Positions 1 through 64,000 of a stretch of 64,000 nucleotides of DNA are shown here, one piece after another. Position 1 is the stretch's first letter. Every line of letters begins with the position of its first letter. Where the stretch lies: positions 30,938,001 to 31,002,000 of the forward strand of contig OX638165.1 in the NCBI GenBank assembly GCA_951804945.1, written 5' to 3'. The position numbers and the translations under genes were made by a program. Below the pieces are notes generated by a model. The model saw only the letters and a program-made list of their open reading frames with translations, did no database searches and was not told where the DNA came from. The DNA comes from Podarcis cretensis. Lineage: Eukaryota.

Positions 1-520
1 AGAGTCCAAGCAAAACAAAAGCCGGGCGAGGGGGCGGGGCGGCGTTAAAGCTGAGGGGGGTCGTGAAGGAGGAGAGAGTGGCGGCGGCGGCAACCACGAC
101 GACACCGGCGACCGAAGGACGAGCACGATGACTTCTCGGTCGCTTCTGGGCCCTGAGGAGAGCGGGGGGGCCCGGCTCGGGAGCAGCAGCAGCAGCAGCG
201 GCGGCGGTTGGAGCTTTCTATGACCCCCCCCTCTCTCCTCCCTCACAGGAGACACAAGCCCACCCAGCCCGCTGCCCGCCTCGCGTTGGGTCATGGTCGG
301 CAGCGCTCGCTGAGGAGGAGGCGGCGGCGGTGGCGGCGCGACCCTGGCCCCCCCCCAGCAGGTAGCCACTCTCCGCCTCCACGGTCGCTTCGTGCTCCCC
401 TGCCCCCTTTTTCCCCCCGGCTGGGACGAGGAAAGAAAGAAGAAAGGGCGACTGGGCTGTGTGTGAGTTGGTGTTTGGCGGGGGGGGCGGGACATCTCGA
501 TAGGGTGGGGGATACGCTCC
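1..520 (+). promoter_or_regulatory. YPEL1: CpG island / YPEL1 promoter and 5' region
   Basis: Very GC- and CpG-rich; GC box GGGGCGGGGC at 31-40; (GCA)n(GCG)n run at 182-207; lies 7.3 kb upstream of the first coding exon. Confidence 0.8.
60..361 (+). other. YPEL1: Putative non-coding first exon of YPEL1 (5' boundary unknown)
   Basis: Donor CAG|GTAGCC after 361 inside the CpG island; alternative donor GTGAGT at 463-468. The exon at 7639 has a clear acceptor, so an upstream exon is required. Confidence 0.5.
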
Positions 521-2049
521 CCACACATTCCAGTGTCTTGTCTCCCTCCCTCCCCCTTCTCTTTCATTCCTCCCCCCCCCCAAAAAAAAAAAACCACCTG
601 AGGATTGTGAGGAGTTTAGGTGTAGTTCTTCCTGGAAGGGTTGTTACTGATGGGGGGCAGGATCAGTTTATATTTGGGGTGGACTTAGCTTTTCTCCGCC
701 CCAACATTTGTGATCCAAGAGGTATTTTTTTGGGGGGGGGTGAACTTTGGGACTGATGACGATCCCTTTATCTGTATGGTTGCCTCTGTCGAAGGGAGGT
801 AGGGTATCCGGTCAACTTCTTTATTGACTATCTTTTCATATTCCCTGGAGGTTCAGAGGCGCTTAAAGCAACTTTCCAAAATGATGTTTGTTGTTTGGGC
901 GATGATATCCTGTCTCTAAGTAAACCAGCCAAGGCTGCTAAAAAAAAAAAAAAGAGGATTTCGAAAATATGAACAGGCTACAATTCTACAGCTTATGTAC
1001 TCAAAATCCACACTCAAGTTAAGTGGGACTTATTCCCAAGGTGTAAGTATGTAGGATTGCAGCCTAGGAAGACAGCAACAGTCATACAAAAGGACTGGGA
1101 AGCAAATTGCATTTAGATAATGAGCAGCTGACAAACAAAAGTGTTATAAAAGTAATTCAGAAAAATATTTCAAAAATTACTCTGGGAATAGTGATGGCCT
1201 TGACTAATACTTATTAATTTGCTAATAACAGCAATGTTTATATTCTATTGCATCCTCTTGGCAGAGGCAACTTACAGCAATTTCAACATCATCTGATCTC
1301 TTGGAGCCTCTTAAGATGAGAACCTTAAATAATGTGGTCTGTTTGGCCTGAGGAGAAAGAATTATTTTATTTTTAAAAATTTCCTCAACTTAGTAAGTGA
1401 TATTATGAGCCTCATACTAGTCCTTGAGTGCTAGATTTATTTACTTGAGTTTTTTTGGTGTCCTGTTGTGACACTGAAAGTTTAGAATGGCTAAAACCAA
1501 TTTTAGTGGCATCTGTGGGCCTCATGTCTCTTCCAAGGGCTCACCATTAAAAGATAAATAAATCCTGAACAAAAAAAGAGAAACCTCCAAGACATGGAGG
1601 AAAAGAATAGTTGTTTTTCTATTTGCTGTAGAAGGAAAAGAATTGTGCATCCTTGAGAAAGGTCTGATCAGAGCTGCTAGCCAGGGACTCCTGTTACCAG
1701 TTTGTCTCAAATGGAAGCCCAGTTTCTTAATAGAATTACTATAGGTGAGTGTGTATTGGAATGTACTCTGCACAGGCTCAGAAACCCAATAGCATGCACT
1801 TTAATGCTTTGTGTGTTCTAGAGTTTTTTTCAGATTCAAATTTAATCACCAGTTTGCATATACACAAAGGCTCCACTCTTCCTTCTCCCTTGTCTGAGCA
1901 GTCTGAGAAAGGAGTGCAGGGGGATTTGGCTTTTGCAGCCTGTGGAGGTAATAGGGGACACAATAGCCTCCATGAGGGTTTTTTGTTTACTTGAAGGTTT
2001 AGAAAGAAATTGTTTTGCAAGGTGGGTGTTGTTGTTTTTAATTAGCGTG

Positions 2050-3090
2050 TTACCGAGAGGGGGACAAGAGCTTATCCTAGCCAATTCAGTTCTGTAATCT
2101 TCTGTATGCGTCGGTGATTTAATTTCCTTCTCATGCTCCGCACTCCCTTTGCCCCTCCATCTTTCAGGGCTGCGCACCACAAGGGCGGTATGTTTACCCC
2201 TGATCATAGCATCGCAGAAATTCCCTACAAGATGCAGGCGGTCCTTGAGCCTGTTATCTGGGGCAGTAGAACAGTAAACATCTCTGAGTCGGTTTTGTGT
2301 CACTCTGCCTCCGCAAGCTCTTTGTCGGTTTGGAGCTGGGATGCGGGGGGGGGGGGGGCGTTTTGTTTGCTGCTCGGATTCGCACATTTTTCTATGACGA
2401 TCGTGCTGAGCAGCTGGGGGGGGGTCGTCTATACGTGCCGCCCCTTCTGCAGTTTCTTGTGGTTTTGGAGCCTGCTAGGCTGCTATTCAATGGCTCGAAC
2501 AAGTAAGCTCCAGAGGTAAGGGGATTTTCGTTCAGCTTCAGCTGCAGAACCGGATCTGTTTTGCTTTGCTTTGTTTGTGACTGCATGCTGGCTTGCTCTT
2601 TTCCGTCAGCCCTCGAGGCTTTTTCCTCGCCAGATCTTTCGCTTTCATTGATTTAACCGCAGAAAAGAGAACTTGCCCTTTCTCCCCCCTCCCCTGTCGG
2701 TTTCGTGGTGGTTGGAATTCGAAGCAAAGTGGAACTGGAATTCTGGCTCGAGCTGATCGCCCTGCGGCTGGACAAGGAAATGAAGGTGGAAAAACACCTT
2801 TCCTCCCCGACCTTGTGCCAGAACTGGACACCCCCCATCTTGGGCAAGTCGAAGCCAGCGTGCTTCGCTGCGCTCTAGGTCGACCCCACCGGGGGCGCTC
2901 AGACACTGTTTGTAAACAGTGCCAGAAAGTGAGCCGTTTGCAGCCGCCGTTGGCCTTTTGTTTTGATCCACCGGGCGCGGACTGGCTGTGGCAGGGGCTG
3001 GCTGCTGCTGCTGCTGTTGTGGGTAGGCTGGCTGGGACTTTGCTGCTGCACGTCCGTTCATCTCCCCTCCCCTCCTCCGTGCTGTAATGT
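2050..3090 (+). promoter_or_regulatory. Second CpG-enriched block; candidate alternative promoter / first exon
   Basis: CpG-rich unique sequence inside an otherwise AT-rich intron, with two consensus donors: AA|GTAAGC (2503) and AG|GTAAGG (2516). Confidence 0.4.
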
Positions 3091-6000
3091 CCAAAGCAGA
3101 CTGGAGGTGCATGTTTATTTTTAGAATGTTGCTTCTCGCAGTGCCCTTGCCTTTCTCCATGAAAAGTTGCCTTTTCCACAAGGCTCCGAACCCATTGTTT
3201 CTACACTTCAGAGGAAGAACAGGCAAAAGAAAGGGTAGGAGGAGATGTTTTGGTTAAAATCAGAGCAGGCAGTGATGTTTTGCTTTGTGGTCTGAGTGTG
3301 TAGTGAGGAGTTTTCAACTCCACTAACAACAGCCCTTGAAAGTGAAGATCAAATCTGCACAAGTCTTTTGTCTCTCTTTATTTTAGCATTGTTTGAAGTT
3401 TAGTAAGAGTGAGGTCTGTTAAATGGTCTTATGGAAATGTGTTTTCACAGAAGCCACTTTAGCACTGTCTACAATGCAGCAACATCTATTTCTATGTACT
3501 GTATACATTTGATGCAGTCTGGATTGCTGGTGGATCAGAAAGGTTCTTTAGCGTTAACAGACTTCATGGGAAAGTCCAAGACAGGAAAACAAGATTGATC
3601 TTTCTGAGTTCTTGGTTACTGTTAATGGGGGGTGGGAAGCAACTTAGCTTCAGTAAAATGAACAATTAAACAGCTACATTTTATGTGTCTTACATAACAA
3701 ATCTTAGGGGTTTTAAACTTAGCAAAAACCAACTGTGCATGTTTCTTCAGAAATAAATACTTCTCTGCTTATTTCAGCTTACTCTCAGATAAGTATGGAT
3801 AAGGTTATAACCCTGATTTTTGTAGTTCATATTTAATAGAAGGCCTTTTAGTAGCTTGGTAAAAACGTGAATGAAATGAAGGCTTGTTATAGTACAAAAC
3901 CTCTATAAATATAATGTATGAAATAGCAGTGGGACATACTGTATAGTAGAATCAAATGACCTGTTGCTTGTGTTCCTGATAAAAGCTATTTAATGGTTTG
4001 AGAATATCTTAATATTATGTAGATCTGTTGTATGCTGATAACGTTCTGTTGCAGCTAACATGCTTAAATATTTGTTTATACATCCGGGTGCAGAATTAGG
4101 ACAGCCCACTATGCTTAAGATTGGCTGTTGCTTGCCTACTAAGATTACGCTTTCCTTCAAATGACATCATGCTGGTAGATAGAAGAGCTAACATTGTACT
4201 GTATGCATTCAGTGTATGAATTGTAATATCACATGAAAATAACATTTATCCATCTAATAAAATGGGTAGCATGTTCAACTGGGAGTAGCAAGGGCATGAT
4301 GAAAATGAAAATTGTGTCTTAATTGCTTCCAGAATGAATGTTTGAAAAAACATATGTTCCAATGCTTAAACCTGTTTTCACATGGGGCTTGGCAGAGAAT
4401 ATCAGATTTGTACAGCATGCCCTTGTGTATAGTTAGTATTTTAGGGGAGACAAACATTTTGATGGCTTTTAAAACTCCTTTAGTGTTGTGAAATGGAATG
4501 GGGGGGGGGGCTTGGGTAGTTGTTATTACAATCTCAATCAGTTTTGCTTACACATTTAAAAGGGTAGTCTTTTCATAGTTCAGTAAATTTGAGCTCTACT
4601 GTATTTTCATCTCTCTCTTTTTGGTACTTCTGTAATCCTCAGGATTCGTCCACACCTGTAGTTTTTGGTTGCAGTGGGTATGGCAATTCATGTAGGTCTG
4701 TTTCAAGGAAACTACTGTTGGTTGGTTCCTTTCTACACCACAAAACTGAAAGCTATGCAGTGTACAATATGACTTCAGTTTAAAACCAAAACAACATAAC
4801 AAATACAATTGAACCAACCAAACAAACAGAAGCACAGAATGGGTCACCTAACAAGAAGGTTCTAAAAAACAAGATAATCCTTTTCATCAGAATGCTCCCT
4901 GAAATAATTAAGTATTGGTGCCTAAAACTCATTATTGTTGCTGCCAGCTTGATTTTATTAGGTAGACTGCCTATAAACCGGATGCCACCACACTAAATGC
5001 ACAATCTGTCACTGCCAGGCACTCTTAGATGTACCTCAATGGCAGATTGCAGATATCAGAGAAAGGTATATGAATAGTACTTAATCAAGTATTCAGAAAT
5101 CTTTGGTTTAACTTATTAGGCAGCTATTACCCTTGAGCCCTCCTTCCCCCTATATCTTCTGTCTGTGCCTGTGGCGGTGGAGTTTGGGAGGAATAAACTT
5201 TGTCTTAAAGATTTGACAGATGGTTCAATCTTATGCAACAGCCCAGTCAAAAATACAGAAAGACCCAACCCTTGATTCCAGTGCTTTATACCGGTAAATG
5301 CTTCCAGAGACTGTGGGGAAGCACTGAGAAGGTCCCATTGCTTTTTCTGAAGATCTGTAAAAGATGAAACAAGACCTCCACCCCCTGAAGTTATCTGTGC
5401 ATGCCAAAGAACATGGGAGGGGTCTATTCATGTTTCATTTCTCACAGGATTTTTGCAGAATGCAAAACTCTTCACAAAGGAAGTGCAAAGGGAAGCATAT
5501 TCCTCCGTGTTCTCTGCAGTTCCTTAAGAACTCAGGAAAAGGACTAGTCAGCAGAGGGAGGATAGGGGTTATTGCACTTCCTTGCACCACTGGCATCCCT
5601 GGTCTTAGTTAACAAGAAACATAATTGTGAAGTTCATGAGCACACTCTGCACATAAACTTTAAAGTAGGATAGTTGAAAACTGATGAGTTTACAAGTTTA
5701 AACCAACTTTAAACAAAAGTTAAAATGAAGCCAGATTAAAATATGTGAATGTAAAACAAAAAAACATGATGTCCACACAAATAATCTTTTAAAACTGAAT
5801 CTGCGACATTATCACATGCATTGAAGCATGTAAACTATTTTTATTGATTTTCAACTTACAAAACATAATTAATAAACTTTAAATGCGCTGCCATTGGCAA
5901 TACAGTAGTAAAATTCCTTTACTTTAGAATTCCATTCTCTCTCTCTAAGAACTGGATTAATTACTGCCATTGATTTTAATAAATTTAATTTTGAGATTTG

Positions 6001-7638
6001 ATTTTAGGTGACTGCCTTTCCTCATGTTTCCTACCTTAGTTCTACAAGGCACAGGCTCATTAATTTTAAGAAGGTTTGTGAATCCAACATTATATCTTAT
6101 TATACATTTATATTGTCCAAAGACTGAATTACTGCTTTCTCCTCTTCCCCACTCTCCCATTTATCTTGTTACAGGAATTATTCAGCCACCACTATGACTG
6201 AATAATTAACCAGAGGCTCAGATCAGTCACTGTAACTAACCATAGTTTAGGACCTAAACTATGATTTGAGCTTCCAAACATTAAACAAGCACTTTTATGG
6301 TTTAGAACTGTTTCCTATGGCCCTCCTTTCTCCCAGCATACAAGTTCACAATTTCATTTCCCATCTCTTTGTTGAAGCAGCCTCTGTAGTGACACCCATA
6401 TAACACCAGTTTTTAGAATTCAGACATTGCACCAAACCATGGCTTGCAAACCCCATATTACCTTAATGGTTGTCTCCTGTTCTTATTTGCTGCTTCTGGC
6501 TGCATGATATATGGTACTGTATTGACAACAGTCCTTTTTGGGGGGAGTTATTGTTTACACTTATTATTTCTACCACACCATAATCTTTGTGCCTTTCTAA
6601 TTTTTACTACCAATGGAAAATCCCAGGTTTCTTGACTGTCCTTGTTGAAATTGTTAAAGAAATGGTTAAAATGTTGATAGGGTTTTCCCACCTCTATGTT
6701 CACTCAGATTGATTTATTATGGGATACAGCATTGGTACTAGATGTCTGTGGTCTCCAGACCCTAAGTTCATTATTACATATTAGAATCAAATGAGACCAC
6801 CCTGAAGCTCGAGGATCTGAAGAGAATGTGTTTCTTGCTTCAGCTGGCTGATAATGAACAGAGGTTTGGCATTCATGGAGTGATACCATCTGCCAAGCTT
6901 CTGGAAATTATATTTTTTTTTGAGCAGCAGTATTTCTTATAGAAAGCTGTTTGAAGAGGCTACACTACAAAGTTTTTGAATCCACACAGTTCAGTATTTA
7001 TTTGGGCTTTGGCTGTGTTTAAACATCCTTATAAACTATGGCTTATTGTGATGGAAATGAGCCAAGGTGAGCCTTGGACTCATATGCTCCCTGTCTTTCC
7101 CCTCCTTCTCCAGTTTGGCTGCAAGTTGCTTGTTTCATTCAAACCTGACAACCTGTGGTTAACTATGGTTTGATTTAAACAAACAGACTTCAGAATGCAC
7201 TTACTTTGTGGGGAACCTATGGGCAGAAAGTTTCATAGTTGGCCTAACTCAGCAACTATTTTGTGTTGGCTGAGTGGAATGTTAGTTACGCTTGCCTTTT
7301 GTTCATCCAGCTGTTTTACCACCCTTGAGTTTCCAGTGCTTGTGTTTGCATATTGCCCTCTGTTGCAGTGTTCCCATCTCCCTTTTGGATGGGAGGTTGG
7401 GAGCACCTCAGTATTACAGTGCAAGAGTAGGGCTCCCCTCTCCTCTCCCATGTAGGACTCTGCGGCATATACATGCAGGCATGATATTTTAACAGACAGC
7501 AACACTGCATGTAACTTAAGGTACCCATTTTATTTTAAACTTACACTAATGATGAAATGGAGAAGTTAAATGTTTAATTAGAAATATGTACTATAAAAAG
7601 ACTTGAAGTGGCTTATATGCTTCTTTCTTCCGTTGCAG

Positions 7639-7804
7639 GTTTTGATTGTTTCTTCTGTGGCGTTTGTGTGGAAGCTGCCACACACACTCCAGAACAACAA
7701 CGGCTTTTGCTTGCATTTTCCAGTGTTTCTTTTGTCAGCAAGTTCAGCAAAGTTGTAATTCTTCAAGTGCCAGCCCTGATCAGAGTGAAGAACTGGCCAC
7801 AGAG
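7639..7804 (+). other. YPEL1: YPEL1 exon 2, 5' leader portion (no ATG; contains in-frame ACG at 7700)
   Basis: Acceptor ttctttcttccgttgcag|G before 7639; sequence runs uninterrupted to the ATG at 7805. Confidence 0.8.
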
Positions 7805-7921
7805 ATGGTAAAAATGACAAAATCCAAAACGTTCCAGGCTTACCTACCAAACTGTCATCGGACCTACAGTTGTATCCACTGCAGAGCCCATCTAGCCAAT
7901 CATGATGAACTAATTTCCAAG
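7805..7921 (+). CDS. YPEL1: YPEL1 (yippee-like 1) coding exon 1: [39 protein letters not shown]
   Basis: Matches the YPEL1 N-terminus as I recall it (TKSK and LPNC distinguish it from YPEL2 TRSK/LPSC). First CxxC of the Yippee zinc site. 117 nt, phase 0, donor AAG|GCAAGT. Confidence 0.96.
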
Positions 7922-8514
7922 GCAAGTGGCCTGTCTCTAGACCTCATGAATGCATGATCTGGTGCCTGTTTGTAACTGCCATAATGAGACAAAAAGATAC
8001 ACCAAAAGCTATGTGTTTCAGCGTCTATTAGAAATACACTGCATAAGAATTTACATAATATATTTCCTGATTACATTCTGTTTGTGTTCAGGTGCTACTT
8101 CTTGAGGTGTGTTTGGTCTCTTCTCAGGCCAGAATGATGTGTAATTGATATTTTAAAAGAAGTGCTCTTAATGTGAAGCACATTGATCAGGGTTGTGGTC
8201 ACTTGAGGTAATGTGACTAACCTGCTTGTTTTAGTTTGGTAGCATGATTCTTCTAAAGAGAATCACTGTGTAACTTACACTATGTTAATGTGTTCTTAAT
8301 ATTCAAGTACAGAAGATCTAGTATGCAGACATGAAATCTAAACCAACTAGCCAGCCATGTGAAGAAAATAGTCAATGGATTGAAGTATGCAGAGATGTAT
8401 ATCTGGTCAGTTGGAAAAGAAGGGTGGGTGGGTTTCTTCTTCTGTGTATGTTCTGCAGCTAGACCTGTCCAGTGAGAGCATTCCTGAAGTGAGGAAGCAT
8501 GCTTTTCAAAACTA

Positions 8515-8745
8515 CAGTGGTACCTCGGGTTACATACGCTTCAGGTTACATACGCTTCAGGTTACAGACTCCACTAACCCAGAAATAGTGCTTCAGGTTA
8601 AGAACTTTGCTTCAGGATGAGAACAGAAATCGTGCTCCGGCAGCAGGAGGCCCCATTAGCTAAAGTGGTGCTTCAGGTTAAGAACAGTTTCAGGTTAAGA
8701 ACGGACCTCTGGAACTAATTAAGTACTTAATCCGAGGTACCACTG
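8515..8745. mobile_element. Tc1/mariner-superfamily (Tigger/pogo-like) MITE
   Basis: TIR CAGTGGTACCTCGG...CCGAGGTACCACTG flanked by TA on both sides. Confidence 0.9.
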
Positions 8746-10207
8746 TACTTTCTTTTCTTCCTTGTTTTTCCCCTTTATGCATTCATTTGAAGGACTTTTG
8801 GTAACAACTATGAATCAAGGCTCTTTGAGATCTGTATATATGAAGAAACCTCTCACCAGGCAGTTTTCCCAACTCCTATGCAAAGATTTGGGAGTTTCTA
8901 TGTTTCTGAACTGAGAGACCATATTCTCCCAAGCATATATTCATATTCACCTGTTCTGTATCCACTCTTCATGTGCATTGGGGAGGAATTTGGACCTCAG
9001 GAAGAGCATCATCTAATATTCAGATTTTCCTTCACAGCAACGGGGTCTCTCATGATTGCTATATGCTGCGATCTACATGCACATATTCTGAAGAGTATGC
9101 ATTTGTTAGCAGTTGCTACAGCACTGGTTTGTGCTGCAGATTTAAGCTTACCACACAGAAACACAATAAAGGGAAAATGACAAGAGAAATGCTCCCTCCA
9201 CTGATTTTTGTTTCTCCCCCTCACCCCCAGCCAATTTTGCACCAAAATTAAGGGAATATTTTTTTTTAAACAAAGTATATTCTGTAAAGAAACCTCATAT
9301 AATTTTCTACTTCCTGTGTGTTAAAAATAGTATTGTATTCTCAGGTAAAAACATAATAAACAATCTACTAAACATTAAAAATGGTTTCAGACTGACAATT
9401 TGTCTAACACCCATCTTCTTTAATTGTTACAAGTTTAGTATACTGTGACTAATAAGTTGGTGGGACAGGGTCATGTAACTGTAATTAAACGTTGTACTTA
9501 ATTAGGTTAATTGGTATAGTTTTTAGATGACAAGAGAGAGGTGAGGGTTTCCGCTACAGTTATGGATTTTTTCAGTGCCTGGTTTTCCTAATTAGGTATG
9601 TTCACAAGACTGTGATGGGATGAAAATTGAATACATAGCAGTAATTTAAAGGTGTAAATGACTGGGTATGCCTGTTTTAAAAACAAACACTACAGTGCAA
9701 TTAGTTGACTCACTATTGCCCTTAAAATAAATCCAAACACTCCCTGGTTTGCAAACTACGTGGCGTGGTCATATGTGAATCACTCACGCTGCTGAAAAAA
9801 TGGAAGGAGGATTGCTTTCCAGTGTATCTTGCAGCCCATCAATCCCGGTGCTCATCCGGAATTCCTGTTTCTTCCAGCAATGAATATTGGAGGGCAGATT
9901 TCCTAGGAACTCCCACTATTGCAGTAACATACTGGGTAACTTTCCAAAAAGAGGTATTAGCAGCTTAGCTTCAATCATCCTCATGCACTAATATTGAAAC
10001 AAATATGAGTAATTGCCGAGGTGTGTATGTGTACACTTTGTACACAAATGGCAATGGCTAGTGGATGGTACAGATATGTGTGATACTGTGATTGTGTTTC
10101 ATACAAATTCTGTAAAGAAGGGGTGTAGCACCTTGTGAATCTGATCTTACTGGCTTAGCTTCATTTCCCTCCCTCTAGCCCTCCCACAGGCTATTTATTT
10201 GCCTGAA

Positions 10208-10422
10208 TAGTGGTACCTCGGGTTACAAACACTTCTGGTCACAAACTCTGATAACCTGGAAGTAGTACGTCGGGTTAAGAACTTTGCCCCAGGATGAGCA
10301 CAGAAACCGTGCACCGGCGGCAGCGGGAGGCCCCATTAGCTAAAGTGGTACCTCGGGTTAATGGTTTCAGGTTAAGGACGGAGCTCTGGAACGAATTAAG
10401 TTCGTAACCTGAGGTACCACTG
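10208..10422. mobile_element. Tigger/pogo-like MITE, same family as 8515
   Basis: Degenerate TIRs and the same internal sequence (ggaggccccattagctaaagtgg). Confidence 0.85.
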
Positions 10423-11099
10423 CAATTTTTAATCTTATTTTTTTATTCAACTGCAAGACCATTTTACCCTGCTGATGTATATTGGACATGGGACTTGTTA
10501 ATAGCTCTTGAACAATTAAATAATATGAATCACAGGAGCCAATACTTGGAAAGGCAACTAAGTTGTAATAAAACAGGCACTAATAAAATTCTTAACCCTG
10601 AGTATTGTAAGTAACAATAACAACTTATGGCTATTTGTGACTCACAATTTTGCTGTTTGCTGCACATCAGTATTTTGGCACATGTTTTCTCAGGCACACC
10701 ATATGTTAAAATATATGGTGTAACTTTCTCTGATCTCTTCTGACAGGGTGGTAATGAAAACCAAATGAAGTAATCTTGGAAATTTTGCTGGTTTATGGAA
10801 TAGACATCATTTTACAGCCGTTTTTATGTATTCAAATTCCTGTTTGAGATCTGTATTCCCCTTTGACCTATTAGGTAGCAATGATGATGTGTTCAAGAGG
10901 TTCATTTCAAGTACTGTATATATCTAGGCAGTCTAGGAAGGTGCTTTGATACAATTGCATTCCATATGAATACAATGTGGTTTCTAGGTGGTGCAGAATC
11001 CCATCTCCTCCTGTCCAAATTTGCATGTAGTGCGAAAGGGGCTGTCACCTCCTGTTTTTTTCTGCTCGGCATCTGGTACTCTGAGGAAAACTATTGATA

Positions 11100-11345
11100 C
11101 AGTGGTACCTCTGGATGCGAACAGGATCCATTCCGGAGCCCCGTTCGCATCCTGAAGCAAACGCACCCCGCGTCTGCGCATGCCACAATTCGCCGCTTCC
11201 GCGCATGCATGTGACGTCATTTTGAGCGTCTGCGCATGTGCGAGCCGTGAAACCCGGAAGTAACGCGTTCCGTTACTTCTGGGTCACCACAGAGTGCAAC
11301 CCGAAAATGCTCAACCTGAAGCTACTTCAACTCGAGTTATGACTG
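11100..11345. mobile_element. Tigger/pogo-like MITE, second family
   Basis: TA|CAGTGGTACCTC...GAGTTATGACTG|TA; internal palindromic gcgcatgcgc-type motifs. Confidence 0.85.
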
Positions 11346-12400
11346 TATGGGGATTCTTATTTCAGATTTTAAAAATGGATCGTACCACTGTGTAGTTGGA
11401 GGTTCCTAAGGGTTGGTGGCATCCGTTTAAGTGAAACTTGTGAATGCTCTAGCTCATGATAATGTTAGCATGTTTATGTGTTACTCTATCCTTTATCAAT
11501 TCTCCCATTTAACTGTAAATGGACACAGATATTCCTTCAGGAATTCTGAATCTTCCCTATGTGATACTTTTTAGCATCATGGACTCTAGAGTCTTTGTGT
11601 CTCTGCCATCTACACACTGCAACATTTTCTGCCACTTAGTTAACAATGTTTCAAGGACTGATAGTGTTTGAAATAAAAATAATTATTTAGGAATAATATA
11701 CATCTTGTATTAAACTTCTGACCTATGGGAACGTTTACGTGCTCTATAATGACAATCCTGCTGAATCTGGGCATTCACCAGGTCATAAGTAACTTCATAG
11801 AGCTCATTTGTAAGAGGTTGCTAGATAACTGCTAGGTACAGTTTTACTGAATATTACCATTTTGTCTCAGAATGGTTCTTTCTGACTCTTGTTCACTAAG
11901 AACATTCTCAGATTCATATTATCTCCTTGATGGCCTGATAGCTTCGCACAAGAATTAATGACTAGCTTTAGTTGGTTTTTTGCGGGGCAGGGGGATCTGT
12001 TTTTTTAACCAAAAAAGGAGCCAGCCAGATTGGTAAAAGGGGGAGATGGGGACCTAAGACTTGCTGCTTGTTCTGTTGAGTTGATTCTAATTTGTTTCCT
12101 GCTCCCCTTCAGACAGTGCTTGACCCAGGGGTCATCATCTCCCCTTCAGACAGTGCTTGACCCAGGGGTGCCAACTTGAATAATATATGGGGGGGGCAGG
12201 TGAACACCCACACACACACATAATCGATCACATGACATGGTGCGCACACACCATTTGAATGGCAATTCCTACCAACTTTTTGGGGGCCAAAGACCATAGG
12301 AGTTAAAACTAAGTGTCAATTTTAAATCTCCAGTTTTAATTGTGTCCCTTTTCCTAACACATTAGAACCCTTTGGTGGAGGGGGGGGGGACTTCGACAGC

Positions 12401-12403
<3 letters not shown>

Positions 12404-12431
<28 letters not shown>
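12404..12431. repeat. (CA)n microsatellite
   Basis: Read directly from the sequence. Confidence 0.95.
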
Positions 12432-13219
12432 CAACTTGAAACTCTAATAACTCAAGAACCAAATGGAGAATGCCCAGTGAACTCGTATGTTTTCTAGTTA
12501 TCCAATTTTAATTTTCTGTAATCCTATACAATTACACCTGTATCATTTTTTGGCTTAGTTTAGGAAATAATGACCAAAGTTAATTAAAAGCAAAATTTAT
12601 TTAAAACTTATTTAGCTTACTAAATAAGGAACACAGAAAAGTAGAGGGCAAAGTGAGTCCAATAAATTATTGAGAGGCAAATCCATGTATTTTTCACATG
12701 TTTTATTTCAATAATGTTTCAATAATATAAGGTAGACTGTTACTCTCCCCATATTACTGATGGGGAAGGAAGAGAGAGTGGATTGCCTTAAAACAGTGTG
12801 TGTTAATGGTAGAGTGGAGCTACAGACTTCTATAGCTAAGGTTTTGAACTGTGCCAGATCTTTCTTTGCTATACTACATTGTGTTAATTACCATACCTTT
12901 TCTTTTGTCTGTTGCAGCAGTGTCAGACACTGTTGGCTTAAAGAAGGCACTATACCTAGCAGTAGTTGCACAAACACTTGGGGAAAGATTTGGTTTTGAG
13001 ATTAGAGCTTAGACAATGAGTTTCCAGCCCCATGTGGCAGATCTGAAGAATAATTACTTGGAACAATACATGCAGCTGAATTTGCACTTAACATACAATG
13101 TACTAGTTTCGAAGTTCAGGCGGAATGCTTTGATTTGCCTCTTCATTGAGACAATGTTTTAGTGTTTTTTAAAAAATATTTATATATATATATGTATATG
13201 TCTTCTTTTTCTTTTACAG

Positions 13220-13263
13220 TCCTTTCAGGGAAGCCAGGGGCGAGCCTACCTCTTTAATTCAGT
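13220..13263 (+). CDS. YPEL1: YPEL1 coding exon 2: SFQGSQGRAYLFNSV (last codon split)
   Basis: Acceptor cttttacag, donor GT|gtaagt; 44 nt; continues the frame of the previous exon. Confidence 0.96.
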
Positions 13264-13964
13264 GTAAGTGCAATTATTATTTTCTATGGAATAGGAGGAC
13301 TATTTTACAACAATAGCATGTGAGTGGATTGGCTTGTTGCCTTGGTTTACGCAAGGACCCAAGTTGAGCCCTATGGGATCAACCCAGCGGTCCGTCTAGT
13401 CTAGCAGTCTGCTTCCCACAGTGGCCGGCAGATGTCTTGGAAGCCATCAACATGGCTGAAATACGGTAGCCCTTCTTTGCTGTTGCTCCCTAGCATCTGG
13501 TATTTTGTGGTTTTCAAATACTTTGAATGGTGTGAGAGAAGGGTTTTGCTCTTCCTGCAGAAGGCCACACATCCTTCAGTCAGGCACACGTGGAAGGCTT
13601 CTGAGGGCTGAACGACTATGACTCAGTAATAGAGTGCATGCTTTGCATGCAAAAGAGCCATAGTTCAATCAAGTCTAGATAAGAAAGGTTCCTGGAGAGA
13701 TGCTGGCAACCAGTGTAAACAAAACTGAGCTAGGTAGACTAGTGGGCTGACTTGATATAAGACAGTTTTCTATGTTCCTCTTAATTGGCATTGCCAAAAA
13801 GTTATGTTTGGAACCAGCCCATATGGAAACATCGTTCTAACTATAGATTTTACAATGCAACTTTTTTCTTCTTTAGAGTATCTATTAAAATCCTTTCAGT
13901 GTAGATAATAACTTCTGTTGGTGGCATATGACCACCTTTCCCTAGCCATAGCTAAGAGAAACAT

Positions 13965-14338
13965 GGGACGCGGGTGGCGGTGGTCTAAACCACTGAGCCT
14001 CTTGGGCTTGCCGATCAGAAGGTTGGCGGTTCGAATCCCCGCAATAGGGTGAGCTCCCGTTGCTCTGTCCCAGCTCCTGCCAACTTAGCAGTTCAAAAGC
14101 AGGCCAGTGCAAGTAGATAAATAGGTACCACAGCGGCAGGAAGGTAAACTGTGTTTCCGTGCGCTCTGGTTAGTATCCCGTTGTGCCAGAAGCGGTTTAG
14201 TCCTGCTGGCCACATGACCCAGAAAGCTGTCTGTGGACAAACGCCGGCTCCCTCGGCCTGAAAGCGAGACGAGCACCACAACCCCATAGTTGCCCTTGAC
14301 TGGACTTAACCGTCCACGGATCCTTTACCTTCACCTTT
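13965..14338 (+). mobile_element. Sauria SINE
   Basis: GGGACGCGGGTGGCG head, B-box GGTTCGAATCC, ACCTTT-type tail, flanking agaaacat direct repeat. Confidence 0.9.
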
Positions 14339-14789
14339 AAAAGAAACATAGAAACAAAGCCATAGTTAAAACAAGGACTTTTTTTCCTTCCAGCTGGAGC
14401 TCACCAGAGCTCAGCTCCAGCACCTCTCAGGTGGGCACCATTGCCATTCTAAGAGAACAAGGGAAAACTTCATAAGGAGCTCCAGTACCTCTTTTTCTAG
14501 AAAAATGGCACTGCTTAAAACAATTTACCTGGTAATTAATACTAGGTCGGAAATCACACAGATGTTTAATTTGGTTTGTGTTCAAAAGCTTGGTCTACGT
14601 AAGGAGGAACAAGCAAAGCATCTTGGCTTTAAAATAACTTCCTTGTGTGATGTTGGAAATATTTGCCAAAATCCTGGTGTGAATGATCTTGAGATTTTGT
14701 GTCTAGCATTTGCATATATCTTTCTATTAATGGGAGGGGAAGGAAGATTCTTCTAAAATGGCTCCTGCTTTTCCGACTCTGTCTTGCAG

Positions 14790-14898
14790 GGTGAATGTGG
14801 GCTGTGGTCCTGCGGAAGAGAGAGTTCTTCTGACAGGCTTACATGCAGTAGCAGATATTTATTGTGAAAACTGCAAAACCACTCTTGGATGGAAATAC
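14790..14898 (+). CDS. YPEL1: YPEL1 coding exon 3: [36 protein letters not shown]
   Basis: Acceptor gtcttgcag, donor TAC|gtaagc; 109 nt; second CxxC (CENC); visible in ORF 14758..14958. Confidence 0.97.
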
Positions 14899-15194
14899 GT
14901 AAGCCTTTGCCCATTTTTGGACATGCAACTGCTTGGTTTTGTCTGGTCATTGAAATAGACTATGTGAAAATGTGGGAGTATCTGGGTTGTCGCCAACTAA
15001 GTACTACTCTGAGCAGACTCACTAAAGTTGAGTCTACTCTACACTAAAGTTCAGTGGGTCTAGTCTGAGTACCCCAACATTGATACCCTCTGAGGATAAA
15101 TTGACCAAGTCTGGCTACAATTCAGATCCATGGGTAAAAGTTATCCACATCTTAAAGAGGCAACCCGATGTTCCATCACCAGTTGGCCTTCCCC

Positions 15195-15224
<30 letters not shown>
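15195..15224. repeat. (TAG)10 microsatellite
   Basis: Read directly from the sequence. Confidence 0.95.
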
Positions 15225-15225
<1 letters not shown>

Positions 15226-16459
15226 TATTGTTGTTATTACCACCCACCCACCCCAAGAAAGGCACAGGGCAGGCTACAGCAATGTAAAAAGCAACAGTTT
15301 AAAGCAAATTGCATTCAGACCTGGAGTGGGTCCTAGAAATATGAATTTCAGGTCATATTTGCTGCTTTGAAGTGTGGCAGGTACCTGACACAGACCCTGC
15401 TTAGATATGGTGTGGGGCTCATAACAAGCAGTTTTCAGAGCCACCTGCCGGGGAGTCTGCTTTTGTTACTGATGCATGAGGACCCGTCCTTCTGCCATCC
15501 CTCTTACTTATTTGAGTGCAGGACTACTGCCACTGGGGATGGGGTGCTCTTAGAGAGAGCCCGGGTTCCTTCCTAGAATTCTAAGTTTTCATAGTACATA
15601 GTCTTTTCTTTGCAAAATGTAATGAAAAGTATACTAGCAAAAGTCTTCCCAAGTAAGAAGTAAATTTCCCATTTCCCAGGAGCATAAAGGCACTTGAATG
15701 AAAAATTATTTTATTAACATTACCTGTATTTAAATTCAAAGGGTTCTATCCAACTAAGGTTCCATTCACACTATACAATTAAAGCACCATGCTGCCACTT
15801 TAAACAGCCAAGTCTCCCCCCCCCCAAAGAATTCTGGGGGCTGTAGATTGTTAGGAGACCCCTATTCTCCTTCCAGCGCTATAATTCCCAGAGCAGTTTA
15901 ACAATTTCTCTCTCTTCCCAGGGTGATGTGGCCAAAGCCCAGCTTTCAGTGGACGCAATGAAATTAATGGTCCATCATTAGCCACATCCATTTCTTTCAA
16001 TGGGTCTGCTAATTTTAGTATGACTGACTTTGCGTTGCTCTGCATTGCTACTTCCCCCACCCCTTCCTCTGGAGTATGCTTAGGCTTCCCTCATTGCCGT
16101 ATGTCTGGCCCCACACCTCAAACGGCATCAACAGAGGACATTGACTGGGCTCCCCCATACATTTACTCCTTTTTCACTGGGACAGGATTGCCTGGGTAGC
16201 ACCACGGGGACTTTGTGATGCACACAGTATTTCATAAAGCATAGGATATTGATTCTGACACTGGGCGGGAACCAGCCTCAAGGTCATCTCTGCTGTGACT
16301 GTACCTAAAGGAAGTTAATTTCCACAGGATTTGCATTCCTCAAAGTCTGATACTGTAGATGATAGGAATAAAACAAACCCAAAAGTAATCTTCATTAAAT
16401 TCTGGTTGTTGGTATTGAATAGTTTCTCAATGGCAAAGAAGCATGGGATAGCTTTAAAC

Positions 16460-16691
16460 CAGGCATGTCCAACTCCCAAGAGATTGTGATCTACCCATTG
16501 CCATTGGAGGGAGGAGCGTGCATGGGGTGGGTGGATTGCCCAGAGTTGTTGAGCTTTTTGGGTGGAGGATTGCACAGAGTTTTTTTTAGCTTTCCCCCCA
16601 TAACTTTTTGTACATGATAAGGATCCCATGATCTACCAGGATTAGCCAGGGATCTACCGGTAGATCGCAAACTACAGGTTGGACACCCCTG
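16460..16691. mobile_element. hAT-type MITE
   Basis: TIR CAGGCATGTCCAAC / GTTGGACACCCCTG with a perfect 8-bp TSD CTTTAAAC. Confidence 0.9.
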
Positions 16692-17236
16692 CTTTAAACC
16701 AACTGGGAGAGACCTCTGCCCCTTGAGCCTAACTAGACCTTTTAGGCTTTCCAGTGAGGCTGTTCTGGGCTGGCCATGCCCATCTACCATTTACCTGACA
16801 CCATGAGCTTGTTAGATAAAGCTGTGGCTGAAAAGGAGCAATCCGGAGCCTTTGAGTTCTCCTGCTTTTGGCGCTGCTTAAATATGGCACCAAATACAAG
16901 CCCTGCGGCTTTTGCTCAGGTCACTCTACTGATCATACGGAATCAGGTGACTTGTAGGTGAGCAGCTGTGCCCACCTGACAAATATGCCTATGGAGGGTT
17001 GGCCACTGATTGATCTAGTCCTCTGGTTAAAAGTGGTTTCCACTCTTGCTTTAAATCAACAGTCATCTGCCAATAATTGAGTCATCCGTCTTTCGTTCAT
17101 ACAGTGATGCCAAAGTGCATAAAGTACAACAGTTAAGCTGAGCAGTACTCTTGCCTTGCCCCTAACGGATACGTTAAGAAGCGTTCATATTTGAAGCGGC
17201 GGATAACGGAATCTAATATTTTATTTTCTTGCCTAG

Positions 17237-17326
17237 GAACATGCGTTTGAAAGCAGTCAGAAATATAAAGAAGGAAAATTCATCATTGAACTTGCCCACA
17301 TGATCAAAGACAATGGCTGGGAGTAA
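17237..17326 (+). CDS. YPEL1: YPEL1 final coding exon: EHAFESSQKYKEGKFIIELAHMIKDNGWE*
   Basis: Acceptor ttcttgcctag; 90 nt ending in TAA. The four exons total 360 nt = 119 aa + stop. KFII and GWE are YPEL1-type residues. Confidence 0.97.
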   Translation, partial: EHAFESSQKYKEGKFIIELAHMIKDNGWE

Positions 17327-20300
17327 ATGGGAACACTTCTCTCTCTCTTTGGACAATTAACCTGTGGAACATGCTTTATAAAGACTAATGCAAAAAGGAT
17401 TTTGGTCCGGCTGGCTGAGAAAATCGCTGCGTTTTTGAAACCTCCAAACTGAGTAGTGTAATTTTGTGCCCCCCTCCCTTTCCCCAAAAGGCCATCTTTT
17501 GCCTTTTTCTCTTTGTGTAAGTTTCCCTCTTTTTGTATATGTATTCCTGTGTGAACAGTTGTTTTGGATCGACTTTTTCTACAAACTCTAGAGGAATAAT
17601 TCCCTAATTTCAAATTACTTTTAATAGCTAGCGCTCTCTTTTGACCTGTGCTTTTTAAATGCTCCTTCCTTCTGTGCATGCTTTTTGCCCATCACCTGTC
17701 CCGGAATTTTGTTGAAGGCCTGCGTGAACAGTCCTAGAGAGAATGTAAGGCATGTTCCTTCCCCATGACCCCAAACATAGCAATTTCTGTGCTCTCTTTG
17801 CAGTGAGAAGGACATAACATTGTAGTAACCATTAGTTCTTTTCTTTTTCTTTTTTAAAGTACTGCAGCTTGTGTGTATCTTTGGGCAGGTTGGTTAAAGG
17901 TTTAGTCATTTGTAGTGGCTGAGGTTTATAAATCCTTGCTTTTATTTAAAGAAAATGAGAAGCGAGGGTGGAATAATAATTTACAAGGTCAACTAACTTA
18001 TAAGGTCTGACCGAAATCAAAACATTCCTAAGAAACTTTGCTTTTTTAAGAAAGAATGTCTTAGCAAAGTTTTCAAGATCAAAGGATGCAACTATATGCA
18101 GCTCTTATTTTTAATGTCATGTAAAATGTCTCGGTACTGTACCTTTAACAGGGACTTGTACATCCACTGAAGTTTTTATGGCTGGTTCCATGTAGCTACA
18201 TAGTTTTTAATGCACTGGATAAAGAGGTTGATATCGGTGAAGTGATTTGCTCTTGCAGTCCTTAAACACACAGGATTATTTTTGTGTGTGAAAGTGGCCA
18301 GAGCCTCTAGCTGTTACCTGTGGGAGGTTGGAAGTTGGGGAGCAGGTAAAAAAAAATGCAAATTGACTTCTTCATGCTAGGTTTTTTAAAGGGCGTTTGA
18401 TTTGCTGGCTGAATCATCCCTGAGCACATTTTGTAATAAACAGTTATGTGAAATAAGCATCAACTTGTAATTTCCCCCAGCTGCTGCTTTTTGTGGGGTG
18501 ACTCAGTCAGACACTTCCACTATGTGTGTGTGTGTGTGTGTGTGTAAAGTTCACTGATGGGAACTTTCCTGCACACTGTTTCAAGAGATTTGAATAATTT
18601 TTATGTCATGATTTTTGCATTAATATTCTAAAATTTATGAGAGGAGGAACGGATTGGAGGATATTTTACACTAACACCACATAGCTGCTGATAGCATGAA
18701 TAATATGGAAAGCCTTACATTGGAAAATCTGCTCCTTTCTAATACAATGTCTTTTACATGGCGTAAGAAAAACTTTGCATTGTTCCTCTCTGCTGGCTGC
18801 TGCTATCCTTGTCTGATGGGCTTTCAAGTCTCTACTGCACTTTAGCTATATCTTTCATGTTAAAAGTAAGAGTAATCTTTCCCTAAAGAGGAATTGTCCC
18901 TTCCCTCTTCTGTTTGAAGAATTATTTCCCAAGCAAACTATCTGGGAAGTAGTATGGTTACACTGTGATGCAAAAAAAGGATATTGAATATATCTGTTTA
19001 AGTGTGTGTGTACATAGTTACCTCTTAGGCATTCAAATCCAAAGAGCTGTACTAGTGACAGCTAGATTCAAATTTTGTTTTGCTGAATGACCTTTTATTC
19101 TGGTGCTTAATTTAATATGAATGAGGGTTTGTGTGTGTTTTTTATCCATTAATCTTCAGTACAGTACTTGATCTAAATGTACACTAGAACCAGGAGTTAT
19201 CTTGACTCACGCCTAGACAGCAGCAGCTTCAGCCGCCCTCATCGACCGCAGGCCGCTGAAGTTTCTCTTAAGAGGAGCTATTTCCTCATGAGAAGACTTG
19301 GCATCTGGTATCCTCCTTAGTGCTGCCATCACAGATCTTTCCAGTCCCCTTGGACTAGGAGTAATCAGCATGGGAACCTAGAATAGGCAGGCACTGTGTG
19401 TCTTGTGGGTTAGTGACTTGTGCAAACATCTGTCTGGTGTGCCTCGCTAAATATCAGTAAACTGACTTTATTTATTTTGTATCGCTTTCAAATCGCTTTA
19501 TCCGAAAGGTCTGGTTTTCCTATCTTCCCTCCACTGCTTATGGCTGAAACAGTAAATAACTTGAACTATATTCTAACTGGTACAGTATCCACTGCCAACC
19601 ATGTAAGTACTGAAATCGTAAGCAGATGGGCACTGTTGTTGGCTCACGATGCTGGCTGTAAGCCATACCAGCTATGAAACTGTCGCTAGAAGCATATCTT
19701 TTTCAATAGCATGGTTCCTCCTTGGTTTAAATGTATCTCACCTAGTACTTACAGGAATTAGAGGACAAATTTCGGTCAGGTCTTTTGGGCAGGAGTTTGA
19801 GACTCAAAAGAGTTTGAGAGACAAAATCCAACCTCTTTTTATCAGTGCATTATTCATATTCTAAACCTAAATCACTTAGGTCAAAACTACATGTTGGAGG
19901 CAAGCATGTAACTATCCTTCCTTAAAAGTTGAAAATTCACTTTGGGATGAAAAGAGTAGAGACGGGAGATGCTTAGACTTCTCCCTGCTGCAAATCATTT
20001 CCCCAAGTATTCTCCCTCTGCCCCCAAGGTTTCAATTGTATGTTTGTATTTTGGGGGCAAGCCGTGGGTAGGGCGTGAAGAGGGGCTGGAGTGGAGCTCC
20101 TCTTCTCTATCTTGCTTTTCCATTCTTACTAATTCTCCCAAATGTTTTATGGTTAAAAAAAAAAAGAGGGGCTTTTAAGAAAACACACTTGCACATATTG
20201 TATAGTTTGGCCTTCTGGGTACAAGGTTTCACCTAAACCGTTTGTTAAACCTGGATGCCAAAAACTTGAGATTTTTATTTTTTAGCTGGCACCTGGAGTA

Positions 20301-22290
20301 TCAAATTGCGGGTAAAAATCTAATGCAAGTCATTTGTAGTGATAAGGCATTTAAGAATACCAAATAGAGCAATATTTTTATGGATTTTGAAAAGGGGATG
20401 GGAAGGGTGGTAGAGAATTCTAAATCTAAAAATGATACTGTAGGTATCAAGTAGCATTGCATATTAGATCCTTTGGGGGAAATGAATGATTTTACTTGGC
20501 ATTGTAGGAAGGTCTTTAAAACTGGGTGCTTCAATTTTACAGGTTGGGTGTCAGTGGGATCCAGATACTGCTGGATGTTGGTTGATGTATAAAAGGTCAG
20601 TCTGGTTACTGAACTTTCCAGCATTACATAAGCATAATACTTGAACATTTTTCAAAACATTTACCCTCTTAACCATTTTGAGTGTGTGTAATGTATTCTA
20701 TTTAAGGTTTTGTGTGTTCTTTCTGTGTAAGTTTACGCTATCCCTTCAACTTGAGCACTTTTGTTACCTGTTATTTTTATTACTGTTGGTCTTAACATTT
20801 ATTATATATATATATATATTTTATAAATTGTAACGACGATTTTTTGTGAACTTCTGTGTGCTACCTACTAGCTCCCCCCCCTTTTTTTTTTTGGACTAGA
20901 TGAACTGACTACAAGCTGGTTCTTGGGAAGAATGTTCATTTGCACATACAGAAAATGTGCTCGCAAAGTGTACATGTATTGAGGTGTTTTTCCCTTCGAA
21001 CTCAATAGTCATGGTTAGCATAAACTAACCAAGCAGTATGGCATGACTGAGGGCCAGATCAGGCAATTTAAAAATCTCCATGTGGAAGAAGGAACGTCTA
21101 ATCTTGCAGAACCACATTGGCAGGCACCTAGGAAAGTAAACGCTAGGAAACATTGCCATGACGTGGTCATGCTAGATCAGATGCTAACTTCCTCCATGCA
21201 GATGTATCTATAAGGATGCTGATGTGAAACTTTTTGGTGCATCTGAACTAGCCCCACTGTGCAACTTTCCCCCCCTCTTCCATTTTTTCTAGCTCCTTTG
21301 GTGTGAGCGTTACAATAGTAAGAACCAATTTCATGAGGCGGTTATTTCTCTAACAGCTGTGAATGGCTTTTAACCACTGGAAGAAAACACCAGGCTTCCA
21401 GAATATTAAGTTGCATTATTTCACCACTCGTCCCAATAAAAGCTTGCTTCTCGGCCTAATCAGTCTTGTTATACATATGGATTTGACTTGCTGTGCTATT
21501 GCCATGAATCCTATTATGTAACAACCCAGAACAACTTGAACTCGCCTCGGCCCGTTTGTTCAACAAGGCTAAGGAGCATTGCTTTCCTCACGGCCCAAGT
21601 TTAACTATATTATGTTGTGAAGTTGAAATTACCAATGTCTCTCTAAATTGCTTTATTACCTGTATGATGAACCTTATGTCACAGGACTGTGTTATGCATA
21701 ACCGTTACTGAAAGCTCCCTTGGTGTCGGGTGAAATTAAGACTTCAGAGGAGCAGTGTTTCCCTTTTGAGGGAAAGGGACAGTGCACTTTGGTCATTAAT
21801 ATGAATGTCAGCATTAATTGGGCTGTACCATTTTGATTTCTAATAAATCTGAAATGTGAGATTTACAAAAATATGCTGTTTTTTTCAGAGAAGATTATGG
21901 TCTGCTATGATAACCTGTTTTATGACGACTCAACCCAGATAGCCACAGTTTCTTATCCAGCTTTGTATAATGGTGAAAGGAATGACAGCAAATGTTCAAG
22001 TTAATGGTGCATGCTGTACCATTAGTGTAGAGGCAACCACCAGTAATCTTATGCTGCCGTGAACAGGGATTTCACAGAAGCAAAGTAGGGTCAAAAACAG
22101 GAGTCATAGCAGGTGCCCATTGACTTGTGCCTCTTTGCTGGAACGCTTTTGGAAAAACGCTTACTTTTTGCACAGCTGATGTGGCTTCTTTCTGGTTTTT
22201 GTCTTGGCAATACTGTACACAAGTTGTTGTTTCCCTTTATTGTATCTACTTGAGGTATCACAATAAACGTTTTCAGTTTTGTTGAATTTT
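17327..22290 (+). other. YPEL1: YPEL1 long 3' UTR with candidate polyA signals
   Basis: TE-free, U-rich sequence. AATAAA at 18435, 21435, 21842 and 22262; the last is followed by a T/GT-rich downstream element. Confidence 0.65.
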
Positions 22291-23665
22291 GTGCTTCCCC
22301 CGCCCCTCCCCCTTTAAGAGGATGAAGAAGAGTCACATTTTAGCGAGAAAGCAATTCTTACACAAAACTTGAAGTTTTTGTTGCAAACCTTTAAAGCTAC
22401 ACTTTATGAAAGATTCTAGTTCCACTTTCCCTGGACCACTATTAGGGTGTAAAGGGCAATTGGTGCTGGCTGCTACTGATGTGGGAGAATGATCTGCTGG
22501 TCACGGTATAAAATCCAAAAATGAAAAGTGGTAGGGCCAGCACATGAATGTACACTGTTCTAGTCAGCCATGCCTTCCCCCACAATTGTCTCTTCTATCC
22601 TTCCCAGCAGTCAATTCTCAGTCCATGGCAACTGAGCATGCTTGGCTTTCGCTGAGCTATTTCCCTGTAAATAATTATGTTTGTCCTACTTCCTTGCAAG
22701 CTTGGGATTCCCTTGAGTTTGCTGGTATGGTTTTGGCTGCATAAGGCTCAAAACCTGGAAAGCTGAAATCGTCATCAGTATAGCCTGTTCTCGATCAGTC
22801 TGTAAATTCAGTGCCCACCATTGATACCTTAGATATTCCATATGCCAATGAAAAAAAAAAAGTAAATTTTCTTATTCAACTTGTTAAGTATAGAGGTAGG
22901 AAGGAGATAGTGGCGGACCAGCTATCCCAGACTAATATTGAAATGCTAAGAAGTGTTGGATTAAAGCAGAAATGCAAATTCGTAGGCAAAAGGAATTTAG
23001 GAGTCTTAATTTTCCTCCATTCTTGGACTGACCAATCATGATTCCAGAATTAGGTCTCACTGCCTGCCTGCAGATGGTCCTTTCACAGGGAAGGAGGCAA
23101 AAGTTAAAGAGAGCCTATTTTTTCCACCCCATATAAGGCAGAGGATCGCATGTCTGAAGACTGCCCATGGGTTTGAAGAAGAAGGGAAGGAATCCACCCA
23201 GAGTCAATAGAGGATAAATTTTCAAGATGCATAAAATGATGTCAAGCCCGCTGTGTTCAAAATAAAACCTTCCCCAGGGGCTCCGCAAAAATGAGTGTTT
23301 GCTTCTCAAATACTAGAAAAACTGGAGCATAGGCAGGGCAGAGAGAAAGGGATGCCCTGACCCCACCAGTTCTGGCTCCATTCACTACCAGCATGCAACC
23401 CTTTGACATATTAAGCAGCCTTCAACTGCTGGAAAAAGTCCCTCCACTTCTTCTATAGAGGCTTCTGTTGGGGAAATAACACCAGAAGGAGCAAAGGTGT
23501 TCACTCAGAGCCATATCCTCGGAGGCCTTGGGAAAGGGTTCACCAGTGCAACCTCCTTCCAAGGACAGCTGCAGCATTGCTTGCTGTCAGGAAAACACAT
23601 GACTCATAAATTTTACAGTTAAGCAGGAGCACCAAGTATTGGTCACTGTAATTTTCCACCCACAC

Positions 23666-23818
23666 NNNNNNNNNNNNNNNNNNNNNNNNNNNNNNNNNNN
23701 NNNNNNNNNNNNNNNNNNNNNNNNNNNNNNNNNNNNNNNNNNNNNNNNNNNNNNNNNNNNNNNNNNNNNNNNNNNNNNNNNNNNNNNNNNNNNNNNNNNN
23801 NNNNNNNNNNNNNNNNNN
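23666..23818. other. Assembly gap (153 N)
   Basis: Run of N flanked by CACAC and AC, suggesting an unresolved (CA)n repeat. Confidence 0.99.
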
Positions 23819-23927
23819 ACATATTTACAAAAGATAATGGCAATCGGACACTTTTGGACCTTGACACAACATGGATGCTGTGTAAAAGCTGTTAGCAGCT
23901 CAACGTTTAAGTTACCTAGAGAGATTA

Positions 23928-24175
23928 GAGCCAGTGTGGTGTAGTGGTTAAGAGCAGTGGACTCGTAATCTGGGGAACCGGGTTCGCATCTCCGCTCCTT
24001 CACATGCAGCTGCTGGGTGACCTTGGGCTAGTCACACTTCTTTGAAGTCTCTCAGCCTCACTCACCTCACAGAGTGTTTGTTGTGGGGGAGGAAGGGAAA
24101 GGAGAATGTTAGCCGCTTTGAGACTCCTTAGGGTAGTGATAAAGTGGGATATCAAATCCAAAATCCTCTTCTTCT
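23928..24175 (+). mobile_element. tRNA-derived squamate SINE (Squam3-like)
   Basis: A-box TGGTGTAGTGG, B-box GGTTCGCATCTCC, MIR/CORE-like body (gtgaccttgggctagtcac), CTT tail. Confidence 0.8.
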
Positions 24176-24603
24176 AGACAAATGCAAGGAGGATGAAGCT
24201 ATGTTCCATTTCCACTGTTGGGAGGCAACATGCATCTGAATGTCAGGTGCTGGAAAATCACAAGGGGGACAAATAATGTTGCGCTCAATTTGTGCTTGCA
24301 CACTGGCCACACTGAGAACAGAATGCTGGACTGGATGGGCTATTGGCCTGATCCCAGGTGCGCCACTGAGAAACCTGCAAGCAGGACTTGAGCCCAATAA
24401 TGCTCTCCCCTATTATGGTTTCCAGCAACTGGCTTTCAGAAACCTTACTGCCTCCCCGAAGGCCAAATGTGGAGAAAGAGAATACCTCCATAATGGCTAG
24501 TGGCCACTGATTGCCTGATCCTCCAGGAACTTGTCCAATCTTCTTTTAAAGCCATCCAAGTTGGTGGCCATCACTGTCACCTGTGTAAGAGAAGAGTTCC
24601 TTA

Positions 24604-25959
24604 TGGATAAGATATAAGGACTTGCTTGAAAATAAGACTCCAAGGTGGCTGTCACCAATGGAAGCGAAGGCTCAGAAAAAGCTCAATATGGAGGCCAAAT
24701 GGCCAAAATATTGGGAAATTTTGGAACAAGAGGGAGACAGACTAAAATTGCAGAGTTTTGAAAAACTAAAAAATAGAGTGCGAGATTGGCTTCATTATTA
24801 CCAGATAATGGAGGCATATAATTTGGACCAAAAAAATGGCTTCCAGGTGGAAAAATCAAAATTGGAAACAGAATTGCTAGATCCTAAAATTAAGAACTTG
24901 TCAAGAATGTATAACTTGCTGTTGAAATGGAATACTCAGGATGAAACGGTGAAATCTGTTATGATTAAATGGGCACAAGACGTTGGACATAATATTATGA
25001 TGGCTGACTGGGAACAGTTATGGACCACAGGTATGAAGTTCACGGCATGTAATGCCTTAAGAGAGAATATAATGAAAATGATATACAGGTGGTACATGAC
25101 ACCAATCAAGCTTGCAAAAATCTATCATCTGCCTGATAATAAATGTTGGAAATGCAAAGAGACTGAAGGTACAGTCTTTCACCTTTGGTGGACGTGCCCA
25201 AGGATTAAGACCCTCTGGGAGATGATCTATAATGAAATGAAAAAGGTATTTAAATATACCTTTCTGAAGAAACCAGAGGCCTTTCTCCTGGGCATGGTCG
25301 GCCAATTGGTGCCAAAGAAGGACAGAACTTTCTTTATGTATGCCACAACAGCAGCAAGAATACTCATTGCAAAGTATTGGAAGACACAAGATCTACCCAC
25401 CCGGGAAGAATGGCAGATGAAGGTGATGGACAATATGGAATTGGCGGAAATGACTGCCAGAATCCGAGACCAGGGAGAAGAGTCGGTGGAGGAAGACTGG
25501 AGGAAATTTAAAGACTATTTACAGAAACATTGTAAAATTAATATTTGTTAGAAGGATGTTGGAATAATATTATATGATTTTAGCAGGAAGGATATAAAGG
25601 ATTTGGGAATAACACTTAATTGGTGAAAGGAGGAAAAGTAAAATTACATTATATTAAGACAATTTACAGGACAAACATTTTAAAAGAGGGAAAGGATTTG
25701 CTGAAATAGACAATCGACCTAGAACACAAAAAAGGGAGGTGTGAGGAGGTCAAGGAAATTAGCTAATGAAAGAACAGAAAGGAGATTTGATGCTTTTTTT
25801 TCTAATTTTGTTCTTGTTTAATGGGTTTTATTGTTTAATGGTTTTTAAAAAATATATATTGTGGTGTGTTGCTTGGTTTTTGTTTAACGTGGTATGTTCA
25901 TTTTTTCTTTTTGTAATTCTTGAAATTTTAATAAATATCATTAAAAAAGAAAAGAAAAA
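24604..25959 (+). mobile_element. 5'-truncated L1-clade LINE (ORF2 C-terminus, 3' UTR and A-rich tail)
   Basis: Uninterrupted 309-codon ORF 24622-25551 with CCHC knuckle CWKC-x8-H-x4-C; AATAAA and A-rich tail; 17-bp TSD AAGAGAAGAGTTCCTTA at 24587 and 25960. Confidence 0.93.
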
Positions 25960-26379
25960 AAGAGAAGAGTTCCTTAGTTTATGTGCTGTGTACTTTATTT
26001 TATCCTGAACCTTCAAACAACCAGCTTCATTGAACCTCCATGAGTTCTAGTATGATGGGAGTTCATGAATTGTTGGCAGCAACACCTGGAGGACTGCGCC
26101 AGTGTCTACTCGAGGGCTTCCCAGAGGCACCAGTCGGCTACTGTGGAAGCCAGATGCCGCACTAGATTCCAAAAGAGCTCTTCAACATTGCTCTGATCCT
26201 ATAGGGCTCTTCCTACATTTTTAGGATTTAAACTGCTGTGACCCTCTTGAGTAACCCATTCATGTTAAGTATCTCTTGCTGTGACTTGGTTGGCTCTTGA
26301 TCACATAAACTATTGCCTTTTGGGACAAGGAGGTCTTTGGCCTGATTAAAATTTGCCGGAACTGAGCTCTCACAAAAAT

Positions 26380-26650
26380 AGCTAAAAGCATTAGGGAAGA
26401 GATTTTAAAATAAAGCCGCTGATATGTTTATAACACCCTTATACAAATCGACGATGCGGCTATACTTAGAATATTATAAACGGCTCTGGGTTGCACCATT
26501 TAAAAATAAAATAAATCTGTTTCACTGGAAAAGGAGCAGAAACGATCAAGGAATCAGAGTGCCTGCCCTATCAGAAAAGGCAACAATATTTGGGGCTTTA
26601 TTTGCTTAGAAAGAAAGATAGCCGCAATAGGAAGTTTATAAAACATGCAG
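26380..26650 (+). mobile_element. Degenerate CR1 LINE ORF2 fragment
   Basis: Translation PLYKSTMRLYLEY resembles the CR1 PLY...RPHLEY motif. Confidence 0.6.
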
Positions 26651-27439
26651 CGGATGGAGAAATTGGGCCTTCTGGACAACCGCTTCCATCACCCCCCTGG
26701 TCATTGGCCATGTTTGCTGAAGCTAATAGGAGTTGTAAGTCACCAACATCTGGAGGGCCAGAGGTTCCCCCCCGCCACCAACCCACCCTTATTTTGAAAG
26801 AGGAGCCAATAAATTAATGGAGAAAGAGCTGCTGGCGATTAGTCAGGTATGCCCCATGGCACTTCCAGATTCAACAGTCTCATGCTCCTGAATGCCAATG
26901 GCTGGAGGGGGGTGGCAAGAGATGGAAAGAGCTGTCCTCTTGGCTGCCCTGCTGATGCGCTCACCAAAGCCATCCGACTGGCCCCTGTGGGAAGCAGGAA
27001 GCTAGATTAGGAGGCCCCTTGGGTCTGATTCAGCCGAGTGGCTCTTATCTTAGTTCTGTATCCCTGTGGTTGGAATGTACGTAGGTGGCCACCCAGACAG
27101 CTGGCTGTAGACAGAAGCAGCACGGATTGCCCTATATGGAACCTTGGCCTCCATAACAATTTGTGGTGTGGGAGGTGCGCTTGTTGGTGTGAAAACAGCT
27201 TAGGCTCTTGTGAAATCCAAGGCACCTCTCTGCTTGTTTGCTTTCTCTTCTGTAATCTCAATGGATGCTATCGGTTTTCAGGAGGCATCTCTTGCCCCTT
27301 GGGGAAAAATTCCCCTGGAGTCCCATCTGCTGCATCCATCCCATTGTCAAGATAGCGGCCAGCTTGCTTTGCACTTCAGTCTTTTATCAATAATTCAAAA
27401 TGGATTTTTATGCAAACCCCTTTGAGGTTTCGACAATTG

Positions 27440-27791
27440 TAAAAAGTAAAGGGACCCCTGACCTTTAGGTCCAGTCGTGGCCGACTCTGGGTTGCGGCGC
27501 TCATCTCGCTTCATTGGCCGAGGAGGCCGGGGTACAGCTTCCGGGTCATGTGGCCAGCATGACTAAGCCGCTTCTGGCGAACCAGAGCAGCGCACGGAAA
27601 CACCATTTACCTTCCCGCCGGAGCGGTACCTATTTATCTACTTGCACTTTGACGTGCTTTCGAACTGCTAGGTTGGCAGGAGCAGGGACCGAGCAACAGG
27701 AGCTCACCCCGTCATGGGGATTCGAACCGCCGACCTTCTGATCGGCAAGTCCTAGGCTCTGTCGTTTAACCCACAGCGCCACCCGCGTCCC
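27440..27791 (-). mobile_element. Sauria SINE
   Basis: Reverse complement of the 13965 family; 12-bp TSD TTTCGACAATTG at 27428 and 27793. Confidence 0.93.
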
Positions 27792-28866
27792 TTTTCGACA
27801 ATTGAGCACCCTACAAAATTCTGTAAAATAAATGAAGAGACAGCACCGCCCCTGTGTGCAAACGCTCATGTACAAACAAATTTGCTGTTATCAAAGCTCT
27901 ATTTGTATTTATCGAAGAGATGATTGAATTGGGTGTCCAGTTCTAGGCTCAGGAAGCATGGTTGCAAAGGCCTTGGCCAGCAAACCCATCTCAGTAGATG
28001 CATGACATAAAATTGTTTTTTTGCCGTCTTTCTTGTTATTTAACTGGAGAATGAGAGAGAGCGCGCATATCATTTTAAAACCACATCTTATGTTTCAGCC
28101 AATTTAGGCTTTTATGTTTGAATGGCATATACACTGGGTCAGAATGTCTCAGCGAAATCACCCTGATCTTCCCATCAGTCTCTCTCCCTCTTTGTTTTCT
28201 ATTTCCAGCAGAGTTGTTATCATTCACATCTTTGGGGAGGGGGAATATTGGGGGGGGGGGAGCGCAGCAAAACAATACTTCCTTTGGCGCTTGTTCCCAG
28301 AGGAGTGAGATCATCCTCAAAGGCAGCAGTTTTTCAGCTTGGTGGAAGATGACAGAGATTGGATTGATTCATGCCACATGCTAGGCTGAAACAGTGAGCA
28401 AGACATATACACTGGACTGCAACAGTGGCTTATTATGACCTGATGAACCAGAGGCTATAAGCAAACAGCCTGGGCAGAAACCAAGTGAGGCCTTAGCGGA
28501 TAAAAGCTTTTGTTCCTTGCACATGGCAGAGGATGGCCCTTGACCATCAAGTGAAGCCAAACAGGCCAAAATCACACACCAATGCATTTGCTCCTTTTTC
28601 TGTAATCACTTGTCCCAATCTCCTCAAAGGCTTCCTTTACAGCTTCAGGAAGACACAGGGGGTTGCAACACAGCCCTTAGTCCTGCAAGGAGCCAGTTGT
28701 GAGGAACAAGCAAAGTAAGCAGTGGCGCAGTTCGATTAATTTAGGACCATAGATTTTGAATGGTCTTGTGTGGGACCAGGGTGGGTTGTGGGAGAGTCTT
28801 TAGGTAGTCAGGCAGGAACAGTCCTGGTTGAAGAGGGGAGCAGAAGTGCATCTAAGTAAATACACA

Positions 28867-29347
28867 CCGTATTTTTCGCTCCATAAGGCGCACCTAAAGG
28901 GGGAAATCAAGGGGGGGGGGAATCAAGGGGGGGGGAAATCCCCCACCCAGCCCCAAAGAGCAAAGAAGCCAAGACAGCGAGCGGGATCCATCCCGTTCGC
29001 TGTCTTGGCTTCCCCTTTAGCCGCGCGCAGCCCCTCCAGCCGGGAGAGGCTGCGCGTGGCTATGGCGATTCTCCCATCTCCCGCAAAAGCCCACAGGAGC
29101 TGCGCACCCTTTAAGGAGTGCGTGGCTCCTGCGGGCTTTTCTACGAGGAGGGAGAAGGGACTGACTGGCCGCGTCAGTCCCTTCTCCCTCCTGGGGAAAA
29201 GCCCGCAAGAGCCGCACGGAACTTGTGTGCGGCTCTTGGGGGCTTTTCCTGCCTGCCTCCCCCCTGCATTCGCCCCATAGGACGCACACACATTTCCCCT
29301 TACTTTTTAGGAGGGAAAAAGTGCGTCTTATGGAGCGAAAAATACGG
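28867..29347. mobile_element. Tc2/pogo-like MITE with CCGTATTTTTCGCTC termini
   Basis: About 27-bp TIRs (ccgtatttttcgctccataag / cttatggagcgaaaaatacgg), TA at the right end, GC-rich internal hairpins. Confidence 0.88.
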
Positions 29348-29552
29348 TAATTTTAAAATGTGGTCATCTATTGCGCCTATCTTTGAGGACCCCGTTCATT
29401 ATCAGTTCTTCGTCCCTTCCCCCCATCCCCACAGCACAACTGAAAACAAACCATTGGCATCTTCATCATCCAGATTCAGTTTGATAAACCAGACATGAGT
29501 ACTTTCCACTCTACTGTCAGTGAGTGTGTGTTGAGGGATAGGTTAGAAAGTT

Positions 29553-29970
29553 TCATAGCTCAGTGGTAGAGCATCTGCCCTCATGCAGAGGGTCCCTGGT
29601 TCAATCCCCAGCATTTCTAGGCAGGGCAAGAAGAGACCCCTGCCTGAGAACCTGGAAAGCTGCTGCCAGACAGTGCAGATAATACAATCAAGTTGAACGG
29701 AATTTGTTCCGGAAGTCCGTTCAACTTCCAAAACATTCAGAAACCAAAGTGTGGCTTCCTATTGGCTGCAGGAAGCTCCTGAAGCCAATTGGAAGCACCG
29801 TCAGACGTTCAGCTTCCAAAAATAGTTCACAAACCAGAACACTCACTTCCGGGTTTGCGGTGTTCAGGAGCCAGAACATTCAAGAACTAAGCTGTTCTTA
29901 GAAAACCAAGGTGCAACTTTACTGTTAGAAAGGCCAATGCTCTGACTCAGTGCAAGGCAGCTTCCTCTGT
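29553..29970 (+). mobile_element. tRNA-derived SINE interrupted by a degenerate Tigger-like MITE (~29683-29925)
   Basis: tRNA-like head (atagctcagtggtagagc...ggttcaatcccc); SINE tail (gccaatgctctgactcagtgcaaggcagcttcct) resumes after the insert. Confidence 0.65.
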
Positions 29971-30427
29971 TATAGGGATATTTAAGTAATTGGTTTCCCC
30001 ATGACATCTATGATTTGATCAATGGGGGGAGGGGGGAGGGAAAGCACAGCAAAGTTTCAAGAGTGCCATAGTTGGGTATATAATTCTGTAAGGGAAACAG
30101 GAATATTTGTCTTTTCTTTCTTTCTTTCTTTTTACTTTGCCCTACTTCCATAACCCAATAACATTACTATCTGTACTTCATTTCCCTCTGATCTCAGAGT
30201 TTGCAATCACCTACTTGCAGAACCATGTACTGTATATACATAGCCTGCAAACTGAGGATGACACTCCATGCATCTGATTCTAGTCTACAGAAACCTATGC
30301 TACAATAAACTTATTATTCAGAGTTTTATGTTGTGAACCGCCTTAAGATCTACGGGTATAAGGCAGTATACAAATTTTCTAATAATGATGAGGAGGAGGA
30401 TAGCAGCCACTATTAGGAGTCTTCTAG

Positions 30428-30793
30428 GGGACGCGGGTGGCGCTGTGGGTAAAACCTCAGTGCTTAGGACTTGCCGATCGTATGGTCGGCGGTTCGAATC
30501 CCCGCAGCGGGGTGAGCTCCCGTCTTTCGGTCCCAGCTCCTGCCCACCTAGCAGTTCGAAAGCACCCCTAAGTGCAAGTAGAGGTAAAGGTACCGCTTTA
30601 TAGCGGGAAGGTAAACGCCGTTTCCGTGTGCTGCGCTGGTGCTGGCTCGGCAGAGCAGCTTCGTCACGTTGGCCACGTGACCTGGAAGTGTCTGCGGACA
30701 GCGCTGGCTCCCGGCGTCTTAAGTGAGATGAGCGCACAAGCCTAGAGTCGGACACGACTGGCCCGTACGGGCAGGGGTACCTTTACCTTTACC
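30428..30793 (+). mobile_element. Sauria SINE (divergent subfamily)
   Basis: GGGACGCGGGTGGCGCTG head, B-box, Bov-B-like 3' end, (ACCTTT)n tail. Confidence 0.9.
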
Positions 30794-31653
30794 TAGGGGA
30801 AGAATACAGCTTTTATGAAACTATGGTTGGTCACCTTGAGCCCCCCAAAACTATCAGACATAAATGACTATGGTGAACAGATAATTAAGATCTTTTCCAA
30901 GCCTTTTCAGTGGTGGTACCCAAATTCCTTCCTATACATATTTTGTTCTCTTCTGACAAATGGCATGGAGCAGCTTAAGGTGTCAAGAGCCTTAACCAAT
31001 GTTCTGTCTGCTAGCGCAAAAGTCCTAGTGTCAGGGGAAGACAAGGATAAAGGTGGCCCACTAAAGGAATCCAACTCAGTTTTCCACTACCAAAGTTCGC
31101 AACAGCTAATTCTTGTGCAATCTGTTGCACACTATTTTGATGATGTACCTGCTTTTTCCCATGCATAACAACATTCCCTCAGAGCAACTATACCAACAGG
31201 CGACTTTAACATAGTACTGCACTGGGTACAACGCAGAGTGATAGTTGGCCCAGTGGCAGGGCTAACTTCAGCTACTTTTCTTTCCACAGATTGAGGAGGA
31301 GGGCCCAACAAGCAATGACGCAAGCATGTAAAGGCACCATGCATATTGATGGTGCTTATATAAACAAAGGGAACAGTGTTCTCCTGTGATCTGTGAACAG
31401 GGCATAAGATAGACATGACCTCCTGAATAATGATCCCCTATAGCGTTACTCCACTGCTCACTTGAATGTTGTTGCCTGAAAATACAGAGCCAATTTTGGA
31501 GACTACAGTGCCAGCGACTGTATCTCACTGGAGCCCCAGCCCCACCCTCCAGCCATGTTTGGTTGAAGTACTTTTAAACAGGAACTTCTGATGCACAAGT
31601 TAAGCAGGCAAACTTTTCCCTGGCACAGCGGTAGTAATAAGCACCTGCTATGC

Positions 31654-31789
31654 CAGCGTTTCCCAAACTTGGGTCGCCAGCTGTTGTTGGACTACAATTC
31701 CCATCATCCTTGACCACTGGTCCCGTTACCTATGGATGATGGGAGTTGTAGTCCAAAATCAGCTGGAGACCCAAATTTGGGAAACCCTG
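31654..31789. mobile_element. Short palindromic hAT-type MITE
   Basis: CAGCGTTTCCCAAA...TTTGGGAAACCCTG with an imperfect 8-bp TSD (tgctatgc/agctaagc). Confidence 0.8.
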
Positions 31790-33039
31790 AGCTAAGCTCA
31801 GGTTGCAGTTAAGCCCTGGAATATGAGGCCATCTGAAGTAGAATTTATGGCTTTCAAATGGAAGACAGTCATATGTTGTGGCGTCACTGTGTTGTCACGT
31901 TAGCAAGTGACTCATGAACAAGTCCTCAGTTACACAGTGCCTGAAAGTGTCACCAATCAGGGCAAGAAATGGTTTCTGCCAGCTTTCATCCCTTCCCAAT
32001 CCTCTTTTGTTTAGCTGATCAATGATTTTGAGCGAGAGGTTCTAAAGTCACAGGGAAGAGGCACTGCCTGTCTTCTTCAAGATAACTATTTCCTCTTGCA
32101 TGTCCAGCCACAAATTGAAAACCAATCTGCAGCAAACAGAATTAATTGCTTTTCTTTATAAACACACTCTCTCTCTCGTCTTCTGCTTCATACATCTGGG
32201 TGATTCTGTATTCAGTTCCAGGCAGCAAGCCTCTTGTCTCAGAAGCACTTTTGATGTAGACAGTTTTGATTTCCTTTCGCTCATCAGACCTTTGCTCCTG
32301 CTAAAACCTGCTTTTTCCTTTGTAATAGTTCTGTCCGTTTTTAAAGCACCGGTTTGGCTTATATAGTCTAATTACTGCATCTTCTGTTCAACCCTGATAT
32401 ATTCTACCCCCTGCCCCCAGGAAGCCACCTTCTGTGAGGAGAATAGGGAAAAAGTGTGCTGGTTACAGCTTTTGGGAGGTATTTGACGTGAGGCTCTCCA
32501 AAGCAGTAACTTTCACAAACAACGACACACACCTCTAGAGTGATGACAGATGACCAAGCAGCGATTCCTTCTCTTTGGGGTTGGGATCAGTCTGGATTGC
32601 TGCTCAGAGGACAGGTGAGTAACTAGGCATCTTGGGTCCAGGATACCTCTAACCTCTTATATCCCTGAGGTCTACAGGAGAGTCACTGTTGGTGGTTCCT
32701 CAAAGCTCCGATGAATGACTCATATGTACCAGGAGCCATACTTTTAGAAATGTAGGCTCCATTTTATGGAACTCCCCACCGGCTGAAGTCAAGCAGGATC
32801 CCACTCTGTTGTTATTTCCAGGCATTTAATCAGAATTCATTTTAAACAATCTTTTCCCTTTTCCAAGTGCGGCATCCCTTGCACACAGTTCGGATGAAGT
32901 ACAGGCAATTCCCAATTTAAGCAGGGGTTACGTTCCAAGGCACCACATGTTTAGGTGAAATTGCATATATTTGAAAAGATTCCATCAACAGTATCTCTGA
33001 AAAATTTTACACGTCACTTGGGAAGACAGGTGAACTAAT

Positions 33040-33752
33040 GCCAGTGTCGAAGCAATGATTCTTCGACATCAACTTCGTTGGACTGGTCATGATGTGTTAG
33101 ATGCCTGATTATTGTATTCCAAAGCAACTACTCTACAGTGGAACCTCGTGTTACGGACGGGATCTGTTCCGGAGGCGCATCCGTAACACATAACTGACGC
33201 AAGCCGAAGTGCCGCATCTGCGCATGCGCGTGGCGTGATTTACCGCTTCTGCACAAGAGGCGAAACCCGGAAGTAACCCGTTCGGGTACTTCCGGGTTGC
33301 TGCGAGACGCAACACGAAAACACGTAACCTGAAGCAGATGCAACATGAGGTATGACTGTATTCCGAACTTACACATGGAAAGTGTAATGCTGGTGGTCAA
33401 CAAAAGAGGTTTAAAGACTCTCTCAAGGCAAATCTTCAAAAATCTAGTATAGACACAGACAACTGGGAAACACTGGCCTGCGAGCGCTCCAATTGGAGAA
33501 CAGCCTTTACCAAAGGTGTCATGGGCTTTGAAGACGCTTGAACTCAGGACGAAAGGGAGAAACGTGCTAAGAGGAAGGCACGCTTGGCAAACCCTCACCG
33601 TGATCAACTCCTGCCCAGAAACCTATGTCTCCACTGTTGAAGGACGTGTGGATTCCGAATTGGCCTCCACAGTCCCTCACAGCCTCACTGTTAAAACTGT
33701 GTTCGTGGAAGACAATCTTACTCAGCTACGAGTGATCACTAAAGAAGAAGAT
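33040..33752 (+). mobile_element. RTE-clade LINE 3' fragment, interrupted by a MITE
   Basis: Translates as LRWTGH...PKQLLY/SEL..GK..AGGQQKRFKDSLKANL...NWETLA.ERS.WR with a degenerate C-terminal zinc finger; GAA-repeat tail. Confidence 0.85.
33136..33358. mobile_element. Tigger/pogo-like MITE nested in the RTE LINE
   Basis: TA|CAGTGGAACCTC...GAGGTATGACTG|TA; related to the 11100 family. Confidence 0.9.
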
Positions 33753-34731
33753 AGCTTTTAATAAAACAGCAGTAGCAACAAGCTTGGACCAAAGGCAGTG
33801 GACTTTTCTGGCACTAGGCTCCTCACACCAGCCGCCCAGAAGGCCAGCTGTTGACACTTCTTGTCTCTGCTTTAAACACACACACAGCAAATAAACTGAA
33901 GGCTCCATGTTCCTCTTTTCAAACAAGGCTGAATTCCTTATAGAGCTGCAAATCATTTCCTCAAAAGAAATCAAGGCTCCAGGAAGAATCTTAGAAAATA
34001 TAGGTGACTCATTTCCTGGCAAGCCAAACAAAAGAGTTTTGGCAGGGTCCTGGAAAAACTGAACGGGAAAGCAGGAAGCAAATGAAAATTTAAATCTTTA
34101 ATGGAAAAAACACTGTATCACAGAAATTGTCCTGCTACAATTTTGTGTCAAGGGGACTTGATGTTTTCTTTCTTCATAAACAAGGTGGTACTGTGATATA
34201 AAAAATTATTTTCTCAAGCAAGAGATCCTTACTTCTTGCCAAGGGATGTCAGTTGAACAGTCCAAGCAGCTGAAGTAAATACTCCAATGTGTCTGGCCAG
34301 GGTGCTGCTATTAGGATGGTCTGTGGGTGGATGGAATTCGGAGCCAGTCTTTTAGCAGCAATCCCTGTTGCTCAGTCTGCAAAGATCATTTAAATATTCT
34401 AGGCTGGCTCCCAGGGAGGGTGTGGTCTGTACATCGGAAGTGAAGGAGTAGGACTGGCCACATTATTTGGGCAACCTTCGCCAAGAGGTGGTTTCACTGC
34501 TTTTGGACCAGGTAGAACATAACAGTAACCCATCATTAGCAACTTCTGGTGCCCAAAAACCAGTTCACTCCTTTTGCTCCACCCGGCCAGTCTGGGGGAG
34601 TAACGAACCACAAAGCTTGATTCAGTATTATGTTAGAATCAGCACTCATCGTTTGTTTCTCCCAGAGGGGACAAGGCAGAACAGAGAGGAAGCGACTAAG
34701 CAGCACACTGCTTGTTCAGAGTAAGCCATGG

Positions 34732-36122
34732 TTTATTACTGACTACGGTTTACTGTTACATGTGAACAAGGCCAATGAGTAAAAGCAAATGTAATCAATG
34801 ACTGTCTAGCTAGCGTCTTTCTTTTATTACAACTTCCTGCTAACAGCGAGCCCTTTCGATTGATTTCCTGCAATCCAGACAGCTAGAAAAGTTGCACATA
34901 TCTGTGCCGGTGGTGGTGGGGATGCTTCTTTTCTTTACCTATAAATATAATTTTTGAATTATATGAAAATAGAAATACATATATACATAAGCAAACTTGT
35001 CTCCATTGGACTATAAACTGGCATTTGGCATTCACTTAGCCAATGCTTCTAAGCAATGTGGGGCTCCAGGCACACCTTAACTCTGCCCATATTTAGCAGA
35101 AAGGGCAGAATGCGCATTGCACAGAAATGCACTCGGTGACTGCTGGGCGGCCATTTTTGTTAATGAGGATAGTAGGTTTAGGAGGGGCTAGCTTCAAGCA
35201 GAGAGAAGGCTCAAACTGCTCCTTGCTGACCGATTCCTCTCCAAATGGCATCTTCTAGTTGATTCTCCTCCTAAGCGTCACCCCAAAGGGTCAAAAGCAT
35301 TTGGAGGGAATTTGCAAATGATAAAAAGTGTGGGCAAAGGAGTCAGCAAACCCTCCATTCTGGTCCCTGTGCTTCTTAAAGTGAGAGGCCATTTGTCTAA
35401 CTGTGTCCTAACTGGGCTGCAACCTCTTCATGCTGCACATCAAAAATGAGGGGGGACAGTCGAGCTTCGATTTGTGCCCGCAAGCAGAAGTTCTGAACCG
35501 AACTGATGCAGATCCCTCCATCAAACCTGGGAGCTCGGAGCTGTATTCCTAATAGAGAAGACACTGGACAGCTGCAGCTCTGTTATGATCCCAGAGCCCA
35601 CAGAGAGAGAAGGGGTAGATGCTTCTAAGCAGCAGTAAGGTTGCTCTCATACAGTGCAGTAGGAGGTGTGGAATGGAGGGAGGCTGCTCAGGCGGTGTTT
35701 ACAAATTAAAATTGGGAAGGCGTAAAGGGTTATGTGTCTCCTGCAACAAGGGTACAGCGCTAATGCTCTCGCCGCCTCCTCTGAAATCTGGCAATTACCC
35801 ATTTAAGCCGGGAATAGAACCTCACTCATTCATCTGTTTTTAGCATCCTCTCGTGTTCTGCTGATAAATCTACTGAGCAACAAAGCATTAAGAATCCTCC
35901 TTGAATTAGGGAGCACCCCAGCTCGCTGAAAAAGCAAAACGGTTCTTCCTGAGAAGGGCTCGAGAGAGAAAGAGAAAGGGCAAAGAAATCTGACTTAAAC
36001 CATGTTAGGAAATTGTTTTGAACTGGTTGGGTTTGGGTTTCTTTGCCTGCTGCAGGGGAGATGTACAACTTGGGCTTTCTCTGTCCAGAGTCCAGGCTTG
36101 GTTACAGTCGGGTTTTTGGTCC
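34732..36122 (-). other. PPIL2: PPIL2 3' UTR with candidate polyA signals
   Basis: Minus-strand AATAAA (TTTATT on +) at 34823-34828 and 34732-34737; mostly unique sequence from there to the stop codon. Confidence 0.5.
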
Positions 36123-36216
36123 CTACCAGGAGCTGAAGTCCCCAAAGCCTGTGCTCTTCTTCTCTTTCTTTGCAGCTGTGCTGGTGGATGGACCATCATC
36201 TTCAGCCACTCGCTTC
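36123..36216 (-). CDS. PPIL2: PPIL2 final coding exon: (A)KRVAEDDGPSTSTAAKKEKKSTGFGDFSSW*
   Basis: Acceptor ttccattacag; ends in GFGDFSSW-TAG, the conserved PPIL2 C-terminus. PPIL2 is also the neighbour of YPEL1 in human. Confidence 0.95.
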
Positions 36217-36959
36217 CTGTAATGGAAACCACACTGGTCAGGGCTCAGGCTGTGAGCCTAACCCCACCCACCTGGGGAAATGAACCCCAATGAGTTCAAC
36301 CGGACTTCCTTCTCAGTGCATGCAACAAGGATGGAGGGCAGCCCTTTTTATTTACATATTATGCCCCACCCATCAATCCAAAGAGCAACACTCCTCCCTC
36401 CTCTTGATCCTCACAACCATCTTGTGAAGCAGGTTAGGCTGAAAAAGGGTGGCTGGTCACTCGGTACTGTTCTGTTACTGAATAGGGTGTGTGAATCTGG
36501 GCCTCCCCAATGAAACCACGGGGTGGGTGTGGCTTTCCCATGAACACATAAAGCTTCTGTATAGTAAGACGACTTGTTCACCCAGTCTCGTACTGTCCAG
36601 TGGAGCATCTGAACACTTGCGAGTCCTCCAGACGTTTTGAACTACAACTCCCATCAGCCACAGCAGTTGTGCTGTGTGCCTAATGGGAGTTGAAGCCTAA
36701 AACATCTGGAGGGCACCAAGTTGGCAAATGCTGGTCTACTCCATCAGCAGCACGGTCTCTGGAGTCTCCCACAAAAAGTCCACACCTGAGATTCATTTTT
36801 TAGCGAGATGCTGGGGATTGAACCTGCCGCCTTCAAAACGGAAAGCTTAGGCTCTAACCCTGAGTCTCAGTCCCCATTGCCATCTGCTCAACAGCAGAGT
36901 ACTGAGATCTTCTCTTGCTCAAAAAAATGAAGAACCTGAGGTACTGTTTGCTTTTTAAA

Positions 36960-37262
36960 AATTATGTATTTCGTAGATTTATATCCTGCTTTTTAACTAA
37001 TAGTAACAATAAAAATCTGACTGGGCTGCTCCAGCTACTCTGGGAGGCTTCCAACAAATATAAAAGCATCCAATATTAAAAACTTCCTGATACAGGGATG
37101 CCTTCAACAAGTTGTACAGTCATTTATCTCCTTGACATCTGACGGGAGGGTATTCCACAGGGACGTGACTCCTGCAAAGGCCCTCTGCCTGGTTCTCTGT
37201 AACTTTAATTCTTGCAGTGAGGGAACCACCAGGAGGCCCTCGGAGCTGGACCTCAGTGTGGC
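36960..37262 (-). mobile_element. L2 LINE 3' fragment
   Basis: ORF 37104..37352 (LRSSSEGLLVVPSL..KLQRTRQRAF...LWNTLP) is homologous to the 46101 ORF. Confidence 0.8.
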
Positions 37263-37709
37263 TAACAAGTCTAGGTGGGTGTTGGCCTTGAACTGGCCAA
37301 GACCCCCCACCAAAGAACACCAGCTGGCCTTGGAAGCCCCAATGTATTGCAAAGCTGAGGCTGCTCTCGTCTCACACTCCGTCCTGCTCTTAGTGCCTTT
37401 GCTCAGGGAGCAAGCAGTGCTAGGTTACCCAATGGGCAGACTAAGTAGATGCTTCGGGCACCAGCGAAGCAGGAACACACACACAAATTGAGAAGTTTTT
37501 GAAAGGATTTAGTATATATATATATTTTAAAAAGCACCAATGTGGATATCATGGTGAAAACCAGAACTTTTTTAGACTTCCTTATACTCCATTGCGCCAT
37601 CTTTTCCCATTTTCCCCTGTTCTTTTTTTATCATTATGTATCCCCACCGAAACCAAACCGAAAAGGAAACCAGGGGGCCATGCTCCTAATGCAGATTTAA
37701 AGACCGCGA

Positions 37710-37850
37710 TGAAATTGGTACAGCACAAGACTCTTAATCTCGGGGTCATGGGTTCGAGCCCCACCACACTGGGCAAAATATCCCTGCATTCCAGGGGTTG
37801 GACTAGATGACCCTCAGGGACCCTTCCAACTCTACAAACTATTCTATGAA
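37710..37850 (+). mobile_element. tRNA-Lys-derived SINE with CR1-like tail
   Basis: gactcttaatctc...gggttcgagcccc head, followed by ggttggactagatgacc...cccttccaactcta. Confidence 0.75.
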
Positions 37851-38388
37851 TAATAATAATAAATAATAAAATAATAAAATTTTATTTATATCCCGCCCTC
37901 CCCAGCCGAAGCCAGGCTCAGAGTGGCTAACAACAGTAAAAGTAACACAGTTTACATAAAATCACAATCAATTAATTAAAATACATTCTAAAATCAGTTC
38001 ATTCTAAAGTCAATTCTGAATCAAATTGATGGCAACCATTGGGCTAGAGTTCTGTGAGGATTGCCAAAGGAGGGGGTCAGGCTGTGCCTTGGGCAAAGGC
38101 CTGGTAGAACAGCTCTGTCTTGCTGGCCCTGTGGAAAGATGTCAAGTCCTGCAGGGCCCTAGTCTCTTGTGACAGAGCATTCCACCAGATCGGGGCCACG
38201 GCTGAAAAAGCCCTGGCTCTGGTTGAGGCCAGCCTAACTTCCCTGTGGCCTGGGATCTCAAAGATGTTTTTTTTTTTTTTTGAAGACTGTAAGGTCCTCT
38301 GTGGGGCATAACAGGAGAGGTGGTCCCGTAGGTACGAGGGTCCTAGGCTGTAAAGGGCTTTAAAGGTTAAAACCAGCACCTTGAAATC
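37850..38388 (-). mobile_element. L2 LINE 3' fragment
   Basis: ORF 38077..38430 (FKVLVLTFKALYSLGPSYLRDHL...RAFSAVAP.WWNAL); TAT-type tail at the left end. Confidence 0.9.
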
Positions 38389-39784
38389 AGATCCCACCAT
38401 GGGTTGCGTATAACACGAATGCATATGCATTTTGGCACACGCGTCAAATCTCGTGTCGTTTCAAAAAAGCAAAAAGTTGTCTTTCCGTTTCTCATTGGGT
38501 TCATTTTGAATTACAAATGGGGTATCATCATCTTTTCAGTGCTTGGGAACTCTTGATCTGTGTGCAACGCTGGCTTCCCTAGGAAAGGCAGCTGCTAAAC
38601 CCTTCAGCTCCCACCACCACCCACCCCTGCTATTCCTGACTCCTCCTGAGGCTGCCACAATCTCCTGCTCACACTCACAGTCGTCTAATGACTATGTGCC
38701 CAAAGGGGGGGCAGGCCATGGACTCCGAATGATCCTCCCATCAAGCTACACTCTCCCCTTTTAAAAAACGGAACTTAAGACTGGAAGAGAGGAGTGAAAG
38801 AGAAGCACGCCAGAGGAGCCAGACTCCCTGCGAACAGGCATCAATTATTTCCCCTCCGCATCTTCATGGCAAACCAAGACTGGAGGAGAAAAAGCAATTT
38901 TATACTCAATGGGCTCCTGGCATGGCTTCGTATCACAGGCAAGAAGCAACATCGGTCAACGAAACATCACACCTTCGCCTCAGGCTGTTTGTCTTCAACT
39001 GGTGGGCCCTAGTCTAATCTAAAGTGGATCACACCAGGGTAACTGCCATCAATTCACTCTCGTTCACTCGCTCAAGTTTTTCCCCTCTCTCATTCGCTCG
39101 CTTTTCATTTTTTAAGGGAAGGAGAAAGAGGCAGGAGGAACTTTGGTGAAAATGGGCTCTCCTCTGCAAACCTCCCCAAGCGTTCCAGGCATTTTAATAC
39201 TTTGTAGTGATTTACTGGGATGAACCCTTGAGCCAACACTATCATGAGGGAAAGGGGAGACAGGGAGGCCCACCCCTTCAGCTTCACTCAGCTGCCATTC
39301 GCCTCCTTCCATCCATAGATGGGCATCTACAGCGATGGAGGAACCATAAGTCCTAGATTCCCAACTTGCTTTCTTTTAAAAGTATGTTTCAAGTGGTGAG
39401 ACCGCTGTTGCACTCAGCTCCTGCTTTTGGGCTTCCCATACACACTGGGTTGGCCACTGTGAGAACAGGATGTTGACTAGGTGGGCCAATGGCCTGGTCC
39501 AGCAGCAAACACTTTGGATGTAGCGTTAGCAGCAGCAGCAAGGACAAAATGCACTACTCTAAACATGGTGGGAACGGCCATCCCATTCAGGACACAAATT
39601 GGCTGAAACCTAAATGGCCAGTTACATCTCAGATACAACAGATACTTCAGATCAGGAACGAGCAACCAGGGAACCTTTGGCCTTGCTGATGCAAGTTTAA
39701 TCTGGTGTCCAACCACATATGGGCAGCCACAGCTTCTCTGTCCCAGCTAGAGATCCTGTGGTCTGAATATGGGACAAAGCACGT

Positions 39785-40490
39785 GCTTTGCCCCGACCTA
39801 GCCACTGTGATCCACACGACGGTCACCTCCAGACTGGATTATTGTAACTCGCTCTACATGGGGCTGCCCTTGAGACTGACCCAGAAACTCCAGCGGTTGC
39901 AGAATGCCATGGCGAGACTCCTTACGGGGTCTTCGCTACAGGATCACATTCACCCGGTGCTATACCAGCTGCACTGGCTCCCGGTAGAGTATAGAATCAG
40001 GTTTAAGGTGCTGGTTTTAACCTTTAAAGCCCTTCACGGCCTAGGACCCTCGTACCTTCAGGACCGCCTCTCCCGGTATGCCCCACGGAGGACCTTAAAG
40101 TCCATAAATAGCAACACCCTAGAGGTCCCGGGCCCTAAGGAAGTTAGATTAGCCTCAACCAGAGCCAGGGCCTTTTCAACACTGGCTCCGGCCTGGTGGA
40201 ACGCTCTGTCTCATGAGACCAGGGCCCTGCAGGATCTGATTTCTTTCCGCAGGGCCTGTAAGACAGAGTTGTTCTGCCCAGCCTTTGGCTTGGAGTTGAT
40301 TTGATTCCCTCCCCCCCTTTCTTTTTCCTTTCTCCTCCTGTGATGAGGCTGCATTTTAATGTTTTAATGTTGTATTTTAATCTTGTTTTTAAGTTGTATT
40401 CATTCAACTTGTTTTTATTATTGCTTGTTAGCCGCCCTGAGCCTGGCCTTGGCTGGGGAGGGCAGGGTACAAATAAAATTTATTATTATT
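39785..40490 (+). mobile_element. L2 LINE 3' fragment
   Basis: ORF 39705..40304 with SRLDYCNSL...LHWLPV..RI.FKVL motifs; 3' UTR and TAT tail. Confidence 0.92.
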
Positions 40491-40527
40491 AGTAGTAGTA
40501 GTAGCAGCAGCAGCAGCAGCAGCAGTA
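40480..40527. repeat. Compound microsatellite (TAT)n(AGT)n(AGC)n
   Basis: Read directly from the sequence; sits at the L2 tail. Confidence 0.95.
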
Positions 40528-40596
40528 GGAGTAAAGCTTGCGATACGAGACAGGCAGTGTTCATATTTTGTGCGCTTGAGAGAAAATAACCTTCTG

Positions 40597-41365
40597 AGTC
40601 AGGGACTGTGCTGAGGAGAGCGGCAATGAGGAGGAACGATGGGAGCCTCCCCCTGCTCCTGATCAGGATCCTAAATCTTCCCAGGAGCAGAGGAACAGTA
40701 TAGATTTGGAACAGTGGTTTGCAGGGGGACATAGTTCAGAAGACCGAAGAACTGGGTGGTGAACAGCTAGGACATGGGTAGGCAACCTAAGGCCTGTGGA
40801 CCGGATGTGGCCCAATCGCCTTTTCAATCCGGTCTGCAGACGGTCCGGGAATCAGCGTGTTTTTACATGAGTAGAATGTGTCCTTTTATTTAAAATGCAT
40901 CTCTGGGTTATTTGTGGGGCATAGGAATTCATTCTCCCCCCCCCCCCAAAAAAAATACAGTCCGGCCCCTCACAAGGTCTGAGGGATGGTGGACCAGCCC
41001 ATGGCTAAAAAGGGCTGCTGACCCCTGAGCTAGGAGAAGAACTGAAAGAGAGAGTTAGCAGATTCACTTTTGCTGGAAAGCGTCCATCCGCTCAGCCCAA
41101 GGTCAAGGAGAGCAGATAAGGAGGCAGCTCAGAAAAAGCACAGTGCTTTTGGGATCAGGTTGCAAGACGCAGAAGTGACGGGGGTGACTAGGGGGGAAGT
41201 GGGTGGCACCCTTAATTGAGATCACCTTCATCCTATGAATGGATTCTTTGTTCTCTCGCTGTGCCCGTTAAACTTTCTAACTGGTAAGAGACTCCTATCG
41301 CTTTGTTCTGCTTATCTACTGCCGGGGGTGTGGGGGTGTGGGAGCCGAGTCCCTGAAGCCTGACA
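40597..41365 (+). mobile_element. Solo-LTR-like element carrying a nested hAT MITE
   Basis: Short inverted termini aGTCAGG...CCTGACA and a purine-rich body; no convincing TSD found. Confidence 0.4.
40773..41027 (+). mobile_element. hAT-type MITE
   Basis: CATGGGTAGGCAA...GCTGACCCCTG with a perfect 8-bp TSD AGCTAGGA (40765, 41028). Confidence 0.92.
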
Positions 41366-41410
41366 GCTACTCACTTTCACTGCTTTACTCAAACACTACT
41401 GATATAAATC

Positions 41411-41444
<34 letters not shown>
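41411..41444. repeat. (AAT)n microsatellite
   Basis: Read directly from the sequence. Confidence 0.95.
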
Positions 41445-41563
41445 TACTCTTGTCCCCACTCGCCGCCTCCTGAAAACACTCCCATCTCCAACACCTTCAG
41501 CTTTTGAAGGTTGCACATGACACCCTCCCTGATATCCTGGAGAGTGTGCTGCCAGTATACAAT

Positions 41564-41881
41564 AAGGTAAAGGTAAAGGGACCCCTGACCATTAGGTCCA
41601 GTCTTGACCGACTTTGGGGTTGCGGCGCTCATCTCGCTTTATTGGCCGAGGGAGCCGGCGTACAGCTTCCGGGTCATGTGGCCAGCATGACTAAGCCGCT
41701 TCTGGAGAACCAGAGCAGCGTATTTATCTACTTGCACTTTGAGGTGCGTTCAAACTGCTAGGTTGGCAGGAGCAGGGACCGAGCAACGGGAGCTCACCCC
41801 ATTGCGGGGATCCGAACCGCCGACCTTCTGATTGGCAAGTCCTAGGCTCTGTGGTTTAACCCACAGAGCCACCCGCGTCCC
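41564..41881 (-). mobile_element. Sauria SINE with an internal deletion
   Basis: Near-identical to the 27440 copy but lacks the cacggaaa...ggtacc segment. Confidence 0.92.
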
Positions 41882-41983
41882 TGAGTTGACAATACTGGGG
41901 GCTAAAAGGCAAACAGTCTGATCTTGCCTACGTAACAAAGATGCGGAGCAGTTTCACTTCTCAAGTTCAGTCGCACAACTCAC

Positions 41984-42123
41984 GCTGCAGCTATGTTGAT
42001 GTACTTCCCGACACCCTCCCGGTACGTCTTCGGAATGTGCTGCTCCTTCTTTGGGACGACGACTTTGGTCTTCTCCTTGGCTGCCTCCTCCTCTTGCTGG
42101 GCCTTCTCTCTCTCTTTGGCAAC
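41984..42123 (-). CDS. PPIL2: PPIL2 penultimate exon: VAKEREKAQQEEEAAKEKTKVVVPKKEQHIPKTYREGVGKYINIAA
   Basis: Acceptor tcttttcttcaaag, donor GC|gtgagt; 140 nt; GVGKYIN motif. Confidence 0.93.
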
Positions 42124-42723
42124 CTTTGAAGAAAAGACACAAGAGCAGGTAAGGTCGCAAAAGGCATGATATCAAACAGACCAGAGGGTCATCTATCTAG
42201 ATATCGAGAGCCAGTGTGGCGAAGCAGTGAGCGTGCTGGACTAGGACCTGGGACAGCAGGGTTCAAATCCTTCCACTCGGCTATGAAGTTGAGTGGCCTT
42301 TGGCCAGTCACTGCCTCTCATCTTGACCCCCTTCACAGGGTTTGCTGTGGGGGAATTAAATGAGGAGTGGGAGAACCACGCCTTCAGCTCCTCGCAGAAG
42401 AAGGTGGGATATAAATGCAGAAAATCAACAACTAAAATAGTCAAAAGATGGGATCGCCTGCACTTTTTATGAGGATAAAATGGAACAAAGGGGGCAGAAC
42501 TATGTACGCCACCTTGAGCTCATGGGGGGGGGGAGGCAGGTCAGAGAGAAAGGTAATCAGAAAGAAGCAAGTAAACTGTAAAACAATCTTGCCTAAAGGG
42601 CATGTCACGCCCAAGTGTTGTAAATAAATAAAATCCGATTAAGTCAGGTTTTCTTCAAATTCAAAAGCGCAGACACAACCAAACACACGCACACAGAACT
42701 AAGGGCTGCCTAGGGAGGTATTA

Positions 42724-43320
42724 CCGTATTTTTTGCTCCATAACACTCACCTTTTTCCTCCTAGAAAGTAAGGGGAAATGTCTGTGCGTGTTATGGAGCG
42801 AATGCCTACGGATGGCGGGGGGATCTGCTGCAGTCGTGAGCAGAGGATCCATGGTTCCCCTTCCTTCCCTCCTCCGTGGCTCGCTTTGCTCGCTTTGAAA
42901 CAGCAAAGCGGGAGAAGAGCCACTGAGTGGGGAGAAGAGAGGGACAGAGAGCCTGGTTACAAAGCACGGATCCACATGGATCCTCAGGATTTTTGCACTG
43001 GGTCACCCCAAATTCACCATCAGATCACATAGCATGTCCATGGCTACAGCTTGCACAAAAAAAAAACACCACGCACCCACTGTTTCCTAGGGCCACAGTG
43101 GTGCAAAAACGTGGTTAGAAAGTATGGATCCACATGGATGCGCAGGATTTTTGCATTGGGCTACCCCAAACTCACCGTCAGATCACATGTCTGTGGCTCC
43201 AGCATGAACCACAAAAATCATACATCCACTGTTTCGTTTAGATTTTTTTTTCTTGTTTTCCTCCTCTAAAAACTATGTGCGTGTTATGGTCGGATGCGTG
43301 TTATAGAGCGAAAAATACGG
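42724..43320. mobile_element. Tc2/pogo-like MITE (CCGTATTT termini)
   Basis: TA|CCGTATTTTTTGCTC...GAGCGAAAAATACGG|TA; internal ~170-bp-period direct duplication. Confidence 0.88.
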
Positions 43321-43387
43321 TAAATTAATTTCCTGCTTGAGTAGCTCTCTGTGCTAGCCTGCTTATGTCCCAAGTTTCCATCATCAC

Positions 43388-43450
43388 CTGAGCATCTGCT
43401 TCTTCGTATGGATCAACGAAAACAGTCGTCGACATGATTTTTATTTCTTC
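43388..43450 (-). CDS. PPIL2: PPIL2 exon: EEIKIMSTTVFVDPYEEADAQ
   Basis: Acceptor ttgtccccag, donor CAG|gtgatg; 63 nt; TTVFVDPYEEADAQ is characteristic of PPIL2. Confidence 0.95.
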
Positions 43451-43618
43451 CTGGGGACAAAAGGAGACGAGAGGGTGGGTTAAGTATATGGCGCACTCCA
43501 CGGATCAGTGCCACCGCTCCTGAACTTTGGGCTTAAAGTGTGCTCAAGCGCAGGAGTGCCGGAGGACAATGAAGTCGCAAAGTTCAGGCGAGTAACCTGT
43601 TGCTGCAGGTGACGCTAC

Positions 43619-43691
43619 CTTGGGGCGGTCTGTCTTGGGATCACTCTCCACGTTCTCCATTGCTGTCAGTGTCTCAAAGCCACCGACCACT
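43619..43691 (-). CDS. PPIL2: PPIL2 exon: VVGGFETLTAMENVESDPKTDRPK
   Basis: Acceptor gttcttttacag, donor AAG|gtagcg; 73 nt; phases match both neighbouring exons. Confidence 0.95.
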
Positions 43692-43812
43692 CTGTAAAAG
43701 AACAAGAGACAATCTGAGTGGAGGGATAAAACAAAGTGGGGAGAAAGAGGGGGGAGGAACGCATCGTTCCAAAAGCATTTGCAACATTTCGGTCACTTTC
43801 ATAAAGCTATCA

Positions 43813-44098
43813 TTTAATTTAAAAAATTTTCAGCTATGATCCTTTTCTTTTACTTCTTTATTTTTCTTTGTTCTTTTTTTCTTTTTTCTGAAATCTTATC
43901 TTTCATTTCACTCCTTTATTGTGAATAGCATTTTACAGAGGTATAAATAACTGTAAATATGAAAAGAGGCAAAGTATTCTCTAATTTTTTTCCTTGATTA
44001 TATGTATTTTTCTTTTTCTTTGTATTTCCTTTTGTTGTAAATATGTATGTTTTCTAATTTGTACTTAATAAAAATAATTTAAATTTTTTTTTTAAAAA
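43813..44098 (+). mobile_element. AT-rich retroposed insertion (probable L1 3' UTR)
   Basis: Ends with AATAAA and an A-tail; 10-bp TSD AAAGCTATCA at 43803 and 44099. Confidence 0.65.
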
Positions 44099-45508
44099 AA
44101 AGCTATCACCTTAACGCGGACATTGTGATTTTTTGTTGTAGGCCGACACAACTACTTTCGCTTTTCCATTATTTTAGATTTTCATTATGTTGCATGTATT
44201 TTAGTCGCTATCTGGAAGCGGATTTGAACACTGGAAAAGCGACACAAAGCCTCTCTAAATAAAATTTGTAAAAAATACCCCCAGGGAGCAGCAACTACCG
44301 CAAACTTTGGCCATCCAGCAGATGGAAATAATCCTGCTCAAGTTTCTGTTTGAATGATACATGGTTCAGTCCTCTGCTAGTCAGGATGAAAACACAAAGT
44401 TCAGTGGATAGGGTCCTAATCTCTTCTTGACCAGGAAAGGGAGAAGACTTAGGGGTGTTTCCACCAAGCTGTTTCACAAATGGTTTCTATGTGCTTTAGA
44501 AAGTTCACAGCAGCAGCTCCTTTTTATGACGACGCTTCAAGCTGACAGCAACAGAAGAAGCCTTTACACGACGCTGAAGACACAAAGCTCATCCAACAGA
44601 TGTGCTCTACATTTTTAATTGCCCCCAATTTAAGTCCTGAAGCCTTCTCTCACAAATAAACTCAAGCTTTCTTATTGGGGATCTTTATTTTAACTGGGCT
44701 TTAATAATCCAAAAAATCCAGAATATCACATGCTGGCCGCCTCCAAAAAAGGGGGAGGGGGGAAACCCTTTTTAGGACCCAAATCAAGCAACCCCTCCCT
44801 CAAACCCCACTCTTCAGAAACACATGGTTGAGTGTGGACTAGAGGCCTGGTCTCCCAGGACCTGGTATGACACTCAAACCACTCCACCACATGGTATTCA
44901 TATTCAATGGTATCAATAATATTATTAATAACAATGATTCATATTATTACTAATTACCAATTCTGAATGCTGTTATTTGTACAGCTGCCAAAAGGAAATG
45001 CACCACTAAGGCCAGGCCTTGTCAAGGCCCCAAAGTCTCTACGCTTATCCCTACATTCAGGGAGAGACCTTCGTCTGCTCTGCTGACATCTGTGCCTGAG
45101 ACATTTTTCCTTCCACTTGTGTGTTTTTCTCTCTTGCTCCTAAATTATATCAATTAAGCAGCTTGCCATATTGTGCTGGCTGGGGCCCAAGGCAAAACAC
45201 AGTTTCCTGCTCAGGAGACAATGCAAAATAAAATAAATAAAGTCTCTGGAATGCTTTAGGGAGAGAAATGAAAACACAGAGCAGAAGGAAGGGGGGAAGG
45301 GGACTTGCCTGAGCAAGAAAAATCTACATGTCCGCTTGGCAAATCTGTGTTTACCGGGGGGGAAAGTATTTTAAGATGTTGATCGGAAGTATGGCACCCT
45401 TTATAGCTGGAGGAGCCAAATTCTGAAGGTTGATATTAGGGCTGCCTAGAACTCAAAAGATTCGTTTGCAGATTTCCAGTGCGTGCAGCAAAATACATAA
45501 TGCACTGC

Positions 45509-45932
45509 GACTATATGGAATTAGCCGAGATGACTGGCAGAATCCGAGACCTGGGAGAAGAGAAGGTTGAAGAAGACTGGAAGAAATTTAAGATTTATTT
45601 TAAAAAGCATTGTAATTTGGTTGAATGTTAAGAAGGATGCTAGATCATAAATAATTGACCACCACTAAATTAGATGGAATTAGGATGATAAGTAGATCGA
45701 GGAAAATATAAACCATTTGGAGAACGATTAGACTATGTTTAAAAGAATGGGACCTAGGAATATAAATAAGTTGATAATTTGCTGGTTAAAATTTAAGAAG
45801 ATGTAAGTGGGAGCGGGAGATGTGAGGGAGTCCAAAGAGGTTTTGAAAATATGTCATGATATATGCTATATTGTTGATTATTTTTGCATTTGTATTCAAA
45901 AATTTTTAATAAACATTTATAAAAAATAAAAT
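45509..45932 (+). mobile_element. Short 5'-truncated L1
   Basis: First ~120 nt homologous to the end of the 24622 ORF (DYMELAEMTGRIRDLGEE.VEEDW.KFK); 19-bp TSD AAAATACATAATGCACTGC at 45490 and 45933. Confidence 0.92.
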
Positions 45933-46021
45933 AAAATACATAATGCACTGCATTCGTTATGCAATGACCCATCAGCCTCAACCAGCATGGCTAGTGGCCC
46001 AGGATGATGGGAGTTGTACCT

Positions 46022-46557
46022 TTGAAGGTGACCCGGAAACTACAACTAATCCAGAATGCGGCAGCCAGACTGGTGACTGGGAGACCATATAACACCGGTC
46101 TTGAAAGACCTACATTGGCTCCCAGTACGTTTCCGAGCACAATTCAAAGTGTTGGTGCTGATCTTTAAAGCCCAAAACGGCCTCGGTCCAGTATATCTGA
46201 AGGAGCGTCTCCACCCCCATCATTCTACCCGACCACTGAGGTCCAGCACCGAGGGCCTTCTGGCAGTTCCCTCACTGCGAGAAGCCAAGTTACAGGGAAC
46301 CAGGCAGAGGGCCTTCTTGGTAGTGGCGCCCTCCCTGTGGAACGCCCTCCCACCAGATGTCAAAGAGAACAACAACTACCAGACTTTTAGAAGACATCTG
46401 AAGGCAGCCCTGTTTAGGGAAGCTTTTAATGTTTGATGTATTACAGTATTTTAATATTTTTTTGGAAGCCGCCCAGTGGCTGGGGAAGCCCAGCCTGATG
46501 GGCAGGGTATAAATAATAAATAATCAATCAATCAATCAATCATCATCATCATCATCA
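46022..46557 (+). mobile_element. L2 LINE 3' fragment
   Basis: ORF 46101..46436 (LHWLPVRFRAQFKVLVL...RAF...LWNALP); microsatellite tail. Confidence 0.9.
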
Positions 46558-47035
46558 GGTCTGCAGGGCCACCATTGACCCATCCCTGGTTTACATGCCC
46601 ATGAAGATCACTGGGCGAACTTGGACCAGGCATGGTCTCTCAACCTGACCTACCTCACAGGTTGTTGTGGGGCTCAAAGGAGGAGGGGAACCACGTAGGG
46701 CACTTTAAGCTCCTTGGATGAACAGGCAGCATATAAATGCAACAAAGCATTGTGGGAACTATGGAAGCTGCCCCATACTGCATTAAAACACACTGGTCCA
46801 TCTATTTCAGTACAGTCTTCCCCAGGGGTTGCCAACCTGGTGCCCATGGGCACCATGACACATGTAAAGCCTCTCACTTGTGGCCCTAGGCAGGAATGGC
46901 ACACTCCAAGCTTTCATAAAAAAACAACAACAAGAAGTCTCTAGTCCTTCTAGGAAGTAAGTTATGGGGCAAAAAGTGCAGGTACCTCATAAGTGATTTT
47001 TGTGATTTGAAAGTGAGTGTGATGTGGCCACGTTA

Positions 47036-47391
47036 CAGTGGTGCCCCGCAAGACGAACGCCTCGCAAGACGGAAAACCCGCTAGACGAAAGGGTTGTCCG
47101 TTTTGGAGGCGCTTCGCAAAACGAATTTCCCTAAGGGCTTGCTTTGCAAGACGAAAATGTCTTGTGAGTTCCTGCGGGTTTTTTTCCCTTCCCCCCCTTT
47201 TTCTAAGCCGCTAAGCCGCTTATCAGCTGATCAGCTAAGCCGATAAGCCGCTAAAAGCCGCTAAAAGCCGCTAAAAGCCGCTAATAGCGCTAATCCGCTA
47301 AGCCGTCAATGGGCTTGCTTCGCAAGACGAAAAAACCGCTAGACGAAGAGACTCGCGGAACGGATTAATTTCGTCTTGCGAGGCACCACTA
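47036..47391. mobile_element. Tigger/pogo-like MITE with an internal AAGCCGCT repeat array
   Basis: TIR CAGTGGTGCCCCGCAAGACGAA / TTCGTCTTGCGAGGCACCACT(a), TA flanks. Confidence 0.9.
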
Positions 47392-47953
47392 TATATATTT
47401 TTCCTGGTAGTGAGGTATGTTCCCTCTTGTTGTTAGATAGCAGGACCATTGGGGGGGGGGTGTAAAATAAATATTGTGTGATCTCTACAATGTGGACCAG
47501 CAGGACATAGCTGACTTCCCATGTTTTCCAGTCTCTAAATCGACCACTGACACACACCCCTTCTCTTCTCCCACATACATTTTGGGCTGGCTTCCAGCTT
47601 AAGAGAAACCCAACTGGTGACATGCAAAGCCAATCTAATTCTTAAAAATAAAAAGCTGAAATACTGTTCCAAGGGGAGGAAGCGGCTTTATGGTTGACAC
47701 AAGAGGCAACCTGCACGGCTGGCTGGGGGCAAAGGGGGCTTCATGATTATCACAAGGGCCAGTGATAATCAGCACTTTGCACAGCCAGCTCCTGCTGGTA
47801 AAGCAAAGAACTGCTTGCCCCGAGCTTCATTCTCTGTGGAAGGTTGTAATTCTGACCCACAAGGAGGTGAGTATGGACCTACAGGAGGGTCATTACAAGA
47901 GCAGCTCATGATGTAAGAGCATGCCTTAATCAAGATTTACTCTTGTACAGTGG

Positions 47954-48310
47954 CAAAGGTAAAGGTAAAGGGACCCCTGACCATTAGGTTCAGTCGTGGC
48001 TGACTCTGGGGTTGCGGCGCTCATCTCACTTTATTGGCCGAGGGAGCAGGCATACAGCTTCCGGGTCATGTGGCCAGCATGACTAAGCCGCTTCTGGCGA
48101 ACCAGAACAGAGCACGGAAACACCGTTTACAATTCCACCGGAGCGGTACCTATTCATCTACTTGCACTTGGCGTGCTTTTGAACTGCTAGGTGGGCAGGA
48201 GCAGGGACCAAGCAACGGGAGCTCACCCCGTTGCGGGGATTCGAACCGCCAACCTTCTGATCGGCAAGTCCTAGGCTCTGTGGTTTAAACCACAGCGCCA
48301 CCCGCGTCCC
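47954..48310 (-). mobile_element. Sauria SINE
   Basis: Full-length minus-strand copy; 11-bp TSD TTGTACAGTGG at 47943 and 48311. Confidence 0.93.
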
Positions 48311-48315
48311 TTGTA

Positions 48316-48557
48316 CAGTGGTACCTCAGGTTAAAAACTTAATTTGTTCCGGAGGTCTGTTCCTAACCCGAAACTGTTCTTAACCTGAGACACCACTTTA
48401 GCTAATGGGGCCTCCCGCTGCCGCCGCACCACCGCCATGCAATTTCTGTTCTCATCCTGAAGCAAAGTTCTTAACCCGAGGTACTACTTCCAGGTTAGCG
48501 GAGTCTGTGACCTGAAGCATTTGTAACCTGAAGCATCTGTAACCTGAGGTACCACTG
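48316..48557. mobile_element. Tigger/pogo-like MITE (8515 family, opposite orientation)
   Basis: TA|CAGTGGTACCTCAGGTTA...TAACCTGAGGTACCACTG|TA. Confidence 0.92.
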
Positions 48558-50753
48558 TACAGGTAAAAAAAAGAGACAACCCACAAAAAGGTAAAGATGT
48601 GAACATCACACATACTTCCTTAACCTACTTATCTCCCACCCCCTGAATTTGTGACTGTGACTCATAAGTACTATGGTACAGGAGGGCTATTTTTAAAATT
48701 TTTTATTTTAGTGACAGCATACTGTTGCTTGTAAACGTTCAAACACCATTCATTACTGCCAAGGTAACATTATCGAACAAATGGCAGGACCACCCAGACT
48801 ACCATGCCCCAACCTCTTTTCCTTCCTGCACGGGACAGTTTCTTTCTCTTATATTCACGTTCCGGGTCATATTTTCATTGAAACCACCACAGATCAGGGG
48901 TAGCCAATGTTGTGGCCCCCAGATGTTGTTGGACTCCAGTTCCCATCAGCCCCTGCCAACATGGCCAGAGAGGTCAAGGGCGATGGGAACTGGAGTCTTG
49001 CCCCACCCCTCCAGCCCTGAGAGCCTTCATAAAGGACCTGCTTCCATAAGATTTTGGAGGGGAATTTCTCAACTTTTGTGTTGGGGCATAAAAGATTTCC
49101 AGGTGGAACTGACAGGTACTAATGTCATCAGATCTGGGGATAGTTTTGGATATGAAGTTTTGGATATTTGTACTGAACCTACCAGTGCACTTTGATAAAC
49201 AGATGAGCTGCTCAGTGTTAACTTATTTTCATACGTTATTCTATTTCTATTTCCTTATTTAACAAACGTATCAATCACTTCCTAGCACAAAGCTATCAAA
49301 GCAGCGTACAAGATAAAAAACACAAGTTCTGACAACAATAAAATAATTCGGGAGGACTCTAAAACTGATAAAACAATCTCTGCTAATTGTGAAAACGCTA
49401 GTGCAATGTTAGCAGATATTCCATCAAAGACAAGGCTATACCTCAGGGAAAGCCTTTTTAGAACAGAAACGTCTTCAGCGGATGCCTAAACATCATGACA
49501 TAAGGTGCTGGTCTGATTCTGGCTGGTCACAAATTCCAAAGAGCTGGAGCTACAACACTAAAAGCCTGATTTCTAGTACAGGCTAAGAGAACCTCTGGGA
49601 TCTAGGGTACTCTCAGTAACTTCCCTTCTGCACAGTTTCCCATGAAGGGACACATGGAGCAAGGTGGCCCCTTACATACTGTGGCCCTGAGCTTTTCAGG
49701 GCTTTAAATGCCGAAAGCAAAACCTTGAACCTCCTGGTAGTATATTGGCAGCCAGGGCAGCTCCCTAAGCAGGGGTGCTATCTGGTGTCTGTCACTGAAT
49801 TCTGTGCAATAGTGATCCAGAGCAGACTCCAATGTATAGTAAGCAGAGTAAAAACTTAAAACACATTGCATGATTCCCAAAAAATAGACCAGAGGCAATT
49901 GTATTTAATCCAGCAGAGCTTTACTGCTACTGAAGGCAAATGAGCATAATGGTCACAAATCCAATACATTCAGGATTGGCACTGTACGTAAGAAATCCAG
50001 TTGCAGCAGAACTTAACTTAAACTTACAATAACTTATAACAAGTCTAAACCTTAACACTATAGCATACTGTGTACAGAACACCACACCAGACAGAAAAGA
50101 GATAGAAAGAGGAAAGTGAAAACCAGGCTCCTTCTGGCCTTTTTATTATAGTCAGTGTGACCTTGACAGAAGAGATAATGGAACCAGTTTAAGCCAGCTG
50201 TACTCAGCTTCTCTGAAGGAATAACCCAAACATCATGAAGTTTCTGCTTGTTTCTTTCACACAGAGAAGCTTCCAGAACCCTCTTGAATGAATTAGAATA
50301 GGAAAGATCTCTACACATCAGATCAATACTTTCTGCACTAAGAAATGGAAACTGACAGTGTTGACAGGGGAGAACCAGCCAATCAGCTAAATGCTGCATT
50401 CTGGTTTGGCTGCAGCTTCCGAGCCAAGGGCCAACGGAAGCCCCAGCGATGCTCCAGTGATATTTTTTATTATGGACAAGGACCTGGGAGACCAGGGTTC
50501 AAATTCCCTGAAGCTCACGGGGTGACTTGGGGCCAGTCACTGTCTCTCAGCCTAACCTCCCCTTGCAGGGTTGGTTTGACGTCAAAATGGAGAGGAAGAG
50601 AAGCTTGCACGTCACCTTGAGCTCTTTGTTGAAAAAATGGGGTATAAATGCAATAAATAAATAAACGCGACATCATTTAGACTGGTGCTCTGTTTTGTTT
50701 TCCATGGGAATCGCTTTGAGCGAGGGATGCGTTTTCAGAAAACGTGGCATATA

Positions 50754-51012
50754 CCGTATTTTTCGCTCTATAAGACGCACCAGACAACAAGACGCACCTA
50801 GTTTTTGGAGGAGGAAAACAAGAAAAAAAATATTCTGAATCTCAGAAGCCAGAACAGCAAGAGGGATCACTGTGAAGTGAAAGCAGCAATCCCTCTTGCT
50901 GTTCTGGCTTCTGGGATAGCTGCGCAGCCTGCATTCGCTCCATAGGACGCACACACATTTCCCCTTACTTTTTAGGAGGGAAAAAGTGAGTCTTATAGAG
51001 CAAAAAATACGG
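50754..51012. mobile_element. Tc2/pogo-like MITE (CCGTATTT termini)
   Basis: TA-flanked TIRs and a long internal hairpin at about 50840-50918. Confidence 0.9.
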
Positions 51013-52147
51013 TAAATAAAAATCACAAGGACTCTTGCTCAAGTCTCCCTTTCCCCAAAATCTGAAGCCAGCACCTGCTGATTCACTGGCCCGTTTTATT
51101 CAAGCCAACGGTAGTGCTACCTCGCCATCTGAAATATTATGCCAGGCTTATCAAAATGCAGAGGTCCATTCAGTGTGCCAAATAAAAGCACTTTAATATG
51201 GAAGTGGAAAAATCAATGGATGCACAAAGAGGAGATACTGCTTGTGGCCAGCAACCATCAGAATGGAAACCATTTCTCAAGATTTTCACTTGAACCCAGC
51301 TGGGTGGGATGCCGGGGCCCATATATCTGTTCATTCCCACTGCATCTGAATAGCACCATTTTCCTAAGAGTACTGACACCCCACCCCACCCTGCCCCTGT
51401 GCGCAGGGGCTGAATGAAGACCTAGGGGTCGAAATGGGGTCAGAAAGGGCCTGGAGCTGGAAAACCGGTTTACAAGGTACAGCGTGAAAAAAACGAATTA
51501 GGAACTACAAGCCGCAGAAATAAAGAGCATGGGCATATACAGAGTGCCCCTTCCTTGCTGATGGGAAACCTCTGCATTTAATCAGTGTGGGATACAGCAG
51601 TAGTCTCAGAAAATGCTGCTTCACTGCTTTAAAAAAAAGGGTGTACAGCTGCTATTTGCTTTTTTGTGCTAGTTTTAATGCATATATGTGTCTGGTTTTT
51701 GGTTTAAAATATTGCAAGTCACTTTGAGTTGCCATGGCAAAAAAAGCAATGAACAAAATTAATCATCACTATCATTATTAATTTTATTTATTTATTTTTG
51801 TTGTTTGTTTCAAAGAACATTTGTTATGTTCTTCAGAATTTGGGCTGGGCTCAAAGATGACTTTGTAAGCTCCTCAGGGGGTCAATGAATGCAAAAGTAT
51901 GGCAAGACCTGATCTAAGGAGCATATGTGGGTTGATGCCCTTTTATGCTCACAACCCTCTTGCAAGGCAGGCTAGACTGAAAGGCAAGGAACGAGCCCAA
52001 GGCTCTCCAGTGGAGCTATTGTGGCATAGCTGGAGATCAAACGCAGGTCTCCCCAGTCCTAACCACTCTAACTACACCAGCTATTCCTCTGCTGCCCAAG
52101 TACATAGGAAAACATGGTGTATGTTGCAATAAACTTGTTTCTTTTAC

Positions 52148-52204
52148 CTTCCAAACACTGTGTGTTTCCTGTCCAGGTATGCACAGGATCGGAATGTGAT
52201 GAAG
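52148..52204 (-). CDS. PPIL2: PPIL2 exon: FITFRSCAYLDRKHTVFG(R)
   Basis: Acceptor ttccctctctccag, donor AG|gtaaaa; 57 nt; cyclophilin LD.KH.VFG motif. Confidence 0.95.
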
Positions 52205-52679
52205 CTGGAGAGAGGGAAAAACAGACAGAACAGACCTTACAAACCTGCAATAGAACACATTAATATTTCATATATATATACTCTCATGTCTGGTTACGCT
52301 GCCGTTTCTACGGGGATATATGCTCAGTATTTATGACTCCTGTTATACAAAAATCTCCAAATGGGTCCGAACTACAATGTCTAAAACTCCTGGTAGAGGA
52401 CAAGGATCTAGAGATCACACTAAGGGTGGCCAAATTCTGTGTGACTGCCATAAAACTTAGGGAACAAGCTGTACTACCAAAATGATTAAGGTTTTAAATG
52501 ACAATTTTAGGTTATATTTAAGTGAGCAAGATTTAATATATATATTTTAACTGCCGCTATATCTGTATTGTCTCTGTTATACCCAATTTCAATTCAATGT
52601 ATTCCTGTTTTGTTTTATGATTTTCCTGATATTGTAAGTGAGCCGGAACTGGCCTATGACCGTAATAATAAAATTCACT

Positions 52680-52713
<34 letters not shown>

Positions 52714-53112
52714 ACCTGGAGAATTTCAAAGACAGAAGCCAGAAGGCAAAAAATTAGGGGAGGGCTTCCCCATCCTGGTGGTGTTAGACTACAACTCCCA
52801 TCAGCCCTAGGCAGTGTGGTTAATGGGTCGTGGATAATGGGAGTTGTAGTCCCAACCCATGGTAAAACGACAGATTCCTCACAAGGATTCTACGTTTCCA
52901 TTAACAGCCTTTCGGGTTGCTTGCAGAAAAATTAGAATAGCGCAAAGGGCAAACAAGAGGATTAAAGGCAGTAACAGGATCGCGTAAGCCTTAAAAACAG
53001 CTAAGAGAGGCTGTGAAGGGTGAAACTGTTAGACCCAGCCCCAAGCTTTTCACAGAATTCCGCATGCTCCTTAAATGGGTTTGAGATAGAGAAGAGCCAA
53101 GCGACTACTCAC

Positions 53113-53230
53113 AACTGGGACTTGTTATTGTTGGGTCCGGTATTAGCCATGCTGAGGACGCCACGTCCTGTGTGGGACAGGTTGGGCTTGAACTCATCTT
53201 TGAATGGCTTCCCCCAATATGACTCTCCCC
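53113..53230 (-). CDS. PPIL2: PPIL2 exon (cyclophilin domain): [38 protein letters not shown](F)
   Basis: Acceptor tttatttcag, donor TT|gtgagt; 118 nt; cyclophilin signature (LSMAN.GPN.N.SQF); seen in ORF 53109..53369. Confidence 0.95.
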
Positions 53231-53649
53231 CTGAAATAAACATTATTATTATTATTATTATTACTGTAAGTCCACACCTGGTCACGCCAGTCCCAAACAC
53301 ACAGACACAAGATAGGTCAAAATGCCACAAGGAAAGGCAGCACCATACAGAGACAAGCCGCTGGTCCATTTAGCTCAGCACTGACTCTCCCCCAGAAAAA
53401 CCTGCCTGGCAACTTTGCTGACACCAGGTTAGAGACTTATGTTTTTTTCTGCCTGGGCTTTTGCTATTGCTTTGTTACAAGCAACCTCTGCAGCTGTTAT
53501 GAGGGACTGTTTTGTAAGACGGGCAACTGTCCCCAGCACACCCAGCCCAGCCAGGAAAAGCTTTTCGGAAGTGCATTTCTTTATTGGCAAAGCACCAGCT
53601 GCCTAGGTGATCTACTTCTGCAGTCCCACGCTCCAATCCAGACAGTTGA

Positions 53650-54068
53650 TTCCCCGCCCCCCATTTTTTTATTCATTTTATAATACAACTAAACAACACA
53701 AACAGAAAAACAAACAATACAAATTCTTGTCTTATCCTTATTTTTTCTAAACATTGTTAGGTGGGCTTCCCCAAGTCCTCCCATCTGATTTTCATTTTAC
53801 CTCATCTTTAGCAGTTTACATATATCATAATTTTAAACCATTTTTTAAAATCACGCTTACTTTTACCATTAAAAATCTTCACATTTTATCACTTACAAAT
53901 AATACTATTTTAAAATACACTATCTTCTACTTCTAAAAGTATATCCACTTCCAAAGCTATTCTAAGATTTAAATATTAACATATTTTTTCAAATATTCTT
54001 TAAACTTCTTCCAATCTTCTTCCACCGTCTCTTCTCTCTGGTCTCGGACCAGTCTTCTCTCTGGTCTT
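53650..54068 (-). mobile_element. Short 5'-truncated L1
   Basis: Reverse strand encodes RDQREETVEEDWKKFKEY; T-rich tail at the left; TSD TCCAGACAGTTGA at 53637 and 54072. Confidence 0.85.
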
Positions 54069-56048
54069 CAGTCCAGACAGTTGAAGCAACAGCGTAACTA
54101 GGCCCCTTTCAGCTTACCAAAACCCCCTTGTCTGAGGCGGTCTGCGCAAACTCTCAGTGATTCCAGCTAGTCCCATCGCTTCAAGCCCTGCCTTGTGTGT
54201 AGAGACTGCGGAGGGGAGGACAGGAGACATTCCAAAGGCATGGCTCTCCCGGAGACCACGGCAGCCTCTTCCGCCTCTGAGATTCCCTGCAACTCTTCTC
54301 CCACCTCCTTTCTGTCCTGCCTGTCTCAGGCTGCCTGGTCTCTTCCCCTTGGGTCCCCACTTCCACCACTCCCACAGCACTTGCCTCATGGGTGGCACAG
54401 AACCGCACAAATTGTGGGCCCCTTCCCCATGATTGTCCTCATGCTCGCCTGCCCGCACATCCTCTCCCCTGCCTGCACGTTCCCCGACTACTTTGGACTC
54501 CTGTCCATCCCAGACATCGGTGCCATTCTGATAACATAAGGATCGGCCAGAGCCAGCCCAGTCATTAGGCAAGGTGAGGCTGCTGCTTCAGGCAAAAGAA
54601 GTCTCATAGGTGGCAAACCCACAGGTGTCCGTCCGTCCCCCACCTCTTCCAGTGGCAAGAGAAATGCCGGCAATTTTGGGCAAGATTCAGTCTGTTTTGG
54701 ATGCGGCAAAGCAGGACACACCACCCGTGGGATAGGTTTCTTGGAGGGTAAGCTCATTTTTAATGCATACAAGAGGGAGTGGTGATCTAGTAGTGCTGCA
54801 GTACTGAGTGCTTTGGGCTCAACATCCCATCCAGCCATGCCTTCTTCCAGGACACTCCATTCCTCCTCCCACCAGTTCAAATTAAGTGTTGGCATTCCAC
54901 GGCCAGTGAGGATGTTCAGCAGTCAATGAGCAGTTTGTGTCCCCTGCCCCCTCCCCGATTATAAATGAGAACTTCTGCAAACCTTCCCCATGCTTGCAAA
55001 TGCAGTTTGTGTCCCTGCCCCCCCCCCCCCCCCCCGATTATAAATGAGAACTTCTGCAAACCTTCCCCATGCCTGCAAATGCCTCTCTCTTGTTTGTGGA
55101 TGGTGGCTGTTTGGGCTACATAAAGTAGAATGGGCTAGAGTGCCACCCTCCGCATTACATTGCTGGACCAAATCTCAGCAGCTCTGCAAAACCAGTAGTC
55201 TGGGATCATAGGAGCTGCAGTCCCACAACATCCAGAGAGCTACAGGGTAGCTAGTCCTAAAACAACAGACAGGCCCCTGGGAAAATGAGCTTGCTATCTG
55301 CCTTGTTGGATTCCACTGGGATCACTGAAACTTCTGCTCAAAAGGTGGCCATTATCCATCTCACAGAACCCTCATGTGGCATATGTAGCTGCCCCCAAAA
55401 TCTCCAACCTCCCTCAGATTCCTGTGGGACTTGCAATGCTGCAGCATTTGAGCCCTCTAAGGAGCTGGTCCCCACCTTGAGCAGAGACAAAAGGGAACCT
55501 CAGGTTGAGTGCATGCAGCTCATCTGCTTTGGGCTCCTCACTTTCATGTTATTTATGACAGATGTGACATTTTCATTTTCCTCCAGGACTATTCCTAATC
55601 AGGAGAGAACATTCTGAGATGAGTCACTCCCAGAGTTATACAGTCAATTTCTCTCCCCCCTCCCCACACTTTGCATCATTACCAGAAACAAAACACCAGA
55701 AAACGCATCTGCAACAAGCAGAGAAGAAGGTGGCTTGGCTTGCAGAACAACCTTAATGATCCTCTGGAGGAATCACATCACTGGCGGAACAGCCACTTCC
55801 AAAAACCTCTGCTGTACTCGGGAGGCTTTCGGAACACGTAGGCTGCAAAGTGAGCAGGGGAGAAGAATCCAAGGGAAGGGATAAGGAGAGGCAGACCCGA
55901 AGCTACAGGCAATGGAGTATGCTCCATTAGGGAAACGGGGCTCAGCCCCTTTCACCTTTGTCTTGATCCCTTCCAATCCTTCTTTCACTTAGGGGACGGC
56001 AGAGGCTGCCTGCTTCCTCTTTAGCCTCCGTATTGCTTTTGCACAGTA

Positions 56049-56274
56049 CAGTGGTACCTCAGGTTAAGTACTTAATTCATTCTGGAGGTCTGTTCTTAAC
56101 CTGAAAGTGTTCTTAACCTGAAGCACCACTTTAGCTAATGGGGCCTCCTGCTCCCGCCACGCCACCAGAGCACGATTTCTTTTCTCATCCTGAAGCAAAG
56201 TTCTTAACCCGAGGTAATATTTCTGGGTTAGCGGAGTCTGTAACCTGAAGCGTATGTATCCCGAGGTACCACTG
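56049..56274. mobile_element. Tigger/pogo-like MITE (8515 family)
   Basis: TA-flanked CAGTGGTACCTC TIRs and the same internal sequence. Confidence 0.92.
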
Positions 56275-57127
56275 TACTTTCTTTCCAGGGAAAATAGTGC
56301 TGGTACTCACCAGCAAGCAGGGGGCGTGGCCAGTGCATGGAGAGGGGCGTGGCCTGATGGCAAGGCTGGGCGGTGAGGGCGGGCCAGCTGCCTGATGCTC
56401 CCTCGCCCACCTACCAGGGCACTGCTGCCCAGGTGAGGAGCCCCCCCCCCTTGCTCAGCTTTGGGAAGGAGGCAGCAGGGCTCCAGAATCCTGTCAGAGC
56501 AGCCCTAAGCTGGGCAAATGCTTCCTGGGCTCGGGGAAGGAGGCACGATGCTCTGACGGGGTCCGAGAACCCTCCCTCCTCCTCCCCTTCGAAAAGGTGG
56601 TGGTACTGCGTACTGTTGCATGCCGCCGGAAAACAGTGCAGCTTTTGCAGGACTTAACAGGGGAGGAGGAGGAGAATGGAGACAAAACTAGAGTTAGCAG
56701 GCCTTGCCTATCGTCGGCTCTGACTCTCATCTACTGTTGGGTTCCCTATCTCCCCCCCCCAGCAGTGCCAAAAGATACCAGCCACCGCTCGCTCTGCTCC
56801 CCACACACCCAAGGTTATCAACTTCATACAGACTTACAAATCACGCATACAAATCCAATACAGATTTAGGTTAAGATAAAGATCTCCACTTAAAAGGGTT
56901 GCTGAGAAAAGAAAGTCTTCAGTTAAGTGCCAAAAGACAATAGAGACGGTGCTCCACAGGGCAGGTGTCACACTTGGACTCCTAGATTGTATGGAACAGA
57001 CCTACTGGTAAGACGGCATTTATCCATTTAACAAAATTTATACTCCGCTTGATTGCAGAAAACCTCAAAGCGGTTTACGAAGCTGGTAAAGAGCAAGAAG
57101 AAAATCACAACTCTACTTTAAAACATA

Positions 57128-57584
57128 TAGAATAGTTAAAGCTACGGTTTTCCAAGTAGTGATGTATGGAAGTGAGAGCTGGACCATAAAGAAGGCTGAT
57201 CGCCGAAGAATTGATGCTTTTGAATTATGGTGCTGGAGGAGACTCTTGAGAGTCCCATGGACTGCGAGAAGATCAAACCGATCCATTCTTAAGGAAATCA
57301 GCCCTGAGTGCTCACTGGAAGGACAGATCCTGAAGCTGAGGCTCCAATACCTTGGCCACCTCATGAGAAGAGAAGACTCCCTGGAAAAGACCTTGATGTT
57401 GGGAAAGATGGAGGGCACAAGGAGAAGGGGACGACAGAGGACATGATGGTTGGACAGTGTTCTCAAAGCTACCAGCATGAGTTTGACAAAATTGCAGTAG
57501 GCAGTGGAAGACAGGAGTGCCTGGCGTGATCTGGTCCATGGGGTCATGAAGAGTCGGACACGACTAAATGACTAAACAACAACA
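57128..57584 (+). mobile_element. Bov-B (RTE) LINE 3' fragment
   Basis: ORF YGSESWTIKKADRRRIDAFELWCWRRLLRVPWTARRSNRSILKEI...; (CAA)n tail; 13-bp TSD ACTTTAAAACATA at 57115 and 57585. Confidence 0.95.
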
Positions 57585-57874
57585 ACTTTAAAACATACGG
57601 AAGTCAAAATGCTAAAACAGATTCAAATTTTTCCCCGTTTTCTAAGCATAGGTTTGTTTAAACAAGGAGGTTTTTAGCAGGCGCTGGAAAGAGTAAAGTA
57701 AAGGCGCCTGCATGATCTCCACAGGCAGCGTTGCCACACTAAACGATCCAAGTTCTTACAAATGCAGGACGGGTGTTTAGCCATGGCACTTGGGAGTAGT
57801 GCCAGCTCTGCCGATCAAAGCTGTCAAATGGGCGCATTTGGGGTAGGGACGATCTTGTAGAAGGCATGGGTATA

Positions 57875-58531
57875 CAATGGAGCCTCTACCTACAACCATA
57901 ATCCGTTCCGGAGGGCTGGTCATGACTAGAAACGTACATAAGTATAGGCGCACTTTTCCATAGAAAGTAATGGAAAAGTGAATTGATCCGTTCTAGACAA
58001 TGAAAAACACCCCGTAAAACAGCAATTTAACATGGATTTTACTGTCTAATGAGCCCATAGATTCATAAAATGAAGGCAATAATCAATGTACTGTACTAGA
58101 AAATAAATAAGACAGTATTGTAGATGAAAAAAATAAAATCCCCCCCCCTTATGTGCACTGAGGGTGGGTGGGCTTTCCTGGCTACAAGCTGGAGGTGGGG
58201 CAAGGGTCAGGAAAGAACTGATTGACTTTGGCCAGGGTCACTTTTTTTCTTGCCAGGCCAGGTTCTTCTCTGGACTTCCTCAGGTTAGTTCCTCGGCGGG
58301 GTTTGGGGCTGCAGTGTGGCCTCCTGTTCCTCTTGCAGGTGGCACCTCTTCCACAGCTTAGGGGTGGGATGGGGGCCCTTTCCCTGGCAGCAGAGGCCTC
58401 AGCACTGCTCTGCAGCTGCTGGCAAGGCCTCTGTTCATATCTAGAGGAAAGCTCATAAGTCGAAGCACCTACCAAAGGTTGTAACTGGAATCGTATGTAA
58501 GTAGAGCCATACATAAGTCGAGGTTCCACTG
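57875..58531. mobile_element. Older Tigger-like non-autonomous DNA transposon
   Basis: TA|CAATGGAGCCTC...GAGGTTCCACTG|TA; internal segment ctgtactagaaataaataagacagtattg resembles Tigger internals. Confidence 0.7.
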
Positions 58532-58538
58532 TAAAAGG

Positions 58539-58638
58539 CAGCATTTCTCAACCTGTGGGTCCCCAGATGTTGTTGAACTACAACTATCATCACCCCAAGT
58601 AGTTCAACATCTGGGGACCCACAGATTGAGAACCACTG
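58539..58638. mobile_element. Short palindromic hAT-type MITE
   Basis: Near-perfect ~40-bp inverted arms; TSD gtaaaagg/gtataagg. Confidence 0.8.
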
Positions 58639-59561
58639 GTATAAGGGGTGAGGTATCTTTTCCGGTATCCCGCTCACAAGGATAGGTGGCGTTATGCAAC
58701 AGGACCAACCCCTTCAACTTTTCCAGTTAGCGAGCTGACGGCCAGGGCAATTCTTCCGGCAGCAGTCTAGCACTGTAGCCATAGTCTGCCCCACCAAGCC
58801 AACCTCAAGGGCAGCCCCACATAAAGCACACTGCAGCAATCTAACTGGCAGAAGACCTCCAGTGCCTGGAGGGCAGTAGCCTGGCTATTCTGGGCTAGAA
58901 ATGGCCCTCTCTTACAGAGCACAGTGACTGGCTGGTCACATAAGAGATGAGATACCAATTTTTTAGGTATCCTAAAATAGTGACTTTTAAATAGAAGGAG
59001 CGGGCGAGGAACACAAAAATAAATTATGTGTTTGTGTGTGCGCAGGGTGGATGGATTGGGGTGGGGGGGGGGAAGAGACAGACGTTTGCAATGCTTCCTC
59101 CCCAGAGATATTGAAGCGGCCTTGCATTCTCCTGACTGCTTCTCAAAACCATAGCAACTCAGCTCTGTTGCCACGGAAAAGATGTGCTTTCCCTTGCGAG
59201 CTTGATGCTTGCCACATACAGGTGCCGTTTTAAACGAGGGGGTCTGTTAAAATAACAAAACCTGCAATATTCCAAACAAAAGGTGTAGGTGGGAAACGCA
59301 TCATGCATGGCAATTTCAAAATGAATTGCCACTTTACTTAGTTGGGTGGAAGGGGAGGCGGATGTGAAGGATGGGGATTGGGCGAATGAAGTGGGAGGGC
59401 TTCTTGTTCAACCAACTGACAGCTTGCTTTCGTTCTCCCTTGTGACACTGGGGTTAACCTACACTGTAGGTGTTTGTAACAACCCCCCAGACAGCAAAAG
59501 ATGAGGTGCTTAACCTGTTATCTGTTTTTCTCCTCCAAATTGGCCTCCCAAGTGTTCCAGC

Positions 59562-59764
59562 CACTGGCGGAGGAAGAGGAGTGGGGGGGGGAGCGCACCG
59601 CCCCCGGCAGCGCGAACCCGGTGGGGTGCCATCGCGGCTGCCACCCTGCGCTGGGTGCCACACCCCCACAGGTGGTGTGCTATGCCCCCAGGACCCATGC
59701 CAGCCCCACTCCCGCCTGCTCTCTGCCCCCCCCCCCAGTGCTGGAGCATGAAGCTCTGCCACTG
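59562..59764. mobile_element. GC-rich hAT-type MITE
   Basis: TIR CACTGGCGGAG / CTCTGCCACTG; 8-bp TSD gttccagc/gttacagc. Confidence 0.8.
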
Positions 59765-60587
59765 GTTACAGCTGCATGCTTTTTCTTTGCAGAAAGGAAG
59801 AGGTCCCCCAAATGGGAATCCCAAGGGGGCTTAGACATCCCCCAGATGTTAATGAAAGGTTTCAAACTTATGAATGCTGCCACTAAACTAGCCTTGAGTT
59901 AATTTATTCTATCTCCACTTCAGTGCACCTCACCTGTAAAATGGGACTACTCACTGAATGTTTTTGACGATCTCTTGGTGCATTTTTAGTGTTTGGTGCA
60001 AGAACTGCAAGCTCAGGTGCGGATTTGTTCCTGTATACACAGGTCACCTAGGAATATGGTGATTGGGGTGCAGCGTGTACTTCTGATCCACTGTACTGCC
60101 ATTTTGAGACTGTTCTTAGCTGGTGAAAGATGGGGTACTAGTAAAAACTAAAAATCCAAGGTACAATAGTTGTTGTGTTGGTCTACAGGGGATTGGGGGG
60201 GATCAAAAATCCACTTTAGGCCACCACAGCCACCTTTATTTGGACAACAACAGCAACAATAATCACAAACAGCAAGGGTTTCATGTTCTCCCTTGGAAAG
60301 TGGCCTGCAGAATAAGGAAGGAGACAAAACCAGCTGCTGGCTTCCTCAGCCCATGGTAGAATACCCAACCCATTGCTTTTGTGTACCCAGTTAATTAAGA
60401 ATTAAAAATATGAGAGGTGGTGATGGCTAATGGGGATAATGAAGTGAGTTGGGAGTTGATTTGAAGGGTGATGTGTGTCAATAGCAACTGCCTTGGAGAA
60501 GAGCCATAACTCAGAGGTAGAGCATCTCTAAGTAGGAATGTCCACTTCCCAATAACCTGGCGAACCACAGTCAGCCAGTGCCTAGAA

Positions 60588-60651
60588 CAGAGGTAAGCAA
60601 ACTATTTCAGCAGGGTGGTGGTCCACTGTCCCTCAGACCTTGTGAGGGGCC

Positions 60652-60696
<45 letters not shown>

Positions 60697-60866
60697 GGGG
60701 GAGAGAACGAATTCCTATGCCCCACAAATAACCCAGAGATGCATTTTAAATAAAAGGACACATTCTACTCATGCAAAAACACGCTGATTCTCGGACCGAC
60801 CGTGGGCCGAATTCAGAAGGCGACTGGGCCAGATCCGGCCCCCGGGCCTTAGTTTGCCTACCCATG
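60588..60866 (-). mobile_element. hAT-type MITE (40773 family) with an internal (TA)n expansion
   Basis: Reverse complement of 40773-41027; TSD gcctagaa/gcctacaa. Confidence 0.9.
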
Positions 60867-62050
60867 GCCTACAATATGGAACTAGATGAATTGATGGTTT
60901 GACTCAGTACAAGGTAGTTTCCTGCGTTGATTTGGGTAGCAAATAATTTATTTGGAAGGTATTTGGATGGGGAGTCTATGGGCTTGTGTTTTGTGGAATT
61001 TAAATTCTAGACACATTTTCTGAATTTTAATCTATACTTACAAATTAGCAAATGCATCATCATCACTATTATTAAAAAAACACAAATTCATACAAGCTTG
61101 TGTCCACTTTCTCAATGGCGCACATCCTTTGCTTCAGTGCGATGCCTAAGCCGACACCTGAGATCACCTGGTCGCCACACAGTGGCACTTCCCAGCCTTG
61201 CTTGTGGATTGGCATGGCAGTTAAACCCATTTAATACAATGCAGAGGGAGCCTCGGGGCAAATTCTCCCTAGTTTCTGGAAATGGAAGTCTCTGAGCTTT
61301 TATCTCTTTCCCTCTCTCTCTCTGTGAAACAGGGAGCACAGCGCACATTACAGCAAATCCTTAAGACCGATTACCACAAGGAATTTCAAATGCCACATGA
61401 CTTGTTAAGATAAAGGAATATTTCTAGTCTGGCTGCAATGTAAATCAGGCTTGCCTCAGGACTGAAATACTGAATTAGATTAAGAGGAAGGTAACATTCT
61501 GATTGCTTCTTCTAAGCACGCATCTGAAGCTTCCCTCTTAAACAGCTGCATAGAGTAAATGGAATCTTAAATAGCTACATACCGTTAAGAGAACCAAAAA
61601 CAGTATATTGAGCCAGAATGCCACTTATTCCGCAATTGGCAATGTAACCACTCCAGTTCTTTAATACTCTTGGTTGTTAATTTTAAATATTCCATGTACT
61701 GCACTCCAAAGGCTTAGAATCCGTAACATCTGCTTTAACACACCCTCCCCAATCGTATTGTTGGCCTCCATCTGTCCCGAGAGACAATGTCGTGTGTCTG
61801 GGGTGGGGTGTGAAGTCAAACTGCTAAGTGATTTCCCTGGGACACAAGCCTGGGCAGTGTGTCTGGAGGTCTTGGGCTGCCCAGGCAACAAGAGCCCACT
61901 CTCAGTCTCGCTGATGTGGCCCAAAGGAAAGCAGAGCAATACATCTGGCACCAGCTTGGCTGCAGGAGTTGCCGGAAGGATGCAGACATGATGCCATCCA
62001 ACAAATTTGGGGACTCCAGTCTGGATTTGTGTAGAGATTTACTCCTTATA

Positions 62051-62555
62051 CAGTCATACCTCGGGAAGAATACGCTTCAGCTTAAATATTTTCAGGTTGC
62101 ACTCTGTGGTGACCCGGAAGTAACAGAGCGCATTACGTCCGGGTTTTGCTGCTCGCGCATGCGCAGACGCTCAAAATGACGTCATGCGCATGCGTGGAAG
62201 CTGCGAAATGCGACCTGTGAACGTGCAGACGCACAGTTGTGTCTTACATTCGCTTCAGGATGAGAACGAGGCTCTGGAACGGATCCCATTCACATCCAGA
62301 GTTACGAACTTAATCTGGTTACGAACTTAATCTGTTAAATTACAAACTTAATCTGTTTCCGGAGGTCTGTTTGTAACCTGAAACCGATCGTAACATGAAG
62401 CGCACTTTCGCTAATGGCGCCTCCCGCTGCTACCTCACGACTTCAGCTTGCATCCCGGGGCAAAGTTCGCAACAAGGGGACCTACTTCCAGGTTAGCAGA
62501 GCTCGTAACCCGAAGCATTCGAAAGGAGGACGGTACGTAACACAAGGTTCCACTG
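62051..62555. mobile_element. Composite of two Tigger-like MITE families
   Basis: Left half is the reverse of the 11100 family, right half resembles the 48316 family; outer ends are TA-flanked TIRs. Confidence 0.8.
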
Positions 62556-63556
62556 TATATATTTAATCTGCAACTGAAAGCATACTCAATTAAAGTTATA
62601 AGTTCTTTAAACTTTAAAAGAGAGTGTGTTGCATAGTTTTTAAAGGGGGGGGGCGGAGAATGAAAGGGTCAAACGACCCAGGGCTGTCTTCCTCATACTC
62701 TGCAAATGGGAACTACAGTCTAATTTCCCACACTTTCCACAAGTCTCTCGGTCTCTGCTTCTGCCATCTGATAACTGCAATAACTGAAATCCAATCCCTC
62801 AGGGATATTGTAGCAGGCGGGGGTGGGGGTGGTAGGGAGGCTGGTAATCTGTGCGCAATCCCAGGTACATGATCCGTGGCAGCGCACAGCAGCCTTCCCT
62901 GCACCCGTCGAGAGAGAGTTTGCTCTCTTTGTGTCTGTGATTTAGCCACACGGCTCTGAAGCATGCAATAAGAGTGACTCCCCCTAATTCACTCTGAATG
63001 ATGGTGGCTGCTGGGAAGAGCTCCTTTCCAGAATCGCTTAAGCGGCGGCTTTGCAAAAGTTGCTACGAGCTCCGAGGGAGGGAACTCTGAGGCCTGCTGA
63101 GCCAGCAGGCGTACTCAAGTCGAATTCAAGGGAAGCGAGCGGAGATGGAAGCAAGATGGAAACGTTGCCCTCAGTGTGAAGATAACTTATCATCTTCTTT
63201 TTAAACAAAAGAAGAAGAATGAATCAAGTAAAGTCCCCTTCTGGACGTTTTATTGGCACTTGCAGTTCAGTCCCCCGCAATTCCTACTACGACGATTTAC
63301 AGTTTCCCCCTCAGGTGGTACTTGTGTCATGGCCCCAAACCAGGGGCCAAACATTTAAAGCACTATGACACCACTTCAAAAAGTCATGGCTTCCCCCAGA
63401 AAATTCTGGGGGGTATAATTGGTTAAGGCTGCTGTACTAGAGGTACAATTCCCATTGTGGTTTAAAATTCAACCCCTTTTCACAGAGAACTACGAAGCCA
63501 CAACTGTTTAAAGTGGTGCTGCAGTGCTTTGTGTGTGCAGTGTGAATGAGGCCCAG

Positions 63557-63710
63557 GAATCATAGAATCACAGGTTTGTAGAGCTGGAAGGGGCCACAAG
63601 GGTCATCCAGTCCAACCCCTGCAATGCAGGAAACTTTCATCCACCATGGGGCTTGAACCCATGAGCCTGGAATTAAGAGTCTCATGCTCTACTGACTGAG
63701 CTATCCAGCC
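63557..63710 (-). mobile_element. tRNA-Lys-derived SINE with CR1-like tail
   Basis: Reverse strand reads ggctggatagctcagtcagtagagcatgagactcttaa...gggttcaagcccc, then ggttggactggatgacc...gattctatgattc. Confidence 0.8.
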
Positions 63711-63729
63711 TCATATGCAAAAGTAAGTG

Positions 63730-64000
63730 AGGCAGATGGCGCTGTGGGTTAAACCACAGAGCATAGGGCTTGCCGATCAGAAGGTCGGCGGTTCGAATCC
63801 CCACGACGGGGTGAGCTCCCATTGTTCAGTCCCAGCTCCTGCCAACCTAGCAGTTCGAAAGCACATCAAAGTGCAGGTAGATAAATAGATACCGCTCTGG
63901 CGGGAAGGTAAACGACGTTTCCGTGCGCTGCTCTGGTTCGCCAGAAGCGGCTTAGTCATGCTGGCCACATAACCCGGAAGCTGTACGCCGGCTCCCTCTG
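63730..64000 (+). mobile_element. Sauria SINE (cut off by the window end)
   Basis: tggcgctgtgggttaaaccacag...ggttcgaatcccc body. Confidence 0.9.

What the first reader, a model, noticed from the sequence alone, without database searches (positions are those of the whole stretch)
7700..7807. In-frame ACG in strong Kozak context predicts a non-AUG, Cys-rich N-terminally extended YPEL1
Seen: the exon-2 leader has no ATG, and the YPEL1 frame is open from a TGA at 7643-7645 to the ATG at 7805. An ACG at 7700-7702 is exactly 105 nt upstream, in frame, in context acaACGG (A at -3, G at +4). Initiation there adds 35 aa: (M)[34 protein letters not shown], a hydrophobic C-x3-C-x2-C head followed by a polar/acidic linker. 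Established: ACG is a documented near-cognate start codon. I recall that YPEL paralogues were listed among conserved non-AUG extensions in mammals, so the phenomenon may be known there; this needs verifying. Standard annotation would still miss it in a lizard. Inference: the Cys/Phe head looks like an S-palmitoylation or membrane-anchoring (or extra metal-binding) module, so leaky scanning would give two differently localised proteoforms of 154 and 119 aa.
Basis: partly seen in the sequence, partly recalled or inferred. Interest (0 to 1): 0.8.

Follow-up and report, generated by a model that had tools for sequence, protein, structure and literature searches.

The report
Known ACG-started YPEL1 extension, lizard copy
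The lizard YPEL1 gene carries the same 35-codon, cysteine-rich stretch upstream of its AUG, starting at an ACG, that was reported in 2011 as conserved in vertebrates and is annotated in human, so the finding is real but already known, and its proposed membrane-anchor role is untested.

Summary
Exon 2 starts at 7639. An in-frame TGA lies at 7643-7645. ACG at 7700-7702 has A at -3 and G at +4. There is no ATG in any frame before the AUG at 7805, and 35 codons are open. In this one sequence that is not rare (P about 0.11). Comparison makes it real. The 26-residue head [26 protein letters not shown] is identical in most teleost models and in a sturgeon, and one residue different in a frog and a bird-like ORF. 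It is recognisable in mammals (Equus model, also 35 residues). It is shared as T-A-[FL]-x-C-[IV]-[FL]-x-C-F-x-C with YPEL2, with in-frame indels in the linker.

RNA reads from related lizards cover the leader. Its only two differences there are synonymous.

This is already known. Ivanov et al. 2011 list YPEL1, YPEL2 and YPEL4 as non-AUG extensions conserved in all vertebrates. The GENCODE human YPEL1 extension is 35 codons.

The palmitoylation, membrane or metal reading is untested. The hydrophobic patch is too short for a membrane helix, Pfam and the Atlas gave nothing, and the AlphaFold model failed.

The parts
7639..7921 (+). YPEL1 exon 2: 166-nt leader plus the first 39 codons of the canonical protein
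   Evidence: Acceptor ttgcag|g. tblastn of the Equus extended YPEL1 aligns to 7700-7924 without gaps. RNA depth starts in the 7600-7799 bin, and a spliced contig matches down to 7635.
7643..7645 (+). In-frame TGA, 4 nt into exon 2; it bars any AUG of exon 1 from feeding the extension
   Evidence: It is unchanged in the related organism whose contig covers it (X13 record 1).
7665..7684 (+). Local hairpin UGUGUGG-AAGCUG-CCACACA (7-bp stem, 6-nt loop; outer pairs reach 7656-7693), ending 16 nt before the ACG
   Evidence: It appears in the minimum-energy folds (-16.8 kcal/mol for 7655-7705, 61% of the ensemble, z = -1.24, not significant). The same nucleotides seem conserved in fish in another reading frame. 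This is an inference from translations.
7700..7702 (+). Proposed ACG initiation codon, A at -3 (7697), G at +4 (7703)
   Evidence: Thr at this position, with Thr or Ala before it and Ala after it, holds in YPEL1, YPEL2 and the fish YPEL2-like group. A two-frame back-inference gives ACG, A at -3 and G at +4 in cyprinids. The Ensembl-derived Equus, Bos and Geospiza models start exactly here.
7700..7804 (+). 35-codon N-terminal extension: conserved head (codons 1-26) and variable acidic linker (codons 27-35)
   Evidence: The head is identical in most teleost models and in the sturgeon; frog and the bird-like ORF differ at one residue. The linker varies by whole codons. The only differences in three related lizards are synonymous: 7798 C>A (Ala33) and 7804 G>A (Glu35).
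7712..7756 (+). Cysteine codons C5 (7712-7714), C9 (7724-7726), C12 (7733-7735) and C19 (7754-7756); C-x3-C-x2-C is kept in nearly all full-head models of all paralogue groups
7805..7807 (+). Canonical AUG (context gagATGg); a second AUG lies at 7814
7922..7927 (+). Exon-2 donor AAG|GCAAGT, a GC rather than GT donor
   Evidence: The junction is fixed by ISK|SFQG with exon 3 at 13220. Contigs of two organisms break at 7921/7922, and others run on into the intron.
13220..13263 (+). YPEL1 exon 3
14790..14898 (+). YPEL1 exon 4
17237..17326 (+). Coding part of the last YPEL1 exon, with the TAA stop at 17324-17326

Best explanation
This is the lizard orthologue of the known ACG-initiated N-terminal extension of YPEL1. 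Scanning 40S subunits meet no AUG in exon 2 before 7805. A minority start at ACG 7700 (A at -3, G at +4) with initiator Met-tRNA and make a 154-residue protein. The rest scan on, with no out-of-frame AUG in the way, and start at AUG 7805 to make the 119-residue protein. Shown: the anatomy, transcription of the leader, the in-frame TGA that excludes an upstream AUG in this species, and deep conservation of the peptide. Inferred: that ribosomes really start at the ACG, the ratio of the two products, and any function of the Cys-rich head.
For: Anatomy. Literature: YPEL1/2/4 extensions and their non-AUG starts are conserved in all vertebrates (PMC3105428). The human GENCODE extensions are 35 codons (YPEL1) and 33 codons (YPEL2) (PMC9789052 supplement). 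That equals the 35 found here and the 33 found in bird and mammal YPEL2 models. My own comparison: the 26-residue head is identical in lizard, most teleost models and sturgeon, and differs at one residue in frog and the bird-like ORF. Equus has 35 residues aligned without gaps. Paralogues share T-A-[FL]-x-C-[IV]-[FL]-x-C-F-x-C, with conservative replacements and whole-codon indels. In Microtus, Bison and Bubalus an AUG sits at the position of lizard Ile6. In the frog and in YPEL2, similarity stops just upstream of the Thr-Thr-Ala position. The cyprinid start codon is inferred as ACG with the same context. The leader is transcribed, and in related lizards both changes in it are synonymous. Exon 2 is less diverged than the adjacent intron (p = 0.01 and 0.06).
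Against: There are no ribosome footprints or peptides for the YPEL1 extension in any species. Human YPEL1 lacks Ribo-seq coverage and scores negative in PhyloCSF among mammals. Protein databases hold only open frames, so 'always open' is partly ascertainment. The leader is also conserved as nucleotides: 32 of 33 inferred cyprinid bases are identical, only 1 of 9 third positions changed, and conservation continues upstream of the ACG in another frame. Part of the peptide identity could therefore reflect RNA or DNA constraint. One icefish cluster has Ala at the start position.
Confidence: 0.75

Rival explanations
1. The leader is a conserved non-coding RNA or DNA element, for example a translational control element, a splicing enhancer or a UCE-type enhancer. 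The open frame is a by-product of near-invariant nucleotides, and the extension is not made in meaningful amounts.
For: From the start codon on, 32 of 33 inferred cyprinid nucleotides equal the lizard's. Only 1 of 9 determined third positions differs. The 61 nt upstream of the ACG is also conserved, although its frame differs between ray-finned fishes and tetrapods. A stable local hairpin sits there. Twelve coded organisms hold the exon nearly word for word, many in small multi-species runs that look like target capture. Mammalian PhyloCSF for YPEL1 is negative.
Against: Paralogues that separated early in vertebrates keep the frame, differ by whole-codon indels and show conservative replacements (A/T, I/V, F/L) around an invariant Cys triad. 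The linker changes freely but stays in frame. Some mammals have an in-frame AUG inside the extension. The RNA from the ACG onwards has no unusual folding (z = +1.04 and -0.28). The two kinds of constraint can also coexist.
Confidence: 0.12
2. The extension is translated, but not (or not only) from ACG 7700. It could start at another near-cognate codon (ATT 7715, or TTG 7664 / CTG 7655 upstream). In other species it could start from an AUG supplied by an upstream exon, as several fish and frog gene models assume.
For: In-frame ATT 7715, TTG 7664 and CTG 7655 exist. Tetrapod leaders keep the same frame for about 12 codons upstream of the ACG. Microtus, Bison and Bubalus have AUG at the ATT position. 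NCBI models in Rana, Tachysurus and others join an upstream AUG in frame. The icefish cluster lacks Thr at the start position.
Against: In this lizard the TGA at 7643-7645 excludes any exon-1 AUG. CTG 7655 and TTG 7664 have C at -3 and T at +4. The frog has CAG where the lizard has TTG 7664, and it differs from the lizard at 4 of the 5 residues before the last Thr. The residues TAFAC between the ACG and the ATT are conserved as strongly as the rest of the head, and they are conserved across paralogues.
Confidence: 0.08
3. Chance: an unremarkable open leader in one lizard, with no biological meaning.
For: In the lizard sequence alone, an ATG-free leader with 35 open codons arises in 11% of first-order Markov resamplings of the leader.
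Against: The head is identical in sturgeon and most teleost models, one residue different in frog and the bird-like ORF, and recognisable in mammals and paralogues.
Confidence: 0.01

Closest known systems
Human and vertebrate YPEL1 non-AUG N-terminal extension (Ivanov et al. 2011, PMC3105428; GENCODE ENST00000672036.1 as listed in PMC9789052)
   Same: It is the same gene and the same exon, with the same length of 35 codons. The Equus model starts at the same aligned Thr and aligns without gaps. The start is a near-cognate codon in good context, and the downstream AUG is reachable by leaky scanning.
   Different: Nothing in kind. The lizard head is the slowly evolving non-mammalian form, identical to most fish models. 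Mammalian YPEL1 extensions have diverged (19 of 26 head residues shared with Equus; rodent and primate forms differ more). The lizard also has an in-frame stop 4 nt into exon 2, which makes the need for a non-AUG start unambiguous.
YPEL2 non-AUG extension (33 codons; same papers) and a fish YPEL2-like paralogue
   Same: The head motif T-A-[FL]-x-C-[IV]-[FL]-x-C-F-x-C is homologous. It is preceded by Thr or Ala (a purine at -3) and followed by Ala (G at +4).
   Different: It is three to six residues shorter after the Cys triad, and its linker is proline-rich rather than acidic. It is a different gene and not in this window.
Other leaky-scanning non-AUG proteoforms named in Ivanov et al. 2011 (TEAD1, EIF4G2, WDR26)
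   Same: The mechanism class is the same: an upstream near-cognate start in a good context gives a longer isoform alongside, or instead of, the AUG form.
   Different: The proteins are unrelated. Some of them have western-blot or Ribo-seq support, whereas YPEL1 has none.
N-terminal Cys-cluster S-palmitoylation anchors such as GAP-43 and PSD-95 (from my own knowledge, not tested)
   Same: Several cysteines lie within the first about 12 residues, next to hydrophobic residues.
   Different: The YPEL head has no basic residues (0 K/R). No acylation or membrane data exist. The resemblance is a lead only.
Radical-SAM type C-x3-C-x2-C iron-sulfur motif (from my own knowledge)
   Same: The cysteine spacing is the same, with an aromatic residue before the third Cys.
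   Different: There is no radical-SAM domain: Pfam finds nothing in the extension and only Yippee-Mis18 in the protein. A 35-residue tail cannot be a member of that family.

Membership tests
[quoted passage not shown] 2011; YPEL1/2/4 cluster) | [quoted passage not shown] | tested here: met
   ACG at 7700-7702 has A at -3 and G at +4.
[quoted passage not shown] 2011; YPEL1/2/4 cluster) | Open frame from that codon to the AUG, with no upstream in-frame AUG able to supply the extension (a delimiting stop) | tested here: met
   The 35 codons are open. TGA lies at 7643-7645. There is no ATG in 7639-7804 in any frame. The exon boundary is backed by RNA.
[quoted passage not shown] 2011; YPEL1/2/4 cluster) | The extension peptide is conserved in orthologues and paralogues | tested here: met
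   The head is identical in most teleost models and in sturgeon, one residue different in frog and the bird-like ORF, and recognisable in mammals. The motif is shared with YPEL2 and a fish YPEL2-like group.
[quoted passage not shown] 2011; YPEL1/2/4 cluster) | [quoted passage not shown] | tested here: inconclusive
   The evidence is indirect. Thr holds at the start position in all but one cluster. ACG, A at -3 and G at +4 are inferred for cyprinids from two reading frames. No difference at the ACG was listed for the related lizards. Ensembl-derived models start at this Thr. Direct DNA of distant species could not be fetched. The icefish cluster has Ala there.
[quoted passage not shown] 2011; YPEL1/2/4 cluster) | Signature of purifying selection on the protein (synonymous excess, indels in multiples of three) | tested here: met
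   The linker and paralogue indels are whole codons. Both differences in related lizards and the one inferred cyprinid difference are synonymous. The numbers are small. The formal Ka/Ks and MLOGD values are in Table 1 of PMC3105428, which is not held as text.
[quoted passage not shown] 2011; YPEL1/2/4 cluster) | Direct evidence of translation from the non-AUG codon | not testable with these tools
   No ribosome profiling or proteomics was available here. Human YPEL1 mRNA lacks Ribo-seq coverage.
Yippee/Mis18 family (host protein) | Yippee-Mis18 domain | tested here: met
   PF03226 matches residues 56-146 of the Equus extended orthologue. Lizard exons 3-5 are identical, or nearly so, to it. YPEL5 in PDB 8QBN aligns to residues 54-154.
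S-palmitoylated or membrane-anchoring N-terminal module | Hydrophobic segment long enough to span or insert into a membrane | tested here: not met
   The best 19-residue Kyte-Doolittle mean is 0.9. The hydrophobic run is 11-12 residues.
S-palmitoylated or membrane-anchoring N-terminal module | Demonstrated acylation of the cysteines, or membrane localisation of the long form | not testable with these tools
   No held paper addresses it. YPEL1/2 studies cloned from the first ATG.
Radical-SAM Fe-S proteins | Radical-SAM domain around the C-x3-C-x2-C motif | tested here: not met
   There is no Pfam match in the extension.

The most novel reading that the evidence does not exclude
The YPEL1 exon-2 leader may be a dual-purpose ultraconserved element. 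First, an RNA module (the hairpin 16 nt upstream of the ACG, plus constrained synonymous sites) would set how often ribosomes start at the ACG. Second, the peptide it encodes, with its conserved C-x3-C-x2-C(-C) head, would be a lipidated or metal/Fe-S-binding tag. That tag would give the long YPEL1/YPEL2 proteoform a location or partner different from the 119-residue form, which is the form the functional studies I checked appear to have worked with.
Probability: 0.15. Interest if true: 0.55.

Novelty: already known. Interest (0 to 1): 0.2.

Why it matters
As a discovery it adds little. The YPEL1 non-AUG extension was published in 2011 and is annotated in human. It has a practical use: lizard and other non-mammal annotations miss a proteoform whose head is about as conserved as the Yippee domain itself. 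This lizard's in-frame stop just inside exon 2 makes it a clean case in which only a non-AUG start can produce the extension. The open question is functional. The YPEL2 study I checked cloned from the first ATG, and no held paper tests the long form, so whatever the conserved Cys-rich head does has not been examined. The nucleotide-level conservation of the leader also suggests regulated use of the ACG.

Tried and rejected
No codon-level multi-species alignment, dN/dS or hairpin covariation test could be made. I did not scan metagenome contigs for the leader, because host contamination there could include human DNA and the yield looked low.
2. AlphaFold2 on the Equus 154-residue orthologue with a 25-row alignment gave mean pLDDT 38.7. 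Even the Yippee domain failed to fold. The model was discarded and no fold search was run.
3. RNA structure as the reason for conservation, or as a downstream enhancer of ACG use: 7639-7830 gave z = -0.28 and 7703-7780 gave z = +1.04, so this was rejected. The upstream hairpin is stable, but z = -1.24 is not significant against shuffles.
4. Pfam on the 35-residue extension gave no family. The ESM Atlas gave no usable hit.
5. A transmembrane helix was rejected on hydropathy.
6. Chance was rejected on conservation, although the single-sequence statistic is weak.
Exon 2 was searched by reference, and the Equus database protein served as the full-length proxy.
8. No contig that I took for human was fetched. 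Read laying did not refuse the stretch.
9. The large representative-protein search was not used because it was not needed.

Full report
WHAT IS THERE. The window carries a complete YPEL1 gene on the + strand.
- Exon 2 is 7639-7921, exon 3 is 13220-13263 and exon 4 is 14790-14898. The last coding exon runs from 17237 to the TAA at 17324-17326.
- The canonical coding sequence is 357 nt (119 codons).
- Exon 2 opens after a good acceptor (cttctttcttccgttgcag|g). It holds an in-frame TGA at 7643-7645, and no ATG in any frame until 7805.
- ACG at 7700-7702 is in frame, 105 nt upstream of the AUG, in the context acaACGg.
- Other in-frame near-cognate codons exist: TTG 7646, CTG 7655, TTG 7664, ATT 7715 and CTG 7793. 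CTG 7655 and TTG 7664 have C at -3 and T at +4.

IS IT MORE THAN CHANCE? Not in this sequence alone. First-order Markov resamplings of the leader (keeping its own dinucleotide transitions) give 35 open codons and an ATG-free 166 nt in 11% of trials. The weight lies in the comparison with other species.

COMPARISON WITH OTHER SPECIES. A word search with only the extension recovered fish gene models and Logan ORFs that read through the leader. A whole-exon search and a third search with a fish model added mammals, birds, a frog and a sturgeon.
- The first 26 residues, [26 protein letters not shown], are identical in the lizard, Acipenser and most teleost models; a few fish models differ at one to three residues.
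- Rana and a Logan ORF whose linker equals the bird consensus differ at one residue, Q14R.
- The Equus model, a UniProt entry of 154 residues that starts at Thr, aligns to 7700-7924 without gaps and has the same 35 residues.
- The linker, codons 27-35, varies in sequence and in length by whole codons.
- YPEL2 of birds and mammals (33 residues) and a fish YPEL2-like group share T-A-[FL]-x-C-[IV]-[FL]-x-C-F-x-C. The replacements are conservative and the indels are whole codons.
- The residue before the start Thr is Thr or Ala, which gives a purine at -3. The residue after it is Ala, which gives G at +4.
- In the frog and in YPEL2, similarity stops just upstream of that point.
- Microtus, Bison and Bubalus have Met at the position of lizard Ile6, which is ATT 7715.
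- One exception: an icefish cluster has Ala at the start position.

Two indirect routes were used.
- Two-frame inference. One Cirrhinus gene model reads the leader in another frame. Combining it with the frame-0 models of related cyprinids fixes most bases. The start codon comes out as ACG, with A at -3 and G at +4. From the start codon on, 32 of 33 determined bases equal the lizard's, and the one change is synonymous, ATT>ATC.
- Sequencing reads. Twelve coded organisms hold exon 2 almost word for word. Two bulk RNA-seq runs and two contig sets from three related organisms were laid on 7400-13399.
  - No depth falls in 7400-7599. Depth is 7-12 over 7600-7999, and the first-mate strand fits an RNA on the + strand.
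  - One contig matches down to 7635 and then continues for 322 letters elsewhere, that is, it is spliced to an upstream exon.
  - Across exon 2 only two differences are listed, 7798 C>A (GCC>GCA, Ala33) and 7804 G>A (GAG>GAA, Glu35). Both are synonymous.
  - The intron just downstream carries 14 differences in about 370-500 nt (Fisher p = 0.01 and 0.06).

WHAT IS KNOWN.
- Ivanov et al. [quoted passage not shown]
- The supplement of Fedorova et al. 2022 (PMC9789052) lists the GENCODE-annotated human extensions as 35 codons for YPEL1 (ENST00000672036.1) and 33 codons for YPEL2.
- The same paper notes a negative mammalian PhyloCSF score for YPEL1 and no Ribo-seq coverage of the whole YPEL1 mRNA.
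- The lizard feature is therefore the orthologue of a published, annotated one.

MECHANISM. The most likely mechanism is leaky scanning. Some 40S subunits start at the ACG and the rest reach the AUG at 7805 (gagATGg), because no out-of-frame AUG intervenes. This would give 154- and 119-residue products. In this species the TGA at 7643-7645 excludes an AUG from exon 1. Translation itself is inferred, not shown.

FUNCTION OF THE HEAD.
- The hydrophobic run is 11-12 residues. The best 19-residue hydropathy mean is 0.9, so there is no membrane helix.
- The extension has no basic residues and four acidic ones.
- Pfam, the ESM Atlas and the PDB give nothing for the extension.
- The AlphaFold model was unusable.
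- Held papers on YPEL1, YPEL2 and YPEL4 do not mention the long form, and the YPEL2 study cloned from the first ATG.
- Palmitoylation and metal binding remain open ideas. The C-x3-C-x2-C spacing also recalls Fe-S motifs, but there is no such domain.

A SECOND LAYER OF CONSTRAINT.
- The leader is conserved as nucleotides as well. Only 1 of 9 determined third positions differs between cyprinid and lizard.
- The 61 nt upstream of the ACG is conserved too. In ray-finned fishes its distal part corresponds to a different lizard frame (tied in Conger), apparently through a 2-nt change in the (CA)n run at about 7679-7687.
- That stretch folds into a hairpin, 7665-7684 (-16.8 kcal/mol for 7655-7705, 61% of the ensemble). 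It is not significant against shuffles (z = -1.24).
- No unusual structure follows the ACG.

LIMITS.
- There was no direct DNA of distant species.
- Protein databases are biased towards open frames.
- Organism names of the sequencing runs are coded, so the depth of the lizard comparison is known only from about 3-4% intron divergence.

VERDICT. Novelty: already known. Interest: low.

Noticed in passing
window 7656-7693 (core 7665-7684): A stable hairpin, UGUGUGG-AAGCUG-CCACACA, ends 16 nt before the ACG. Translations of other species suggest the same GTGTGG...CCACAC nucleotides in fish, frog and bird. Mammalian YPEL2 may carry a compensated GUGCGG/CCGCAC version. It is not significant against shuffles (z = -1.24).
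   Followed up: partly
window 7639-7699: The non-coding part of the exon-2 leader also looks conserved from fish to lizard. In ray-finned fishes its distal half matches a different lizard reading frame, consistent with a 2-nt length change in the (CA)n run at about 7679-7687. This is nucleotide-level conservation, not protein-level.
   Followed up: partly
window 7922-9300: The exon-2 donor is AAG|GCAAGT, a GC donor, while the other introns use GT. RNA depth of 3-17 continues past it to about 9300 in three organisms, and contigs run from exon 2 into the intron. An unspliced RNA would end the frame at TGA 7955-7957 (...[16 protein letters not shown]). Fish Logan ORFs likewise read past ELISK, and an Ictalurus isoform X2 model diverges there too.
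   Followed up: partly
window 1-800 and 2000-3200: A GC-rich island (70% GC in 1-400) lies 7 kb upstream of exon 2 and is probably the YPEL1 promoter and exon 1. A second GC-rich stretch (50-57%) lies at 2000-3200. Exon 1 was not mapped, so any upstream AUGs in it are unknown.
   Followed up: no
window 8400-8800, 10200-10600, 11000-11400, 12000-12400: Very high read depth, mostly at low identity and with many loose ends, in both RNA runs and both contig sets. These behave like interspersed repeats inside intron 2.
   Followed up: no
proteins P0013, P0014, P0015 (Microtus, Bison, Bubalus): These models start MFQCFFC..., with an AUG at the position of lizard Ile6 (ATT 7715). In these mammals most of the extension could be made from a normal AUG.
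   Followed up: partly
protein P0147 (Champsocephalus esox cluster, 11 members): It has Ala instead of Thr at the start position (..HSTTTAALACIF..). The ACG may be lost in icefishes although the peptide frame is kept.
   Followed up: no
protein P0098 (Acipenser ruthenus, YPEL2-like): It reads ..PPVLRMTRSK where relatives read ..PPMVRMTRSK. The first canonical AUG seems absent, so the full N-terminus would depend on the upstream non-AUG start.
   Followed up: no
runs X1-X14: Many small runs (50-120 million letters) from nine coded organisms in five studies hold exon 2. The two that were laid behave like spliced transcript contigs. The pattern fits a locus used in multi-species capture or transcriptome phylogenomics.
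   Followed up: no
window 23666-23818: A run of 153 N (assembly gap or mask). It was left untouched.
   Followed up: no
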